In this document: piece after piece, positions 1 through 64,000 of the stretch
Layout: each line of letters opens with the position of its first letter
Numbering within the stretch: the first letter of the stretch is position 1
The notes under the pieces: model-generated
Told to the model about the DNA's origin: nothing
The model's database searches: none
Seen by the model: the letters and a program-made list of their open reading frames with translations, nothing else
Translations under genes and position numbers: made by a program
Source: a virus
DNA: 64,000 nt
IMG/VR virus record: IMGVR_UViG_3300045921_000291
Direction: 5' to 3' (one strand)

Positions 1-44
1 CTAGTTTTCATATATAGAATACTTATTTCATTTATAATAGTTAC

Positions 45-374
45 ATGTTCTCTTTCACTTGTGATAAAATAGCGGGCGAATTCAAAAAAGGTGTATTATT
101 ACACATTACCATACATTATGCCAATGCCAATTGGGTAGCCATATACTGGTTACACCCCACAGATGAAAATGAAGATGTTGTTAATGTGGAAGATGATATA
201 TGTTTTGCACATGAATCCGATATAGGGGTCGCGCATAATTCGGATATACATCTACCAGATGAAGATGCCATATTGAACTGGGATAAAGCTGAAATGTTAT
301 ATAATGACATTAGAGAATGGATACGTCCCATGAGACAGCGCATTCTTGGGCTTTATCTTCCCCATTCGGAATAA
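45..374 (+). CDS. hypothetical protein
   Basis: 109-aa ORF with an ATG; its 3' end overlaps the convergent gp46 gene by 65 bp; no motif recognised. Confidence 0.4.
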   Translation: MFSFTCDKIAGEFKKGVLLHITIHYANANWVAIYWLHPTDENEDVVNVEDDICFAHESDIGVAHNSDIHLPDEDAILNWDKAEMLYNDIREWIRPMRQRILGLYLPHSE

Positions 375-2037
375 CAGAAATCTTGGAGAACACATCCATT
401 TCTACTTGGTACACTGCATCAAACATATGCGTGTCTATTTGAGAGTGGTGTACTATGAATATATTGACATTGTTCTCTTTTGAGAAGTTTTTCATGATTT
501 CTATAATGCTCTTTATACCTTGAATATCAACAGAGGCGAATACCTCATCCAGAAACAGTATATTAGTTGGTGTCTGCTTCAAAATGATAGAGAGATACGA
601 AAGGAGTATAGCAAGATTGGCTCTTCTAAGTTGACCATCTGATAACCTTTCAGGTGAAATAGCTTGACCTCTACGTCTAATATGGGGTTCAAATTCTTCA
701 TCAAATGCAACATCAACGGTAACACCGAGTTCTTTGGTATACTTAGCCAAATATGAATTTATAGGTTTTACTATTCTACCCACCAGAATACCACGCAATC
801 CATTATCACCGAACATATCAGCTATGAAATCACTTGCTTTTAGAGATAACTCAGCTTGTGATTTCTTTTTATTGGTCTGTTCTATTTTTTTCTTTATTTC
901 CTTTAATGATTTTTCTATATCTTCAGTATAAGAATCATCCTTTAAGCTATCCTTTAGTGATTTTATTTCGCCTTTAACATAACTCGCATCTGATTCCAAA
1001 GATGATAAGTTTCTTTGAAGTTCTCTTATTTTAGACTTGGTGCTGAATAGTTTATCACTCAAAATGTTAACAGTTTCTTTTTGTTTTCCCATCAGGATTT
1101 TACATTCGGATAGTACATTTTCAGATTGTGATATGATTACAGCGAGTTCATCTGGGTTTATAATGGAACCACAGGTAGGACATTTGTCAACTATACTTTT
1201 CCAATTGGATATGGATTCTTCCAGCTCAGCTATTTTGTATCTGGTGGCATTCATTTTAGTGGTAGCGTCTGTATACTCACTCTCCACCTTCGGTAATACA
1301 ATAGTCTCTCCCTTGTTTAACTTATCTGATAATATCTGATAAGTGTTTTTAAGGTTAGATAGTTGACCTTTTAATTCATCCAATTGTTCGTCTTTTGTCT
1401 TTCTTTTACTTTCTTTCAATTTGTTCATAGACTCCGTAAACTCGGTCATGGAGTATTCTAGTGATTCAATAGAAGCGGACAACTCGGAGTCTAATTTCTT
1501 GAACTCTGATTTGTATTTTTTGTTCTTTTTCTGAATTTCCTCAAACTGCTCAAAGTTCAATAGCTTATCCCTAACTAATCTCTTTTCATCTATACTCATA
1601 GATAAAAAGTTCTTGAAGTAGTTTATATTGAGAGATACGAATGACTTATATGTTTTGAAATCTATACCCAACTCACTCTCAACAATAACCTCTTTATTCT
1701 TCTTATTAGCCCTGTCTAGCTCTTCATTATTCTTATAAGCTGTAACCCCCTTAGAAGTCCTGTCAATGCGCCATACGTCATCTTTCACATTTAAATAGAC
1801 ACGTGTCTCCATTGTCGAATTAATCTCATTGACTAATTCTGATACTGGAATAGTTTCTTTCTTTTTGCCTTTAACTTTACCATATATGGCATAATCCAAT
1901 GCTTCGATAACAGATGACTTACCTGAACCATTCTCCCCCACCAACAGGTTGAGGCTACCGTTATCGGATAGCTTTATACCAGTCCACGCATTACCATATG
2001 CGCGGAAATTTCTCCATCCCCATTCTTTTATGAACAT
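310..2037 (-). CDS. gp46: recombination endonuclease ATPase subunit (T4 gp46 / SbcC / Rad50-like)
   Basis: Walker A GENGSGKSS, long coiled coil with central CPTCG zinc hook, signature LSDGQ, Walker B LFLDE, H-loop VHH. Confidence 0.95.
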   Translation of the reverse strand: MFIKEWGWRNFRAYGNAWTGIKLSDNGSLNLLVGENGSGKSSVIEALDYAIYGKVKGKKKETIPVSELVNEINSTMETRVYLNVKDDVWRIDRTSKGVTAYKNNEELDRANKKNKEVIVESELGIDFKTYKSFVSLNINYFKNFLSMSIDEKRLVRDKLLNFEQFEEIQKKNKKYKSEFKKLDSELSASIESLEYSMTEFTESMNKLKESKRKTKDEQLDELKGQLSNLKNTYQILSDKLNKGETIVLPKVESEYTDATTKMNATRYKIAELEESISNWKSIVDKCPTCGSIINPDELAVIISQSENVLSECKILMGKQKETVNILSDKLFSTKSKIRELQRNLSSLESDASYVKGEIKSLKDSLKDDSYTEDIEKSLKEIKKKIEQTNKKKSQAELSLKASDFIADMFGDNGLRGILVGRIVKPINSYLAKYTKELGVTVDVAFDEEFEPHIRRRGQAISPERLSDGQLRRANLAILLSYLSIILKQTPTNILFLDEVFASVDIQGIKSIIEIMKNFSKENNVNIFIVHHSQIDTHMFDAVYQVEMDVFSKISVIPNGEDKAQECAVSWDVSIL

Positions 2038-2039
2038 GA

Positions 2040-2249
2040 TTAGATTTTATTTGTATTAGATGATAATTGCTTGAAAAAACAGTCTTCTAATTGATCAATA
2101 CAAAGGTCAAACAACTTGGAAGCTGTTATCATAGGTATAACCAATAATTCCATTTCATCCTCAACCTGAACCCTTAGGCGCACAAGCTGGTGGCTTATGC
2201 TCATATCTGGCACTGGTATAAAATCGGATATGTATACTCTTTCTCTCAT
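2040..2249 (-). CDS. hypothetical protein upstream of gp46
   Basis: 69-aa ORF between a host-type promoter (2272-2303) and gp46, 2-nt gap. Confidence 0.55.
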   Translation of the reverse strand: MRERVYISDFIPVPDMSISHQLVRLRVQVEDEMELLVIPMITASKLFDLCIDQLEDCFFKQLSSNTNKI

Positions 2250-2271
2250 ACCTTTAATGTGTATGTATGTG

Positions 2272-2303
2272 CAAAGTTAAACTGATAGATAATTAAAAGC
2301 AAA
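2272..2303 (-). promoter_or_regulatory. Bacteroidota sigma70-type (early/middle) promoter
   Basis: Minus strand reads TTTG-N20-TAACTTTG, matching the Bacteroidota -33/-7 consensus TTG...TAnnTTTG. Confidence 0.75.
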
Positions 2304-2445
2304 CTAACTATAAATTTGATTATATTGCTTAACAATCAACCAAAATCAAAATACATTCACCAAATTTAAAAGGTTAATTTATAATTAGGTTAGTACAATA
2401 GATTATTCACAATATAATCATTATCGTAAATGATTTGAATTTAAC

Positions 2446-2477
2446 AAAAAAAGGGAGCTTTATTAAGCCCCCTTTTT
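2446..2477. terminator. intrinsic terminator, probably bidirectional
   Basis: GC-rich stem GGGAGCTT/AAGCCCCC flanked by A7 and T5, just downstream of the 2501..3562 gene. Confidence 0.75.
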
Positions 2478-2500
2478 AGTTGTTTGGTTGTCTATATCTA

Positions 2501-3562
2501 TTATTTTCTACCTTTTGGACGACCTACACGACTAGAAAAACCACGTGGTGAAGTTCTAACTGGTAGTTCTTCATCATCTTCATCGTTGCCTCTATAAGTA
2601 TCATAATTCATTTCGTCTTCTCTCTTATTGTATTTGAGGTCTACTTTATTTTTAGCCCTTAGCGCTCTACGATATTCTGGGTCGTTGTATAATTCATCTT
2701 CGTCTTCATCTTCATCGTAATCTACCATAACGTCATCGTAGTCATAACCATAAGTCTCTTTCAAAAACTCTTGGAAGCTAGGAACTAGTTTTATACCTTT
2801 TATTTCGCTGCTAACACTTTCTTTAACACTAGAAGCAGCGAAAGTAGCTCTCAATACGTTCAGAATTACAGCAGCAGTACCAGCTACACCAGTAATCAAC
2901 TGACCCAATGTAACAGGTGAGTTACCAGAGAACATGATTTCTCTGCTTAAGTATTCACCAAAAGCACCCTGACCGAGTATGTTAGCGAATACCGCAACTA
3001 TAGCCATTACAAGTGAAATACTAGCAGCTATACCTAGTCTGCTATCTACGGTGTTATCTTGTTCGTTTATACGTCTGCCTTCTTGTAGCTGTGCTTTAGG
3101 AAGTGCAGATGCTAATCTTGACATATTCAAAACGGAAACAATGCTATCAGCAGCATTGAATATCTTACCCATTTGCTTAGATATGCCAATTTTAGATATA
3201 GCATCAATGAGTTTCTTGGCAAAAGCTGACAATTTTTTAATACCCGCAGCGGATAGCTCAGATAAAAATGCCATGAACTTAGTAGCAGTCTGAATACCAG
3301 CTTTGAACTTTTCACCTATCGCTTTAAGAGCGGCGCGTCCTTTTGCAGAAAGAGAAAGCAGCCAATCAGAGAAAGCAGACTCGTACATAGGAGCAGTAGC
3401 ACCAGAACGAATTTTAGAAGGTAGTTTATCTGCAACACCATCAATGAATTCAGGAGTTGAAATCATTTGGATTAGTTCTGATATAGTCACTGCTCCAGCT
3501 TTTTCTGATTCATTCAGAGAAATGCGTGATATTTTGATGCGTCTGTTATGGTTGTATGACAT
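2501..3562 (-). CDS. putative internal head protein with hydrophobic segments and acidic/basic tail
   Basis: 353 aa; several (I/L)xE sites (LNES, LQEG, INEQ), FQEFLKE motif, two hydrophobic stretches; GATATATA box about 30 nt upstream. Confidence 0.5.
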   Translation of the reverse strand: MSYNHNRRIKISRISLNESEKAGAVTISELIQMISTPEFIDGVADKLPSKIRSGATAPMYESAFSDWLLSLSAKGRAALKAIGEKFKAGIQTATKFMAFLSELSAAGIKKLSAFAKKLIDAISKIGISKQMGKIFNAADSIVSVLNMSRLASALPKAQLQEGRRINEQDNTVDSRLGIAASISLVMAIVAVFANILGQGAFGEYLSREIMFSGNSPVTLGQLITGVAGTAAVILNVLRATFAASSVKESVSSEIKGIKLVPSFQEFLKETYGYDYDDVMVDYDEDEDEDELYNDPEYRRALRAKNKVDLKYNKREDEMNYDTYRGNDEDDEELPVRTSPRGFSSRVGRPKGRK

Positions 3563-3619
3563 ATAGGTCTAACTTTTTGTCTTAATTTGGAATTATATAT
3601 CTAATTATATTTATAAAAA

Positions 3620-3651
3620 TTTGACAATTAGCATTTCACTCATTATTTTTG
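3620..3651 (+). promoter_or_regulatory. Bacteroidota sigma70-type promoter
   Basis: TTTG (3620-3623), N20, TATTTTTG (3644-3651). Confidence 0.75.
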
Positions 3652-3700
3652 TCTTAAATTTCATTTTTTTCTTTCACTTTTTCAATTTTACCGTTTTCCG

Positions 3701-4108
3701 ATGACAGAAAACACCAAATCAACCCCCAAAATGGTACAGATTCCTGTATCACGAGACGAAGTATCGAAGCGTCAGATGACTCGTTGGAACGCATTTTCAC
3801 GTGAAGTGAGTAACCGTTTCAACAATCTGAAAACTAAGCCTTTGTCTTCTTTCAGTTCACTCCGTAAAGGAGACCTAGTGTACGCTTGGTTTTCCACCCA
3901 CCGTGACGGTCATCGCAAGATGCTCGCCATTTATAACGGAAAAAACGATAAAGGCAATCACACCTTTACCGTATCTCGTAAAAACGAGAAAGGTCGTTAT
4001 GTAAATGTAGAGGCGGTTAAATACACACCTGCATTTATGCTGCGTGTAAACACTGCGAATCTGGTAGAAAAACAAGATTTAGCAGAAGCCAAGCGTCTTG
4101 GTTTGTAA
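3701..4108 (+). CDS. basic hypothetical protein (early)
   Basis: 135 aa, K/R-rich, CGT-biased Arg codons; own promoter and terminator. Confidence 0.75.
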   Translation: MTENTKSTPKMVQIPVSRDEVSKRQMTRWNAFSREVSNRFNNLKTKPLSSFSSLRKGDLVYAWFSTHRDGHRKMLAIYNGKNDKGNHTFTVSRKNEKGRYVNVEAVKYTPAFMLRVNTANLVEKQDLAEAKRLGL

Positions 4109-4126
4109 ACAGAACCATCAATAGAC

Positions 4127-4160
4127 AAAGCCTCCTAGAGATAGGGGGCTTTTCTTTTTT
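4127..4160 (+). terminator. intrinsic terminator
   Basis: AAAGCCTCCTA-GAGA-TAGGGGGCTTT stem followed by a T-rich tract. Confidence 0.8.
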
Positions 4161-4162
4161 TA

Positions 4163-4172
4163 GATATATAAG
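4163..4172 (+). promoter_or_regulatory. putative late promoter box (RATATATA)
   Basis: GATATATAAG; TATATA ends 5 nt before the ATG of the neck gene; same motif precedes many structural genes. Confidence 0.6.
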
Positions 4173-4175
4173 AGT

Positions 4176-4931
4176 ATGACAATCGAAGAAATGATAGACT
4201 ACGTTAATATGGAGTTGACTATATCAGGTCAATTACCCAAAGACGTTCCAGAGAAAGAAATCAGGCGTATAATAAACGAATCTCTGGAGTGGTTTTACTT
4301 TCACTACAAATACGCTAATTATAAAGATTATTATTACGTATCAGAGGATATGATGAAAAGGGATAGTCATATTTCAAATACATTTGAAGTCGAGTTACCA
4401 TGTGATATATTCAACGTAGTGTATGCCTATGCCGTTAACCGTTCCGACTTATTCCAATTAGGTGTATACGCTCCTGACCTAAGAATAGGTTTAGGTGTCA
4501 CCTCACAGCCTTACCTAACATCCTATATTACAAGTATAGCTGAACTCACTGTGACAAGGGTGTCGGTTCAATCATTTGGTGAGATGTTGAAGAAGTTGTC
4601 CAGAAATACAGTTAGGTGGGATTGGGACCAAAATGGTAGACGTTTCCATTTACTTTCAAACCTACCTCAATTCTCTTCTGAATTGGTATTGGAAGTGTAT
4701 CGTAAAGTGGCACCTGAGAATTTGTTCGAGGATACTTATTTTAGACGATATGTGTATGCGTACGGTAAACGTCAATTGGGTATGATACTTTCCAGATATG
4801 ACTTCCAATTACCTGGTAATTTCAAATACAACTTCGATACTATACTCCGTTATGCGGATGAAGAACTAAACCAAGTGAGAGAAGAAATAAAAGCCATGAC
4901 TAAAGGCTCTTTCATACGAATGAAAAACTAA
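4176..4931 (+). CDS. gp13: neck protein (T4 gp13-like)
   Basis: C-terminal KRQLGMILSRYDFQLPGNFKYNFDTILRYADEEL resembles the gp13 motif KRQWGxNLxKF..QLPGG..LN...IY.EA..EI; N-terminal ALEWF..YH-like segment. Confidence 0.8.
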   Translation: MTIEEMIDYVNMELTISGQLPKDVPEKEIRRIINESLEWFYFHYKYANYKDYYYVSEDMMKRDSHISNTFEVELPCDIFNVVYAYAVNRSDLFQLGVYAPDLRIGLGVTSQPYLTSYITSIAELTVTRVSVQSFGEMLKKLSRNTVRWDWDQNGRRFHLLSNLPQFSSELVLEVYRKVAPENLFEDTYFRRYVYAYGKRQLGMILSRYDFQLPGNFKYNFDTILRYADEELNQVREEIKAMTKGSFIRMKN

Positions 4932-4954
4932 AAGCTAATCATATCAAATATAAA

Positions 4955-5281
4955 ATGGTATACCGTGAATTCAAATCAAGTTTATATGAAAAGGTGTTTA
5001 ATCCAAACCACCTATTCAATAACGAGCTACACACTTATTTTGAAGAAGAGGGATATACAGTCACTATACATGACTTTACTGTTGATTTAACTTCCACTGA
5101 TAGATTAACTATAGTTGGGGGTGATTATCCTAAAGAACTCATACTTGAAAACAAGCAAGGTACTTTCTATCTCAAAGATAAACACGTTAGACGTATTGCG
5201 TCAGAGCCAGAATTTCTTAAAGAAGTAATAGATTCTATTGTGGAGAATCAATTCTTCCGATATTTTGAAAAACGAGCTTGA
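4955..5281 (+). CDS. hypothetical protein with capsid-targeting-like N-terminus
   Basis: 108 aa, begins MVYREFKSSLYE; overlaps the terminase 3' end by 34 bp. Confidence 0.6.
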   Translation: MVYREFKSSLYEKVFNPNHLFNNELHTYFEEEGYTVTIHDFTVDLTSTDRLTIVGGDYPKELILENKQGTFYLKDKHVRRIASEPEFLKEVIDSIVENQFFRYFEKRA

Positions 5282-7386
5282 TTGAGATTAAACATCCCTC
5301 TTTTAACATTAGAATAGGCATTTATTGCACCAGAATAATCAACACTTGTTGTATTCTTTAAGAACTCACCCCCTTCTAGTTTACTTTTCTCTTCTGGTGT
5401 CAACTTAGAGAATTCCGTCTCCGTTAATGCTTCCCAATATGGTTTGTTTTCTCTTGTGGCAGCCGCTCCAAGTATAGTCATGACTAAATCATCATTACCT
5501 GTTTGAGCGGTGAATTGAGTATTACCAGAAGGCGTTTCTTTTATGACAAACATACCCATTTCTTTTATGGTGTCATTATGGTAGAGAACAATGTCACCGT
5601 TTTCAACCAGTGTCTTAGCGTATCTAGCTAGATGTGGTTTATTATCACTTCTTATTTTCAATCCTATCTTTTTAGACGCATCTGATGATGCGTGTTTATA
5701 TTTGCACATCACATATGAAGCATAGTCGCTTTCTGATTTGTATAACTTGGGGAGTGCGTCCAGTACACGCCCACCCCCTCCGTTTATTTCCAATGTGACT
5801 TTTACATTCTCTGGATTCAATAACTTGAATATTATACCATGAAGTATATAAGCAACTTCTTCATGATTAGCTGTATTATTACACCACACTCCAACTTGTT
5901 CCATTTTGAATAAATCATGGAATGATTCAGCCGATTTTCTCTTAATTTCTAACTCATCGTCGTTATATCTAGCTAATTTGAATATATTGATGACTGAATA
6001 ATCTCTACCCAATCCATCACCTACGTCCACACTCACCACATAAGAATAATCCTTTAACCTAGACATGTTTAGTATAGTGTGGTCTTTAATCCATATTAAA
6101 TCGTCATATTTAAAGGGTAATATCTTATCCAATTCAGAAAAAGATATATGTTCAAAATCTCTTTTATTTTTGTTCAATTTTTCCAATGTCTCATTCTTAA
6201 ACAACAAATCAGAACCAGTGGAGAACTTTAAATCAAATTGTCTGGCGAATGCTTCTTCTTTGAAGTTAGCTATTTGGTCAGCTTTCCAGTTAGTCACTTT
6301 AGTACATAATTGATATAGTCTTATAGGGTAATCTTCTTTATATGCAATAATCATATTCCTCACCTTATTCAAATCATATTCATCTTTCTTGAACCTATGA
6401 AATCCATCCGAATCCGTTGGGTATTTTTTACCATCTTTTATTCTTCCTGGAATTTTTTTGAAACCCTCACTTCTTATTTTGTTCCATACTTCATCTTGAG
6501 TCACCCCATAGTTATCTAATGCTATTTTATTTAGTTTTACTTTTAAATCTAAACGACCGGGTATTTGCCACCAATAAGCGATAGACAACTTGAACTCATT
6601 CTTTTCTGGATCATTTGGAGGTAGCCCCGCTCGTCTGACCAAGTCATAAAATAAATTAAACCCTTTAGGTGTAGATGTAATAATAGCCCTTGAATTTTCT
6701 ATAGATGATACAACTGGCCATATATTCTCCCAATATGTATTTAGAAAGTTTTCTGGTATCAATGCGAACTCATCACAATACAAAAAGTCAATAGAAAAAC
6801 CTACTGACGGTTCTTTTACTCTGTTTTCGGTTAATATACGAGTGCCATTATCAAATTCTATACCCCTCTCTTTCCATGAAACTATACCCCTCTTTAGAAA
6901 GAAAGGCACACTTCGATATATCTCCTTTATCTTATTGATTACTTCGACTACAGTCTTACCCTTGTTCGCAACCATCATTACATTTTTCTTATTATTAAAA
7001 AAGCAATAATGTAATATGAAAATTGCAGTCATTATTGTTTTACCTTGTTGCCTAGAAGCAAGTACGACATTAAAACGATTATTTTTAAAATTATTTAGTA
7101 TATCTTTTTGGTAATCTCTAAGTTTTGCTTGTTTGTATGTACCGTCTTCTGTCTTTATTTTACAGTAATTTTCGGCGAAATACATGACATCATCTTTACA
7201 TTTTATTACTTCTTCTATTTCCTCAATAGTATAGTTGAATGCTAGGTTATTTTTCTTTAAGTCTATCTTATTAGGCTCAAAGAAAGGGTTAAGGTAAGAT
7301 GAAAGATATACACCAGACAACACGTCATTTTGGGCTTTCTCAACAGAAATGGTATCCCATATTTTTTGTGATGTCTTCATATTCAT
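5248..7386 (-). CDS. gp17: terminase large subunit (T4 gp17-like)
   Basis: LRDYQ Q-motif, Walker A ASRQQGKT, Walker B LYCDE, ITSTP, nuclease VDVGDGLGRDYS and DD; start moved to ATG 7386 (or 7380), next to the palindromic box. Confidence 0.95.
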   Translation of the reverse strand: MNMKTSQKIWDTISVEKAQNDVLSGVYLSSYLNPFFEPNKIDLKKNNLAFNYTIEEIEEVIKCKDDVMYFAENYCKIKTEDGTYKQAKLRDYQKDILNNFKNNRFNVVLASRQQGKTIMTAIFILHYCFFNNKKNVMMVANKGKTVVEVINKIKEIYRSVPFFLKRGIVSWKERGIEFDNGTRILTENRVKEPSVGFSIDFLYCDEFALIPENFLNTYWENIWPVVSSIENSRAIITSTPKGFNLFYDLVRRAGLPPNDPEKNEFKLSIAYWWQIPGRLDLKVKLNKIALDNYGVTQDEVWNKIRSEGFKKIPGRIKDGKKYPTDSDGFHRFKKDEYDLNKVRNMIIAYKEDYPIRLYQLCTKVTNWKADQIANFKEEAFARQFDLKFSTGSDLLFKNETLEKLNKNKRDFEHISFSELDKILPFKYDDLIWIKDHTILNMSRLKDYSYVVSVDVGDGLGRDYSVINIFKLARYNDDELEIKRKSAESFHDLFKMEQVGVWCNNTANHEEVAYILHGIIFKLLNPENVKVTLEINGGGGRVLDALPKLYKSESDYASYVMCKYKHASSDASKKIGLKIRSDNKPHLARYAKTLVENGDIVLYHNDTIKEMGMFVIKETPSGNTQFTAQTGNDDLVMTILGAAATRENKPYWEALTETEFSKLTPEEKSKLEGGEFLKNTTSVDYSGAINAYSNVKRGMFNLNQARFSKYRKN

Positions 7387-7387
7387 T

Positions 7388-7397
7388 GATATATATC
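7388..7397. promoter_or_regulatory. palindromic bidirectional late promoter box
   Basis: Perfect palindrome GATATATATC in the 16-nt gap between divergent ATGs at 7386 (-) and 7403 (+). Confidence 0.6.
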
Positions 7398-7402
7398 TTA
7401 TT

Positions 7403-8167
7403 ATGGATGATTTTGAAAAAATTACACCTAAAAGAAGAAAGGAAATAGCGGATGACCTTGAAAAAGATATTAAAGGGTTTATGTCCACTGCTTCATTTGA
7501 CCCTGCGGGTTTGTTAACCAGTACCATAAGTGAATTGGGTAGCCCAGGTGAAGATGAATACGAATTATTCGACTATGAGGAAAAGTTAACCGAAATAAGA
7601 AAGTATACAAAAGACACGATTAAGATGTTAGCTAAATATCATCTTAATGGCTATGAAGATGTTTCCCCAAAGTTAATAGAGCGCATCATAGAAGACCACG
7701 TTGAATCTATGAGTATGTATGACTTCTTGGTTTGGCACTCACATAGAACACTTATAGATGTATCCAATGAGATTGATAAAGGAGCTAAAGATTCAAGGTT
7801 ATATGAGGCTTCTAATAAGATAAAAAAAGAATTAAGAGATACGCTAAAAATGCGATCCGATGAATTCAAAAATTTAAAAAAATTTTACGCCGAATTGAGA
7901 GATGAACTGCAACGTACCAATGGAAAGTCTGATGAAGATAAAGTTGACGGTTACGAAATCATATTAACAGGTAAACCTACATTCGGAGCAGATAAAGAAG
8001 TTAAAATATTGACTACTATAGATGAAATACTCATGAGTAAAGCCAAATTGATGAAAGATGAAATGAAAAAGGAAGAAGTGCCTGGAGGGGTAGATACGGG
8101 ATACGTTGGAATAGATGAGTCAGTTTCACCAAAGGGGGAAACTGATGAAGTATATGATGAAGAATGA
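7403..8167 (+). CDS. candidate terminase small subunit (gp16-like)
   Basis: Helical protein; DSRLYEASNKIKKELRDTL resembles the xPRxxEVxxxLxKxxxD motif of T4-like small terminases; divergent from gp17; ATG at 7403. Confidence 0.5.
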   Translation: MDDFEKITPKRRKEIADDLEKDIKGFMSTASFDPAGLLTSTISELGSPGEDEYELFDYEEKLTEIRKYTKDTIKMLAKYHLNGYEDVSPKLIERIIEDHVESMSMYDFLVWHSHRTLIDVSNEIDKGAKDSRLYEASNKIKKELRDTLKMRSDEFKNLKKFYAELRDELQRTNGKSDEDKVDGYEIILTGKPTFGADKEVKILTTIDEILMSKAKLMKDEMKKEEVPGGVDTGYVGIDESVSPKGETDEVYDEE

Positions 8168-8182
8168 TAGATACATAGTATC

Positions 8183-8620
8183 ATGGGAGATTTCCAATCA
8201 TTCAAACGCAAATTCATAAATAATACAATAAAGGAAGATTTAGCCATAGCATCTTTCAAAGAGGTGGTATGGAAATATGATTCTGAATATGGATTGACTC
8301 AAAGATTGACTAATCCAAAAGATACGGTATATCTGGATGAATTTGAGATAGATGTAGTTAAACAGGCATTCGGTGATAGTTCATACAATGCTTCTGTTAA
8401 ACAGAAGATGGTTCAGATGATTCAGGGCGACAATAGAGAAGTATCTGTAACTATACAGAAACACGCTACTGGTTGGTTCATGTGTACACTTAGAATAATG
8501 ACTGATACTATGATAGAAAACTTCTATCTATGCCCTCAAATAGGGAAAGATGGTTTAGCTTATTTATGTGAAATCATTAAAAAGGAGATAGAAGAATATA
8601 AAAAAGAAGAAAACGAGTAA
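8183..8620 (+). CDS. hypothetical protein with capsid-targeting-like N-terminus
   Basis: 145 aa, begins MGDFQSFKRKFINNTIKE; GATACATA variant box upstream. Confidence 0.65.
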   Translation: MGDFQSFKRKFINNTIKEDLAIASFKEVVWKYDSEYGLTQRLTNPKDTVYLDEFEIDVVKQAFGDSSYNASVKQKMVQMIQGDNREVSVTIQKHATGWFMCTLRIMTDTMIENFYLCPQIGKDGLAYLCEIIKKEIEEYKKEENE

Positions 8621-9486
8621 TGGGATTTTTGGAATTCAAACGAGGTATATTTGATACTGTGTTTTTATATGAAGAAGCCAGTGCAGGGTATTTCGTGAAC
8701 AACAAATTAAATGGGGACACTATGCTTAAGATGTTCCCGAAGGATAAATGGGTGCCCGTGAATGACGAAAGACTACTCATGGCGATTAAATATGGGCTTT
8801 CAATAGAAATTATGTATAAAAACGAATCTATTAAGTTTTACCGTCAACGCGTAATATATCCATTGACATATGGGTTCACTTCATCCAACGATAGTGTGAT
8901 TATCGGTTATCAAAAAAGAGGTTTTTCTTTCTCTGGTGATGCCAATAAATCTTTCAGACAGTTTAGGGTGGATAGAATGGATAAGATGAGATACACTGGT
9001 CAAACTTTTTCATTCCCACCAAAAGATTATAATGAGTCCCCGATGAATGTTAGTGTTGTTATAGCAACAGCAGACTTCAATGAAATAAAAAAGAACCAAG
9101 AAGAACTAAAGAAAAGTATAGACGATAGAGATAGACCAAATTCTATAACCCAAGAACTGGTAAGAGTTAAAGTAATTGAAACTGACAATGTTATTGATTT
9201 GACAAATGCTAATAGCTATAACCCTTTGATAGATGAACTGGAAGATATGAAAACTACAGATGTGCTTTTCTTGCAGAATGTATCGAAACTTTCAGATAAC
9301 ATCGCCATGATAAATGTATCCTCTAAGGTTAATAACAAACTTAAATTATATGTCGGAAACGGTAACAGCTTAAAAGGTGTTTATAAAGTTTTGGATGTGG
9401 TAAAGGCATCCGAGCTAAACAAAAAAAGAAGTATAGGCAATAAATATAGATTTGATATAGTAGAGTTTGAAAAGAAATTAAATTGA
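8620..9486 (+). CDS. WYL-domain protein
   Basis: SIEIMYK...RQRVIYPLTYG...IIGYQKRG..FRQFRVDRMDKMRYTGQTF matches the WYL pattern I.Y....R.V.P....R.FR.DRI. Confidence 0.65.
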   Translation: MGFLEFKRGIFDTVFLYEEASAGYFVNNKLNGDTMLKMFPKDKWVPVNDERLLMAIKYGLSIEIMYKNESIKFYRQRVIYPLTYGFTSSNDSVIIGYQKRGFSFSGDANKSFRQFRVDRMDKMRYTGQTFSFPPKDYNESPMNVSVVIATADFNEIKKNQEELKKSIDDRDRPNSITQELVRVKVIETDNVIDLTNANSYNPLIDELEDMKTTDVLFLQNVSKLSDNIAMINVSSKVNNKLKLYVGNGNSLKGVYKVLDVVKASELNKKRSIGNKYRFDIVEFEKKLN

Positions 9487-9663
9487 TACATTAACAGATT
9501 TAGCTTGAACTATCATCTCATCAATCTGACGATCAACTTTATTCAGTAAAACACGTTTACGTAAAGACATCTCCTTAATCTCCTCTATAGTCTTAGGAGG
9601 CATTTTTGGAGACTTTCTATTGTCTTCTCTTCTTTTTATAATTTCATCATTTACAATCCCCAT
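9478..9663 (-). CDS. small hypothetical protein
   Basis: 61 aa; AATATATA box ends 5 nt before its ATG. Confidence 0.6.
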   Translation of the reverse strand: MGIVNDEIIKRREDNRKSPKMPPKTIEEIKEMSLRKRVLLNKVDRQIDEMIVQAKSVNVSI

Positions 9664-9678
9664 ACATTTATATATTCA

Positions 9679-10029
9679 TTATCTCTTTTTTAAATTCATT
9701 TCTATTAGGATATTTTGTAGATTATCCATTTTTTGTGAAATTTTAGCAATTGAATCTAAGGAATCTTCTTCTATTTGACTAACAAATACTTTCAGAGCTT
9801 CTATATCTTTTATGAAATTTTCAATTTTACTCTCAATTGATATTATTCTTTTTTCCATCTCTAACTTCTCTTTGAACACATCCTCCGCAGATTTGGCATT
9901 CAACGAAGGGGTTTCTTTCTCTGTCTCTTTATCAGATGCAGACTTCTTGTTCGCATTTCTTATACGAATGAACGTCTCACTAACAATAGTGACGACACCC
10001 AGAACAACTGTTACTTCTTCCCAAGACAT
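9679..10029 (-). CDS. membrane-anchored coiled-coil protein (possible lysis accessory)
   Basis: Short N-terminal hydrophobic segment followed by heptad-like coiled coil. Confidence 0.55.
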   Translation of the reverse strand: MSWEEVTVVLGVVTIVSETFIRIRNANKKSASDKETEKETPSLNAKSAEDVFKEKLEMEKRIISIESKIENFIKDIEALKVFVSQIEEDSLDSIAKISQKMDNLQNILIEMNLKKR

Positions 10030-10155
10030 CTATCGATTGTAAAGCTATATTTACCCTATATATTGGATAAATCATCGAGAATAGTTGATTTACGTATCAT
10101 TCTAGTAGTATTTTTGTCAAATGATGAAAATAAGTATTTGAACTAAATATTAAAT

Positions 10156-10557
10156 TTATTTTATAGTAGTATTTTTCTTGGATGGGTCGAAAAACAATGC
10201 AGATATTTCAGCTTCATATAGAAAAACTTTAACTAGAAGGGCATCTGATAACTCTGGAGTTTGTATGAAAGTGACCTGTAACTGATAAGGTAGGGTATTT
10301 AATTCTGTGATATATGTGTTAATTTGCTCTCTTAAAACGTCTTCTACAAATCTGGCATCCACTTGTGTCTTGTACAGGTAAAACTCTAAATCAGCACCAA
10401 AATCAACATCCCCCAATACCTCACCCTTTCGAGTGTACATTATCATTTCTAGTTTGGCTACGATAATATCAAGTGGCGTATCATTTATAATCAAATCAGG
10501 TGAGTAATTAGCATGCCTATCTGACCTAATATAAATATCAGTTGTAACTTCTGTCAT
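10156..10557 (-). CDS. gp25: baseplate wedge subunit (gp25-like)
   Basis: YTRKGEVLGDVDFGADLEFYLY matches the gp25 T..GER...PdFG..L..lLF motif; likely start ATG 10557. Confidence 0.8.
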   Translation of the reverse strand: MTEVTTDIYIRSDRHANYSPDLIINDTPLDIIVAKLEMIMYTRKGEVLGDVDFGADLEFYLYKTQVDARFVEDVLREQINTYITELNTLPYQLQVTFIQTPELSDALLVKVFLYEAEISALFFDPSKKNTTIK

Positions 10558-10870
10558 AAACATATATATTCGTGGTTAAAACTGAATGCTCATATAAAAA
10601 AGTATAGTTTAATACTCAATGAAACTTAAATATAAAACTAATACAAAAAATAATAACCAATTGAAATTACTAATTTTTTACCTAATATCTAAAAACCCCA
10701 AAAAGTTTATTAGATGGACTAAATCTAGTTAGACCAATTATCACTGGCATAAAAAAAACACAAAATGGGTTAGAGAAGAATACGAGACAGTTAGAAAGGA
10801 TATAATAATTGGCGGAATTTAATTTATTCTAGTTTAACCATAACATGGTCAGACCAATCTAGCACTTAAA

Positions 10871-10906
10871 TAAAAACCCTCTTAATTAGAGGGACGGTCT
10901 AATTAA
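10871..10906 (-). terminator. terminator overlapped by an alternative hairpin
   Basis: Stem CCCTCT/AGAGGG (10877-10893) followed by T5 on the minus strand; overlaps 9-bp stem 10882-10890/10898-10906. Confidence 0.5.
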
Positions 10907-11075
10907 AAATAATCATATTGCTGTTATGAAATCCATGATAGAATAAATATCACAGTCGCTTACTTTTAGCTATTTTACAATAATATGGTTATTTTAATCG
11001 TATTTTCTATGTGACAATTAAGCCGAATGGTTTATTTATATGTCGCTAAATTTAATTTATTATAATCAGAATCAA

Positions 11076-12650
11076 TTACAAATCAATCCATGTTTCAGTA
11101 AATGCGTAAGATTGTTCATTGTATATTTTTTTTCTGATGTTCCAATGTTTCCAGAAAATGTTACCTTTTCCGCCTTTATTTTTCTTAGGGTCTTGGTATA
11201 TGTCCACTATATCAAACACATTCAATTTTTCTTTTTCGGAGTGTAATCTAAGACCTCTACCTATAGACTGTCTGACTATCTTATAGCTCTTGTATGAATC
11301 AGCAAATATAATATTGAATATAGCCTTTATAGAAACACCAGTGGATAATGTACCATATGATGCTATCAGTATTTTAGGTCTATTAGGGTCGCTTATCTCC
11401 ATATCTTTTATTATCTGACTTCTATTAGTGCCAGATTGTTCGCCATCTATATAATAAATGTCCCTATCTGTAAATCGCTTCTTGGCTTCTTCATATAGAG
11501 AGGTGCCGAACTCAATTGTATAAAATAGACATAGTGTGTTCTTTTTAGCCTTCCCTATCATTCTATCCAATATCATGTTCATTCTAGCTTCTGATTCATG
11601 TATGAACTTACGCTCCAATAGTAAAGCTTCGGTGCCTCCCCCCGATGAAGATACCATTCTACAGTGTCTATAGAAGTCAGGTCTATTATGATTTAATATG
11701 AGTGCTTTTATAGTTAGATTTGATATAGTCCCAGACTTAATTAACATAGAAGCAGGTATAACAGTAACTTTAGGTCCAAGAAACTGCTCTATCTCTAAAA
11801 CTTCCATTGAATCTTTTGGTGGGAATGTCCCAGATACACCCGCCTTTATTCTGGCGTTTATACATCTCCTCAATATCTTCTTCATAGTTTTACTACCAGC
11901 CCCGTGCGCTTCATCTACAATAATATCTGTGAACTGCTTAAAGTATTGTGCATCTAAATCACCAAGAGATTGGTAAGTCGCTATTACTACATTAGGGCTT
12001 TCAGAGCTCCTAGGTTTGTCTGACATTATTTCCTCTATTCTTATGTCTATTGGATTTGGATTCTCTTTATTGTAACCAAAATTATAATCCATTAAATCAT
12101 TATAAAATTGCTTAACCAATAAAATAGAAGGAGCTATAACTAAACACTTAGCTTTAGAGTCTATATTGGAAAGTAAGTACATAACGACCATAGACGTGAT
12201 GAGTGTTTTGCCACCCCCTGTAGCTATCTCCGTCATAGTATGCCCGTACTTTATCATCTTCCAAGCAGCTTTAATCTGATACTCATAAGGGTAAAATGCG
12301 ATGTCTTTGTCTTTTATCTTTCGGTTAGAAAAGAAAACTTTAACCCATTCTCTGAATTTATTTTCATCCACCCCCTTTAATAGTGGTAACTTATCCTTGT
12401 TTATCACCTTAAATTCATATCCATACTTATCACAAGCTTCCTTTACCTGCCCCCACAACCCAAGACGACATTTGGCATCTCGCATGTACCTGTTCTTACC
12501 ATCCCACAAACCCATCTTAACAGCAGGGTCAAACATCCAGTCTTCTTTATATCTAGCCAACCATGAAGTTATTTGTTTAATCTCTTTAGGTTCAGCTTTG
12601 GTTATCCTTAAATATGGGCCATCTTTTTGATGTATAACTTCAAATTCCAT
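11076..12650 (-). CDS. uvsW: SF2 DNA helicase (T4 UvsW-like)
   Basis: PYEYQ Q-motif, ATGGGKT Walker A, DEAH, SGT motif III, STGVSI, RQSIGRGLR motif VI. Confidence 0.93.
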   Translation of the reverse strand: MEFEVIHQKDGPYLRITKAEPKEIKQITSWLARYKEDWMFDPAVKMGLWDGKNRYMRDAKCRLGLWGQVKEACDKYGYEFKVINKDKLPLLKGVDENKFREWVKVFFSNRKIKDKDIAFYPYEYQIKAAWKMIKYGHTMTEIATGGGKTLITSMVVMYLLSNIDSKAKCLVIAPSILLVKQFYNDLMDYNFGYNKENPNPIDIRIEEIMSDKPRSSESPNVVIATYQSLGDLDAQYFKQFTDIIVDEAHGAGSKTMKKILRRCINARIKAGVSGTFPPKDSMEVLEIEQFLGPKVTVIPASMLIKSGTISNLTIKALILNHNRPDFYRHCRMVSSSGGGTEALLLERKFIHESEARMNMILDRMIGKAKKNTLCLFYTIEFGTSLYEEAKKRFTDRDIYYIDGEQSGTNRSQIIKDMEISDPNRPKILIASYGTLSTGVSIKAIFNIIFADSYKSYKIVRQSIGRGLRLHSEKEKLNVFDIVDIYQDPKKNKGGKGNIFWKHWNIRKKIYNEQSYAFTETWIDL

Positions 12651-13216
12651 AATTATTCTACTTTACTTAATACTTATAGTTATTTTTCTTACTCTTTTCA
12701 AAAAAAATTGAATCTGTAATGTAATTTACTTTTTAGGTAGTTTGATAGCAACCATCTAAAAAGTAAGAATAATGAAAAATCAAGAAATGAAAAAACTAAA
12801 AATCAGTTTCTGATACCTCTGATTTATACAGTAGAGGATACAAATTCAATCACTATATTTAATTTTAAATCTAAGTAACAAATTATGCATAGAAATAAAA
12901 ACCCCCGATAATTTAAGCGATATCACAAAAATGATATTATAAAATACAAAATCATCCATTCAATTTGTTAATAATAAACACTACCATGCAAAAATGTATC
13001 AGTAAGTCATATAGCAGACTTAAGATTCATCTGAACTCTTGGAATGATAATAGAGACATCTTATTTAATATAATATTTAATAAAAACCGATAATTTATTA
13101 AGGTCTAGGTTTCTTTATATCACATTTATCTATTTAAGTCTTGGATTGAAAGAGCAGGTGAAAACTTAGCTTATTTCGATTTGACGTATAAAAAAGGTGA
13201 TAATATACCCACCTTG

Positions 13217-13226
13217 TATATAAATA
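13217..13226 (+). promoter_or_regulatory. putative late promoter
   Basis: TATATAAATA contains both the TATATA box and the exact T4 late consensus TATAAATA. Confidence 0.6.
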
Positions 13227-13230
13227 AAGC

Positions 13231-13590
13231 ATGAGACTAATCGAATTCAGAAGCAAAATAAATGAAGGTATTGCAAAGCCAATCATTTACAAAGTAACGG
13301 ATAATAAAATAATAGAAATACTTTTAGATGTTGAGGGTAATTACATTAAACCAAATACTGAATTTATAAGTAAATCGTATCATATTGAACTGTCTCGTAT
13401 ATTCCCAAATGATATACTGATTTCAGTAAATGATTCAGAAGGTACACCTTACCTATCCTTTACATTAGACACTAATAAAAAAACATTCCACCACAACCGT
13501 TCGGGTAGTAGAACTATCCCATATAAAAAAGAAAAGGAGTTGGGTGATTTACTAATTAAAAAGTATGAGATAAGTGGTTTCTGGAGTTAA
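13231..13590 (+). CDS. hypothetical protein with capsid-targeting-like N-terminus
   Basis: 119 aa, begins MRLIEFRSKINEG. Confidence 0.7.
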   Translation: MRLIEFRSKINEGIAKPIIYKVTDNKIIEILLDVEGNYIKPNTEFISKSYHIELSRIFPNDILISVNDSEGTPYLSFTLDTNKKTFHHNRSGSRTIPYKKEKELGDLLIKKYEISGFWS

Positions 13591-14654
13591 ACCTCAATCA
13601 TCATTTCACGAATAAGCTCCAATACTTTATCTTTTAATTCGGAATCTTCTATATTCTGATTGATATATTCTGTTGACAACGCTTGTAAATCCCATGATGA
13701 GGGTAGTATCTCTATTTTACTTTCATCCACAAACAATGGGTTAAGCGCAGCCACATCATCTACATAAGAGACCGACTTAACTCTACCTGTTTCGGATATG
13801 CGTTGTACCTTTTTCTTCAAGTTGGGTGATGATTCCATTTCCGATATATTGACTTTCAAGTCTACCCAGTTTTTACCCTCAATTATCTCTTCAATTTTAG
13901 AAAAATCTGAGTTTTCGTTTACTTCAAGTACAACGTATTCTGGAGAAATCGTATTCTCTACAAATTGACAAGCCAATGTTTCCATGTCAATCACATGAAA
14001 GCCTTTTTTATTGCCTATATCCTTACGAGAAAGATGGTAAGGGGTGCCTGTGAATAATACGTTCTTTATCTTCTGTCTGATATGTATATGTCCCGATACA
14101 ACCAAATCAAATTTAGAATAGTCATCTATTCTCAATCCAAAATCACAAACATCTGATTTAGATGCACCCCATCTAGCACCATATAAATCTGTGTGTGCGA
14201 ACAAAAGGGATGAATTGTAATCTTCATTTGATATTATGTCTTTAAGCTCTTTGGTAGAGTGTACATATGGGCACATGAGCACTCTACGTCCACCCAATTT
14301 TATTTCATTGGGTGATGTGTGTAAATGTACATTTTTGAATTTTAGCGCATTTATAGAGATGTACTCTCTGGATTTTTCCTGATACATGTCATGGTTGCCA
14401 CATAAAACATGTACATCGCATATGCTTGACAATGCTTCGAATATACGTATACCCACACACATCGCTTTGATATTTATGGCAGTCCTATTGTCAAACACAT
14501 CCCCTAGTTGTACTATAACATCACCATCTTCGTAATTGGCTTCTATATAAGGTATGGCTTCCTTAAAAAAATAATTCTCAACTATGTGGACGTATTCGTC
14601 CAATTGCAAAGGGTGCACGCCTAAGTGTAGGTCTCCAAAGACAAATGCTTTCAT
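13587..14654 (-). CDS. gp47: recombination endonuclease nuclease subunit (T4 gp47 / SbcD / Mre11-like)
   Basis: Metallophosphoesterase motifs GDLH, GDVFD, GNHD, AHTD, GHIH. Confidence 0.93.
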   Translation of the reverse strand: MKAFVFGDLHLGVHPLQLDEYVHIVENYFFKEAIPYIEANYEDGDVIVQLGDVFDNRTAINIKAMCVGIRIFEALSSICDVHVLCGNHDMYQEKSREYISINALKFKNVHLHTSPNEIKLGGRRVLMCPYVHSTKELKDIISNEDYNSSLLFAHTDLYGARWGASKSDVCDFGLRIDDYSKFDLVVSGHIHIRQKIKNVLFTGTPYHLSRKDIGNKKGFHVIDMETLACQFVENTISPEYVVLEVNENSDFSKIEEIIEGKNWVDLKVNISEMESSPNLKKKVQRISETGRVKSVSYVDDVAALNPLFVDESKIEILPSSWDLQALSTEYINQNIEDSELKDKVLELIREMMIEV

Positions 14655-14742
14655 ACTTAATTGTACTTCCCATAAATAAAAAAGTCATGTAATAACTATG
14701 TTATCCGTTTATAATATAAAAAAAAAACCTTATATTTGAACT

Positions 14743-15139
14743 ATGGATATTGAAAAATTGGACATAGGGGTCACCATGTTCCATCTTAATGAAGAAACTG
14801 ATAGATGGGACTTTGACTGTAATCTATCATTGGGACAGGACGTGTCAAGTGATATAGATTCACCTATAGCTATCGGTGAGGTGAAAGAGAATTTTAAAAT
14901 CCAGTGGGGTTACCTATTCAAAAACAATAAACTTTCCTACTGAAATAAAGGCAAAATTTATCATGTTGTCGTCAATAGAAAACTTCACAGGATGGAAAAT
15001 AAACCACATAGGCTCTATAGAAATATTCTCAAATGGAGTAAATCGAGAAAATATTCTACCACTTTTAGAGTATCTAATAATAGAAAGAGAAGCTGTATGT
15101 ATGGCTGATGTTGTTATTCATCCTCCATTATATTTTTAA
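14743..15139 (+). pseudogene. possibly frameshifted hypothetical gene (14743..14943 plus 14963..15139)
   Basis: 66-aa ORF; a second frame stays open from the G-run near 14906 through MLSSIENF...PPLYF; TATATTTG (14731-14738) upstream. Confidence 0.35.
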
Positions 15140-15191
15140 CAAATAAAAGGTTTTCTATAATAAAAGACCGATTAACCTAATCTAAATTGAT

Positions 15192-15557
15192 ATGATTATC
15201 TCATTTGATTTCGACGGAGTAATAGACTTCGAAAAAACACAAACCGATAAACCAGAGGTGAACCATGTTGATTCACTCATAAAGACTTTTATAGAAGCTG
15301 GTCATCGTGTCATATGTATCACATCGAGAGACATAAAACACTGTGACCATGCTTTCTCAAATAGACTAAAAGAATTGGGTATAGAATCATTCTTCACTAC
15401 TTCCCATTCAAGCAAAGTAGAAATAATCACACAAATGAACGTGGATTTACATTTTGATGATGATTGGATTGAAGTATACCAAATAAACCAAAGACACCAA
15501 GGTAGAGGTGTATTGGTAAACTTAAACGTACCTCTGGATGCTACCTACGAATACTAA
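15192..15557 (+). CDS. HAD-superfamily phosphatase
   Basis: N-terminal IISFDFDGV (DxDG), ITSR, K, HFDDD motifs. Confidence 0.75.
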   Translation: MIISFDFDGVIDFEKTQTDKPEVNHVDSLIKTFIEAGHRVICITSRDIKHCDHAFSNRLKELGIESFFTTSHSSKVEIITQMNVDLHFDDDWIEVYQINQRHQGRGVLVNLNVPLDATYEY

Positions 15558-16159
15558 GGTTGAGGTTCAGTTTCTGGTAATTCGGAAGCGTGGTCTTCCC
15601 TTAACTTCTCTTCTATAGCATCTAAAAAAGTCTCTGCTAATGTTCTACTAGACATTTGATTCACCCAGTACACATAACGCTCACCTTGTATGGAATAATA
15701 CATCGGCTGAACTATAACAGGTGTACCATTTGGGGATAATTGTTCTCTATGATAGTAAACGGTCAAAGTTTGAGATACATTATCAATTCTGGTTTCTATT
15801 AACTTCAAACGCTGTGGCATTTGTGTGCTTGAATCATTATTCAATGTAATGTATAAATTGGTATCCGTCACGAACATTGCACCTATGTGCTCGTTTATGT
15901 AACCATAATACTTCTCAAAGGCTGTTTGATTTTCATCTGAAACAAATACAACCCCACCGAAAGATGTAATCTCAGCTACTTGTTCAGAAGATAATTCTCC
16001 TGAATCCATTTCAAGTCTTATATAATACTGATGAATTGGTATTTGTCTACCTTTACTGTCTTGTTTGAATTCATATGAAACAACTCTACAAACCTGTAGT
16101 AAAGTATCATATTGTAAAACCAAATCGTTCAAATTTGCTTGTGGTATAATCCCTATCAT
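15554..16159 (-). CDS. hypothetical protein coupled to the LamG gene
   Basis: 201 aa; 4-nt start/stop overlap with 16156..18483. Confidence 0.7.
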   Translation of the reverse strand: MIGIIPQANLNDLVLQYDTLLQVCRVVSYEFKQDSKGRQIPIHQYYIRLEMDSGELSSEQVAEITSFGGVVFVSDENQTAFEKYYGYINEHIGAMFVTDTNLYITLNNDSSTQMPQRLKLIETRIDNVSQTLTVYYHREQLSPNGTPVIVQPMYYSIQGERYVYWVNQMSSRTLAETFLDAIEEKLREDHASELPETEPQP

Positions 16160-18483
16160 ATTTTTATATATCTCCCATCGGGTCCATCATTGAGCCAAAA
16201 TCCGCCGTTTAAGTTTGTAGCAGCTCCTGCATTATTGACCGTTCCGTTATTACCATTACCAGAATAATCTCTAACATTTGTACCCTCTATATCATTTAAC
16301 AACCATTTACCTACTAATGCGGATTGCGCAGATACAGGGGTATCACCCCATATAAGGTGTCTGGATGCTAATTCAGCAGCTTCTGCTGATGTAAGTGCTC
16401 TGTTAAAGAATTGAACATTAGCAAAACGATTATTACCCACACCCGCAAATAAGTTTTCTCGTCCTATCCGCCACTGACCTCCTATCAAATCGGCATTTTC
16501 AGTGAATGAATCATTTGCTTCAACTGATTTTGCGGTAAATAATCTCCCGTTTCTATACATTAACCAATTATTAGGGTCGTTACCAACTTTAACAGCAACG
16601 ATATGAAACCATTCGCCAATAGCCCAAGCTGGATTTGATCCATTACCAAATAAAACACTTTTAGCTAAATTGGCGTTTCTTATCTGAAATCTAATTTGTC
16701 TCCCTGCACCAAAGTCTCGATAATTTACCCACAGTCTGTTGTTCCCGTCTACATTCTTAGTAATACCGGGTCCGCCTGCCCCTATATTTAAGCTGGTATC
16801 TATTTTACCCCAGAAAGCTATACTAAAATCACTGGTACTAAATCTTAGTGCGGTTGGATCTCCTAAGTTTATTTCTTGTGTTCCTCCAGTAAATGATGCA
16901 CACCATTTATAAGGTGTATCAATGACTGCATCATCTCTTAAGTCTGATGCTAAACTTGTACGTGCTTTATTACTTGTGCTGTAATTAAGTGAAGTAAATC
17001 CAAAAAGCGTACCCGTATTACCATTACCTGAACGATCAGTTATAGTGGTAGAAGTCGGTGTCTCTGCAAAGTTATAGTATGAAATCAAATTACTCGATAA
17101 AGAAGATATAGGAGATGCTAATCTACCATTATTATAAAGTGTGGATACTTCACTAGCACTTAAATTAGTATTATATAATTGTATGTTAGCCAGTGATATA
17201 TTTGCAAATCTTATACCTTCCCAGTCACCCAATAAAATAGGTACAGTATTACTAACATCATTAGAACTAGTGCCCGAATTCACAACGACTCCGTTTTGAT
17301 ACATTGTAATAGTGCTACCATTTCTAACAATAACATGATGAAACCATTTACCAACATCACCAGAAGAATAAAGCGGTCCATTCAGTTCCATTATTATAAC
17401 GGAATCAAACATAGTAAATCTAAATCTATTACCACCAAAAGCGGTACGTGAAAATAAGTTTATTCCTCGACTTGTTCCTCCCGATATTCTTTTAGAGAAA
17501 ACCGCTCTGGTACCTGTTTGTATAGATTCCAATCTAGTCCATATAGAGATAGACCAATTTGAATTAGAACCTATTATATTGTTACTCGTAGAATTGGGTA
17601 TAGATATGTAATCATCGGTACCATCAAATAGCATAGAATTTGCCACTTGTACACCAGACGATACATCAAATTTTTCATTGAACGATTTATATGTTTTCGA
17701 ACTAGCTACTGGTTGACCTGCATCTAAAGTATAACCTATTAGCGTACCGTGATTTTTTTGACCGGATTGGTCAACTGATAACTCTTCATTTGTATATAAT
17801 TGTTCGCTTTCTAATTTATGCCATAATCTCAAATTGTTAACGAATATGCTATTTGAAACGTCACCTAACACAATAGGACTTGCACCTGTCCCTTTATTGT
17901 AAAGTCTTCCTATTTGTGCTTGAGAGAGCGCTATATTATACAACTGAAAGTCTGCTAGTTGACCGGTGAATTTATCTGATGTTGGAAATTGAGCACCTAT
18001 TGTTAACGGTTCATTGTTACTCACACTACCATCTCCATTTAATGTGGCACCTGATTGAAAATCAGTCCCTATATTTGGACCCCCATTCACATGTATACGA
18101 AAATCCGCTATGTTATTACCAACTCTAACCAATGTAATCATCACCCATGTATTTAATGGTGTTAATGAAACTGAAAGTTGTTTTCTAACATTGGTTACCA
18201 ATGAAGAATCTATACAAATGAATTCCCATCCACCGCCAGAAATATATCTGAAAGACCAACCAGGGATAGTTGGGGTAGAAAGTCTTTTACCAATCACACC
18301 TCTATTCAATCCACCTAAGGTTTCTCGTTTCATCCAAAAATTAACAGTGAAGTCACCTGCACCAAAGTTCAATGATGTATTATGAGGTACATTGATATAT
18401 TGTGTAGTGCCGTTGAATGATAAAGCTGTTCTATGGTATAAATTACCATCTACCGTTCTGTCGGAGTATAACGCTATAGACAT
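16156..18483 (-). CDS. virion adhesin with three LamG/concanavalin-A-like domains
   Basis: Three repeats of FdG..YI....FTV.FW.K....W.HI..V......Y.NG....IG.....F.G.L...Q.YN.AL. Confidence 0.85.
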   Translation of the reverse strand: MSIALYSDRTVDGNLYHRTALSFNGTTQYINVPHNTSLNFGAGDFTVNFWMKRETLGGLNRGVIGKRLSTPTIPGWSFRYISGGGWEFICIDSSLVTNVRKQLSVSLTPLNTWVMITLVRVGNNIADFRIHVNGGPNIGTDFQSGATLNGDGSVSNNEPLTIGAQFPTSDKFTGQLADFQLYNIALSQAQIGRLYNKGTGASPIVLGDVSNSIFVNNLRLWHKLESEQLYTNEELSVDQSGQKNHGTLIGYTLDAGQPVASSKTYKSFNEKFDVSSGVQVANSMLFDGTDDYISIPNSTSNNIIGSNSNWSISIWTRLESIQTGTRAVFSKRISGGTSRGINLFSRTAFGGNRFRFTMFDSVIIMELNGPLYSSGDVGKWFHHVIVRNGSTITMYQNGVVVNSGTSSNDVSNTVPILLGDWEGIRFANISLANIQLYNTNLSASEVSTLYNNGRLASPISSLSSNLISYYNFAETPTSTTITDRSGNGNTGTLFGFTSLNYSTSNKARTSLASDLRDDAVIDTPYKWCASFTGGTQEINLGDPTALRFSTSDFSIAFWGKIDTSLNIGAGGPGITKNVDGNNRLWVNYRDFGAGRQIRFQIRNANLAKSVLFGNGSNPAWAIGEWFHIVAVKVGNDPNNWLMYRNGRLFTAKSVEANDSFTENADLIGGQWRIGRENLFAGVGNNRFANVQFFNRALTSAEAAELASRHLIWGDTPVSAQSALVGKWLLNDIEGTNVRDYSGNGNNGTVNNAGAATNLNGGFWLNDGPDGRYIKI

Positions 18484-18484
18484 G

Positions 18485-19573
18485 TTAGTTTGTCATTCCT
18501 TTCTTGAAATTAGTTATGAATAAATTAGTACCATCATAGTAAAATTGTATAATATCTATACTATTAGGTAATGTTGATAGAACTGGATATTCACCGATTC
18601 CCCATCTAACAATAGACGAATTAGCCAAATCTAACGTTCTGCTGCCAGTTGAATCTTGTACAACAAATAGCATATATTCGCCAACCGTTAAGTTAGTTGG
18701 TGTCGCGAATAATCGGTTACCAGCTAATGTAACTCTAGCCACATTACCATTCGCGGTATTCCAGTTAACAGTACCCGCGTCGGTCAAAGTCAATGTATTA
18801 GAGAAATTAACTCTTCTCCATTGTGATTGAGTATAAACTTCCACGTGCGGTGCATCATACTTAATCATACCATTAGAAGGTGTACCTGAAAAATCTGTAC
18901 CACCTAATTGCACCACACCCTGTCCACTGCCACCTATACTTAATATATCATTGTTCGGGTCTATTGTTAAACTACCAGATGGTGTTATAATTGATGCCGT
19001 ACCAGAAATAGGATTAAATGAGTAAACGCTTGTTGATGAATCAAATATGATAGAACCTCCGTTCCCGACTATGGCTCTGTTTGAGTCGTTTATACTTATA
19101 TTACTGGAAGGGATATAGTCAGTGCCATTCCAAATTGGTATTTGACCAGATGTTGTACCTGATACTAATATATCGAAATTAACCCAAGCGGTACCGTCAT
19201 ATCCTTGGAAATTCGTACCATTCCATCTTATATTACCAGAAGTTGTATTAGTTGTTGTTCCTATTCTTATAGAATCACTAAATATAGCCAATTCTGAAGT
19301 GATTGTTAAAGAGCTATTGTTAGAACCTTTAGTGTTAGTTATAAGTATATTACCAGTACTAGCAGATGTGTGTTCTATTCTCAAGTCCCCATCACCTGAT
19401 TGTATAATTCTCAGCCCCGTTGTTCCTTCGTCTTCTAATAAAAGAGACGCGCTGGGGGATTCGTTAACTAATTTGAAATTACCTGTCGATGTTGGAGGAT
19501 TATTGAAGATGCCACCTATAAGAGAGGTGGAAAGTAAATCTATATGTTTGAAATATTTACTTGAAATTGACAT
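18485..19573 (-). CDS. fibre/whisker-like structural protein
   Basis: G/S/T/N-rich; GNIRWNGTNFQGYDGTAWVNFD module; C-terminal VNWNTANGN..LTVGEYMLFVVQD domain; start MSISSK at 19573. Confidence 0.75.
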   Translation of the reverse strand: MSISSKYFKHIDLLSTSLIGGIFNNPPTSTGNFKLVNESPSASLLLEDEGTTGLRIIQSGDGDLRIEHTSASTGNILITNTKGSNNSSLTITSELAIFSDSIRIGTTTNTTSGNIRWNGTNFQGYDGTAWVNFDILVSGTTSGQIPIWNGTDYIPSSNISINDSNRAIVGNGGSIIFDSSTSVYSFNPISGTASIITPSGSLTIDPNNDILSIGGSGQGVVQLGGTDFSGTPSNGMIKYDAPHVEVYTQSQWRRVNFSNTLTLTDAGTVNWNTANGNVARVTLAGNRLFATPTNLTVGEYMLFVVQDSTGSRTLDLANSSIVRWGIGEYPVLSTLPNSIDIIQFYYDGTNLFITNFKKGMTN

Positions 19574-19607
19574 ACTGTATATATCGTGAAGCACACTATA
19601 ACAAATA

Positions 19608-19629
19608 GGGGTCTCCTTTCGGAAACCCC
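19608..19629 (-). terminator. hairpin/terminator with GAAA tetraloop
   Basis: Minus strand GGGGTTTCC-GAAA-GGAGACCCC followed by TATTTG. Confidence 0.6.
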
Positions 19630-19664
19630 ACAGTCCTAAGCGAATATAGGTTTGAATAATCTAA

Positions 19665-21800
19665 TTACAATACAGTCAACCACTCACCAGCAGTGCTAGA
19701 CCACATCAATTTAATCTGCTCATAAGGTACGTTGATGGATACAGTGTTATCACCTTCAATTGTATTTGCACCAGCAGAAATGGTAACTACGTCACTGGGA
19801 CTAGCATTACCAGAATCTTTGAAGCTGATAATTTGACCGTCGGTAGGCGATGCTGGTAATGTCACGGTATATGGTGCAGCAGTCGCATCCAATAGTACAT
19901 AGTGTGCATTGGTGATAGTAGTTGCACCTGACACTTCAACCCAATCGACAATATAATTGATAGCAGTTGCAACAGTTATGGCTGTAGTGGATACTAGTAG
20001 GTTAGAAGTTTCTTCCCACTCTGTACCATTCCAACGAAGTGTTTGATTTGTGGCAGTACCTGATTGAACGATGCTTTGAACATCTAAATTAACCCATGTA
20101 GTACCATTGTAACCTTGAAAGTTAGCACCATTCCAACGAATTTGCCCGGCTACATCAGGAGCAGAAGAATCATCTATTTGTATTTTTGAAAATTGAAAAA
20201 CGGTTAATCCACTACCTGGATTGATGTTTATGTCATTTGAAGTAGTTACTAAATTCAATCCATTACCAGTATCTCCTATTATATTTCCCGAACCTTCAAC
20301 AATTACCGATCCATTACCATTAGGAGATAATACAATATCTTGATTCGCCACGGTTCTTATTATATTAGCGGTACCATCTAAAATGATATTACCTGTATTA
20401 CTACCAATGGTTATGTCATTAGAATTGGCAATTAGTACTAATCCGTTAGATCCTATTATATTTCCCGAACCTTCAACAATTAATGATCCGTTACCGTTCG
20501 GTGCCAGTACAATGTCTTGGTTGGTGCCTGTTGTTATTATCGTACTTGCACCACCTTGTAATGCGATATTACCAGTACTACTGTTAAAGGTTATATCTCC
20601 TGTAGCATCAATAATGCTCATGCCAGCATTAGGGGTAACTAATACCAGTCCATTTGCATTTATGAATGCACCGAAATCCACTGAGCTATAATCATCATCA
20701 AATGTCGTATTCACAGTTGTGACCCAATCAGTACCATTCCAGTAAAGAAATTGACCTGTTGCGGTGCCATCTGGAACTCCAGATTCGTCAAAGTTTATCC
20801 AAGTAGTACCATTGTAACCTTGAAAATTAGTCCCATCCCAACGAATTTGACCAGCGGCGTTTGTGGCAGATGAATTACCAACTTGCAACTTACCAGTCAA
20901 TGTAACCAGTTCATTAGAAGGCGTGGGGTTTATAAGAACTGACGAAGTTTCAGTCCACTGTGAACCGTTCCAGTATAAAGTTTGTCCTGTAGTTGTACCT
21001 TCTTCTGGTATATTGAAACCAGTGGCAACGGATATAACACCAGTTATGTTATTATAAGCGATAGGTGAATTGGCTGAAATCAATGCGCGAATATACGTAT
21101 CTGTTAAATTTGTAGAAATCTCTGTAAAGTCAGCTATCGTGTTTGCATTGCCACCATTATGAATCCATGTTTCAGCACCATTAGAAGTATTAGTCAAAAT
21201 TACAACATCGCCTTCTTGATATTCAGTGCCAGTATAATTGGCGGTCACCCATGCAGCCATAGATGTCTCAACTGTATCAACTGTGACATCAGTAATCAAA
21301 AGGTTATTTACTGTCAGTTCACCTGTAGTATCGTTTAGTGACAAGAAACCAGAAGAAGCGGGTGCAATGGTGAACGTCATTGGTCTCCATACTGTACCGT
21401 TGTAATACTTGGGTAGGTTGTTGGTGTCATCATAGTAAATACCACCTTCAACTGCACTTGAGATAGCATTATGGAGAACCATTACCTTAGAAAGATTCAC
21501 TGTGCCACTTGCGTTAAGTATCAAGTCACCATTAGGTGCATTTAACGTAACGTCTCCAGAAGCGGAAGTAATCAGAAGGTCGTTTAGTTCTTGCCATTCT
21601 GTTGCGATGTTATTCCATGTAAGAATAGAACCTGTAACAGTACCTGGGTTGATAGCGGCATCGGTACCTAGCTGAACCCAGCTAGTACCATCATATCCCT
21701 CGAATTCATTGGTGGCTGTATTGAATCGGATAGCACCACCAGTCGCAACACTGTGGTTCTCCAATACAATTGGATTTATTTGTTTTGATGAAATTGACAT
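19665..21800 (-). CDS. long fibre-like structural protein
   Basis: Repeated GQIRW(D/N)G.NFQGYNGTTW and GT.TGQ.L.WNG..W modules, duplicated NQDIVL.PNGNGS.IVEGSGNIIG, C-terminal TVTLPASPTDGQIISFKD domain. Confidence 0.8.
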   Translation of the reverse strand: MSISSKQINPIVLENHSVATGGAIRFNTATNEFEGYDGTSWVQLGTDAAINPGTVTGSILTWNNIATEWQELNDLLITSASGDVTLNAPNGDLILNASGTVNLSKVMVLHNAISSAVEGGIYYDDTNNLPKYYNGTVWRPMTFTIAPASSGFLSLNDTTGELTVNNLLITDVTVDTVETSMAAWVTANYTGTEYQEGDVVILTNTSNGAETWIHNGGNANTIADFTEISTNLTDTYIRALISANSPIAYNNITGVISVATGFNIPEEGTTTGQTLYWNGSQWTETSSVLINPTPSNELVTLTGKLQVGNSSATNAAGQIRWDGTNFQGYNGTTWINFDESGVPDGTATGQFLYWNGTDWVTTVNTTFDDDYSSVDFGAFINANGLVLVTPNAGMSIIDATGDITFNSSTGNIALQGGASTIITTGTNQDIVLAPNGNGSLIVEGSGNIIGSNGLVLIANSNDITIGSNTGNIILDGTANIIRTVANQDIVLSPNGNGSVIVEGSGNIIGDTGNGLNLVTTSNDININPGSGLTVFQFSKIQIDDSSAPDVAGQIRWNGANFQGYNGTTWVNLDVQSIVQSGTATNQTLRWNGTEWEETSNLLVSTTAITVATAINYIVDWVEVSGATTITNAHYVLLDATAAPYTVTLPASPTDGQIISFKDSGNASPSDVVTISAGANTIEGDNTVSINVPYEQIKLMWSSTAGEWLTVL

Positions 21801-21843
21801 TTGTAATGTTTAATAATTTAATTTGTTGTATATATCATAAAAA

Positions 21844-21866
21844 AGCGAGGAGAATATCCCCTCGCT
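21844..21866 (-). terminator. intrinsic terminator
   Basis: Minus strand AGCGAGGGG-ATATT-CTCCTCGCT followed by T5. Confidence 0.75.
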
Positions 21867-21920
21867 CACTCTTGAATGTCAATTTCAGCTTAATCCGCCA
21901 GCTTATTCTTAGTTCTTAAC

Positions 21921-22208
21921 TTATTTATTATTGTTGCGTGTGCCATTTGGACCATATAGTCGTTTCCACAGGAAGTGCAGTCCCAGTGAGATTAGAATAA
22001 TGATACCAACAAATATAGCAGTCGCCGCACCATAACTCATACCAACGCTATCAACCAGCTCTTGGAATAGGTTAAAGTCGAAGAACAAAGACATAGAGAC
22101 TAGAATAACAAAAAACCAGAGTGCTCCAGCTACGATGTTATTAAGAATACCTGTAGAGCGGAAAGTAATCCATTCTACGAACAGTTGAAAACCAGTTTTC
22201 TCTTTCAT
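21921..22208 (-). CDS. small two-TM membrane protein (holin-like?)
   Basis: Two hydrophobic helices and a basic C-terminus. Confidence 0.55.
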   Translation of the reverse strand: MKEKTGFQLFVEWITFRSTGILNNIVAGALWFFVILVSMSLFFDFNLFQELVDSVGMSYGAATAIFVGIIILISLGLHFLWKRLYGPNGTRNNNK

Positions 22209-22232
22209 ATGACAAATTGTATTTTTATTTAT

Positions 22233-22682
22233 TTATGAATAAAGTTTACCTCCCTGGTTAAAATCTGTAGGTGGTATGTAATTACCCCCTGAATTGTTAT
22301 TAGGTGTGTTATTGTAGCTACCACTTAACCCATTGGTGGCATTATTAACTTGACTACTCATATAGTCTTTCTTACTTCTTTCCACGATAGCACCTATGTT
22401 GTAATCAACAGTAGAGAGACCGAGTGCAGATAGACCAGCGGTTAGGAGTGAAATGAATACAAGGTCGAATACACTTTGATTTACATCAATAAAGGTACAA
22501 ATCATACCGAATATCATATCCACGAATATCAACATCCATGCGATTGTACGTTTCGTAGAACCTGAACCATCTGGGTTAGAGAATAAATCCGCAAACCAGT
22601 CTTTAAATCGTTTAGTCTCAACGTGGTTAATACTAGTCCCAGTGCAACACTCTTTTTCGCATTTTATGATTGTTTCTTCCAT
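22233..22682 (-). CDS. two-TM membrane protein (holin-like?)
   Basis: GSGSTKRTIAW then two hydrophobic helices; N/G/S-rich tail. Confidence 0.55.
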   Translation of the reverse strand: MEETIIKCEKECCTGTSINHVETKRFKDWFADLFSNPDGSGSTKRTIAWMLIFVDMIFGMICTFIDVNQSVFDLVFISLLTAGLSALGLSTVDYNIGAIVERSKKDYMSSQVNNATNGLSGSYNNTPNNNSGGNYIPPTDFNQGGKLYS

Positions 22683-22724
22683 ATTTTTATTTTTTCGTGT
22701 GATTGTTTGATACTATATAGCAAT

Positions 22725-22952
22725 ATGCAGTCATTTTACTTATACTCATCATCTTCATCTGGAGTCTTAACCACAAATGCTTCTTTGGAAACTATTGTGA
22801 ATGTTCTAAATGAGGATATTGAGCAGGTACGTGAGTGGTTATTTTACAATGGATATAAAGTATCATTATCTTGTTATGGTGTAGAGAATCCAGTTGGTAT
22901 ACCTAATATGACTAGCATAGATGTAGACTTTCACTTATCTAAAAGAAAATAA
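22725..22952 (+). CDS. hypothetical protein
   Basis: ATG 22725 is in frame with the 22623 ORF and follows palindromic CTATATAG (22713-22720). Confidence 0.55.
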   Translation: MQSFYLYSSSSSGVLTTNASLETIVNVLNEDIEQVREWLFYNGYKVSLSCYGVENPVGIPNMTSIDVDFHLSKRK

Positions 22953-22956
22953 GCAT

Positions 22957-23286
22957 ATGAAGTATCACATTTATCTGATAAGACAAGGGGGCACTGACTA
23001 TTATAAAATAGGGTTGTCCAGAAATCCAGTAGAACAGCGATTGAAGTCACTTCAAACTGGATGCCCAAATGAATTAGAAATAGTGGATGTGTTTACAACT
23101 GAATATGGGTTTGTATTGGAGCGTTCAATTCAAAGAGCGTATGAGCATAAAAAAGTATTCGGAGGGGGTGATGAATGGTTCGAATTATCCATAGACGAAG
23201 TAAGACAATTCAGAGATAAATGTACCATGACTGATTATAACATGAGTGTTCTAATAGATTCCAAAAACCCATATATAAAAAAATAA
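22957..23286 (+). CDS. GIY-YIG family protein (T5orf172/MUG113-like)
   Basis: IYLIR...YYKIGLS...RLKSLQTGCP...LE....EWFEL. Confidence 0.85.
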   Translation: MKYHIYLIRQGGTDYYKIGLSRNPVEQRLKSLQTGCPNELEIVDVFTTEYGFVLERSIQRAYEHKKVFGGGDEWFELSIDEVRQFRDKCTMTDYNMSVLIDSKNPYIKK

Positions 23287-23298
23287 AGAAAAAACAAC

Positions 23299-23329
23299 TT
23301 GCATTTTCAAATAAAACAATCTATATTTG
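23299..23329 (+). promoter_or_regulatory. Bacteroidota sigma70-type promoter
   Basis: TTG (23299-23301), N20, TATATTTG (23322-23329). Confidence 0.8.
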
Positions 23330-23350
23330 AACATACATTTTTTATAAAAT

Positions 23351-23752
23351 ATGATTAGAGCCGCATCTGAACAACGATTTGAAGAAGTGTTCTCAAAAAG
23401 AGATAACCCTTTGGATATTACGCAAAATAACATCATAAAAACACTTGTATCGGATAATGCATTTGAAATAAGTGCCATTATAGACTTTTTCTTCAACCAA
23501 ACCACTAAACAACATTGGCTTGACCGATTACTACACAAACTAGGATTCAAAAAGTCAATAGAATATCACTGGAAAGAAGCCAGAACATCAATGTACCTTG
23601 AAAGACTTGGTGAATTTAACTATAAGGTTAAATTCGTAATCTATAGAAAAAGCAACAAAGCTTTCGAAGATATAAGAGAGGAATACTATTTCCCAGTTAT
23701 AAAAACATCAGATATAAAAACTGGAAAGACTAAATTTATTTACATGAAATAA
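23351..23752 (+). CDS. hypothetical protein
   Basis: 133-aa ORF directly after the promoter. Confidence 0.7.
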   Translation: MIRAASEQRFEEVFSKRDNPLDITQNNIIKTLVSDNAFEISAIIDFFFNQTTKQHWLDRLLHKLGFKKSIEYHWKEARTSMYLERLGEFNYKVKFVIYRKSNKAFEDIREEYYFPVIKTSDIKTGKTKFIYMK

Positions 23753-23808
23753 ACAAACACATTCAATTGTCAATATAAAAAAACCCATCATACCAAATCC
23801 AATTCATC

Positions 23809-24147
23809 ATGAAAACTGATTTCAAAGTAACTCTATTCAAAGTGGCTTCATTCGTATTGACGTATGTCATATCATATGCGCTTACTATCTCGTTCGCGTT
23901 CGCTCTTCTTTTAATAATGGGGGGTACTCGACTAGGACAGGATATGATAGTTCACGTGGTACCTGACCACGTATATTATACCCGTTTTAGTACATACATG
24001 GAAACATCTTTCTATATCGCGAATGCCATTCATATGATTTATCTTTTGATTGGTATCCCCATGACTCTTCTAGGTAAAGACATGGATAACAGAATAAAGA
24101 AAGAGATAATCGAACAACAAAAATCAAAAGAAGAGGGCTCTAACTAA
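23809..24147 (+). CDS. two-TM membrane protein
   Basis: Two hydrophobic segments; stop overlaps the next start. Confidence 0.65.
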   Translation: MKTDFKVTLFKVASFVLTYVISYALTISFAFALLLIMGGTRLGQDMIVHVVPDHVYYTRFSTYMETSFYIANAIHMIYLLIGIPMTLLGKDMDNRIKKEIIEQQKSKEEGSN

Positions 24148-25439
24148 TGAGTAATCGAAAATACTACTACGAACCAGGGGACGGGGTACGTCCAGCTATA
24201 GCCTATATACAGATTAAGGGGATGCGTTCAGTCCATATGGGTATCGCTATAAAAGTTGGTGCCTATTATGAAAATATGCCCCATTTATTGGGTGCATCTC
24301 ATTACACCGAACATATGTGTTTTAATGGAACAGTCACGCGCTCAGGTGATGAGGTAAGAAACACACTGGTGAGATATGGTGGAAATATAAATGCGTATAC
24401 GACTACTGACCACACTACCTATCACTGCACTGTACCAAGTGAACAATTCGAAACTGCTGTTGATTTATTAACAGATTTGACTTTCTTCTCTGTTATGGAT
24501 AGTAAATCCATGGAGAAAGAACGAAATATTATCCAATCTGAAATACAACGCAGTCTTAATAATAAATGGGAAAGTTTATTCACTCACTTAAACTCTGTTG
24601 TATTTGAGGGCACTCCCATGAGTCACCATACGCTTGGGACAAAGGAGACGGTTGGTAATATAACTAGAGATGAGCTAAATGATTGGTATAAGCAAAATTA
24701 CCATTTAGGCAATGCTACCTATGTGGTAGTGGGTGATATTGATTATGATTTTCTAGTTGATACCATTTATGACTATGCTTTTGACGTACCGTTTGGCAAA
24801 AAGAATAGTGATATCATCTTACCTGAACCAAAATATCTAACCGATAAGATAAAGCGGGACGATGTATATGAAGATATGGTAAGTATTTGTACATTTGACA
24901 ACTTTGACTTCTTAGATGAAGAAGCATTATACCGAGACCAATTCAATAATTGGCTAGGTGGTTCTGGTTTTAGCAGTAAATTATTTAATGTAGTTAGAGA
25001 AAAAATGGGTTTGTGTTATTCCATAAACTCCAATTATACCAATTTCATAAAAGGCTCTAGTAGATTAGATATATGCTTTTCTACGCTTCCAGGTAATCAC
25101 GGTAAAGCGGTGGATGCTATAACCGAAATAATCAAACAACACAAAGATGGTGAGGGTATGACAAAGGATGAATTTAAAATCTTCCTAGACTACACCAAAT
25201 CAAATATAGCCATAGAGCATGACGACCCTATGAAATTATTTTCAAGGCTACTTATAATAACGCCATCTTACGATGAAGATTATATTCTTGACGTATCATA
25301 TGAAGAGAGAATCAAGAAATTAGATAATATGAAATATGATAACTATATGGATTGCACTAGTAATATCTTAGACCAATCTACAATGATTGTATTCGAGGGT
25401 AATGAAAGAGCCGAAAGTAGTGAAGACGAATCAAATTAA
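24147..25439 (+). CDS. M16 (insulinase/pitrilysin-like) zinc peptidase
   Basis: Inverted zincin HYTEH, NAYTTTDHTTY, ERNIIQSE, C-half LGG..SSKLF..VREKMGLCY. Confidence 0.9.
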   Translation: MSNRKYYYEPGDGVRPAIAYIQIKGMRSVHMGIAIKVGAYYENMPHLLGASHYTEHMCFNGTVTRSGDEVRNTLVRYGGNINAYTTTDHTTYHCTVPSEQFETAVDLLTDLTFFSVMDSKSMEKERNIIQSEIQRSLNNKWESLFTHLNSVVFEGTPMSHHTLGTKETVGNITRDELNDWYKQNYHLGNATYVVVGDIDYDFLVDTIYDYAFDVPFGKKNSDIILPEPKYLTDKIKRDDVYEDMVSICTFDNFDFLDEEALYRDQFNNWLGGSGFSSKLFNVVREKMGLCYSINSNYTNFIKGSSRLDICFSTLPGNHGKAVDAITEIIKQHKDGEGMTKDEFKIFLDYTKSNIAIEHDDPMKLFSRLLIITPSYDEDYILDVSYEERIKKLDNMKYDNYMDCTSNILDQSTMIVFEGNERAESSEDESN

Positions 25440-25463
25440 TAAAGCGAATAACCTAAAATACAC

Positions 25464-25919
25464 ATGCTTCAACTCAATATACAACCCATAATAAAATCTT
25501 CTCAATCAGTTGATGAGTCTTCTCAAGCTATACTGAATAGCAAAAACGAATTTGTTAGACGTTGTCAATTGATTCCAACCAATAAACCACATATAACCAA
25601 GGAATCTGTCACTAAAATGACAGAGCTTATAGAAAAAGTATTCTCACATATAGGTGTACATTCATTTTATATGTACAATACACCACCAGTGTTATATGTG
25701 GAGTATGATAATGTTAAATTTGTTACACTTAAAATTCAATACAACCACAGAGGATATATTGAATTTCATTTCATAAACGATGGTCGTATAATCGCCATAA
25801 TAAATACAACTGGTATTCCTATGGAAGAAACACTGAATGATACCGAATCGGCTAAAAAAATAGTGATAGATACACTTGAGAGATTCGGTACTCGTAATTA
25901 TAACTATCAACAATACTAG
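25464..25919 (+). CDS. hypothetical protein
   Basis: 151-aa ORF in the same operon. Confidence 0.7.
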   Translation: MLQLNIQPIIKSSQSVDESSQAILNSKNEFVRRCQLIPTNKPHITKESVTKMTELIEKVFSHIGVHSFYMYNTPPVLYVEYDNVKFVTLKIQYNHRGYIEFHFINDGRIIAIINTTGIPMEETLNDTESAKKIVIDTLERFGTRNYNYQQY

Positions 25920-25920
25920 T

Positions 25921-26214
25921 ATGATAGACAACTTATCTGTAAGAATACTATTTGAAGCATTTGAAATGTCTGGAGAGAATAGGATGGTGAAGATGAAAAA
26001 AGCCGAGCCATTCTTCAAAGAGTATGAGATTAAATTAAAACGCTCTACTTATTACTTTGGTAAATACTCCGACTTAAAGGAAGTTTTATATTATTGCGTG
26101 AAGAACGATAAAATGGTGCGTAGAGAAGATTTATCAAGTATAAGTGAAATGTTAATAGAGGCATTTAGGAAAATGCAGTCAGAATATGAAAAAGAACTAG
26201 AAGCTAATCAATAA
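25921..26214 (+). CDS. hypothetical protein
   Basis: ATG 25921 is in frame with the 25876 ORF, 1 nt after the preceding stop. Confidence 0.65.
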   Translation: MIDNLSVRILFEAFEMSGENRMVKMKKAEPFFKEYEIKLKRSTYYFGKYSDLKEVLYYCVKNDKMVRREDLSSISEMLIEAFRKMQSEYEKELEANQ

Positions 26215-27761
26215 TAACCACCTGCACCTATCTGATACCATATACCATTTCTTTGCTCCAAAAGCATCCAATCACCACTGTCACCGTTTAGTGTAAGCGT
26301 CCCTGATATATTATCTATTGCAATATCTCCCATTCCTGCACTTATTAAGGGTGTCCCGTTAAGTTGTAATTGTATTCCCGTCTGAGGTCTGAGTATTATC
26401 TTGTGTAGGTTAACTGAACCTGTAGTTATATTATTCACTACAAATGTACCGGGTGTACCAGCTAAATTAAGATTAGTAGCCCATCTAAAATCTGTAATGT
26501 CTAATACACCACCAGAGTAATTTATAGGGTTATTTAAATCTACTTCTTGTTCAAAATCGTTATTTAATATCGAAGAATCTCTATATGAATTATTTGATAG
26601 TATGTTAATGGATAATGAAAATAAATTAAAACCATCACATAGTCTTATATTATTACAATTATTATCAATTATGATATCTGTTATTCTATTTCCTATATGA
26701 ATGTTGGAATTACTATCGCCTATTTGAATTGAACCACAATCATTACCAATATAAACCATTGTATTGTTATCCCCTATAGTAAAATTTGAGTTGTTTGATT
26801 GTTTAATGTAAATGTTACTATTATTGTCCCCTATTTCAACTTCAGACGCACTAATCTCAATGGCAGTGTTATTTGGACCTACAATAACATTTCCCATATT
26901 AGAATCAAAACTAATTCTATTATTTCCTGTTCCATAAATAGTAACACCCGTAACATCCCATTTATCACCTACCTTAATATACTGATTACCGTTAGCTATA
27001 ACTACATTACTAGTGCCTATAGATAGTTCACAGTATGTACAGCTCCCACCAGTACAAAATCCACCCGATTCCGAATTAGCAGGTGAACCACCTATGAATC
27101 CAGTACCACCAAACGCGTAAAAGTCAAATGAAGCGAATCCAGTATCTACATTGGACAAGTATTCTTCATTTCCTGAAGCAGTTTCCCATCTTCTTATTTT
27201 AATACTTCGCCAATCGAAATAAGCGGATAAAGCGAGTGCTATATTCTTTCTGAATGTTATCTTCCCTCTTTGATTTATCACGTCAGATGTGGGGTCGTAT
27301 TCTATAATATCATCAGGAAATAATGTAGAAAATGCTCTATTACTTACAGTATTAGATGAAGTCGCTATAACAAATAACGGTTCTATGGCACCTGAATATA
27401 AGGTGGGGGTATACTCATAATAGCTTCTGAAATCATTTATTAAATATAAAGCACCTGGTGACAAAGATGAACTCAGAAGGGCAGTCTCGAAATTAGAATA
27501 TGTCACACTCAAATAAGAACCAGAAGAACCAGATGGATTCCATACAACCCAATTACCGTTGGTTATACCACCTTGTAACTGATAATAAGTGTTATTTGAA
27601 ATAACATATACAACCGCACCAACCTTGCGTCTTATAGACGGTATTGCATTTCTGGCAGGTATATCTGCAACAGAACGATATGACCCCTGTAAATCAGTCT
27701 CATATACTGCTGGAAAAGTACCAGTGGGGAATATAGGGGCAGCTACTTTAGTTCCTGACAT
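26208..27761 (-). CDS. beta-helix fibre/spike-like protein (paralog of 34777..36903)
   Basis: N-terminal DLQGSYRSVAD...RRKVG.VVYV domain; shared L.PG..Y.I.DFR...EP...RG.I..R...DWR.I..RRW block; IGDNN repeats. Confidence 0.75.
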   Translation of the reverse strand: MSGTKVAAPIFPTGTFPAVYETDLQGSYRSVADIPARNAIPSIRRKVGAVVYVISNNTYYQLQGGITNGNWVVWNPSGSSGSYLSVTYSNFETALLSSSLSPGALYLINDFRSYYEYTPTLYSGAIEPLFVIATSSNTVSNRAFSTLFPDDIIEYDPTSDVINQRGKITFRKNIALALSAYFDWRSIKIRRWETASGNEEYLSNVDTGFASFDFYAFGGTGFIGGSPANSESGGFCTGGSCTYCELSIGTSNVVIANGNQYIKVGDKWDVTGVTIYGTGNNRISFDSNMGNVIVGPNNTAIEISASEVEIGDNNSNIYIKQSNNSNFTIGDNNTMVYIGNDCGSIQIGDSNSNIHIGNRITDIIIDNNCNNIRLCDGFNLFSLSINILSNNSYRDSSILNNDFEQEVDLNNPINYSGGVLDITDFRWATNLNLAGTPGTFVVNNITTGSVNLHKIILRPQTGIQLQLNGTPLISAGMGDIAIDNISGTLTLNGDSGDWMLLEQRNGIWYQIGAGGYY

Positions 27762-28052
27762 TTTAGATTACCATACGTGGATAGATTATGTGTTATATAT
27801 CTCCTTGAAATGAGGTTCACTAAATTATCCCTAAAAAACAATAAAAATGTTTAATTAGTATTGTTTTTTCCATATATTATTATTAAATTGAGGGTGTTAT
27901 TTTATTTTTTTTAAACACGTGAAAGCTATATGTTTCAATCACGCATCATTTAACAAGAAAGATTGAACTTTATTTTGAAGTATAATTTGAGGGTGCCAGT
28001 TAACTAATATCTAAAATTATACCAATACAATGATTTTCATAATTTTTTGACC

Positions 28053-28373
28053 ATGAGTAAAGTTAAGAAAGATATATCGGACTTGTTCTTAAAATACTAT
28101 TCAGAGTTCAATGGGAAATCTCTTATGGAACTTAAAGCTTATTTTCCAGAATGTGTTGCTAGATGGAAGACATATAAAAAAACTAAAACATATCAGAAGA
28201 GGAAAAAATGGTATGATGATTTCGCAACGAAAACGATTTATGATAATTATGACGACTATATGCTTTATTTCAGAGGTAATAGATTGCCACCATTCTTAAA
28301 TATAGTGGGGATGGATTATCGTTTCAAAGATGAGCTTATATTTTTTGATAAGCATCATATGAAACGGAGATAA
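28053..28373 (+). CDS. hypothetical protein
   Basis: Basic/aromatic ORF of about 106 aa. Confidence 0.6.
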   Translation: MSKVKKDISDLFLKYYSEFNGKSLMELKAYFPECVARWKTYKKTKTYQKRKKWYDDFATKTIYDNYDDYMLYFRGNRLPPFLNIVGMDYRFKDELIFFDKHHMKRR

Positions 28374-28380
28374 ATAGTAC

Positions 28381-30036
28381 ATGCCTTTAATATCAGGAAT
28401 AAACGGTGGTGCGCGTGGATTGGATAATTCGTCTTTTTCATCTGGAGCAGTTGATAGTTTGAAAGACAGACTATCAAAAAAAGTAAAGACCGATGCCGAA
28501 AAACAAGAAAAAGTGGATGGGATAGTAGAGACCTTATCCGACTTAGAAAAATCCATGTCATATCAGAACCTATCAGCCGATACGTTAGAAAAGGCAATGA
28601 CACCTGCTATAGGTCAACGTAGAAGGATGGGTTTGGTTGACAACAATACGGCAGTATTTAGATATGGGATGTATTCTGACAACAGAATAAATCATTATGA
28701 AGACCCTATATACATCGGTTTCACTATGGATATAGACACTACATTCAGGTCTCCATTTTTCAATGGTCAATTATCAACTTTTCTATCTATTTGGGGTAAA
28801 TATAATAAAGAGCTATATCAAAGGGTGTTATTATACGAGAAGTTCAGAAATAACATAATACAGTTCTTGAAATCACAAGAATCTGGTCCATACTTCAAAT
28901 CACATTATATAAATACCGTATCAGGTTTAGACAAGACACTTGAAAAATTCGTAAAACCGGGTGATAATTTCATAGAGATAGAAATGTATGAAGATTGTGG
29001 AATGAACGCTGGTTATCTCTCTTATCTGTATAATAATCTGACTTGGAGTTATACCAATGGTAAAGCGATGATACCAAAGAATTTATTAAGGTTTGATTTA
29101 CAAATAAAACTATCGGAGATACGCAACATTACAGCTATACGTGCTTCATATGAAACTGACAGCGCAGAAAGACAAAACGCACAAAACTTTCTGAATGCCG
29201 TTAGAGATAACATTACTATGGAGTTGATAACTCTACATAACTGTTATTTCGATTTCTCTGGGGCTAGCAATTTCGGTGATAGTATAACGGTAGCTGGTAT
29301 AGGAGCAAGTATGCCTAGTCCCGCTGTATTAAAATTTAAGATATACTATGACTCTGTGTCCAGGTACATCAGACCAGCTCTAATAGACCCAGGGTTTGAA
29401 ATGCACGATAGGGATGAATCATTAGGCTTCGTGACAGGTGATTCTAGCAATTTCGAGGGTGACCCAGAAGCAGTTAACTCAAACATAACTAGAAAAGAGT
29501 TCAGAAGAGGTTCCGATGGAAAAAGCTATGTAGTTGAGGTGCCACAGTCTTATAGGATAATAGGCAACTATAATAGATTATTCGTGGCTGCGAATCAGAG
29601 AAGACATAAAACAGAATTTGTGGAGGCACAGCCTAAAGGTGAAGCTGCTAAGGGACTGGAAGAAGCAATTACTGCTTCTGGTATTTCAGGGGGCGTTGAA
29701 GGTGCAGCAGATAAACTTAAAAGAACAATTAAAAGTGAGTTTGGAAGTAGAGTTAAAGGCTATCTTGATAATCGTTGGCTTGAACTTAGAAGAAGATTAA
29801 AAGATGAGATAGACAGGAAAAGAGCAGAACTAATTATACGTTTAGAAGATGCGATAGCTTCTAAAATAGGAATATCCAGAATAGTACCGCCTAACGTATA
29901 TCAGGGCAACCCGCCATTGGAAGAATTCACGAGAGGTTTGGCTTCAGATATTGGTTTTGATATATTGGGGGGTGGTAAAAATAGACTGAATCAGTTAGGC
30001 AAAGATGCGACTGGACGTTTATTTGGCGACATATAA
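28381..30036 (+). CDS. large hypothetical protein, probably structural
   Basis: 551 aa; GATAAATA late-like box upstream; family not recognised with confidence. Confidence 0.7.
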   Translation: MPLISGINGGARGLDNSSFSSGAVDSLKDRLSKKVKTDAEKQEKVDGIVETLSDLEKSMSYQNLSADTLEKAMTPAIGQRRRMGLVDNNTAVFRYGMYSDNRINHYEDPIYIGFTMDIDTTFRSPFFNGQLSTFLSIWGKYNKELYQRVLLYEKFRNNIIQFLKSQESGPYFKSHYINTVSGLDKTLEKFVKPGDNFIEIEMYEDCGMNAGYLSYLYNNLTWSYTNGKAMIPKNLLRFDLQIKLSEIRNITAIRASYETDSAERQNAQNFLNAVRDNITMELITLHNCYFDFSGASNFGDSITVAGIGASMPSPAVLKFKIYYDSVSRYIRPALIDPGFEMHDRDESLGFVTGDSSNFEGDPEAVNSNITRKEFRRGSDGKSYVVEVPQSYRIIGNYNRLFVAANQRRHKTEFVEAQPKGEAAKGLEEAITASGISGGVEGAADKLKRTIKSEFGSRVKGYLDNRWLELRRRLKDEIDRKRAELIIRLEDAIASKIGISRIVPPNVYQGNPPLEEFTRGLASDIGFDILGGGKNRLNQLGKDATGRLFGDI

Positions 30037-30171
30037 TTTATATGAGTATAAGGTTAAATTGTAAATGATTATCAATACAAAATATTGAGCAGTATTATGG
30101 TATACTACTATCAGCTCATATTATTTTTCTAAAATAAAATCATTTGATAAATACCTAAACGATTTATAAAG

Positions 30172-30408
30172 CTAACAATTCTTATGTAAATCAGTCCGGT
30201 TATATGTGAAATCCCAGTCTTCCAATGTGGCTATTGTTTCACCTACCATTTTAATCAATTCATTTTTAGCTCTATCTGGTAGCGCTTTTAAACGAGTGGG
30301 TTCCTCAAAATCAGTTTCACATAGGAACAAAAGATAAGGGATGTAAAGGTCACCTAGTTTTTTCCTAGCTGCATCTGATTTGGCTTTGAAAATGTAGTAT
30401 CCGCGCAT
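30172..30408 (-). CDS. hypothetical protein
   Basis: 78-aa ORF downstream of MarC. Confidence 0.55.
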   Translation of the reverse strand: MRGYYIFKAKSDAARKKLGDLYIPYLLFLCETDFEEPTRLKALPDRAKNELIKMVGETIATLEDWDFTYNRTDLHKNC

Positions 30409-30446
30409 GTTGTTATCATATCTTTGATATTTATTTTTTATTTCTC

Positions 30447-31082
30447 TTACATTGAACTAATGTACATCTTAACGATGTCACCGATGGCAATAATTGCGTG
30501 TTGTACTGATATAGACAACAGAATGAATCCCATTACTTTACTCATGGCGACTATCCCTCCTTCACCGAGTAGTTTCATTAGATAAAATGAAGAGGTAAGA
30601 ACTACTGTTATTATTAAAGATACAAGTAGAATAGCTCCTAATATGATCAAATGAGATGTAGCGGCTATTTCAGAAGTCCAGAATGATGATAATTGTTCAG
30701 TTTGAGACATCATCATACCTATTGTACCCGGTCCAACTAGCATAGGTACGGTTAAAGGTGAAAATGCTATACTAGATGACGAAATAGCTTTCATTCCTTT
30801 TTTGTTTCTACCGCCCGATAACAGTTCCATGGCTGAACTAAATATCATGATACTACCAGCTAAACGAATGGCTGGTATAGTAATGCCAAAGAAACTAAAT
30901 ATGAATTTACCCAATAATAGGACGAATACTAATACTAGTATAAAGTTTAATATCACCTTATACTTCAATTGTAATCTTTTTGTGTGGTCTAGTTCACTTG
31001 AAAGCGCAATCCATATGGGTATAATACCAATTGGATTCACGACAGATATCAATCCTGTGAAGAAGATTAAAAAGTCTATCAT
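30447..31082 (-). CDS. marC: MarC family integral membrane protein
   Basis: Six hydrophobic helices; VVNPIGIIPIW, GITIPAIRLAGSI, PLTVPMLVGPGTI, G..G...MSKVMGFILLSISVQ. Confidence 0.88.
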   Translation of the reverse strand: MIDFLIFFTGLISVVNPIGIIPIWIALSSELDHTKRLQLKYKVILNFILVLVFVLLLGKFIFSFFGITIPAIRLAGSIMIFSSAMELLSGGRNKKGMKAISSSSIAFSPLTVPMLVGPGTIGMMMSQTEQLSSFWTSEIAATSHLIILGAILLVSLIITVVLTSSFYLMKLLGEGGIVAMSKVMGFILLSISVQHAIIAIGDIVKMYISSM

Positions 31083-31223
31083 ATATAAGAGTGTGTTAAA
31101 GTATCTTGGCGTATTTATTTCAAATATACTACGAGATTAAGATGCTAAACATCACACTCACGACATTTATGGATAAAATCCAATAAATCATAAAAACAGA
31201 AACAAAAAACAATAAAAATACTT

Positions 31224-32147
31224 ATGTTCAAAGACTTAGGAAAAAGCATAAAGATGCCGAATATAAACGTAAAGGATTCTACTAAAATCCCTGAAATGAA
31301 TGTTACTAAGACTGCCAAAGAAAAACAAAAAGAATCTGAACAAAAAATGGATGAGAATACTGGTGGGTCTGATAAAAGATTGGATGAAGCTAAGAGTAAA
31401 TCTAATTACAAAGATCAAGCAAAGAGTAATAGCTCAAATGCACAAACTAATACACCAAACATAAAATCACCTAAAAAACTAGATTCAGCGAGTCCCACCT
31501 TTAATAAAGTTAAAACCGATAAAATTGAAAGTAAACCTGTTGATAGTCGTCTACCAAATGAAGATATGGAGAGAAATCCAGACAATAAAAAGTTATCAGA
31601 TGAGGGAACATTAAAGGATAAAGTGGAAAGTAGTAATTTAAAAGAATTATCAGAATCTATAAATGATGCCAAAAAGGAAGCAGATGAAGATAAATTGGAA
31701 AAAATGAAAGATGGGTTAGATGACATGCCAAAAGTAGATGTATCTGATGGTGCTAAAAAAGCAATACAAGTTTTAATGGATGCCATAAAGATAACAACAA
31801 GACCAGGTATGTATGCGGTGGAGAAAATGATAGAAAAAGCAATATCTGACGCAATAGAAGATGAGATAGGAAAAAAAATGAAAGATGTTAAAATGGATGA
31901 AAATATGGATACTGTAAAGGGGAGTGTGGAGAAAGACTCAGTTCCAAGTGGAACCGACGAAAAATTCAAAAATCTCGAAGATAATCAAAAGAAATCAAAT
32001 GAGATGATATCAAAAAAATCGTTAGAGAGCGAGGCTGAAATTGCAGTAAAGTCCTCTGAAATGGAAGAAAGAAATGAAAATAATAATAATAGAATTTCAA
32101 GTAATGAAAAACTAAATTCTAATCTATTATCTAAGTATGTAAAGTAA
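31224..32147 (+). CDS. K/E/S/D-rich low-complexity protein
   Basis: 307 aa, highly charged, probably disordered. Confidence 0.7.
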   Translation: MFKDLGKSIKMPNINVKDSTKIPEMNVTKTAKEKQKESEQKMDENTGGSDKRLDEAKSKSNYKDQAKSNSSNAQTNTPNIKSPKKLDSASPTFNKVKTDKIESKPVDSRLPNEDMERNPDNKKLSDEGTLKDKVESSNLKELSESINDAKKEADEDKLEKMKDGLDDMPKVDVSDGAKKAIQVLMDAIKITTRPGMYAVEKMIEKAISDAIEDEIGKKMKDVKMDENMDTVKGSVEKDSVPSGTDEKFKNLEDNQKKSNEMISKKSLESEAEIAVKSSEMEERNENNNNRISSNEKLNSNLLSKYVK

Positions 32148-33737
32148 TTACTTCACATTGCCTAGTATAGTATCTATCATCTTGGTGTCAACTTTAGTTT
32201 TAACCACTGCTTTAGAGGCTTTACCTTTATCATCCACTTTTATTTTAGGTTGGAAGTGATTAACTTTAACACCTTCTTTGAAGAATGTTGGTTTTTTATC
32301 TTTACCAGCTACTACATTACGCTTAGAGCCATCTTTTGCATAGAAGGATATATCTATTGTATCTGACTTAAATGGGTTATTGTTTTCGGCGTTCCAATTT
32401 ATGACTAAGAATGTCCCTTTGGCAAACATTTTAGCCACATCGGATGATTTATCTAATTCTTTTATTTCAATTACCCTTTTGTCTTTTTCATCCTTTATTT
32501 TAGGTGTACCCACGCTTTGTATAGAGAATAGTTTACTGTCAGATATATGTCTAATTTCTATGGCTATTTTACCGTCAAATATAGTCAAAATGTAAACAAC
32601 ATTTGGCTCTAAATCTCCTTCCAGCTCATCTACACTTACAACATCTGCATATTTGAATTCAGAATTTAGTTCTTCATCTGCGTTTTCTATTTTATCTTTT
32701 ATCTTCCCAACTTTAGATAACTTATCTTCCATTTCATCTATTAATTTATCAATTTCTCTGGACAATTCTTCATTTCTTTTGGTGTTATTTTCACCTGGGC
32801 TCATCTCATCTGATGAAAAATACTTAGCGAAATCGGATTTCAACTTCGTCAGATTTCTTTCCCAGTACTCTTTTAGCCTCTCATTCTCTTTTCTTTCTTT
32901 GCCTTCTGTCCACAAGCGTTCAGCTTCCATTTGATATTGCTTCAAACGTATTCTATTTGGTGCAGGGTCAACTGATTGGTTCTTCTCTTGTTTTTTGATA
33001 GAAATCAAATCACTCATGAGTTTATCCAGTTCATTTTTTATTTTATTGATATCATCCAAGTCGGATTTTCTAAATTTATCATCATCGTATTTTTTGGATT
33101 GTAAGTCATTTAATACTTTACTTACCTCATCTTCTTTGTCTTCTAGTTTCTTTATCTCCATTTCTATGTTCTTAAATTCCTCAGATTTCTCTGATTGTGT
33201 TCTGTCTCCTCTGGGTATTCTTTTTTCTTTTCTACTAGATAATTTTCTTATCTCATCGAGTGTAGATGAAAGTGATTTAATTTCTCTATCTAGTCTCTTA
33301 TCTGTTTTATTGTTTAATGCTTCTAATTCTTTAGCTATATTATCACTTCTTTTTTTAAATTCCCTTACCAGCTCATCTATTTTCCCACTCTCAGATGCCT
33401 TCTGAAATACACCACGCTCCAATTCGGCTCTATACTTATCAAGTAAGCCATCCATCATTCTAGCCTTGACAGATAACATATTAGTTAATATGCCAGTCAG
33501 GTATCCGTTCATGGTTATCTTCTTACCTAACCACTTGAATGTCTTACCCAATACTTTTCCAATGGAGTTGAATATGTTAAATTCGTATAATGCTAAATCG
33601 GGGTCATATTCACCCTCATATAACCCATCATAATAATCAAATATATGATGGAATCTTTCATCTTTTTTAGATACACGAGTTATACCCGTATGTAAGAACT
33701 GGTTACGGAAATCTTCATATTTTGGTGCCTGTTTCAT
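32148..33737 (-). CDS. coiled-coil protein, putative internal head protein
   Basis: 529 aa; N-terminal KYEDFR, LYE/F site then an amphipathic helix; long K/E heptads. Confidence 0.7.
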   Translation of the reverse strand: MKQAPKYEDFRNQFLHTGITRVSKKDERFHHIFDYYDGLYEGEYDPDLALYEFNIFNSIGKVLGKTFKWLGKKITMNGYLTGILTNMLSVKARMMDGLLDKYRAELERGVFQKASESGKIDELVREFKKRSDNIAKELEALNNKTDKRLDREIKSLSSTLDEIRKLSSRKEKRIPRGDRTQSEKSEEFKNIEMEIKKLEDKEDEVSKVLNDLQSKKYDDDKFRKSDLDDINKIKNELDKLMSDLISIKKQEKNQSVDPAPNRIRLKQYQMEAERLWTEGKERKENERLKEYWERNLTKLKSDFAKYFSSDEMSPGENNTKRNEELSREIDKLIDEMEDKLSKVGKIKDKIENADEELNSEFKYADVVSVDELEGDLEPNVVYILTIFDGKIAIEIRHISDSKLFSIQSVGTPKIKDEKDKRVIEIKELDKSSDVAKMFAKGTFLVINWNAENNNPFKSDTIDISFYAKDGSKRNVVAGKDKKPTFFKEGVKVNHFQPKIKVDDKGKASKAVVKTKVDTKMIDTILGNVK

Positions 33738-34363
33738 TATTTGCTTATGATGTTGATTTGTTTGTATAAGTATTTTTTGCCATTTATAAATAGATAGGAA
33801 TCGTGTAAAACTACCCCAGAGCCAGAAGGTTTAAGTGTATCATATACCTTATTACCAGCTACCCATATTTCATATTTAGCAGGCAGACCATTGGGAAATG
33901 CTCGCTCTTTCTCACTTTTGTCTACTGTTGGCTTAGGTATGCTAGTATAAAGGGTACTTATGGTAGAAGTGTCTATGCGTAATTTTTCTTTAGGTTCTTC
34001 CTTAGCTTTATCTACCATATTGTTATTTGTATTTCTAACAGACACCATGTATTCCGCAGGAGGGGGTGTCATAGTATCGTATACTCTGGGTATATCTCCA
34101 ATAGGTCTACTCACATTATCTATATTATGCTCTAACGTATTACTGGATGAAGCTTCATCTTCTGTAAATTTCTCTGTATATATGGGGGATTCATCTTCCA
34201 CCTGTTCAGATATGATTTCTTCTTTAACCTCTGCTTCAGGTACTGAAATCATAACTGGAACTTCGGTTTTAGGTGGAACCAATGATTTCTTGGATTCCAT
34301 CTTTTTTCTCTTTTTTTCAATCAGTTCTGCTTTTCTATCGTTTTTATTTTTGTTCTCTTCCAT
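33737..34363 (-). CDS. hypothetical protein
   Basis: 208 aa; GATATATA box 5 nt upstream. Confidence 0.7.
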   Translation of the reverse strand: MEENKNKNDRKAELIEKKRKKMESKKSLVPPKTEVPVMISVPEAEVKEEIISEQVEDESPIYTEKFTEDEASSSNTLEHNIDNVSRPIGDIPRVYDTMTPPPAEYMVSVRNTNNNMVDKAKEEPKEKLRIDTSTISTLYTSIPKPTVDKSEKERAFPNGLPAKYEIWVAGNKVYDTLKPSGSGVVLHDSYLFINGKKYLYKQINIISK

Positions 34364-34432
34364 GTTTGTATATATCTTAACTTTTATTGTTCAGTAAAGT
34401 AAAATGATGTAAAGAATATAATTATTATAAAA

Positions 34433-34780
34433 ATGTACCATTATACAACAAACCTCGATTTCAAGGAATTAAATGTTATCTATGATAACAACATATTACT
34501 CACACATATACAAAACATACACGCTATTATAAAAAGTAAATATCCACATTTACATTTCTGTGTCAGAAACACTTTTCAGGGTATGTGTCTTTCTATAAGA
34601 ATAAAAAATAAGAAAGATGCTAAATTTAGATACCTTGAATTTTTCTTTAAGGGAAATATCATGAAAACGTGCTATTTTTTGAACGACAACATTATATTCA
34701 AAAAAGAAAAATTAGATAGTCAGAGATACACTGAACTCGCAATTAAATGTGCCAAACAGTTCCACGACGAATGGAGTTAA
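34433..34780 (+). CDS. hypothetical protein
   Basis: 115-aa ORF; 4-nt convergent overlap with the spike gene. Confidence 0.6.
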   Translation: MYHYTTNLDFKELNVIYDNNILLTHIQNIHAIIKSKYPHLHFCVRNTFQGMCLSIRIKNKKDAKFRYLEFFFKGNIMKTCYFLNDNIIFKKEKLDSQRYTELAIKCAKQFHDEWS

Positions 34781-36903
34781 AAAGCACCGAGTGAACTTCT
34801 TCTCCACCCCGCCCCAGTTTTGACATAGACGTAGTTGTTATCCCATGCGATGGCACCTGTAACGCCATTAGAATCAGCGCTACTGGTAGGAGTATAGCTT
34901 TGCGATAATGCAAGTTGCTGGTGTCCTGTTTGCCCCGTTATAGATAAATTCTGGTAGCTAAAACCAGTGGTTGTTATATTAAGTGTAGATGAGTTGGCAT
35001 CTAACTTATTCCTTGAACCATTTATCGTATTATTATCGCAATTAGCACCCAACACATTTTCATCAGAACCAGTGGTGAATGTATTAGAAGAACTACCTTC
35101 ACTTAGCCGATTGGCATTACTTGAAGAACCTATGATATTACCGTTACAGTTTTCAGCTAGTTTATTGTTATTACAATTGTTACCTATCTGATTATTACTA
35201 CTGTTATTATCTATGGTATTTGATGTACATGAGGCACCTATAGTGTTCCCGTCAGAAGAAGAACCTATGAAATTGTAATTAGAATTATTAGATATTGTAT
35301 TACCAGACGAATTACCTGATATTCTATTAAAAGATGAGTTATTTTGAATAGAGTTATTATCCGATGTTGATTCTATTATATTAGATGAACATGATACACC
35401 TATCACATTACTAGTGCAGTTAGAGCCTAATATGTTATATATGGATAGATTTCCTAGTTGATTGTTATCGGAGTCAGAGCCTAATCTATTAGCCACACTG
35501 CCCGTGCCTAATGTATTATTTTGACTACCTGAATCCAATATGTTATCTGTTGAATTATTACCTAATGTGTTATTCGTGCATGATGTGCCTAATATATTTC
35601 TGGAGCATGAATCACCGAATGTATTAAATGATGACTTTTGTCTAAAAATATTATCATTACAAGACAAACCGAATGTATTATTTTGGCATGAATCCTCAAT
35701 TATGTTCCCGTCACACCCATTATTGAAAGTTAAATCTTTACATCTGGAAGCTATTCTATTATTGGTGAAATTTGAACCACTTATGATATTTTCGCATCTA
35801 TTACCTATGAAGTTACCTAAAGACCCAGAACCAATAATCAACTCATTACAATTAGACCCAATTGTATTCCTTTCACACCCAGATAATAAAACTATATTAT
35901 TACAATTGGACTCTATCTTGTTGTTTTTAGCATTGTCATACATTCTGATATTGGTATTACCTGTCCCTAGTTTATTTAACTGACAATTAGAATAATAAGT
36001 TATATTCTCACAGGTTGATCCTATCACATGGGATGATTGCATCCCAAAGAATGTCATATAAGCACAATCCTCTTTAATGTCAATGTATTTAACAGTATCC
36101 GCTATTAGATTTTGATAAAATATGATATTCCCGTATAGTGAACCACCAGGTATATTCAAATCAGAGATTTCTATAAAAGAGCAACCAGAATGGAAAGGCG
36201 ATAAGTCAGACCAAGTTATGTTGGGTGTTACGTTATAAGGGTTCCCTGTTGGGTTTAAAGTTGATGATGTATTGTAAGTCAACGAACCATACGTATCACC
36301 ATATGAATTGAGACGTATGAGCATAAACCCAGAATTATTATCTGGTAAAGTAGCCTCGTGTATTGTGGATGAATTGATGACATTCACTAATTGTCTGGGA
36401 GTATTCACCACGACTGGACCAAGTGAAACTGGTAATGTGTTTTCCACTATGCTATTTAGTGTTAATGGGAAAGATAAAACACTTAAATCATAAATATAAA
36501 CTGGAAGGTATTCCACTGGTTGCGCTGCATGATTGAACCATCTTCTAAACTGTATTACTCTCCAATCATATGGTGCCGTTAGGTTTCTTGTTCTATCTGT
36601 TCTTCTGAGTATCCTTCCTCTGTCAGCACCCCCTGTGGTATCTGTTATATCAAATATCAAATCATCTTGTGGGTTTGTGATAGATGTAGCTTTCCTATCC
36701 AATTCTGAGTTGGATAAAGCTTTCACCACTATGGGTTCAATAGGACCATCTATGACAGTGCCTACAAATTCCAATGTGTATCTGGTTCTAAAATCAGTCA
36801 ATACATATTCTTTGAATGGTTCGAGTTCGCCTGATAAAAGCGCTGAAATAACGTCACTGTAGTTAGTCTCTATTTGCGGTACTTGTCTTCTTGAAATGCC
36901 CAT
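34777..36903 (-). CDS. fibre/spike protein with nonapeptide N-x-[ILF]-G-x-x-[SC]-x-x beta-solenoid
   Basis: About 35 tandem 9-residue repeats; N-terminal block shared with 26208..27761; C-terminal G.IAWDNNYVYVKTGAGWRR; start at 36903 after AATATATA. Confidence 0.8.
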   Translation of the reverse strand: MGISRRQVPQIETNYSDVISALLSGELEPFKEYVLTDFRTRYTLEFVGTVIDGPIEPIVVKALSNSELDRKATSITNPQDDLIFDITDTTGGADRGRILRRTDRTRNLTAPYDWRVIQFRRWFNHAAQPVEYLPVYIYDLSVLSFPLTLNSIVENTLPVSLGPVVVNTPRQLVNVINSSTIHEATLPDNNSGFMLIRLNSYGDTYGSLTYNTSSTLNPTGNPYNVTPNITWSDLSPFHSGCSFIEISDLNIPGGSLYGNIIFYQNLIADTVKYIDIKEDCAYMTFFGMQSSHVIGSTCENITYYSNCQLNKLGTGNTNIRMYDNAKNNKIESNCNNIVLLSGCERNTIGSNCNELIIGSGSLGNFIGNRCENIISGSNFTNNRIASRCKDLTFNNGCDGNIIEDSCQNNTFGLSCNDNIFRQKSSFNTFGDSCSRNILGTSCTNNTLGNNSTDNILDSGSQNNTLGTGSVANRLGSDSDNNQLGNLSIYNILGSNCTSNVIGVSCSSNIIESTSDNNSIQNNSSFNRISGNSSGNTISNNSNYNFIGSSSDGNTIGASCTSNTIDNNSSNNQIGNNCNNNKLAENCNGNIIGSSSNANRLSEGSSSNTFTTGSDENVLGANCDNNTINGSRNKLDANSSTLNITTTGFSYQNLSITGQTGHQQLALSQSYTPTSSADSNGVTGAIAWDNNYVYVKTGAGWRRSSLGAF

Positions 36904-36968
36904 GTTGTATATATTGAACACATGACACCAACAATATTGAATTAACCATAAAGATTTATCAGATATTA

Positions 36969-37000
36969 TTTGTATTTGTCGAAAAAAATACAGATATTTG
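36969..37000 (+). promoter_or_regulatory. Bacteroidota sigma70-type promoter (variant)
   Basis: TTTG (36969-36972), N20, GATATTTG (one mismatch). Confidence 0.55.
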
Positions 37001-37024
37001 TATCATACTTAATTGTTAATCGTC

Positions 37025-37510
37025 ATGGAATTTCAAGTGCCCAACATTTTTGTAACAGAATACTCCTCTAAGAATGGTGCATCTTGCCCTTACAAAGTAA
37101 TTAGCGCTCATGGTGAAGAACTCCGTTACGAGACTGACCGAGGTATTGTTAAGACGGATGTCACTTATCAGGAATTCGTCATGTTGATTGAGCGTTTCTT
37201 CCCTAACCTCCAGTATGATACTTATGAATATTATACTCGATACGACCATTTCTCTGAAATTCGCGCTGGTTACATGGTAGGTGGTATTTTCGTACCTACC
37301 TATAAGTTCCAGTTCATGCAACTTGAGGACGAAAACCCAGATGCTCCTTTCCGTCGTTTTCATTTGAACGGTGACCTTATCGTTTATAAGTTGACCGACG
37401 CTGGTAAGACAGAAGAATTTCAAGATATGGTTGAACTTGAGAAATATTGGGATGACGAAAATAAGTGCATAGGGGTAAAACGCCCATCTTTTATGACTAA
37501 TCTTAACTAG
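37025..37510 (+). CDS. hypothetical protein (early)
   Basis: ATG 37025 in frame; CGT/GGT-biased codons like 3701..4108. Confidence 0.75.
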   Translation: MEFQVPNIFVTEYSSKNGASCPYKVISAHGEELRYETDRGIVKTDVTYQEFVMLIERFFPNLQYDTYEYYTRYDHFSEIRAGYMVGGIFVPTYKFQFMQLEDENPDAPFRRFHLNGDLIVYKLTDAGKTEEFQDMVELEKYWDDENKCIGVKRPSFMTNLN

Positions 37511-37586
37511 TTTATAATATGTGACTCAATTTTATAGTGGGTTTTAGTGTAAATCTATGTTATATTGATAAAGCATAGTGTAATGT

Positions 37587-37702
37587 TATCATACCTAAAT
37601 AGAAAAAATTATGTAAATTGGTATCAAAGTAAATGAACCATATAAGTATTACTATCCATACAAGAAATCATAATATAATGCTAAAATAATAGATTTATTA
37701 TG
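37587..37702 (+). pseudogene. isolated C-cap remnant of an LRR-array gene
   Basis: Decayed ATCATACCT..ATAGAA...TATTACTATCCATACAA...AAAATAATAGATTTATTATG, matching the 3' ends of intact copies. Confidence 0.6.
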
Positions 37703-38168
37703 ATGCTCACCAATAAACAAAAGTCATTCCTTGAAAATGTAGTCATAGGAAAATGGTCAATAAACCAAAATACAGGTTTAGTTGATGTAGAAGGTAATGT
37801 ACTTATGTCAGATATGAGACTAACCGAAATACCCGTCAAATTTGGTAAATAAATGGCAATTTCGATTGCTCATATAACCGATTGAATAGTCTTGGAGGTG
37901 CACTCCAATCAGTCGGTGGGTATTTCAATTGCTGTAATAACAAATTAACTAACTTAAAATGAGCACCTCAATAAGTTTGGGGTTTATTTTATATAGATTT
38001 AAGTTATATTGATAATAAGTATTACCATGTCATCATACCCGAAATAGAAGAAATGTTGGGAATGGGTATAAAATTTCATTATCCATATATCGCATTTGTC
38101 GAAAATTATGCTTTACTTTGTTATATAAAGAAATTCACTATAATAATAAAATAATAGAGATACTATGA
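37700..38168 (+). pseudogene. LRR-array pseudogene
   Basis: MMLTNKQKSFLENVV N-cap, stop near 37849, frameshift, in-frame TGA/TAA in the repeats, disrupted C-cap. Confidence 0.8.
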
Positions 38169-39181
38169 AAATAACTAAAGAACAAAAGTCATTCCTTGAC
38201 AAAGTAGTCAATGGTATATGGTCAATCAATTCAGATACAAATCTGATTGATGTAGAAGGTAGTGTGGATATGTCTCGAATGAATTTGACTGAAATACCTG
38301 TTAAATTTGGGAAAGTAACTGGTAATTTCGATTGCCATGAAAATGAATTAACTAGTTTAGTAGGCGCGCCCCAATCAGTTAGAGGTGGTTTCTATTGCGA
38401 TAATAACCAATTGACTAGTCTGGTAGGAGCACCCCAATCAGTGGGTGGTGATTTCATTTGCCATGAAAACCAATTGACTAGTCTGGTAGGAGCACCTAAA
38501 TCAGTTGGAGGGGATTTCTATTGCAATAATAACCAATTAACTAGTTTAGTAGGCGCGCCCCAATCAGTTAGAGGTGGTTTCTATTGCGATAATAACCAAT
38601 TGACTAGTCTGAAAGGAGCACCCCAATCAGTTGGCGGTGATTTCTTTTGTTATAAAAACAAATTGACTGGTCTGGTAGGATCACCTCAATTAGTTGGGGG
38701 TAGTTTCAGATGCCATAAAAACCAATTGACTAGTCTGGTAGGAGCACCTCAATCGGTAGGTGGTAATTTATTTTGTTATAAAAACAAATTGACTAGTCTG
38801 GAAGGAGCACCTCAATCAGTTGGAGGGGATTTCATTTGCCATGAAAACCAATTGACTAGCTTAGAAGGAGCACCAAAATCTGTTGGGGGTGATTTTAGTT
38901 GCTATCTTAACAAATTAACTAGTCTGGTAGGTGCACCTCAATTAGTTGGGGGTAGTTTCTATTGCGATTGTAATCAATTGACTAGTCTGGAAGGTGCACC
39001 TAAATCAGTTGGGGGTTTATTTTATATAGATTTAAGTTATATTGATAAAAAGTATTACCATGTCATTATACCCGAAATAGAAGAACTGATTTCCAGAGGT
39101 ATCAATTTATACAAACCATATGTGTATTATCACCCATATAAAGAAGCATACTATAATAATAAAATAATAGAGATAATATGA
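38165..39181 (+). CDS. 21-residue leucine-rich-repeat protein, 10 internal modules
   Basis: N-cap MKITKEQKSFLDKVV.G.WSIN, modules LTSLxGAPxSVGGxFxCxxNQ (63-bp period), C-cap YYHVIIPEIEE..YYHPYKEAYYNNKIIEII. Confidence 0.9.
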   Translation: MKITKEQKSFLDKVVNGIWSINSDTNLIDVEGSVDMSRMNLTEIPVKFGKVTGNFDCHENELTSLVGAPQSVRGGFYCDNNQLTSLVGAPQSVGGDFICHENQLTSLVGAPKSVGGDFYCNNNQLTSLVGAPQSVRGGFYCDNNQLTSLKGAPQSVGGDFFCYKNKLTGLVGSPQLVGGSFRCHKNQLTSLVGAPQSVGGNLFCYKNKLTSLEGAPQSVGGDFICHENQLTSLEGAPKSVGGDFSCYLNKLTSLVGAPQLVGGSFYCDCNQLTSLEGAPKSVGGLFYIDLSYIDKKYYHVIIPEIEELISRGINLYKPYVYYHPYKEAYYNNKIIEII

Positions 39182-39879
39182 AAATAACTAAAGAACAAAA
39201 GTCATTCCTCGACGAGGTAGTCACTGGAAAATGGTCAATCAATCCAAATACTGGTTTAGTTGATGTGGATGGTAATGTATTTATCTCAGATATGAAGTTG
39301 ACAGAAATACCTATAAAATTCGGTGAAGTGACTGGTTATTTCAATTGCTCGATTAACCAATTGGCTAGTCTGGAAGGAGCACCTCAATCAGTTGGCGGTG
39401 ATTTCTTTTGTCAAAGTAACCAATTGACTAGCCTTGAAGGTGCACCTAAATCAGTTGGTGGTGATTTCCACTGCTTTAATAACAAATTAACTAGCCTTGA
39501 AGGTGCACCAAAATCTGTTGGAGGTATTTTTAATTGCCCATATAACCAATTGACTAGTCTGGTAGGTGCACCTAAATCAGTTGTGAGCAATTTCTATTGT
39601 TTTGGTAACCAATTGACTAGTCTGGTAGGGGCACCTCAATCAGTTGGAAGTGATTTCTGTTGTCGCTCAAACAAACTAACTAGCCTAGAAGGAGCACCCC
39701 AATCAATTGGTGGTATGCTTCATATAGACTTAGGTTATATTTCTAAATATTATTATCATGTAATTATACCTGAAATAGAAGAAATGATTAAAAATGGTAT
39801 TAAATTATACAAACCTGATGAGTATTATTACCCCTACAAAGAAATTCACTATAAAAATAAGTTGATTGAATTGTTATGA
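39178..39879 (+). CDS. LRR protein, 5 modules
   Basis: Same caps; 233 aa = 128 + 5x21; ATGA overlap with neighbours. Confidence 0.9.
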   Translation: MKITKEQKSFLDEVVTGKWSINPNTGLVDVDGNVFISDMKLTEIPIKFGEVTGYFNCSINQLASLEGAPQSVGGDFFCQSNQLTSLEGAPKSVGGDFHCFNNKLTSLEGAPKSVGGIFNCPYNQLTSLVGAPKSVVSNFYCFGNQLTSLVGAPQSVGSDFCCRSNKLTSLEGAPQSIGGMLHIDLGYISKYYYHVIIPEIEEMIKNGIKLYKPDEYYYPYKEIHYKNKLIELL

Positions 39880-40320
39880 AATTAACTAATGAACAAAACT
39901 CATTCCTTGACAAAGTGGTCTCTGGAAAATGGTCAATCAATTCAGATACAAATCTGATTGATGTAGAAGGTAGTGTGGATATGTCGAATTTAACTAATAT
40001 ACCTGTCAAGTTTGGTAATGTAACTGACTATTTCAATTTCTCATATAAAGAATTGACTAGTTTGATAGGCGCATCTAAATCAATAGGTCGTGTTTTCAAA
40101 TGCACTAATAATCCATTGACTATATTAGAAGGTGCATCCCAATCAATCGGTGATTATTATATAATTATTGACTTGGCTGAAATTGATAAAAAGTATCAAC
40201 CTATCATTATTGATTAAAATAGAGAAAATGATAGAAAGGGGTATCTTAATATTTAAATCCGATATTACTTACTACCCGTACAAAGAAGCATATCAAAAAT
40301 ATAAGATAAAGGGTTAATTA
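39876..40320 (+). pseudogene. truncated LRR-array copy, 1 module
   Basis: ORF stops at 40217 inside the C-cap; decayed cap sequence continues to about 40320. Confidence 0.75.
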
Positions 40321-40561
40321 TAACACCTGCTAAAAAGGGGTCAATAAATCCATATTTGTATGTATTTGTAAAAATCTCCACGACAAAGTTTAACTAAAAT
40401 ACCAATTAGGTTAGACTTTTTCTTGGAGATTTCAATTATAAACTTATTAAGTAATCTGAAAGTCGAACCATAATCAGTTGATATTTTATGTTTTAATATA
40501 ATTTTAATTTATATTAAAACATAAAATAAAACCCAATAAAATAACAAATAATGTATGTAAA

Positions 40562-41743
40562 TTACAAAGAATTTAAAATTTTATTGAATTTTTCAGTTTC
40601 TAATCTTTTAATCTCTTTACCTATATCAGCCGATCTAAATCCCATGTCCATCACTTCAATGGGAGTAACGGATAATTCATATTTGATATAGGCATCTGTC
40701 ATATGTTTAATTTCAATTGGTAGTTTGTGATAACTTAAAAACTCAATGACTTCTTTCATAGGTATATTCAGCTTCTGCTGCTCTTTCCTTAATTCGTAAA
40801 CGCTATCTAATTTTATGTTACATAAATTTATAAAAAACTGAATATATTTTATATCATCGTTGGTATATTTTATACTATTCAAATACTTATTCAAATTGAA
40901 ATTAGTATCAATATCCTTTAGTAAATAAGCAATTGCATGTGTGTAGTGTTTTGATGGATAATCAACAAATACCTTATTCAACTTTACACCTGGAAATATC
41001 TCATCCAATAAACCTAGTTCTTCAAGTAGATTCATATAAAATTTCTTGTCTTTGGATGAGCTCCATCCCTTTATGAACTCATCTCGTATGCGTTCTTTGG
41101 ATACTCCAGATAAATCGGGATTTTCTTGTATAGCTTTCTTTGTATCCTCATCTGGTTTAGATAATGTCCGCCCAGCAAATCTAGGAACTCTTAGTTTTCT
41201 AAGAGGGTCTTCATCAAACCTGTCTTCAGCTCTACCTACTGTTCTAACTATATTGCCCTTTATATCCTCAATTCCACCTACTAAATCTATTATTTTCTTG
41301 TCAAATATATCGTAGTAAAGTGCATTGATGGTCAAATCCCTTCTCTTTACATCTTGATTGATATCAGTATACTCAACTGAATCGGGTCTACGACCTTTTC
41401 CTATATCAGACCTAAAGGTGGCTACTTCGATGCCATCCTTAAAATTTGGTGTCTTTATTACGGTTATACCGAAAGCCTCACCAACATCATACGTATTATA
41501 TTTACCCTGAATGATTTGCTTTATTTGTTCTGGTTTTGCATCGGTAGCCAAATCAAAGTCTTTGGGTTTATTGCCCAATAAATAATCTCTAACTGCACCA
41601 CCTACAACATATAACTTATATCCATTATTCCTAAATAACCTTGACAATTCAATAACATCAAAAGGAAGTATATCATATAAGCCCTTTTCATCATTTAAGT
41701 TAGATTCTGTGATTGAAATATTTCTATACTCTAACAGTTTCAT
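40562..41743 (-). CDS. cca: CCA-adding tRNA nucleotidyltransferase (class II)
   Basis: VGGAVRD, KDFDLAT, EVATFR, RRDLTINA, EDPLR, ERIRDE; lacks the poly(A) polymerase GRRF signature; start MKLLEYR at 41743. Confidence 0.9.
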   Translation of the reverse strand: MKLLEYRNISITESNLNDEKGLYDILPFDVIELSRLFRNNGYKLYVVGGAVRDYLLGNKPKDFDLATDAKPEQIKQIIQGKYNTYDVGEAFGITVIKTPNFKDGIEVATFRSDIGKGRRPDSVEYTDINQDVKRRDLTINALYYDIFDKKIIDLVGGIEDIKGNIVRTVGRAEDRFDEDPLRKLRVPRFAGRTLSKPDEDTKKAIQENPDLSGVSKERIRDEFIKGWSSSKDKKFYMNLLEELGLLDEIFPGVKLNKVFVDYPSKHYTHAIAYLLKDIDTNFNLNKYLNSIKYTNDDIKYIQFFINLCNIKLDSVYELRKEQQKLNIPMKEVIEFLSYHKLPIEIKHMTDAYIKYELSVTPIEVMDMGFRSADIGKEIKRLETEKFNKILNSL

Positions 41744-41751
41744 ATGTTTTT

Positions 41752-41779
41752 TATATATCAAAATTAAGAGATATATAAC
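41752..41779. promoter_or_regulatory. back-to-back late promoter boxes
   Basis: GATATATA on each strand, 8 nt before the cca ATG and 4 nt before ATG 41782. Confidence 0.6.
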
Positions 41780-41781
41780 AC

Positions 41782-42219
41782 ATGTCATTGTCATCTAAAT
41801 TACTAAAGACGTTAGATAGATTGACTATATTACCTCAGGGAGGGAGTATAGTTAAGGAATCAGGAAATGGTAACTTCACCATAGAGGATTTAGGTTCTGG
41901 TGAATTAAGAATACTTAAGAACGCATCTGGTAATCTGTTAATAGAAAGAAACGATATAAATCTTGGTGATTTGATATTGCGGTCTGTTAAAGGTTTAAGT
42001 GTAACGGAAGTAATCATAAGAGAAAATGAGGTAGAGTTTAGCAATGATATACTATTGGTAGATGGTAAAATTACTTTAGAACCTCATATACCATCTTCAA
42101 CAACCAATTCTATATACAATAACGGTAACAGCTTAAATTTCGGTGATACCGCTATAGTCACTTCAAAAAATGTATATGATTACTCTTACCCAATGGGAGT
42201 AATAATGGGGGGCATTTAA
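41782..42219 (+). CDS. short fibre-family structural protein
   Basis: Begins MSLSSK like 19573 and 21800; GNFTIED.GSGELRI resembles the 18485 gene. Confidence 0.7.
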   Translation: MSLSSKLLKTLDRLTILPQGGSIVKESGNGNFTIEDLGSGELRILKNASGNLLIERNDINLGDLILRSVKGLSVTEVIIRENEVEFSNDILLVDGKITLEPHIPSSTTNSIYNNGNSLNFGDTAIVTSKNVYDYSYPMGVIMGGI

Positions 42220-42220
42220 C

Positions 42221-43720
42221 ATGATTAAGAATAAAATACTCGTTGGTTCTGATGGCGGAACTTATAGTTTTAATGCCAGTACAGGTGTAATAACTATATC
42301 GGGATTGGGGACTAATTTTGAATTAGAAGACTTACTACTTGTAGTAAACATAACAAGTAATAAAGTATATTATAATCCTTTAGTTAGTGGTGAAGGTGCC
42401 ACTTTATCTATTTCAGGTTCAGATGTAATCATAGACTTGGATAAAGATACTAGTTCTGATTCTAATTCGGACGGGTTACAGATATGGATAAGAGCATCTA
42501 TACCCATAGATGTATCTATAAGTGATAAAGTAATGACTGGTAATAGTCTACTACCAGTCGTTGATTTGTTCTCCAACTCAAACTCATCTTTTAGTTCAGA
42601 TGATGGTTCCTATATAAATGAATACATCAATGCAAGTGGTGGTTCATATACATGGAATAGCTCAGATTCAAGTATATCATTGACAGTTACAACCGCTTCT
42701 GGGTCTAGGTCTGTTTTAGAACAACACGGGTATAACACGTATACACCGGGTACTAATGTTAGAATCTTAGCAACAGGGGCAATGAATACACATGTCTCTG
42801 GAAATGTAAAAAGGATAGGTATATTCGATGATAATGATGGGTTGTTTTTTGAAAGAGATGCCTCAGGTATTATGAATGTGGTATTACGCACATCCACATC
42901 TGGTTCTCCCGTTGAAACTAGAATACCACAAAGTTCTTGGAGCATAGACCGTGCGGATGGAACGGGTAATAGTAAATTTAATGCGAACTTCAATTTTGCT
43001 CAAATGTATATTATAGAATATCAATTTGAGGTTGGTACTATAAAATTTGGCGTTATTCATAAATCAAGAATTATATGGTTACATTGGATTGAAAGCGGGA
43101 ATGTAATTGCTGGACCTTATATGAGAAGAGGAACACTTCCAGTTAGATATGAAAACATAAATACGACAGGTGTCCCGTCTGGAAGCACACTTAAAGTAAT
43201 GAGCTATAGTGTGATGTCTGAAAAAGTATCATTCGAAACGTTATTCAATAATAGTGTATCCAATGCTGTAACTGGTAAAAGTATAAACTCTGGTGTCAGA
43301 AATCAATTATTGTCAATAAGATTGAAAAGTACATATAATAGCACTGACAATAGAGGCATTGTTATACCTCAAGAATTCACAATAACCACTACTTCAAATG
43401 CCTCTTTTTACTATGAGCTTGTATTACAAAGGGCACATTTATCACAACTTAACTTAGGAGGTACACCGACTTGGAATAGTGTGGGTGCTGACTCTTTATG
43501 CGAATTTACAGTAAATGGAACAACTGTAACAGGTGGTAGAGTAATAACATCTGGCTATGCCAATGCACAAACAAGACTGGAATACAAAGTACTGAATTCT
43601 ATTAGAGATTATCTGTCAACCAATTCAAGTTCTACAAATAGTGACTGGTTGCATATAGTTGTAAATCCATTATCTAATGCAACTTTGTATGCATCTATGT
43701 CATGGAAGGAGCGTAAATAA
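42221..43720 (+). CDS. virion structural protein with lectin-like beta-sandwich
   Basis: TYSFNASTGVITI..LLLVVNIT..VYYNP N-domain; KRIGIFDDNDGLFFE...IPQSSW.IDR.DG.G.S motif seen in large-phage structural proteins. Confidence 0.7.
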   Translation: MIKNKILVGSDGGTYSFNASTGVITISGLGTNFELEDLLLVVNITSNKVYYNPLVSGEGATLSISGSDVIIDLDKDTSSDSNSDGLQIWIRASIPIDVSISDKVMTGNSLLPVVDLFSNSNSSFSSDDGSYINEYINASGGSYTWNSSDSSISLTVTTASGSRSVLEQHGYNTYTPGTNVRILATGAMNTHVSGNVKRIGIFDDNDGLFFERDASGIMNVVLRTSTSGSPVETRIPQSSWSIDRADGTGNSKFNANFNFAQMYIIEYQFEVGTIKFGVIHKSRIIWLHWIESGNVIAGPYMRRGTLPVRYENINTTGVPSGSTLKVMSYSVMSEKVSFETLFNNSVSNAVTGKSINSGVRNQLLSIRLKSTYNSTDNRGIVIPQEFTITTTSNASFYYELVLQRAHLSQLNLGGTPTWNSVGADSLCEFTVNGTTVTGGRVITSGYANAQTRLEYKVLNSIRDYLSTNSSSTNSDWLHIVVNPLSNATLYASMSWKERK

Positions 43721-45996
43721 TGAGTGTGTATAGTTACAATAAGTCAGTAGATGCTTCTAAGTTATCAAACGAAATAACAACAGGACTTGGCATATCTCCT
43801 TTATTTATAGAAGTGAGCGTGACAACAGTCACTATATACTTTGATATTGTATTGAATGCAGTACAAGAAACGAACCTCGCGAATATAGTAGATTTACATA
43901 ATTTTCAAATAGAATCAGAGTCTACAATAAATAGTGGAAGTACACTGAATAGTATTCCTATATGGGATGGCGACTCTTGGTCAGAGTTGTCCACATTTAG
44001 AGTCAATTCAAACAGTATAACTTTCTCAACTCCAGCTATACCCTTCCTTATAACCAATACATCTAATGTAGATGGCATACGCATAATAGACGAATCTACT
44101 GGTAATATTGTAATAGGAAAAAACACAACAGGCAATATCAATATAATAAATGATTTCGGTAGTATAAACATAACATCTGGTACATACAACTTGACATTAT
44201 CCAATTCTGGGTCTGTATTCTCAAATCAGATAAGAATAGGTGGACTGAATAGTTTAGCCACTCCCACTGCTGGTATGTTAAGATATGATTCCAATAATCT
44301 TCAATTTTATAATACCGCATGGCGAACAGTCGCTACCACCGCAGACCTACCTTCTTTGATTTTACCTACTGGTTCTACCACTAATTCAACTTTAAGATGG
44401 AATGGAACTGCATGGGTAGAGAATGCTTATTTAAGGTCTAACGGTACATCCGTTAGTGTAAATACTACTACCACTACAGCCGCTTTGAACATAAGTGGTA
44501 ACTTGTTATTTACAGGTTCAAATGCCATACAAAAGACAAATACAGGCAATTTAACATTAGAGCACACATTTAACGGTGCTGGTGATTTAATCATAAGAAG
44601 AGTAGCGGGTTCATTGAACACTACATTAACTTTATCATCTACATTAGTCAATCTTAATAATAAATTGAGAATCATATCACCTAGTGCTTCAATCACACCT
44701 CTTGAAGTAAGAGCCGCCGCAGCACATTCGACTGATATATTGATAGTTCAGAACAATATAGGCGAAACATTTTCTAAATTCAGAAATGATGGTAGTCTAG
44801 TATTGAACGACCGACAAGATAATACTGGAAATGAAGCTTTTTGGGTTAAAGGATTTAACCAGACTAGGTTATTCAGAGTAATCCCCGCTGATGGTAGAGT
44901 GGATATGTGGACAGAAGAAAACACAAACACTCGAAACATGGAATTTGTCATATCAGGTTCTTATCAATCAGAATTATCATGGAGATGGGATGGAGAAACA
45001 GACCCTTTCATTGGTTTAAGGGGTACTGGTAATGCTTCACAGGATACCTTTGACATTTATTCTTATAATAGAGGACAGTCATTCATACAGTTTTATGCTG
45101 GGTATCCTGTGCCTACCACTGATTATAGAATACGAATGTTCGCGCCCACATTTTTTGAGTTCAATCAATTGATAATAGATAATGGCGCGAATGATTTTGA
45201 AATAGTTGATAATACACCAAATACTTTCAAAATACAGAAATCTAGTTCAACTGGTAATATAGAACATAGAATAGTGTCGTCAACCAACACATCTGGTAAT
45301 ATAATACTAGGTAATGAAAGTACAGATGCTTTGTCTCAATTTTCAATGTTTGATGACTCATTAGTATTCACAACTGTGAATAAAACTAATACTTCTTCTA
45401 ACTCCATAATAATAGATGAAAATATTACGGAATTTACCAAAGGTATATTGATAGGTGACGTAGATAATACTTTCGCTAATAACGGAATTATAAAACATAC
45501 TTCAAACGGATTCCAATTTAGAGATGGTAGTCAATGGCTATCACTTAGAAATAGCACAATAAATCCAAACAACACTGCGAGTCTATTTAAACAAACTACA
45601 ATAGATACACTCAATTCAGGAACACCCGTTTCAGTGGCATTTGATGGTATAAATTATCTGGGCTCTAATTTTAACCAACCTTCATCTACAGAGTTACGAG
45701 TGTTGAGTTCAGGTTTATATGAATTATCATATACTGTCACATTTGTGAGAACGGGCGGAAATTCTAATATAAGTGCATATTCTGAATTGCAATTAAATAA
45801 CTCTACCATTTCAGGTTCCGTGGCCCAAACATATGTTTCCAATAACAACGCCTACACGTTTACGTTATCATCTACTGTCATACTAAATATAAACGCCAAT
45901 CAGATAATATCAGTTATACTGGGTAGATTATCAGGTAACTTGAATGCAAATACAGTAGTAAATGCTTGCACATTAAACGCCAAAAGATTAAACTAA
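43720..45996 (+). CDS. tail-fibre-like protein with C-terminal C1q/BclA-like domain
   Basis: 758 aa, T/N/S-rich; STLRWNGTAW module; C-terminal V.FD...GLYELSYTVTF...LNINANQIISV. Confidence 0.75.
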   Translation: MSVYSYNKSVDASKLSNEITTGLGISPLFIEVSVTTVTIYFDIVLNAVQETNLANIVDLHNFQIESESTINSGSTLNSIPIWDGDSWSELSTFRVNSNSITFSTPAIPFLITNTSNVDGIRIIDESTGNIVIGKNTTGNINIINDFGSINITSGTYNLTLSNSGSVFSNQIRIGGLNSLATPTAGMLRYDSNNLQFYNTAWRTVATTADLPSLILPTGSTTNSTLRWNGTAWVENAYLRSNGTSVSVNTTTTTAALNISGNLLFTGSNAIQKTNTGNLTLEHTFNGAGDLIIRRVAGSLNTTLTLSSTLVNLNNKLRIISPSASITPLEVRAAAAHSTDILIVQNNIGETFSKFRNDGSLVLNDRQDNTGNEAFWVKGFNQTRLFRVIPADGRVDMWTEENTNTRNMEFVISGSYQSELSWRWDGETDPFIGLRGTGNASQDTFDIYSYNRGQSFIQFYAGYPVPTTDYRIRMFAPTFFEFNQLIIDNGANDFEIVDNTPNTFKIQKSSSTGNIEHRIVSSTNTSGNIILGNESTDALSQFSMFDDSLVFTTVNKTNTSSNSIIIDENITEFTKGILIGDVDNTFANNGIIKHTSNGFQFRDGSQWLSLRNSTINPNNTASLFKQTTIDTLNSGTPVSVAFDGINYLGSNFNQPSSTELRVLSSGLYELSYTVTFVRTGGNSNISAYSELQLNNSTISGSVAQTYVSNNNAYTFTLSSTVILNINANQIISVILGRLSGNLNANTVVNACTLNAKRLN

Positions 45997-46003
45997 ATAG
46001 TAT

Positions 46004-47065
46004 ATGTCAGAAAGTAAAAGACCAACCACTGGTATAGCTTTACCACCATTACCAAATTCAATATCACCATCTGAGATACAGGTACCTACGAGAAGAATAG
46101 GTAATGAGCAATCAGAACATTATGAATATGATTTCCTAGTGAATAGACCTTTCAAACATACTCAATTTCTAAATGAGCTTTCAGCTATAGGTATATTAGT
46201 ACATAACTCTATATTTGAAAATAATAAAGTTAAAATATTCTCTAATAGTCAATTATCTGAAAATCAGTTAGCTCAAGTACAATTAACATTAGATGAACAT
46301 GAGCCAATTGAGTCTGATTCATTATTTTCTTATAAGATAAATGTGTTAACCACTACATTTAATTTTATTAAACTCCAAAAAGAGTTGAATCAGCATTATT
46401 TATCACCTATAAGTATAACCAATTATTCTTCATTTGGTTATTTAATTTTCAGATTTACAACTGAATTAGATGTTTCCAAACAAAACCAATTGGAAACGAC
46501 GGTATTACTACATGACCCTAATGTTTGGAATGATAGATATTATGCGTTTGCTCCAGATATAGAAGATCCCACGGTATTAGATTATGATTTGATGCCTTTA
46601 TTTAAGAAGAAGATTTTTGAAAAAGGTGAACTGATAAGAAATGAACACTATATGAATTATGATTCGGATACGGATGAATATTATGATTTAGTCATAACAG
46701 AAGACATGCAAAACATATATGATCCTAATTTAAGATTAATTAGAAGAACAATAAACACAATAAATTGGTATTACGTATCTGGTGAAATAGGCAGCACCAA
46801 ACAAATGACTAAATTCTATACATTAGAAGAAGCTATAGCATTTGAAGAAGACGTTCGTAAACGTGTATTGGATACTGCCAAATTGGTTATATGGTCACAC
46901 TTAGGTGAAGTTGGTGCTTTTATGATTCTTATAGAACTTGAGAACTATATAAACCTATATCATAAAGGGTCTAAATCACAATTGATTAACTGGTGGCAGA
47001 CCACAACCAACCCAGATATATCTCAAGAATTGAGACAAACCGTACTATCCATCATAAATATCTGA
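46004..47065 (+). CDS. fibre assembly/chaperone-like protein
   Basis: Two copies of an approx. 60-aa module ending L...L..H(E/D)P, similar to the N-terminus of 43720; helical C-terminus. Confidence 0.55.
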   Translation: MSESKRPTTGIALPPLPNSISPSEIQVPTRRIGNEQSEHYEYDFLVNRPFKHTQFLNELSAIGILVHNSIFENNKVKIFSNSQLSENQLAQVQLTLDEHEPIESDSLFSYKINVLTTTFNFIKLQKELNQHYLSPISITNYSSFGYLIFRFTTELDVSKQNQLETTVLLHDPNVWNDRYYAFAPDIEDPTVLDYDLMPLFKKKIFEKGELIRNEHYMNYDSDTDEYYDLVITEDMQNIYDPNLRLIRRTINTINWYYVSGEIGSTKQMTKFYTLEEAIAFEEDVRKRVLDTAKLVIWSHLGEVGAFMILIELENYINLYHKGSKSQLINWWQTTTNPDISQELRQTVLSIINI

Positions 47066-47091
47066 TTAAATTTATTTTTTTCAACAATGTA

Positions 47092-47123
47092 TTTGTAAGT
47101 TAGAAATATAGTGTTTATATTTG
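47092..47123 (+). promoter_or_regulatory. Bacteroidota sigma70-type promoter
   Basis: TTTG (47092-47095), N20, TATATTTG (47116-47123). Confidence 0.8.
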
Positions 47124-47179
47124 TATCGTGGTTGATAATAATCAACCACTAACATATTTCAACTTTTTAAAAATTTACC

Positions 47180-48136
47180 ATGAATACGTTTACCAAAACA
47201 CTACCTTCTCCTACCATCGAAGAACTAAACAAAGTTATTGATGGCATCCAACTAATCGAAAAGGGCAAAGAAATTCAGACTATTGTCAACTATGATGGGG
47301 ATATACATGATTTAGGTTCTTATAAGCTCAAAGAGTCTTATGTGTTTCCATTCGATGACAGGGGTATTCTAGCCGAGTTCATGTATAGGCTAAATCAGCA
47401 AGGCATTCATATCAAACGAATAAATACTAGGATACGTAGAGAAATCATTGAATTTTATTTCGTAGAAGACAATGATATTGAGATAGACGGTATTATTTAC
47501 AACCCATTCATCAATATCTTGTCACGTACAGGTGGCACATATTTGATTGAATTCAATTTCGGATACATGCGTTCCGGTAGTTCTGAATTCATGTATGTGT
47601 CTCCGAATATAGGCAAGGACTATAACATCGGTACACGTGGCAAACGTAGTCGAATCGATAGCGCAATGAACATTGTACGCAATGTGTGTTTTGATTATGC
47701 TAAGATAAAACGAGAATTGAAAAAAGAAGTAGATGTCGCTCGCTCATGTGAAATGATGATATTCGCTAAACACGAGCATTTGTTCCTAAAGAACAATCGT
47801 ACAGGCGAAATTGAAAAGGAAACATCCACTTCTAAGTTTAGAATACATAAGTTCACTCTCGACTATGGTCGTAGTGATATAAGAGTATTGATGAAGTCAC
47901 CTTCCACTAAACTGGAAGATATCCGAAATACCGCAAAATCTCATCTTGAGCAATACCCTATAAATCAATTCATAGCTTCACAAGTCTATGGTAAGGTATA
48001 TGAAGCCCAAGATATTCATCGCATTAAGAAAGAGATATCGCGAGTGAGAGAATTCTTTAATGAACATGGTGAAGAAACCCAGGTTAAAAATGAAGAAAAT
48101 ATCACTTTAGCTTCTTTTGAATATCATCGTGATTAG
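47180..48136 (+). CDS. hypothetical protein (early)
   Basis: 318-aa ORF after a host-type promoter. Confidence 0.75.
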   Translation: MNTFTKTLPSPTIEELNKVIDGIQLIEKGKEIQTIVNYDGDIHDLGSYKLKESYVFPFDDRGILAEFMYRLNQQGIHIKRINTRIRREIIEFYFVEDNDIEIDGIIYNPFINILSRTGGTYLIEFNFGYMRSGSSEFMYVSPNIGKDYNIGTRGKRSRIDSAMNIVRNVCFDYAKIKRELKKEVDVARSCEMMIFAKHEHLFLKNNRTGEIEKETSTSKFRIHKFTLDYGRSDIRVLMKSPSTKLEDIRNTAKSHLEQYPINQFIASQVYGKVYEAQDIHRIKKEISRVREFFNEHGEETQVKNEENITLASFEYHRD

Positions 48137-48590
48137 CAACGGCTGTTAAACTCTCTATTTTCATATCGAACCCTTTAATGAAAACGGTCATGGGTACTTC
48201 TTGATCTTCATTATAAACCTTGGTTTCAATCATAACCAAGACACCCCCCTCTTTGGCTGCGCTTTCCAATTTCCCCCTCATATCATCATTAGTGGTGGTT
48301 ATGAAGTTAAAAATTGTCATCTTGCTAGATGGCATGTCCCCTATTTTAGATAACATAACAGAAGTACCAGATTCTGACTTTATCATTACTGATTGACCCG
48401 GCTTCACAGAGGCTGGGTCAAATTTTTTATCATCTGTACTGAACACTTTATCTAAATCTTCTGCTTTTTTAGCTAAAAATTTACCAAAATTGGTTATACC
48501 TTTGAAAATGTTGCCCAATATACCTTCATCCAAATGGTCAACATCTTCAATATTCTTTAATAGTTCACGTTTATGCTTTCTGTAGTTCAT
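48102..48590 (-). CDS. putative internal head protein
   Basis: LDE/G site followed by amphipathic ILGNIFKGITNFGKFLAKK, similar to the 32148 gene. Confidence 0.6.
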   Translation of the reverse strand: MNYRKHKRELLKNIEDVDHLDEGILGNIFKGITNFGKFLAKKAEDLDKVFSTDDKKFDPASVKPGQSVMIKSESGTSVMLSKIGDMPSSKMTIFNFITTTNDDMRGKLESAAKEGGVLVMIETKVYNEDQEVPMTVFIKGFDMKIESLTAVANHDDIQKKLK

Positions 48591-49567
48591 ATTGATATGT
48601 ATGTTTTTATTTTTTCGTCATCATTGAAACCTGATATAACAAATGCTCTAGGTTTTACTTCAATTATCTTTGGTTGAATATCAACCTTGAAGCCTTTATT
48701 CAAATAACCAATCGTTAGGTGTGGTCTGTATACGGTGAATTTATTAGTGTTAGGGAATTTTTTAATTTTTGAATTGAATTCGTGTAATGCGGGATTACTT
48801 GCATCATATTTCAATACATCATATGTATTTTCTTCGAAATAAGATGGATTCGAAAGGTATAGTTTATTAGGTACTTTGAAAGTCTTTAACACTTTAATTA
48901 CGTCTTCTTCCTTTATCTCTTTATAGTGTAAACCAAATAGAATGGTTACGTGTGGCTCCATTTCAAGCCCCTCTATGTGTATAGCTTGTTTGGGTACTTG
49001 AGATATAATACTATCCCATGTGAACTCTACAGGCTCAACATATAACATCACACATCCATACTCAAATTTTCTGGTTCTTGTATTTGCGCTCTCCTGTAAC
49101 CGATAGCCCCCCAAGTCACCCCCCAAGTCACCCCCCAAGTCATTCTTCCAGTTCATAGAAGTTTGAATGAGTACATTCATTTGACTGATTTGATTGCGTA
49201 TATTATTAGCATAATCCCCTGTCAAATCATACTGGTCTAATGTCCTTAAATAAGCATTTAGAGTGGTTAAATTTGAGATGATTTCCTTAGCTGTACCATC
49301 TGCTAATTTAGACACCGCATTCACCATACCAGTGTCCATTTTTCCAAAATTTCTTATATTTATACCTTGACCTAGATGTCCATGTGCTTCGTTTATTTTA
49401 GCTTTCAAATCCGTCAAAGTTGATACATTATCAATATCCCATATAATATTTTCAGAAAGATATATGTTATATAGTTTTTGGATAAGTCCATATATTTCTT
49501 CTTTCAGGGCTTTTTTCTTAAGCTCTTGAGAAGTTAACCATTTGTTATAATTCACAAACTCTTTCAT
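48587..49567 (-). CDS. 2H phosphoesterase (LigT / T4 gp57B-Acb1-like) with long N-terminal extension
   Basis: YGCVML, two HxT motifs (EPHVTI, RPHLTI); extension contains INE/A and LQE/S sites. Confidence 0.75.
   Translation of the reverse strand: MKEFVNYNKWLTSQELKKKALKEEIYGLIQKLYNIYLSENIIWDIDNVSTLTDLKAKINEAHGHLGQGINIRNFGKMDTGMVNAVSKLADGTAKEIISNLTTLNAYLRTLDQYDLTGDYANNIRNQISQMNVLIQTSMNWKNDLGGDLGGDLGGYRLQESANTRTRKFEYGCVMLYVEPVEFTWDSIISQVPKQAIHIEGLEMEPHVTILFGLHYKEIKEEDVIKVLKTFKVPNKLYLSNPSYFEENTYDVLKYDASNPALHEFNSKIKKFPNTNKFTVYRPHLTIGYLNKGFKVDIQPKIIEVKPRAFVISGFNDDEKIKTYISI
49107..49142. repeat. 3 x 12-bp tandem repeat CCCCCCAAGTCA (DLGG x3)
   Basis: Three exact adjacent copies. Confidence 0.95.
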
Positions 49568-49606
49568 AGCATATATATGTTAAACACAATAGCCAAAAGG
49601 TAAACC

Positions 49607-49900
49607 ATGTTAAATCAAAATAAACCGCTTAATGACAGAGAAGTCATGGCAGCCAGAAAACAATCCAAAGAGAACTTTAAAGAAAATTACACTAAAAATT
49701 CAAGATTTAGAAATCAAAATCAAGAGTTTAATGATAAGTTAACTACATTTAGACAAACCAATCCTGAATTCTCCGTATCGGTGAATGGAAGCATAATCAC
49801 CATGTTCAAGCCCAATGGTGAAATGGCAGCAGTATACAATTCAGAAAATGGACTTATGAATATCAATTGTCCAGCATTTAAAGCTCACATGGGTTCTTAG
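49607..49900 (+). CDS. hypothetical protein
   Basis: 97 aa; shares palindromic CATATATATG (49570-49579) with the divergent 2H gene. Confidence 0.65.
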   Translation: MLNQNKPLNDREVMAARKQSKENFKENYTKNSRFRNQNQEFNDKLTTFRQTNPEFSVSVNGSIITMFKPNGEMAAVYNSENGLMNINCPAFKAHMGS

Positions 49901-49904
49901 AAAT

Positions 49905-49935
49905 AAAAAGGGGAGTGTTTAACTCCCCCTTTTTA
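49905..49935. terminator. bidirectional intrinsic terminator
   Basis: A5-GGGGAGT..ACTCCCC-T tract between convergent genes. Confidence 0.8.
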
Positions 49936-49947
49936 GTTAGTTGGTAC

Positions 49948-50556
49948 TTAGTGTAAATTTTCCTTGATTTTAATTTTGAGATTTACCTTTCTTTCAATTT
50001 CAGACATACTCATGGTTTGTGGGTCAAATCGTTTAAGAGCTACTAACTCTTCAAAAAGTGAAAATGGACTGGTTTCGTTATTCCATTTTTCTGATTCAGA
50101 AGATGCCTTCTCTTCTTCCTCAAACAACTTAATAATATTTGAATCTGGGAGTGGCACTTCTCCACCTAGGGGTATACAGGGTTGTTCGAATTGAATAATA
50201 TCAAAACTTTCTTTCAAGTTCTTAGCATATATGTAATCTTCTATGATTTCTCTTAAAGATTTAATGTTTAATGCGTCTGAGTCTGAGTCTTTTTCATATT
50301 CTATTTCCCTTTCTACGTATTCTTGTGTGAATGTTCTGATAGCTTTCTCCACAGCATAAAATAGATGTAATTCTTTGAGAAGACATTTTATGTTAAGTCT
50401 CATTTTTTTATTCAATATTCTTCTTCTCAAAAGTTCATTAGAGTATTCATCACAAGAATAAGCTAGGTCTTTTGATGCAACATCATCTAAATGGCTCAAA
50501 AGATTCAAATAACCATAAAAAATTTCATAATCAGATTCGTTTTTGTAGTTTTTCAT
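49948..50556 (-). CDS. hypothetical protein
   Basis: 202-aa ORF. Confidence 0.7.
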   Translation of the reverse strand: MKNYKNESDYEIFYGYLNLLSHLDDVASKDLAYSCDEYSNELLRRRILNKKMRLNIKCLLKELHLFYAVEKAIRTFTQEYVEREIEYEKDSDSDALNIKSLREIIEDYIYAKNLKESFDIIQFEQPCIPLGGEVPLPDSNIIKLFEEEEKASSESEKWNNETSPFSLFEELVALKRFDPQTMSMSEIERKVNLKIKIKENLH

Positions 50557-50559
50557 ACA

Positions 50560-51468
50560 TTAAACAGTTTGCGGGTTACTTGTTTTTTTAGATTTTTTAG
50601 CTTTTTTCTCTGACATATTTGAGACTTCTTCTACTACAGCATCAGTCATACCCTCAAACATGTTTTCATCTGAATCTACATCCTTAATGTTATTGATGAA
50701 CTTGTAGTTACTCAAAGCACTGTACATCTCTTTTACATAGTCGGATACAGATACCAGTGAATTACCGTTAGATGGATTCATGATTCTGTCTTTTAATGCA
50801 ACGTAAACACGAGAAATGATAACAATACGCTCAAGAATATTGCATACAATATCAAACTTAGGACTGGATGTGCCCTTTACCCCATTCTGGTTAATCCAAG
50901 CATCAATAAGCTTGTATATATTAGATAATTGCTGTTCGGATACTTTGAATGATTGCATGTTGACAGGTGCAAGTTTCATTATACTCTTAACATTACTGTC
51001 ATTCACATCCAGTTCTTTAGGAAAGCCTTCATTTGCTACTTTAATTGCGGCTTGAGTTAGCCAGGTGTCTCTTATATGACGACCTATACCAATATTTTCA
51101 GAAGTATATTTTAATTCATCTCGGAGTGTCTTTCGGATGAAATCATATTCTGTTTCTGATAGCCAAAGGTTACAATCTATAGTGGCTAGAGATGGTCCAA
51201 GGACAGTGTCATTCTCTTCATCGTAATCTGACAGAAGTTTATTCAGACGATTGTCAAAATAATTATCTTTATCCAGCTCATTGAACTTATCGAAGCCTTG
51301 TCTTTGAACTACGGGGTCAGTATCTTTAATCATAGAGATAATTTCCATAGTTTGATTTTTTATACTTTCAACATTTTCAAGAAGTTGGTTCATTTCATTC
51401 TCATCAAACAAAGGGAACTCAAATTTTTCAAGATTTAGAGATTTCAAAAGTTTTTGGGACTGTGTCAT
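50560..51468 (-). CDS. hypothetical protein
   Basis: 302-aa ORF. Confidence 0.75.
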   Translation of the reverse strand: MTQSQKLLKSLNLEKFEFPLFDENEMNQLLENVESIKNQTMEIISMIKDTDPVVQRQGFDKFNELDKDNYFDNRLNKLLSDYDEENDTVLGPSLATIDCNLWLSETEYDFIRKTLRDELKYTSENIGIGRHIRDTWLTQAAIKVANEGFPKELDVNDSNVKSIMKLAPVNMQSFKVSEQQLSNIYKLIDAWINQNGVKGTSSPKFDIVCNILERIVIISRVYVALKDRIMNPSNGNSLVSVSDYVKEMYSALSNYKFINNIKDVDSDENMFEGMTDAVVEEVSNMSEKKAKKSKKTSNPQTV

Positions 51469-51546
51469 ATTTATAAATGGGTTTTTGATTAAGGTTTAAT
51501 GATTATATCTTGTTCATTCGTAAAGGTTATTGGTTTCGGAAAATAA

Positions 51547-52089
51547 TTACATCCAATTACCATCATCCACCGACTTACCAACAGACTCTCTCAAATAAGA
51601 TTCTTGTTGCTCAATTAGATGACGAACCCCATCTGGATTTTCTCTCAAATCATCTAAATGCTGTACAATCAAATCAGAAAGCTCATTAGCTTTTATTACC
51701 TCTTTGGCACTGTACTTCTTTACCAATGCTGTATTAGTAACCAAAGTAGGTTTACCTATTTTTATTTTTGATGTTTCTGGGTCAACAGACACTTTAGATA
51801 ATTCTTGTTCAATGAGTATTTCCGCATTGTCTTCCAGAAGTGTAATGAGTATATCATTTACTTCTATAATAAGATGATACCCAGTGACAAACATAAAAAT
51901 GTCGCTCGTCTTGGATACTTTAATAGGAAACTTCAACTTTGAATTGTTTAGAAGAACAACCTTTAGATTGTCCATCAAAGCGGAAGAATTCATAACCTTG
52001 GACAATCTGTCTTTTGTATCCTCACTCGCGAGTGAATACTTATCAGATGACAATCCATAGTTCTGATAGTCATAATCGATTTTTACCAT
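51547..52089 (-). CDS. hypothetical protein, weakly like phage metallopeptidase-fold proteins
   Basis: KVSKTSDIFMFVTGYHLIIEVND...ILIEQELSKV; HEL replaced by QEL, so probably not catalytic. Confidence 0.45.
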   Translation of the reverse strand: MVKIDYDYQNYGLSSDKYSLASEDTKDRLSKVMNSSALMDNLKVVLLNNSKLKFPIKVSKTSDIFMFVTGYHLIIEVNDILITLLEDNAEILIEQELSKVSVDPETSKIKIGKPTLVTNTALVKKYSAKEVIKANELSDLIVQHLDDLRENPDGVRHLIEQQESYLRESVGKSVDDGNWM

Positions 52090-52124
52090 TGATGATGTGG
52101 TTTATGTGAAAAAAATGAATAGGC

Positions 52125-52583
52125 TTAGAATATAATCAAAGCTGATATGCCAGCCATGAGTAATAGAAATGTGAAGATTATGCAATTGCGCGCCAGTCTG
52201 GCTATGTTCAAATACTTAAATTCTATAATCAATAGATAGTTATATGGGTCATATTGTTCAAATTTAGATATTGATATCATATCATATAGTTGTCTTTTTA
52301 TGATGAAATCGCTCATCATCCTATAATATAGCATCTTCTTGTAACCTGGTGCATCTTCTTTGAATCTGTCAAAGTCATCGGGTGTTACTTGTATAATTGT
52401 ATAATACCTATTCAGGTAATCACGCCTGAAATTAAATGGCTCTGCGAATAACTCACCCTCTAATGTACGCATGATGCGCGTATATTTGAAATACCACATA
52501 ATACGTTTCCATAGCGGCATTTTCTTAACAGTAAGTCCTCCGTTATTGTTGGATAAAGATGGTATATACTTCGATTTTCCCAT
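52125..52583 (-). CDS. C-terminally membrane-anchored protein
   Basis: 152 aa ending in a hydrophobic helix. Confidence 0.65.
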   Translation of the reverse strand: MGKSKYIPSLSNNNGGLTVKKMPLWKRIMWYFKYTRIMRTLEGELFAEPFNFRRDYLNRYYTIIQVTPDDFDRFKEDAPGYKKMLYYRMMSDFIIKRQLYDMISISKFEQYDPYNYLLIIEFKYLNIARLARNCIIFTFLLLMAGISALIIF

Positions 52584-52620
52584 GCCTATTATACCTTACT
52601 TATTCTGTATAGTTAAGTTG

Positions 52621-55404
52621 TTATTTGGAAACTGGGTCTGACTTCCTGAAATTATCCGCTATTCTAGCAATCTTTCTTATTTCATTTGCCATGCCTTCCA
52701 TTTTTTCGTTCATTTTACCTATCTCCTCTTTCATAACATCAGAAATGGCATTAGACAAATCTTCCAACTTAAAAGATTCCTCCTCTTTCTCTGCCACTGC
52801 TGGACCACCAGCTCCACCCGAACCACCCGCGACACCAGCACCAGATGGCATAAAAGAATTTACTGTACTACTAGCATTCGTTGTCTTAATGTTTACTTTA
52901 GATAAGACTTCACTAAGCGCATCTACATTTGACTCCATACTATCCTCATCCAAAACAGAAATAACAACCAATGCTTCTGCTAGTCTATTCAAAGGTTTTA
53001 TGAATGAGGTAGATATCAAAGACTCTTTCAAACGTTTTATGGCTTCCGATAATTTATCAATACCACTCGCGACTTTACTCAAACCTTCACCTACACCTCC
53101 ACCTCCACCTCCAAATCCAAATAAACCAGTTCGAGTATTACCAAGAAACTCATCAAATCCTCTTCTAAGTAATAAAAGTCTTTTATTTAATGCTTCAAAA
53201 TCTTCAACTGCTGATTTTTTAATTATTTCATCTCTAATAATAGGAATCGCATCAGCTAAGCCTCTAAGAGATTTCAATATACCTTCCATTATATTAGTAG
53301 CACCTTTAATATCACTTTCACCTGGTAAGTTGGATACAAACTCTTTTATAGCAGAACCTATCTCTCCTACTTTAGTTTTGAAATTTTTTAATTCATTTTC
53401 TGAAAACTTATTAACTGTTTCTATAGAAGGTAGAACTTTTTTAAGTACATCCATAGATTTCAATATGGAATCCATGATTACAGCGGTAGAACCCATTGCA
53501 CTTACACCGGGTAAGTTATCAGCAAAAGCATATAAACCTGCCGCTATTTTAGTCATGTTTGAGACATAATTATCACTTATTTTCTGTTTATCAACAAGAT
53601 TTGCAGTCTCAACACCTTTCTTAACACTATCAAATAATCCACCTCCACCCAGAAGGTCAGATAGACTCTTTAATATTTCCGCTCCAGCTAGTAGAAGACC
53701 GAATACCAACAAACCAATACCTACAAGTATAATACTTATCATAAATGTTGCAGCATTACCAATACTAGAGAACACTGGCGTTGCGAATGCTTCATTTACA
53801 GCGTTTGACATAAGTGTGATAACTCTTGCAAAACTTTCTGCTACGTTTACCATCTTTTTGGAAACTAAGTCTAATAAGTAAATAGCCACCACTATTGCAA
53901 CTACACCAAGTATAAATGCTATAACACCTTGTATCATCATAGCAGGTGGGAATAACATACCAAGACCACCTATTGCTGTAGCAAATGCAGCAACTGCACC
54001 CATAGCTAGAATGAATTCTAAAGGTATTACTGGGAAATTAGTAACACCACTTAAAATCTCGGATGAAATTCTAATTAAAAATACGACACCCAATAAAGCT
54101 AGACCACCTTTCAATACATCTGCGGGGGATACGCTCTTCAACATATTTATAGGTATTGCCATTGCTATACCAGCCAATCCCAAAACAATAGCAAGTCCAG
54201 CCAATGAAAGGCCAACATCCATATTAAACCAACTCAAATTTATAGCACCCCCTTCATCTACCCCTTTTTCGAGCAATTTAGAAGCTCCGTAGATAATAGC
54301 AAGCATTGCAATTATAGCCAATCCAGCGATAATTACAGTCTGTGCTTCTACACCTTTCATTATTTTTAAAGGTATAGCCATTGCAAGCATAATAACACCC
54401 AAAGCCAAACCAAGTCCAGTTACGGCGAGTAATTTTTCAAGGGTTATACCTTTGGTGTCTATTTCCATAATAGCGAGACTACCAGCAACTAGTATAACTC
54501 CTATAAAACCTACAATAGCAGCCACTTTAGCAAAGTCTTTCCATTGAAACTCCATAGCAACTTTCATCAATTTCGCGATGCCTATAGAAACTGCTGATAA
54601 AGCCAAAGCCACACCTATGGCACTCAATAATTGCATAGGAGACAATACCGCAACTAATTTCAAAGACCATGAAGCGACTGCGATTGCTAGTGCTATTGAA
54701 GGTGCTATTATTGGTAAAATAGGCATTACCAATAGTGCTGCTATGCCAGCTTTTTTGAAGTTCTTTATGAACATTCCTATACCTATCATAGCTAATCCCA
54801 AAGTTATAGCAACACCCACAGCACTTAGTAATTGTAATGGAGAAACCACTGCCGTCAATTTCATTATCCAAGATGCGAGCATCAATGAGGTCGCGGCAAT
54901 TGGAACTATTAACCCAAACATTAACATGTGTTTCCAACTAGGCAACTTAGCTTTACCTATCTTCTCAAATGCAATAGCTAATAAAGGAAGTGCGATAGCC
55001 ATAGCTATAACAGTACCAAAGTTAACACTTCCTATGAGCTTGAAAGCTAAACCGATGGCAAGAACTGCACCAGCAATCATTATGATATTCTGTATACCTG
55101 ATTTTATGTCTTCTTTCTTACCCGATAATATCCCACCAGATTTCTTATCCTTCTTCATATCCTTGATGTCGGACATCATTTTTTCCTGATTGGCTATTAT
55201 CTTCTTAGTATCTGATGCGATTGACTTTATTTCTAAAGCCATGCTCTTAATGTCTTCTGCTATACCAGATGAATCTGAAAACTTCTTCACTGCACCTTTG
55301 TCAGCGGACGCTTTAGACTGCTCTTTAAGAGCATTAACGACCTCCATCATCGCCTCCGCGACATTGGACATTGCACTTATAAATTTTTTATTAGTTTCAT
55401 TCAT
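52621..55404 (-). CDS. tape-measure-like protein
   Basis: 927 aa; A/G/L/I-rich periodic hydrophobic helical core with charged coiled-coil ends; GATATATA box upstream. Confidence 0.6.
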   Translation of the reverse strand: MNETNKKFISAMSNVAEAMMEVVNALKEQSKASADKGAVKKFSDSSGIAEDIKSMALEIKSIASDTKKIIANQEKMMSDIKDMKKDKKSGGILSGKKEDIKSGIQNIIMIAGAVLAIGLAFKLIGSVNFGTVIAMAIALPLLAIAFEKIGKAKLPSWKHMLMFGLIVPIAATSLMLASWIMKLTAVVSPLQLLSAVGVAITLGLAMIGIGMFIKNFKKAGIAALLVMPILPIIAPSIALAIAVASWSLKLVAVLSPMQLLSAIGVALALSAVSIGIAKLMKVAMEFQWKDFAKVAAIVGFIGVILVAGSLAIMEIDTKGITLEKLLAVTGLGLALGVIMLAMAIPLKIMKGVEAQTVIIAGLAIIAMLAIIYGASKLLEKGVDEGGAINLSWFNMDVGLSLAGLAIVLGLAGIAMAIPINMLKSVSPADVLKGGLALLGVVFLIRISSEILSGVTNFPVIPLEFILAMGAVAAFATAIGGLGMLFPPAMMIQGVIAFILGVVAIVVAIYLLDLVSKKMVNVAESFARVITLMSNAVNEAFATPVFSSIGNAATFMISIILVGIGLLVFGLLLAGAEILKSLSDLLGGGGLFDSVKKGVETANLVDKQKISDNYVSNMTKIAAGLYAFADNLPGVSAMGSTAVIMDSILKSMDVLKKVLPSIETVNKFSENELKNFKTKVGEIGSAIKEFVSNLPGESDIKGATNIMEGILKSLRGLADAIPIIRDEIIKKSAVEDFEALNKRLLLLRRGFDEFLGNTRTGLFGFGGGGGGVGEGLSKVASGIDKLSEAIKRLKESLISTSFIKPLNRLAEALVVISVLDEDSMESNVDALSEVLSKVNIKTTNASSTVNSFMPSGAGVAGGSGGAGGPAVAEKEEESFKLEDLSNAISDVMKEEIGKMNEKMEGMANEIRKIARIADNFRKSDPVSK

Positions 55405-55458
55405 CTGAATGATTTATATATCATTTATGCTTAATCTTATGGATTTTTTAGCAAGCTA

Positions 55459-55489
55459 TTGCATTTAACAGAAAAAAATGTTATGTTTG
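55459..55489 (+). promoter_or_regulatory. Bacteroidota sigma70-type promoter upstream of LRR array 2
   Basis: TTG (55459-55461), N20, TATGTTTG (55482-55489). Confidence 0.8.
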
Positions 55490-55609
55490 CTGAATGAAAC
55501 CTCTCATATCCGATATTGACGTGTCATCCGTCTTAATTGAAAACGATACCCTAATCAAAAAATAAAAGTCAAATATAAACCCATATAATTCAACTAAAAT
55601 CTAATAAAA

Positions 55610-56071
55610 ATGAAAAACCTTTTAAACCTTTTCATCAACTTTTTCAAGTCAGTGTCATATGATATGGGATTGTCGGATTTTTTAGAGCTTAAAACTAAAG
55701 ATAGTATACTCCTATTAGCGCGTAATTTGAAGATGGATAAAGAAAAAAAACTTGAATTATCTTTTGAAATTTTAATGTCGAATATAGATTTAGATAAATC
55801 TAATGGTGTGATACATGTAAGTCATACTTCGACAATTAGAGAAAGTGAATTGAACTTTAATTTATGGGACACTCATAAAATAGTTAGACTCAATAACAGT
55901 GTCGTAAGTAAAACCAAACATGAATTTGAAAGCAAATTGGTTGAACTATCTACCTATAATTTCCTACGTGATATCATAAAGGACTTTGTTCATTCAGATG
56001 AAAAAACTAGCAAGATTAAATTCAGAATGATTGAAAAATACATTGATAATAATATAAATCTAAAAGTGTAA
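55610..56071 (+). CDS. hypothetical protein
   Basis: 153-aa ORF leading array 2. Confidence 0.7.
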   Translation: MKNLLNLFINFFKSVSYDMGLSDFLELKTKDSILLLARNLKMDKEKKLELSFEILMSNIDLDKSNGVIHVSHTSTIRESELNFNLWDTHKIVRLNNSVVSKTKHEFESKLVELSTYNFLRDIIKDFVHSDEKTSKIKFRMIEKYIDNNINLKV

Positions 56072-56089
56072 TTTGATTTAATTTCAATT

Positions 56090-56725
56090 ATGATGAAATC
56101 AGAACAAAAGTCATTCCTCGACAAAGTAGTCAGAGGTGAATGGTCAATCAATCCAGATACTGGTTTAGTTGATGTAGATGGTAGTGTGTATATAAATGGA
56201 CGCAATTTGACAAAAATACCTGTCAATTTTGGTAAAGTGTCTGGGTGTTTTAATTGTGACCATAACAAATTAAAAAGTCTCAAAGGTGCACCTAAATCAG
56301 TTGGTGGTAGTTTTTATTGTTGTGATAACGAATTAACTAGTCTGGAAGGAGCACCGATAACGGTTAGTCGTAGTTTTTATTGTCATATTAACCAATTGAC
56401 CAGTCTGAAAGGTGCACCTAAATCGATTGGAAGTAATTTCGATTGTTCTAGTAATCAATTGAACAGCTTAAAAGGTGCACCTCAATCAATAGGTGGTGAT
56501 TTTATTTGCTCTAATAACCAATTGACTAGCTTAAAAGGTGCACCTCAATCAATAGGTGGTACTTTTGATATAAACTTAGGTGAAATTTATGAGGAGTATT
56601 ACCATGTCATTATACCTGAAATAGAAGAACTAATATCTAAAGGTATTAAAATATACAACCCTGAGGAATACTATTACCCATACAAAGAAGCATATTATAA
56701 TGATAAAATAATTGAATTGTTATGA
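56090..56725 (+). CDS. LRR protein, 4 modules
   Basis: Family caps and 21-aa modules. Confidence 0.9.
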   Translation: MMKSEQKSFLDKVVRGEWSINPDTGLVDVDGSVYINGRNLTKIPVNFGKVSGCFNCDHNKLKSLKGAPKSVGGSFYCCDNELTSLEGAPITVSRSFYCHINQLTSLKGAPKSIGSNFDCSSNQLNSLKGAPQSIGGDFICSNNQLTSLKGAPQSIGGTFDINLGEIYEEYYHVIIPEIEELISKGIKIYNPEEYYYPYKEAYYNDKIIELL

Positions 56726-57423
56726 TACTAACCAAAAAAGAAAGCTCGTTCCTTGACAAAGTAGTCAAAGGTAAATGGTCAATCAACCCAAATACTGATT
56801 TAGTTGATGTAGATGGTATCGTGGATATGTCACATATGAAGTTGATTGAAATACCAGTCAAATTTGGTAATGTGTCTGGTTATTTCTATTGCCCATTTAA
56901 CCAATTTACTAGCTTGAAAGGGGCACCCCAATCAGTGGGTGGTGATTTCTCTTGCAATGATAATGAATTAACCAGTTTAGCTGGAGCACCCCAATCAGTA
57001 GGTGGTTATTTCAATATTTCATATAACCAATTGACTAGTCTAGTAGGAGCGCCCCAATCAATTGGAGGTGGTTTCTATTGCTCATATAACCAATTGACTA
57101 GTCTAGTAGGAGCGCCCCAATCAGTGGGTGGTGGTTTTAATTGCTCTAATAACCAATTAACTAGTTTAGCTGGAGCGCCCCAATCAGTGAGTGGTGATTT
57201 TATTTGCTCTAATAAACAATTAACTAGTTTAGAAGGTGCACCTGAAGTAATAGGTGGCACTTTTGATATAAACTTAGGTGAAATTTATGAGGAGTATTAC
57301 CATGTCATTATACCTGAAATAGAAGAACTAATATCTAAAGGTATTAAAATATACAACCCTGGGGAATACTATTACCCATACAAAGAAGCATATTATAATG
57401 ATAAAATAATTGAATTGTTATGA
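56722..57423 (+). CDS. LRR protein, 5 modules
   Basis: Family caps; C-cap DNA nearly identical to the previous gene. Confidence 0.9.
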   Translation: MILTKKESSFLDKVVKGKWSINPNTDLVDVDGIVDMSHMKLIEIPVKFGNVSGYFYCPFNQFTSLKGAPQSVGGDFSCNDNELTSLAGAPQSVGGYFNISYNQLTSLVGAPQSIGGGFYCSYNQLTSLVGAPQSVGGGFNCSNNQLTSLAGAPQSVSGDFICSNKQLTSLEGAPEVIGGTFDINLGEIYEEYYHVIIPEIEELISKGIKIYNPGEYYYPYKEAYYNDKIIELL

Positions 57424-57932
57424 TACTAACCAAAGAAAAAAAGTCATTCCTAGATAGCGTAGTTAAAGGAAATTGGTCAGTAAACCCAGATACTGGTTTG
57501 GTTGACGTGGATGGTAGTGTATATATGGGTGGATGTAATTTGAAAAAAATACCAGTCAAATTTGGTAATGTGTCTGGGTGTTTTGATTGTGACTATAACG
57601 AATTAAAAAGTCTAAAAAGTTCACCTCAATCAGTTGGTAAACATTTCTTTTGTTCATATAACCAACTGATTAGTCTGGAAGGCGCACCTCAATCGGTTGG
57701 GGGTTATTTTAATTGTCGTCATAATAACTTAACTAGTTTAGTAGGAGCACCCCAATCAGTTGGGGATTATTTCTTTATAGAATTAAATTATATTGATAAA
57801 GCACACTATTATATCATCATACCTGAAATAGAAGAAATGATGGAAAGAGATGTCAAATTATACAGACCAAATGAGTATTATTACCCGTACAAAGAAGCTT
57901 ACTATAATGATAAACTAGTAGATTTATTATGA
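57420..57932 (+). CDS. LRR protein, 2 modules
   Basis: 170 aa = 128 + 2x21. Confidence 0.88.
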   Translation: MILTKEKKSFLDSVVKGNWSVNPDTGLVDVDGSVYMGGCNLKKIPVKFGNVSGCFDCDYNELKSLKSSPQSVGKHFFCSYNQLISLEGAPQSVGGYFNCRHNNLTSLVGAPQSVGDYFFIELNYIDKAHYYIIIPEIEEMMERDVKLYRPNEYYYPYKEAYYNDKLVDLL

Positions 57933-59008
57933 AAATAACTAAAAAACAAAAGGCTTTTCTCGACAAAGTAGTCAAAGGTAAATGGTCAATCAATCCAGAT
58001 ACTGGTTTTGTTGATGTGGATGGTTGTATTTACATGTCAAATATGGGTCTAAATGAAATACCCTTAAAATTTGGTGAATTAACGGGTGATTTCGATTGCA
58101 GTGATAACAAATTAATTAGTTTAGAGGGGGCACCTAAATTAGTTAACGGGTATTTCTATTGCTCCTATAATCAATAGACCAGTTTGCTAGGTGCACCTCA
58201 ATCTGTTGGGGGGGATTTCGTTTGCGCCGATAATCAATTGACCAGTTTGCTAGGTGCACCTCAATCCGTTGGGGGTGGTTTTTATTGTAATATTAACCAA
58301 TTAACTAGTTTAGAAGGTGCTCCAAAATTAGTTGGGACTGATTTTTATTGCTCATATAACCAATTGACTAGTTTAGAGGGAGCACCTAAATCAGTCGAGG
58401 GTGGTTTCAGTTGCTTAAATAATAAATTGACCACTTTGCTAGGTGCACCTCAATCGGTTGGAAAGGAGTTCTATTGCTCATATAACCAGTTGACTAATCT
58501 GGTAGGTTCACCTCAATCTGTAGGGGGTAATTTTTATTGTTATACTAACCAATTAACTAGTTTAGAGGGTGCTCCAAAATCCGTTGGGGGTCATTTCGAT
58601 TGCTCAGATAACCAGTTGACTACTCTGGTAGGAGTGCCCCAATCAGTTGGTGGACATTTTGATTGCAGAAATAATAACTTAACTAGCTTAAAAGGTGCAA
58701 TTCAAACTGTTTTTAGTTATTTCGATTGCTCATATAACAAATTGACTAATTTTCTAAATGGACCAAAATCGGTTGGCGATAATTTCATTTGTCACGATAA
58801 CCAATTGGTTAGTCTTGAAGGATTACCTGAATCAATTGGTGGTTTTTTTTATATAAAATTAGGTGAAATTGACAAAAAGTATTACCATGTCATCATACCC
58901 AAAATAGAAGAATTATCATATAAAGGTATTAAACTATACAACCAAGAAGAATACTATTACCCATACAAAGAAGCTCACTATAGAAATAAGTTGATTGAAT
59001 TGTTATGA
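57929..59008 (+). pseudogene. LRR gene, 11 modules, interrupted by one TAG (58175-58177)
   Basis: 57929..58177 and 58184..59008 are in frame; TAG replaces the conserved Leu TTG. Confidence 0.88.
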
Positions 59009-59643
59009 AAATTACATATAAAAAAAATGAATTCCTAGATAAAGTAGTCAAAGGAAATTGGTCAATCAATCCAGATACTGGTTTAGTAGATGTAGACGGA
59101 GATGTGAGTATCTCTTTTATGAATTTGACTGAAATACCATTCAAATTTGGCAAAGTTACTGGTAATTTCTTTTGCTCACTTAATAGATTAACTAGTTTAG
59201 AAGGCGCACCTCAATATGTCGGGAAATCTTTTACTTGCTATTACAATAAACTGACTAATTTAGAAGGCGCACCAAAATCAGTGAATTTTAATTTTGATTG
59301 CTATAATAACCAATTGACCAGTCTGGAAGGTGGACCTAAATTTGTTGGGGGGGATTTTAAGTGCATCGGCAATAATTTAATAAGTCTAAATGGCGCACCT
59401 CAATCAGTGGGAAATAATTTCTTTTGTTCACTTAATCCGTTTACTACATTAGAAGGTGCACCTCAATCAGTAGGTGGGGGTTTTTCAATAGATTTAGGCT
59501 ATATCGATAAAAAACATCACCACATCATCATCATTCAAATAGAAGAAATGATAGAAAGGGGTATAAAGATAGACGAACCATTTATTTTTTACTACCCGTA
59601 CAAAGAGGATTACTACAACGCTAAAATAATAGATATATTATGA
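59005..59643 (+). CDS. LRR protein, 4 modules
   Basis: 212 aa = 128 + 4x21. Confidence 0.9.
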   Translation: MKITYKKNEFLDKVVKGNWSINPDTGLVDVDGDVSISFMNLTEIPFKFGKVTGNFFCSLNRLTSLEGAPQYVGKSFTCYYNKLTNLEGAPKSVNFNFDCYNNQLTSLEGGPKFVGGDFKCIGNNLISLNGAPQSVGNNFFCSLNPFTTLEGAPQSVGGGFSIDLGYIDKKHHHIIIIQIEEMIERGIKIDEPFIFYYPYKEDYYNAKIIDIL

Positions 59644-59910
59644 AAATAAGAAAAGAACAAAAGTCATTCCTGAAAAAGTAGTAGAAGAAGGTACATGGTC
59701 AATAAATCCAGATACTGGTTTTATTGATGTAGAAGGTAGTGTGGATATGTCAGATATGAATCTGAATGAAATACTAGTCAACTTTGGTGAATTAACTGAT
59801 GATTTCTATTACGACAATAAAAATGACTAATTTAGAAGACACATCCCAATCAGTAGGTTGTTATTTCCATTTCAGTGATAAAAATGACTAATATAATAGG
59901 GGCCAATAAG
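59640..59910 (+). pseudogene. LRR-array pseudogene
   Basis: MKIRKEQKSFL then frameshift and TAG; recognisable N-cap and decayed repeats; no C-cap. Confidence 0.8.
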
Positions 59911-60085
59911 TTGATTTTGTTTTTATTTTATTGATAAAAAATAAGCAGTCTAACGAATGCACTTAAAATCAAATATTTTTTATTTTAATTTTTACAATCC
60001 ATATATAGCATTTGTCTAAATTTTTCATTTAATTTGCAATGCAAAAAGAATACCGAAATTCTAAAAAAAACATAATTAAATTTTT

Positions 60086-60877
60086 ATGATACTCACCGAT
60101 GAACAGAAGTCATTCTTAAACAAAGTAGTCAGAGGTAAATGGTCAATCAACCCAAATACTTCTTTAATTGATGTAAAAGGTAGCGTAGATATGTCAAATA
60201 TGAATTTGACTGAAATACCTATCAAATTTGGCAACGTAAAAGATAATTTCTTTTGTTATAAAAACCAATTAACTACTCTGGTGGGCTCACCACAATTTAT
60301 TTGGGGTGATTTTGATTGTTCACATAACCAATTGACTAATTTAGAAGGCGCACCTCAATCAGTTGGGGGGGTTTTCTATTGCTATAGTAACAAATTAACT
60401 AGTCTAACAGGAGCACCTAAATCGGTTTGGGATAGTTTCGATTGCTTTAATAACCAATTGACTAGTTTAGAAGGCGCACCTCAATCAGTTGGGGGCAGTT
60501 TCATATGCACTCGTAATAATTTAACTAGTCTGGTAGGTGCACCTCAATCGGTTGGGCACAATTTCGATTGCAGTTGTAATAACTTAACTAGTTTAGTTGG
60601 AGCACCTCAATCGGTTGGGTATAATTTTTCTTGCTCCGATAATGAATTAACTAATTTATTAGGGGCACCTCAATCAGTTGGGGGTTATTTCAATTGCTCC
60701 AATAACAACTTGACTAGTATATTGGGAGTGCCTAAATCGATAGGTCGTTTTTTTTCAATAAACTTAGGTTGTATTGATAAATTGTATCACCGTATAATTG
60801 TACCTGAAATAGAAGAACTAATAAAAAGAGGCATTAAAATACACAATATCGAAGTTTACTATTATCCATATAAATAA
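60086..60877 (+). CDS. LRR protein, 7 modules, slightly C-truncated
   Basis: GAA to TAA after YPYK removes roughly the last dozen residues; decayed cap continues to 60913. Confidence 0.8.
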   Translation: MILTDEQKSFLNKVVRGKWSINPNTSLIDVKGSVDMSNMNLTEIPIKFGNVKDNFFCYKNQLTTLVGSPQFIWGDFDCSHNQLTNLEGAPQSVGGVFYCYSNKLTSLTGAPKSVWDSFDCFNNQLTSLEGAPQSVGGSFICTRNNLTSLVGAPQSVGHNFDCSCNNLTSLVGAPQSVGYNFSCSDNELTNLLGAPQSVGGYFNCSNNNLTSILGVPKSIGRFFSINLGCIDKLYHRIIVPEIEELIKRGIKIHNIEVYYYPYK

Positions 60878-60910
60878 AAATACCATTACCGATAAACTAA
60901 TTGAATTGCC

Positions 60911-61340
60911 ATGATACTCACCAATAAACAGAAACCATTCCTTGATAAAGTAGTCAAGAGTTAAATGGTCAATCAATTCAGATAAAAATCTTATTGATGT
61001 AGAAAGTGATGTAGATATGGCAAGGCGTAATCTGACTAAAATACCAGTAAGCTTTGGTAAGGTAACTGGTGGCTTCCACTGTTAGGGTAACAAATTGACC
61101 AATCTATTAGGGGCACCCCCAATCAGTTGGTGGAAATTTAATTTGCTATAATAACCAATTAACTAGTTTAGTAGTTATACCTCAATCACTTGGGGTGTTT
61201 TAATATAGATTTAGGTGATATAAATCAGGAGTACTGCCATGCCATCATACCTGAAATAGAAGAAATTATGAAAAGAGGTATCAAATTATTCAATCCAGAT
61301 GAGTATTACTACCCACACAAAGAAGCATACTATGTTATGA
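60911..61340 (+). pseudogene. LRR-array pseudogene
   Basis: MILTNKQKPFLDKVV N-cap, several frameshifts and stops, about one module, recognisable C-cap. Confidence 0.8.
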
Positions 61341-62214
61341 TTGTGAATCAGTATAACTAGTAAATCATCAGAAGATGCCTATTTCATTTAAAACGTATCA
61401 TTAAAATTATTTAGTTTGAATCTTGTTCAAATCCGATTATATTTCACAATCATTTATACCTTTATCATTTTTTAATGTAATTACATCCAATATAATACAA
61501 TCATAAAGCATATAGAAAAACTGCTATATAAATAGAATATAATTATAAATTTCTCATAGCCACAAAAATTAGTATGCCTAACTAAATTTAAAAAATATGA
61601 ATAATTAAAAAAAAGTGAAATAGTATTCGATTTATTATACTAGACCGATACCCAAAGTATCACCTTTCCATAACTAATAACCACTTTATGTCGGACAAGA
61701 TAAAACTGTAATTTCGTAATCAGCTAAAAGCTCTCTAAATAAGTCTGCATCCATATCAGTTAAATCCAACCCGTTTAACACCCAACCCAGTATATCCAGT
61801 AGATATAGTTCATCTCACCTACTGATTCATTTAATTCACTTATGTTGTTTTTTTGAATTTTTTTATAACTCACACCTGATAGTGTAACGTCTTAATCCTT
61901 TTCATGTCCGACTTATTAACTTTTAAGCCTTGTTTTTCTGTTATTGTAAATAGGCAATTTAATTCTATGTATTTTATATTTATGTGATTGCAAACGTAAA
62001 ATATTTTAATAAAGAATATGTTATTATTAACAACTTTATTATCATTTCATTTAATCATCACATATTATTTTTCATTGGTCGGTCAGTTAAATAATGATAT
62101 TAAGCAAGTGTTCCAATACATCACCAGTGCTCAATTGATGAAGCGTCACTTGATAGTTACTAACTTATAATTTATGGCTAAAGCTATGAATTTTTTCGAT
62201 TTTTATTTTTATAG

Positions 62215-62242
62215 AAAAAGGGGGGCACGTGCCCCCTTTTTT
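62215..62242. terminator. intrinsic terminator downstream of dut
   Basis: A5-GGGGGG-CACGTG-CCCCC-T6 near-perfect palindrome. Confidence 0.8.
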
Positions 62243-62243
62243 A

Positions 62244-62699
62244 TTATTTAAGTCCAGTGCTACCGAATCCACCTGAACCTCTTTCTGAATCTAAATGGAG
62301 TTCATCCATTTCAGAATCAGTTACCTTTTGTACTTCTGGTAGCTCTACTGGCACAAATATCATTTGTGCTATCTTATCACCTTTATGAACATAGAAAGGT
62401 TCATTCGTTAGATTTGACAGTAGAACCATAACCTCACCTGAATAGGAATAGTCAATTAGACCTGGTGCATTGGTGACAATGATACCTTTACTAGAAAGAC
62501 CAGAGCGAGATAGTACAAGACCTGCTAAATGTGGTTTCATTTTAAGTCTAACACCGGTGCTGATTTTTGAAATCTTACCTGGGTGTACTATTGCATCTGA
62601 CGTGGCTTTGAGGTCATAACCGAAGCTACCCGATTCGGCTCTCCTTAGTTGTTCATCGTGTGGTAATGTTGCTTGAATGTTATCAATGATACTTTTCAT
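62244..62699 (-). CDS. dut: trimeric dUTPase
   Basis: Motifs GYDL, SRSGLS, GLIDYSYSGE, GDKIAQ, RGSGGFGSTG. Confidence 0.95.
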   Translation of the reverse strand: MKSIIDNIQATLPHDEQLRRAESGSFGYDLKATSDAIVHPGKISKISTGVRLKMKPHLAGLVLSRSGLSSKGIIVTNAPGLIDYSYSGEVMVLLSNLTNEPFYVHKGDKIAQMIFVPVELPEVQKVTDSEMDELHLDSERGSGGFGSTGLK

Positions 62700-63210
62700 A
62701 GTATATAGATTTGATATAGGTTACGATTCTAGGTATTATTTGATAGGCTATTCGCTTATGTATATCATAATATATCATGGATGGATTCAATCCGTGTTGA
62801 TAAGCATAATCTTCAACTGACATTTCATGTACACCAGAAAATATGTAATGATTATCTACAATAAATTCAACTTCGCTCGAATTGAATTGAACTCGCAACC
62901 TAAAATTCACTTTACTGCCACGTATTGTCATAGATTCAGATGTGGCTGCATAAGTAATACCATCGGAAGAACTCTCCATTTCTTCAAACCAAATATCACT
63001 TGCATCCAGAACTTCATCTATTTTTGATGCTATATTTATATAGCTTTCTTTATTGAGTAAGGCGTTATTACTGATTGGGACACTGGATATGAATAAAACA
63101 GAATTCCCTTTTTTTATTTGATTGATACTATACTCTTGTTGGGCTTTTAGTTTACTGGTATATGTCAATACAGACAACACCAGTAGCGTAATTGATAGAT
63201 TTTTTTTCAT
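62683..63210 (-). CDS. secreted/periplasmic protein with Bacteroidota-type signal peptide
   Basis: MKKNLSITLLVLSVLTYTSKLKA/QQ; mature part loosely DUF4468-like. Confidence 0.6.
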   Translation of the reverse strand: MKKNLSITLLVLSVLTYTSKLKAQQEYSINQIKKGNSVLFISSVPISNNALLNKESYINIASKIDEVLDASDIWFEEMESSSDGITYAATSESMTIRGSKVNFRLRVQFNSSEVEFIVDNHYIFSGVHEMSVEDYAYQHGLNPSMIYYDIHKRIAYQIIPRIVTYIKSIYYEKYH

Positions 63211-63220
63211 ATGAAAATGG

Positions 63221-63886
63221 TTAAAATTTAGGATATTCGTGTATTTCTTTTATACCATCTATACTGGATATGGTCTTTTTTGTCAATCTGAACTTGTAAT
63301 CAGTTTCAAATTTAGTTATTCTATCTTTACGGTAGATGTGTTTAATTGAATTTATAGTGATTTTATTATCTTTTAGGTCACTGATACATTTATCAGTATA
63401 GTATAGGTATTCATTGTCTATACCGCAGCAATTTACGTTTAAATCAAACTTATCGGTAATTGTTTCGAAAGAAAAAAATGTTTCCTGAACTGGCACTATA
63501 TCTAAAAATACAAACCCTCCACAAATTGACTCTAATACAAAAGACCCAGAGTATGGTCTATATTTATATCCATTGAACAAATTAAATGGTTTATTTTTAA
63601 TGTGATGTGCGATTTCATCAACCATGAATAAATCATATTCGTTTTTTATGAAATTATATTCAGGGTTAATATGATAGCGCAAGGTGTCTCTGACGGCACC
63701 TCCAAGTAATAAAATCTTTTTATTTACATCCTTTATCGTATTTGGTATTTCATTCAATACGAATTTATAATAGAACACACAATTTTCAAGCGTTGGATAT
63801 AGCTCCAGTGCCTCCTTTATGGGTATTTTCACCACTTTGGATAGTTTACTGTGTGAAGATTCTGAATTTTTCATGGTTAATTGCAT
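63221..63886 (-). CDS. divergent class II nucleotidyltransferase (head domain only)
   Basis: LLGGAVRD, EYDLF (DxD to ExD), FLDIV, KFDLNVNC (cf. RDFTINA), terminal RITKF; start uncertain (63904/63886/63874). Confidence 0.65.
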   Translation of the reverse strand: MQLTMKNSESSHSKLSKVVKIPIKEALELYPTLENCVFYYKFVLNEIPNTIKDVNKKILLLGGAVRDTLRYHINPEYNFIKNEYDLFMVDEIAHHIKNKPFNLFNGYKYRPYSGSFVLESICGGFVFLDIVPVQETFFSFETITDKFDLNVNCCGIDNEYLYYTDKCISDLKDNKITINSIKHIYRKDRITKFETDYKFRLTKKTISSIDGIKEIHEYPKF

Positions 63887-63904
63887 TGGTAAATGCCAAT
63901 TCAC

Positions 63905-64000
63905 CTACAAATATACAACATTCTCATCTCCAAAACAAGAGCCTCTATACCATAATTCATCCATCATTACAGAATCAAATCTCATGGCATCTACCAAGTT
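63905..64000 (-). CDS. 3' end of a gene extending beyond the window
   Basis: Open frame ...NLVDAMRFDSVMMDELWYRGSCFGDENVVYL-stop at 63905. Confidence 0.5.
   Translation of the reverse strand, partial: NLVDAMRFDSVMMDELWYRGSCFGDENVVYL
63908..63938 (-). promoter_or_regulatory. Bacteroidota sigma70-type promoter inside the upstream gene
   Basis: Minus strand TTG-N20-TATATTTG. Confidence 0.55.

What the first reader, a model, noticed from the sequence alone, without database searches (positions are those of the whole stretch)
56090..61340. Phage-encoded VLR-like repertoire: tandem array of modular LRR genes with a hypervariable binding face (array 2; see also array 1)
Seen: eight head-to-tail paralogs, mostly chained by ATGA stop/start overlaps. 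Each has a fixed N-cap (M.IT.EQKSFLDKVV.G.WSINPDTGLVDVDG.V....LTEIP.KFG.V.G.F.C), n copies of a 21-aa module LTSLxGAPxSVGGxFxCxxN(Q/K), and a fixed C-cap (YYHVIIPEIEE..GIK.Y.P.EYYYPYKEAYYN.KIIELL). Lengths follow about 128+21n, with n = 4, 5, 2, 11, 4 and 7 here and 10, 5 and 1 in array 1. The LTSL.GAP.SVG scaffold and the F/C/N core are conserved, while the positions in G-x-F-x-C-x-x-N vary freely and are rich in Y, D, S, N, H, F and G. Established: in LRR solenoids the x positions of LxxLxLxxN form the concave ligand-binding face, which is where lamprey variable lymphocyte receptors diversify. Inference: a combinatorial family of cytoplasmic binders (no signal peptides, downstream of a host-sigma promoter), plausibly neutralising varied host defence proteins. 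Similar repeat proteins occur as hypothetical annotations in other large phages, so the novel part is the system-level reading.
Basis: partly seen in the sequence, partly recalled or inferred. Interest (0 to 1): 0.92.

Follow-up and report, generated by a model that had tools for sequence, protein, structure and literature searches.

The report
Phage arrays of hypervariable LRR genes
A phage from a hot-spring microbial mat carries two rows of related small leucine-rich-repeat genes whose scaffold is tightly conserved while four positions per repeat vary freely; this looks like an inherited set of cytoplasmic binding proteins from a very large, unstudied phage family, but what they bind is unknown.

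Summary
Array 2 (56090-61360, + strand) has eight head-to-tail copies of one gene type: fixed N-cap, n copies of a 21-residue LRR module (n = 4, 5, 2, 11, 4, 7) and a fixed C-cap. Seven junctions across both arrays are ATGA overlaps. Three corrections apply. The n=11 gene carries an in-frame TAG, the n=7 gene is cut 12 codons early by a nonsense codon, and two copies are decayed.

Module columns 14, 16, 18 and 19 (the x positions of x-F-x-C-x-x-N) reach 2.7-3.3 bits; scaffold columns sit at 0.15. In close module pairs these columns evolve at about the neutral rate (omega about 1.1), against 0.16 for the scaffold. They are rich in Y, D, S, N and H. AlphaFold gives a confident LRR solenoid. The nearest solved relatives are internalin J and the SspH/IpaH LRR domains.

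No signal peptide, reverse transcriptase or somatic assembly was found, so "VLR-like" holds only as an analogy. The same LRR type forms arrays in other phage lineages, and this scan has noted similar arrays on other DNA. An anti-defence role is plausible but untested; no RNA data were available.

The parts
55459..55489 (+). Promoter-like element (TTG, 20 nt, ATGTTTG; Bacteroidota -33/-7 type) upstream of the array-2 transcription unit
   Evidence: Regex scan: 12 matches in the window against 7.7 expected, so weak on its own. A 31-nt element of the same layout lies at 36970-37000, ahead of array 1.
55610..56071 (+). 153-aa ORF of unknown family, same direction as array 2 and directly upstream of it
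   Evidence: Searches found no Pfam, PHROG or NCBIfam match. It is unrelated to the ORF ahead of array 1.
56090..56725 (+). Intact LRR gene, 211 aa, 4 internal modules
56722..57423 (+). Intact LRR gene, 233 aa, 5 internal modules. This is the protein that was modelled.
   Evidence: AF2 pLDDT 95.9, pTM 0.89.
57420..57932 (+). Intact LRR gene, 170 aa, 2 internal modules
57929..59008 (+). LRR gene with 11 modules, interrupted by an in-frame TAG at 58175-58177. It is probably a recent pseudogene or a split gene.
   Evidence: TAG serves as an ordinary stop elsewhere in the window, and nothing points to recoding.
59005..59643 (+). Intact LRR gene, 212 aa, 4 internal modules
59640..59900 (+). Decayed LRR copy: an N-cap and about one module, with frameshifts. 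It starts with an ATGA overlap.
   Evidence: blastn to intact copies gives 72-79% identity.
60086..60877 (+). LRR gene, 263 aa, 7 modules. A nonsense codon truncates the C-cap 12 codons early.
60911..61360 (+). Decayed LRR copy spread over three frames, with internal stops. Its C-cap is still recognisable (61190-61360).
62215..62242 (.). Strong bidirectional terminator-like hairpin between array 2 and the convergent dUTPase gene. It is the likely end of the transcription unit.
   Evidence: 12-bp stem, 6 G-C pairs, T runs on both sides
36970..37000 (+). Promoter-like element with the same layout as 55459-55489, ahead of ORF 37025-37510 and array 1
37587..38160 (+). Array 1, decayed part: a C-cap remnant, then a pseudogene with a frameshift and in-frame stops
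38165..39181 (+). Array 1 intact LRR gene, 338 aa, 10 modules. It contains an exact 77-bp module duplication (38346-38422 = 38535-38611).
39178..39879 (+). Array 1 intact LRR gene, 233 aa, 5 modules
39876..40317 (+). Array 1 frameshifted, degenerate short copy

Best explanation
The two arrays are an inherited multigene family of small, soluble, cytoplasmic LRR binding proteins that evolves by birth and death.

Shown:
- Each protein is a capped solenoid of 21-residue repeats of the internalin-J type, with a Cys ladder.
- The hydrophobic and Asn core, the N-cap (helix plus hairpin) and the helical C-cap are under purifying selection.
- Four positions per repeat vary freely. By the LRR register these are exposed on the strand side (positions 3, 5, 7 and 8 of LxxLxLxxN). 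They are filled mostly with Tyr, Asp, Ser, Asn and His, a make-up typical of binding sites.
- New specificities arise by point changes, mostly in the first base of NAT-type codons. They also arise by gain, loss and copying of modules and by occasional gene conversion. Copies are lost to nonsense and frameshift mutations.

Inferred:
- Each array is probably transcribed as one operon, given the ATGA-coupled genes and a shared promoter-like element of a type used by Bacteroidota hosts. That would place expression before or apart from the late structural genes.
- The proteins bind variable host proteins, or proteins of competing phages, during infection. That would make them a host-takeover or counter-defence repertoire.
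- The target class is the weakest step.
For: - Anatomy and entropy. The same columns are hypervariable across the family.
- Fold: AF2 pLDDT 95.9. VIA Z is 15.2 to the SspH1 and IpaH1.4 LRR domains and about 14 to VLRs and internalins. The best sequence match to a solved structure is internalin J, 3bz5, E = 3e-13, aligned in register.
- Selection, in nearest-neighbour module pairs at 85% identity or more: hypervariable dN 0.174 against dS 0.147; scaffold dN 0.026 against dS 0.164; the two classes differ at p = 3e-16.
- Composition at the variable sites is not neutral: Y and H are enriched 5-fold and D 2.8-fold, while K, E, L, T, V and A are depleted 3- to 10-fold.
- No hydrophobic segment: maximum Kyte-Doolittle value 1.14. 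The N-terminal helix belongs to the folded cap, with pLDDT 95-98.
- Turnover: five decayed copies, a TAG nonsense codon, a 77-bp exact module duplication and a 176-bp conversion tract.
- Variation between samples: the flank is identical, but the only contig over 56246-56883 in another sample differs by 7%. Related contigs hold arrays with different gene orders and no one-to-one orthologues.
- Recurrence in other phage lineages: arrays of 4-7 genes in L002, L010/L012 and the huge phage LR756501.
- Neighbours are accessory or nucleotide-metabolism genes rather than virion genes: CCA-adding enzyme and dUTPase here; gp32 in L004; DnaB and RNA ligase in the Vibrio phage; NAMPT plus NMNAT-NUDIX in L002.
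Against: - No target, transcript or protein has been observed. No RNA run was listed.
- Omega at the variable sites is not significantly above 1 (p = 0.42), so relaxed constraint on four exposed positions cannot be excluded by rate alone.
- The promoter motif is not enriched in the window as a whole (12 found against 7.7 expected), and the host is unidentified.
- Array 2 lies next to a 927-aa multi-membrane-span protein and not far from virion genes, so a virion role is not excluded.
- Five of 13 copies are broken and one more is truncated, so part of the family is dispensable.
Placing the variable columns on the concave face rests on the LRR register, not on a measured surface.
Confidence: 0.55

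Rival explanations
1. The proteins are virion-associated host-recognition or decoration proteins. The conserved caps dock them on the capsid, tail or fibres, and the variable LRR face binds different host surface structures, so the array widens or hedges host range.
For: LRR domains serve in adhesion, as in internalins. Published phage work places LRR or beta-helix domains on putative host-recognition fibres (Goslar preprint) and an LRR-like, highly variable gene in a tail module (PMC10945359). The Tyr/Asp/Asn/Ser-rich face would suit glycans. Virion genes lie within about 10 kb of both arrays.
Against: The proteins are small (170-360 aa) and show no recognisable anchoring or trimerisation domain. 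The genes are not inside a structural operon, and they lack the late-type TATATA box that lies close to the start of the neighbouring late gene (late-box class taken from an unchecked note seen). In other phages the family sits beside replication and accessory genes. A buried Cys ladder and the absence of any export signal fit the cytoplasm.
Confidence: 0.2
2. The proteins are substrate adaptors. The invariant N- and C-caps bind one common partner enzyme of the phage or host, such as a protease or a modifying enzyme. The variable LRR face recruits different targets to it, as the LRR domains of IpaH/SspH or F-box-LRR proteins do.
For: The caps are under purifying selection (pN/pS about 0.35-0.45). 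The closest structures are LRR substrate-binding domains of NEL effectors. In the wider family the same N-cap and LRR are fused to varied C-terminal domains, including PcfJ-like and dUTPase domains.
Against: No candidate partner is conserved next to the arrays. The two upstream ORFs are unrelated to each other. The caps look like ordinary solenoid caps in the model.
Confidence: 0.12
3. Diversification is programmed: either a retroelement (DGR-like) or VLR-like cassette copying actively rewrites the variable codons or modules within the phage population.
For: 88% of hypervariable codons end in T or C and 60% have A in the second position, which resembles a DGR footprint. Broken copies could serve as donor cassettes. 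Module-sized exact copies exist. Short-sided joints between modules appear in assembled contigs from other runs.
Against: No reverse transcriptase was found in the 64-kb window, and there is no template/variable repeat pair. In module pairs at 90% identity or more, over half the differences (28 of 43) lie outside the four hypervariable columns, 16 of them synonymous. K, E and Q codons do occur at the variable sites. The paralogs are old (cap pS 0.4-0.6). The joints have sides of 21-41 nt and are unreliable in repeats. The remaining 20 kb of the contig was not seen.
Confidence: 0.04
4. The family has no current function: it is a selfishly expanding repeat-gene family that is decaying neutrally.
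For: Five of 13 copies are broken by frameshifts or stops and one more is truncated. Omega is about 1 at the variable sites.
Against: Purifying selection on the scaffold and caps is strong (omega 0.11-0.16, p = 7e-15). Residue composition at the variable sites is non-neutral. The family is kept in thousands of phage contigs and several lineages.
Confidence: 0.05

Closest known systems
Listeria internalin J (InlJ, PDB 3bz5), LRR region
   Same: Best sequence match among solved structures (E = 3.3e-13). Both have a 21-residue repeat period, a Cys in place of the third hydrophobic residue of LxxLxL (a Cys ladder), and an Asn ladder.
   Different: InlJ is a secreted, cell-wall-anchored virulence protein with an internalin N-cap and an inter-repeat domain (from my own knowledge of the family). 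The phage proteins have no signal peptide, carry their own N- and C-caps, and are 170-360 aa long.
LRR substrate-binding domains of NEL effectors (SspH1, SspH2, IpaH) and YopM
   Same: Top structural matches (Z 14-15) and sequence matches (E 1e-13 to 1e-5). These are short bacterial-type LRRs that bind target proteins on the concave face inside a cytoplasm.
   Different: The phage proteins have no NEL E3 ligase domain and no type III secretion context. Their period is 21 residues rather than 20, and they occur as tandem paralog arrays.
Tandem LRR gene locus of Flavobacterium psychrophilum (Altae-Tran et al. 2020, PMC10392669)
   Same: Up to 19 head-to-tail LRR genes, each with 2-14 repeats and hypervariable positions on one face, with broken gene fragments between intact genes and strain-to-strain differences. 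The evolutionary anatomy is the same.
   Different: Those are bacterial cell-surface proteins with a signal peptide and a type IX secretion C-terminal signal, and their repeats are about 22 residues long. The genes here are phage-encoded, lack any export signal and belong to a different LRR class.
Lamprey and hagfish variable lymphocyte receptors
   Same: An LRR solenoid with a variable number of modules, diversity concentrated on the concave face, and Tyr/Asp/Asn-rich variable residues. Structural Z is about 14.
   Different: VLRs are assembled somatically from flanking cassettes into one incomplete gene, and they have disulfide-bonded LRRNT/LRRCT caps and 24-residue modules (established knowledge). 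Here the genes are complete and inherited, the caps are unrelated, and Pfam LRRNT scores only 11-18 bits against a 25.8 cut-off.
LRR multigene families of giant viruses and 'Leucine-rich repeat' proteins of uncultured Caudovirales (BFVD/UniProt)
   Same: Virus-encoded LRR paralog families. BFVD hits include a dUTPase-LRR fusion and phage entries at 33% identity.
   Different: None has an assigned function. Within the literature I could search, the tandem arrangement with hypervariable columns has not been described for phages.

Membership tests
Leucine-rich repeat superfamily | Tandem 20-30-residue units carrying the LxxLxLxxN/C core | tested here: met
   48 in-register 21-residue modules. F15, C17, N20, L1 and L4 are conserved in 46-47 of 48.
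Leucine-rich repeat superfamily | Curved solenoid fold with one short strand per repeat | tested here: met
   AF2 pLDDT 95.9, with a strand at module columns 15-16 in every repeat. Z is 13-15 to many solved LRR domains.
Leucine-rich repeat superfamily | Pfam LRR model at or above its gathering score | tested here: not met
   LRR_4 scores 14-24 bits against a cut-off of 27, so standard annotation misses the family.
Internalin family (InlJ type) | 21-residue LRR with a Cys ladder | tested here: met
   Period 21 and C17 present in 47 of 48 modules. Aligned in register to 3bz5. NCBIfam internalin_J scores 48 bits, far below its cut-off of 1700.
Internalin family (InlJ type) | Signal peptide, internalin N-cap, inter-repeat domain and cell-wall anchor | tested here: not met
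   No hydrophobic N-terminus. The proteins end in a 45-residue helical cap.
Variable lymphocyte receptors | LRRNT/LRRCT caps and 24-residue variable modules | tested here: not met
   LRRNT is below threshold, the modules are 21 residues long, and the caps are a helix plus hairpin and a helical bundle.
Variable lymphocyte receptors | Somatic assembly of one incomplete gene from donor cassettes | not testable with these tools
   The genome holds complete genes. Only assembled short contigs were available and their joints are unreliable. Nothing positive was seen.
NEL (IpaH/SspH) effectors | C-terminal novel E3 ligase domain | tested here: not met
   The proteins end about 45 residues after the last LRR. 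There is no Pfam hit beyond the LRR region.
Diversity-generating retroelement targets | A reverse transcriptase and a template repeat near the variable region, with differences confined to template adenines | tested here: not met
   No RT in the window. Differences between close modules are spread over scaffold and synonymous sites. The 20 kb of the contig outside the window was not seen.
F. psychrophilum-type tandem LRR locus (as an evolutionary kind) | Head-to-tail LRR paralogs with variable repeat number, hypervariable positions and interspersed gene fragments | tested here: met
   description in PMC10392669
F. psychrophilum-type tandem LRR locus (as an evolutionary kind) | Secretion signal and type IX C-terminal domain (surface display) | tested here: not met
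   the C-cap is a short helical cap

The most novel reading that the evidence does not exclude
Phages, especially large ones, carry inherited repertoires of diversified cytoplasmic LRR binders. Each paralog would neutralise, or redirect, a different variable host immune protein or a protein of a competing phage. That would be a modular binder-based counter-defence strategy built on the same scaffold that animals and plants use for immune recognition.
Probability: 0.25. Interest if true: 0.85.

Novelty: new variant of a known kind. Interest (0 to 1): 0.6.

Why it matters
LRR multigene families with a diversified binding face are a hallmark of host-parasite conflict in animals, plants and some bacteria. 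This work shows that the same architecture recurs as tandem arrays in several phage lineages. The family has thousands of members, every one annotated as hypothetical and all below Pfam thresholds.

If the proteins bind host defence or takeover targets, the family would be a large new source of phage counter-defence factors and of natural, modular protein binders. One homologue sits in a cultured Vibrio phage, so the question can be tested at the bench.

Tried and rejected
- Near-identical DNA in the phage collection: none.
- Whole-genome search: no genome is held for this window.
- A C-cap query against metagenome contigs found nothing. Against viral contigs it found only one related contig.
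- TAG recoding as an explanation for the in-frame stop: rejected. TAG ends four ordinary ORFs, and no other gene needs read-through.
- DGR-type diversification: no RT was found and the differences are not confined to the variable codons.
- General homogenisation of the caps: rejected. Only one gene pair shares a near-identical C-cap and junction (176 bp, one mismatch); the other caps are as diverged as the rest of the genes.
- Homology between the two ORFs that precede the arrays: none.
- Host identification through the CCA-adding enzyme's homologues: no organism names were returned.
- tRNAs and Rfam families: none.
- RNA runs: none was listed.
- Per-column dN/dS over all module pairs was uninformative, because synonymous sites are saturated. 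It was replaced by nearest-neighbour pairs.
- Model coordinates could not be read in the Python box, so no direct surface mapping was done.
- No complex prediction was run, because no partner is proposed.


Full report
**What is in the sequence**

The window is phage DNA. It carries a T4-type large terminase, an SbcC-like nuclease subunit, a helicase and virion proteins. No cellular genome is held for it. The source contig is 83,950 bp long.

The terminase's nearest relatives are the 460-735-kb "uncultured phage" genomes LR745206 and LR756500-LR756504, at 29-38% identity. Several of these also encode the LRR family studied here. Public runs that contain the array come from hot-spring and microbial-mat metagenomes.

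ORF listing and three-frame translation confirm two arrays on the + strand. Array 2 holds eight copies:

| Coordinates | Length | Modules | State |
|---|---|---|---|
| 56090-56725 | 211 aa | n=4 | intact |
| 56722-57423 | 233 aa | n=5 | intact |
| 57420-57932 | 170 aa | n=2 | intact |
| 57929-59008 | 359 codons | n=11 | in-frame TAG at 58175-58177 replaces the first Leu of module 2 |
| 59005-59643 | 212 aa | n=4 | intact |
| about 59640-59900 | - | - | frameshifted remnant |
| 60086-60877 | 263 aa | n=7 | a nonsense codon removes the last 12 residues of the C-cap, whose decayed codons still follow in frame |
| about 60911-61360 | - | - | remnant spread over three frames |

Array 1 (37587-40317) holds a C-cap remnant, a pseudogene, intact 338-aa (n=10) and 233-aa (n=5) genes, and a frameshifted short copy. 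Seven junctions across the two arrays are ATGA overlaps. Lengths follow 128+21n. TAG ends four other ORFs and nothing suggests recoding, so the in-frame TAG is a plain nonsense mutation.

**Variable and constant columns**

In the 48 internal modules, L1, L4, P8, F15, C17 and N20 are nearly invariant at 0.15 bits. Columns 14, 16, 18 and 19 carry 2.7-3.3 bits and 9-14 residue types. Column 5 carries 2.2 bits. The same four columns are the variable ones (3.0-3.4 bits) in 713 modules from 117 metagenomic homologues, so this is a property of the whole family.

Over all module pairs the synonymous sites are saturated. I therefore used nearest-neighbour pairs among 135 unique modules from the window and its close relatives L001 and L004-L008. 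For pairs at 85% identity or more:

| Column class | dN | dS | Omega |
|---|---|---|---|
| Hypervariable (14, 16, 18, 19) | 0.174 | 0.147 (all columns) | about 1.1-1.2 |
| Scaffold | 0.026 | 0.164 | 0.16 |

The two classes differ at p = 3e-16. The hypervariable rate is not significantly above the synonymous rate (p = 0.42). The rate alone therefore shows release from constraint, not proven positive selection.

Residue composition argues against simple neutrality. Tyr and His are enriched 5-fold, Asp 2.8-fold, and Asn and Ser nearly 2-fold. Lys, Glu, Leu, Thr, Val and Ala are depleted 3- to 10-fold, even though the genome is AT-rich and codes Lys and Glu abundantly elsewhere. The hypervariable codons are mostly of the NAT type: A is the second base in 60% and T the third base in 83%. 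Most changes between close modules fall in the first codon base.

**Fold**

AlphaFold2, run on a 21-sequence alignment, gives pLDDT 95.9 and pTM 0.89 for the 233-aa protein. The N-cap is a helix (residues 5-14) plus a hairpin. Each repeat has a short strand at module columns 15-16. The C-cap is helical.

Foldseek E-values against the PDB are weak (2e-3 or worse), so this is a divergent LRR class. VIA-align still gives Z = 15.2 to the SspH1 and IpaH1.4 LRR domains and about 14 to internalins, YopM and VLRs.

By sequence, the best solved relative is Listeria internalin J (3bz5, E = 3.3e-13), followed by SspH2, SspH1, YopM and IpaH. The alignment is in register: F15, C17 and N20 correspond to L4, C6 and N9 of the LRR core. 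The hypervariable columns are therefore positions 3, 5, 7 and 8, which in solved LRR proteins line the concave face (established knowledge). I could not read the model's coordinates, so this mapping is by register and was not measured.

Pfam LRR_4 stays below threshold, and the PHROG matches have unknown function. No protein has a hydrophobic segment; the maximum Kyte-Doolittle value over 19 residues is 1.14. The N-terminus is part of the folded cap, which argues against a signal or targeting peptide.

**Evolutionary dynamics**

The paralogs are old. Mean pS between caps is 0.42-0.56 and pN is about 0.19. Only one pair, the 211-aa and 233-aa genes, shares a near-identical 176-bp stretch covering the C-cap and junction (one mismatch). 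One gene contains an exact 77-bp module copy three modules away. Occasional conversion and module duplication are thus shown; general homogenisation of the caps is not.

Logan contigs from four runs were laid on 55400-61500. The upstream flank is identical in all four runs. In run X10, however, the only contig that covers 56246-56883 differs at 46 of 638 positions. Pieces from run X9 differ by 2-3%. Many joints between modules were reported, but their sides are only 21-41 nt long and cannot be trusted in repeats.

Related contigs from the same kind of sample hold arrays with different gene sizes and orders. Their genes are 43-74% identical to the best window paralog. The arrays are not identical across populations.

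**Distribution**

The nearest ESM Atlas clusters are almost all viral. A search with the C-cap alone shows that only about 15 representative clusters share this C-cap, whereas the LRR unit itself is widespread. The N-cap motif is shared with proteins that carry other C-terminal domains.

Tandem arrays of the same LRR type occur in an IMG/VR 96-kb contig (five plus two genes), a JGI contig (six genes) and the huge phage LR756501 (four genes). A single copy sits in the cultured Vibrio phage VB_VaC_SRILMA. A few cellular MAGs also carry homologues.

Neighbouring genes are accessory or nucleotide-metabolism genes:
- In this window: CCA-adding enzyme and dUTPase.
- In L004: gp32.
- In the Vibrio phage: DnaB helicase and RNA ligase.
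- In L002: NAMPT, an NMNAT-NUDIX enzyme and a PcfJ-like protein.

Fusions to dUTPase and to PcfJ-like domains also exist.

**Transcription signals**

Both arrays follow a co-directional unknown ORF. Each of those ORFs is preceded by a 31-nt element of the same layout, TTG-N20-AT(G/A)TTTG, at 36970-37000 and 55459-55489. The element resembles the Bacteroidota -33/-7 promoter. Such matches are not enriched in the window overall (12 against 7.7 expected), so this is a hint only.

A strong bidirectional terminator lies at 62215-62242. No RNA run was listed, so transcription is untested.

**Interpretation**

The best reading is an inherited, birth-and-death family of soluble cytoplasmic LRR binders with a diversified concave face. 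The target class, host or competitor proteins, is inferred from the lack of export signals, the gene neighbourhoods and the conflict-type evolution. It has not been shown.

Four rivals remain: virion-borne adhesins, adaptors for a common partner, programmed diversification, and functionless expansion. They are weighed in the Rival explanations section.

The VLR comparison holds for the scaffold and for the location of the diversity. It does not hold for the mechanism of diversification or for the caps.

**Prior knowledge**

The closest published parallel is the tandem LRR locus of Flavobacterium psychrophilum. It shares the variable repeat number, the hypervariable face and the broken fragments between genes, but its proteins are secreted and surface-anchored (PMC10392669). 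The Tyr/Asp/His/Asn bias that the same paper reports at Dictyostelium LRR variable sites matches what is seen here.

I found no paper that describes phage LRR arrays. A 2021 survey of LRRs in dsDNA viruses (Matsushima et al., cited in PMC10945359) is not held and could not be checked.

Earlier notes of this scan report the same 21-residue LRR type in another phage, in a Campbellbacteria array and in PcfJ fusions. The theme has therefore been met before on other DNA.

Noticed in passing
window 58175-58177: An in-frame TAG replaces the first Leu codon of module 2 in the 11-module gene. TAG is an ordinary stop elsewhere in the window, so this looks like a recent nonsense mutation that leaves an 82-aa N-terminal fragment.
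   Followed up: yes
window 36970-37000 and 55459-55489: Two 31-nt elements share one layout (TTG, an A-rich spacer containing GAAAAAAAT, then AT(A/G)TTTG). Each precedes the operon that holds one LRR array. They may be a shared early promoter of the Bacteroidota -33/-7 type.
   Followed up: partly
window 56478-60683 (for example 57750-57765 and 60353-60368): The DNA coding for P-Q-S-V-G-G in many modules forms a 5-6-bp hairpin (CCYCAATCNGTTGGGG) followed by a T-rich run. The scan found 14 terminator-like sites against 3 expected. These may be a by-product of coding, or they may promote slippage and recombination between modules.
   Followed up: no
window 61360-62215: About 850 bp between the last LRR remnant and the terminator has no ORF longer than 50 aa and no blastn similarity to the arrays.
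   Followed up: partly
window 62215-62242: A strong bidirectional intrinsic-terminator-like hairpin (12-bp stem flanked by A and T runs) lies between array 2 and the convergent dUTPase gene.
   Followed up: no
window 52621-55404 (- strand): A 927-aa protein with many predicted membrane-spanning stretches and Gly-rich tracts matches no Pfam, PHROG or NCBIfam family. It is divergent from array 2 and has a TATATA box a few bases from its start.
   Followed up: partly
L002 748-2067, 9465-10448 and 12704-14545: In an unrelated 96-kb viral contig the LRR arrays flank a NAMPT gene and an NMNAT-NUDIX gene (an NAD salvage pair). A 613-aa PcfJ-like protein lies directly upstream of two LRR genes.
   Followed up: partly
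window 24147-25439, 13587-14654 and 310-2037: The phage encodes an M16 (insulinase-type) peptidase and an SbcCD-like pair (a calcineurin-like phosphoesterase and an SbcC-like ATPase).
   Followed up: no
window 61198 (runs X9, X10): Contigs from two other samples carry an extra C inside the decayed last copy. The pseudogene's frame state therefore differs between populations.
   Followed up: no
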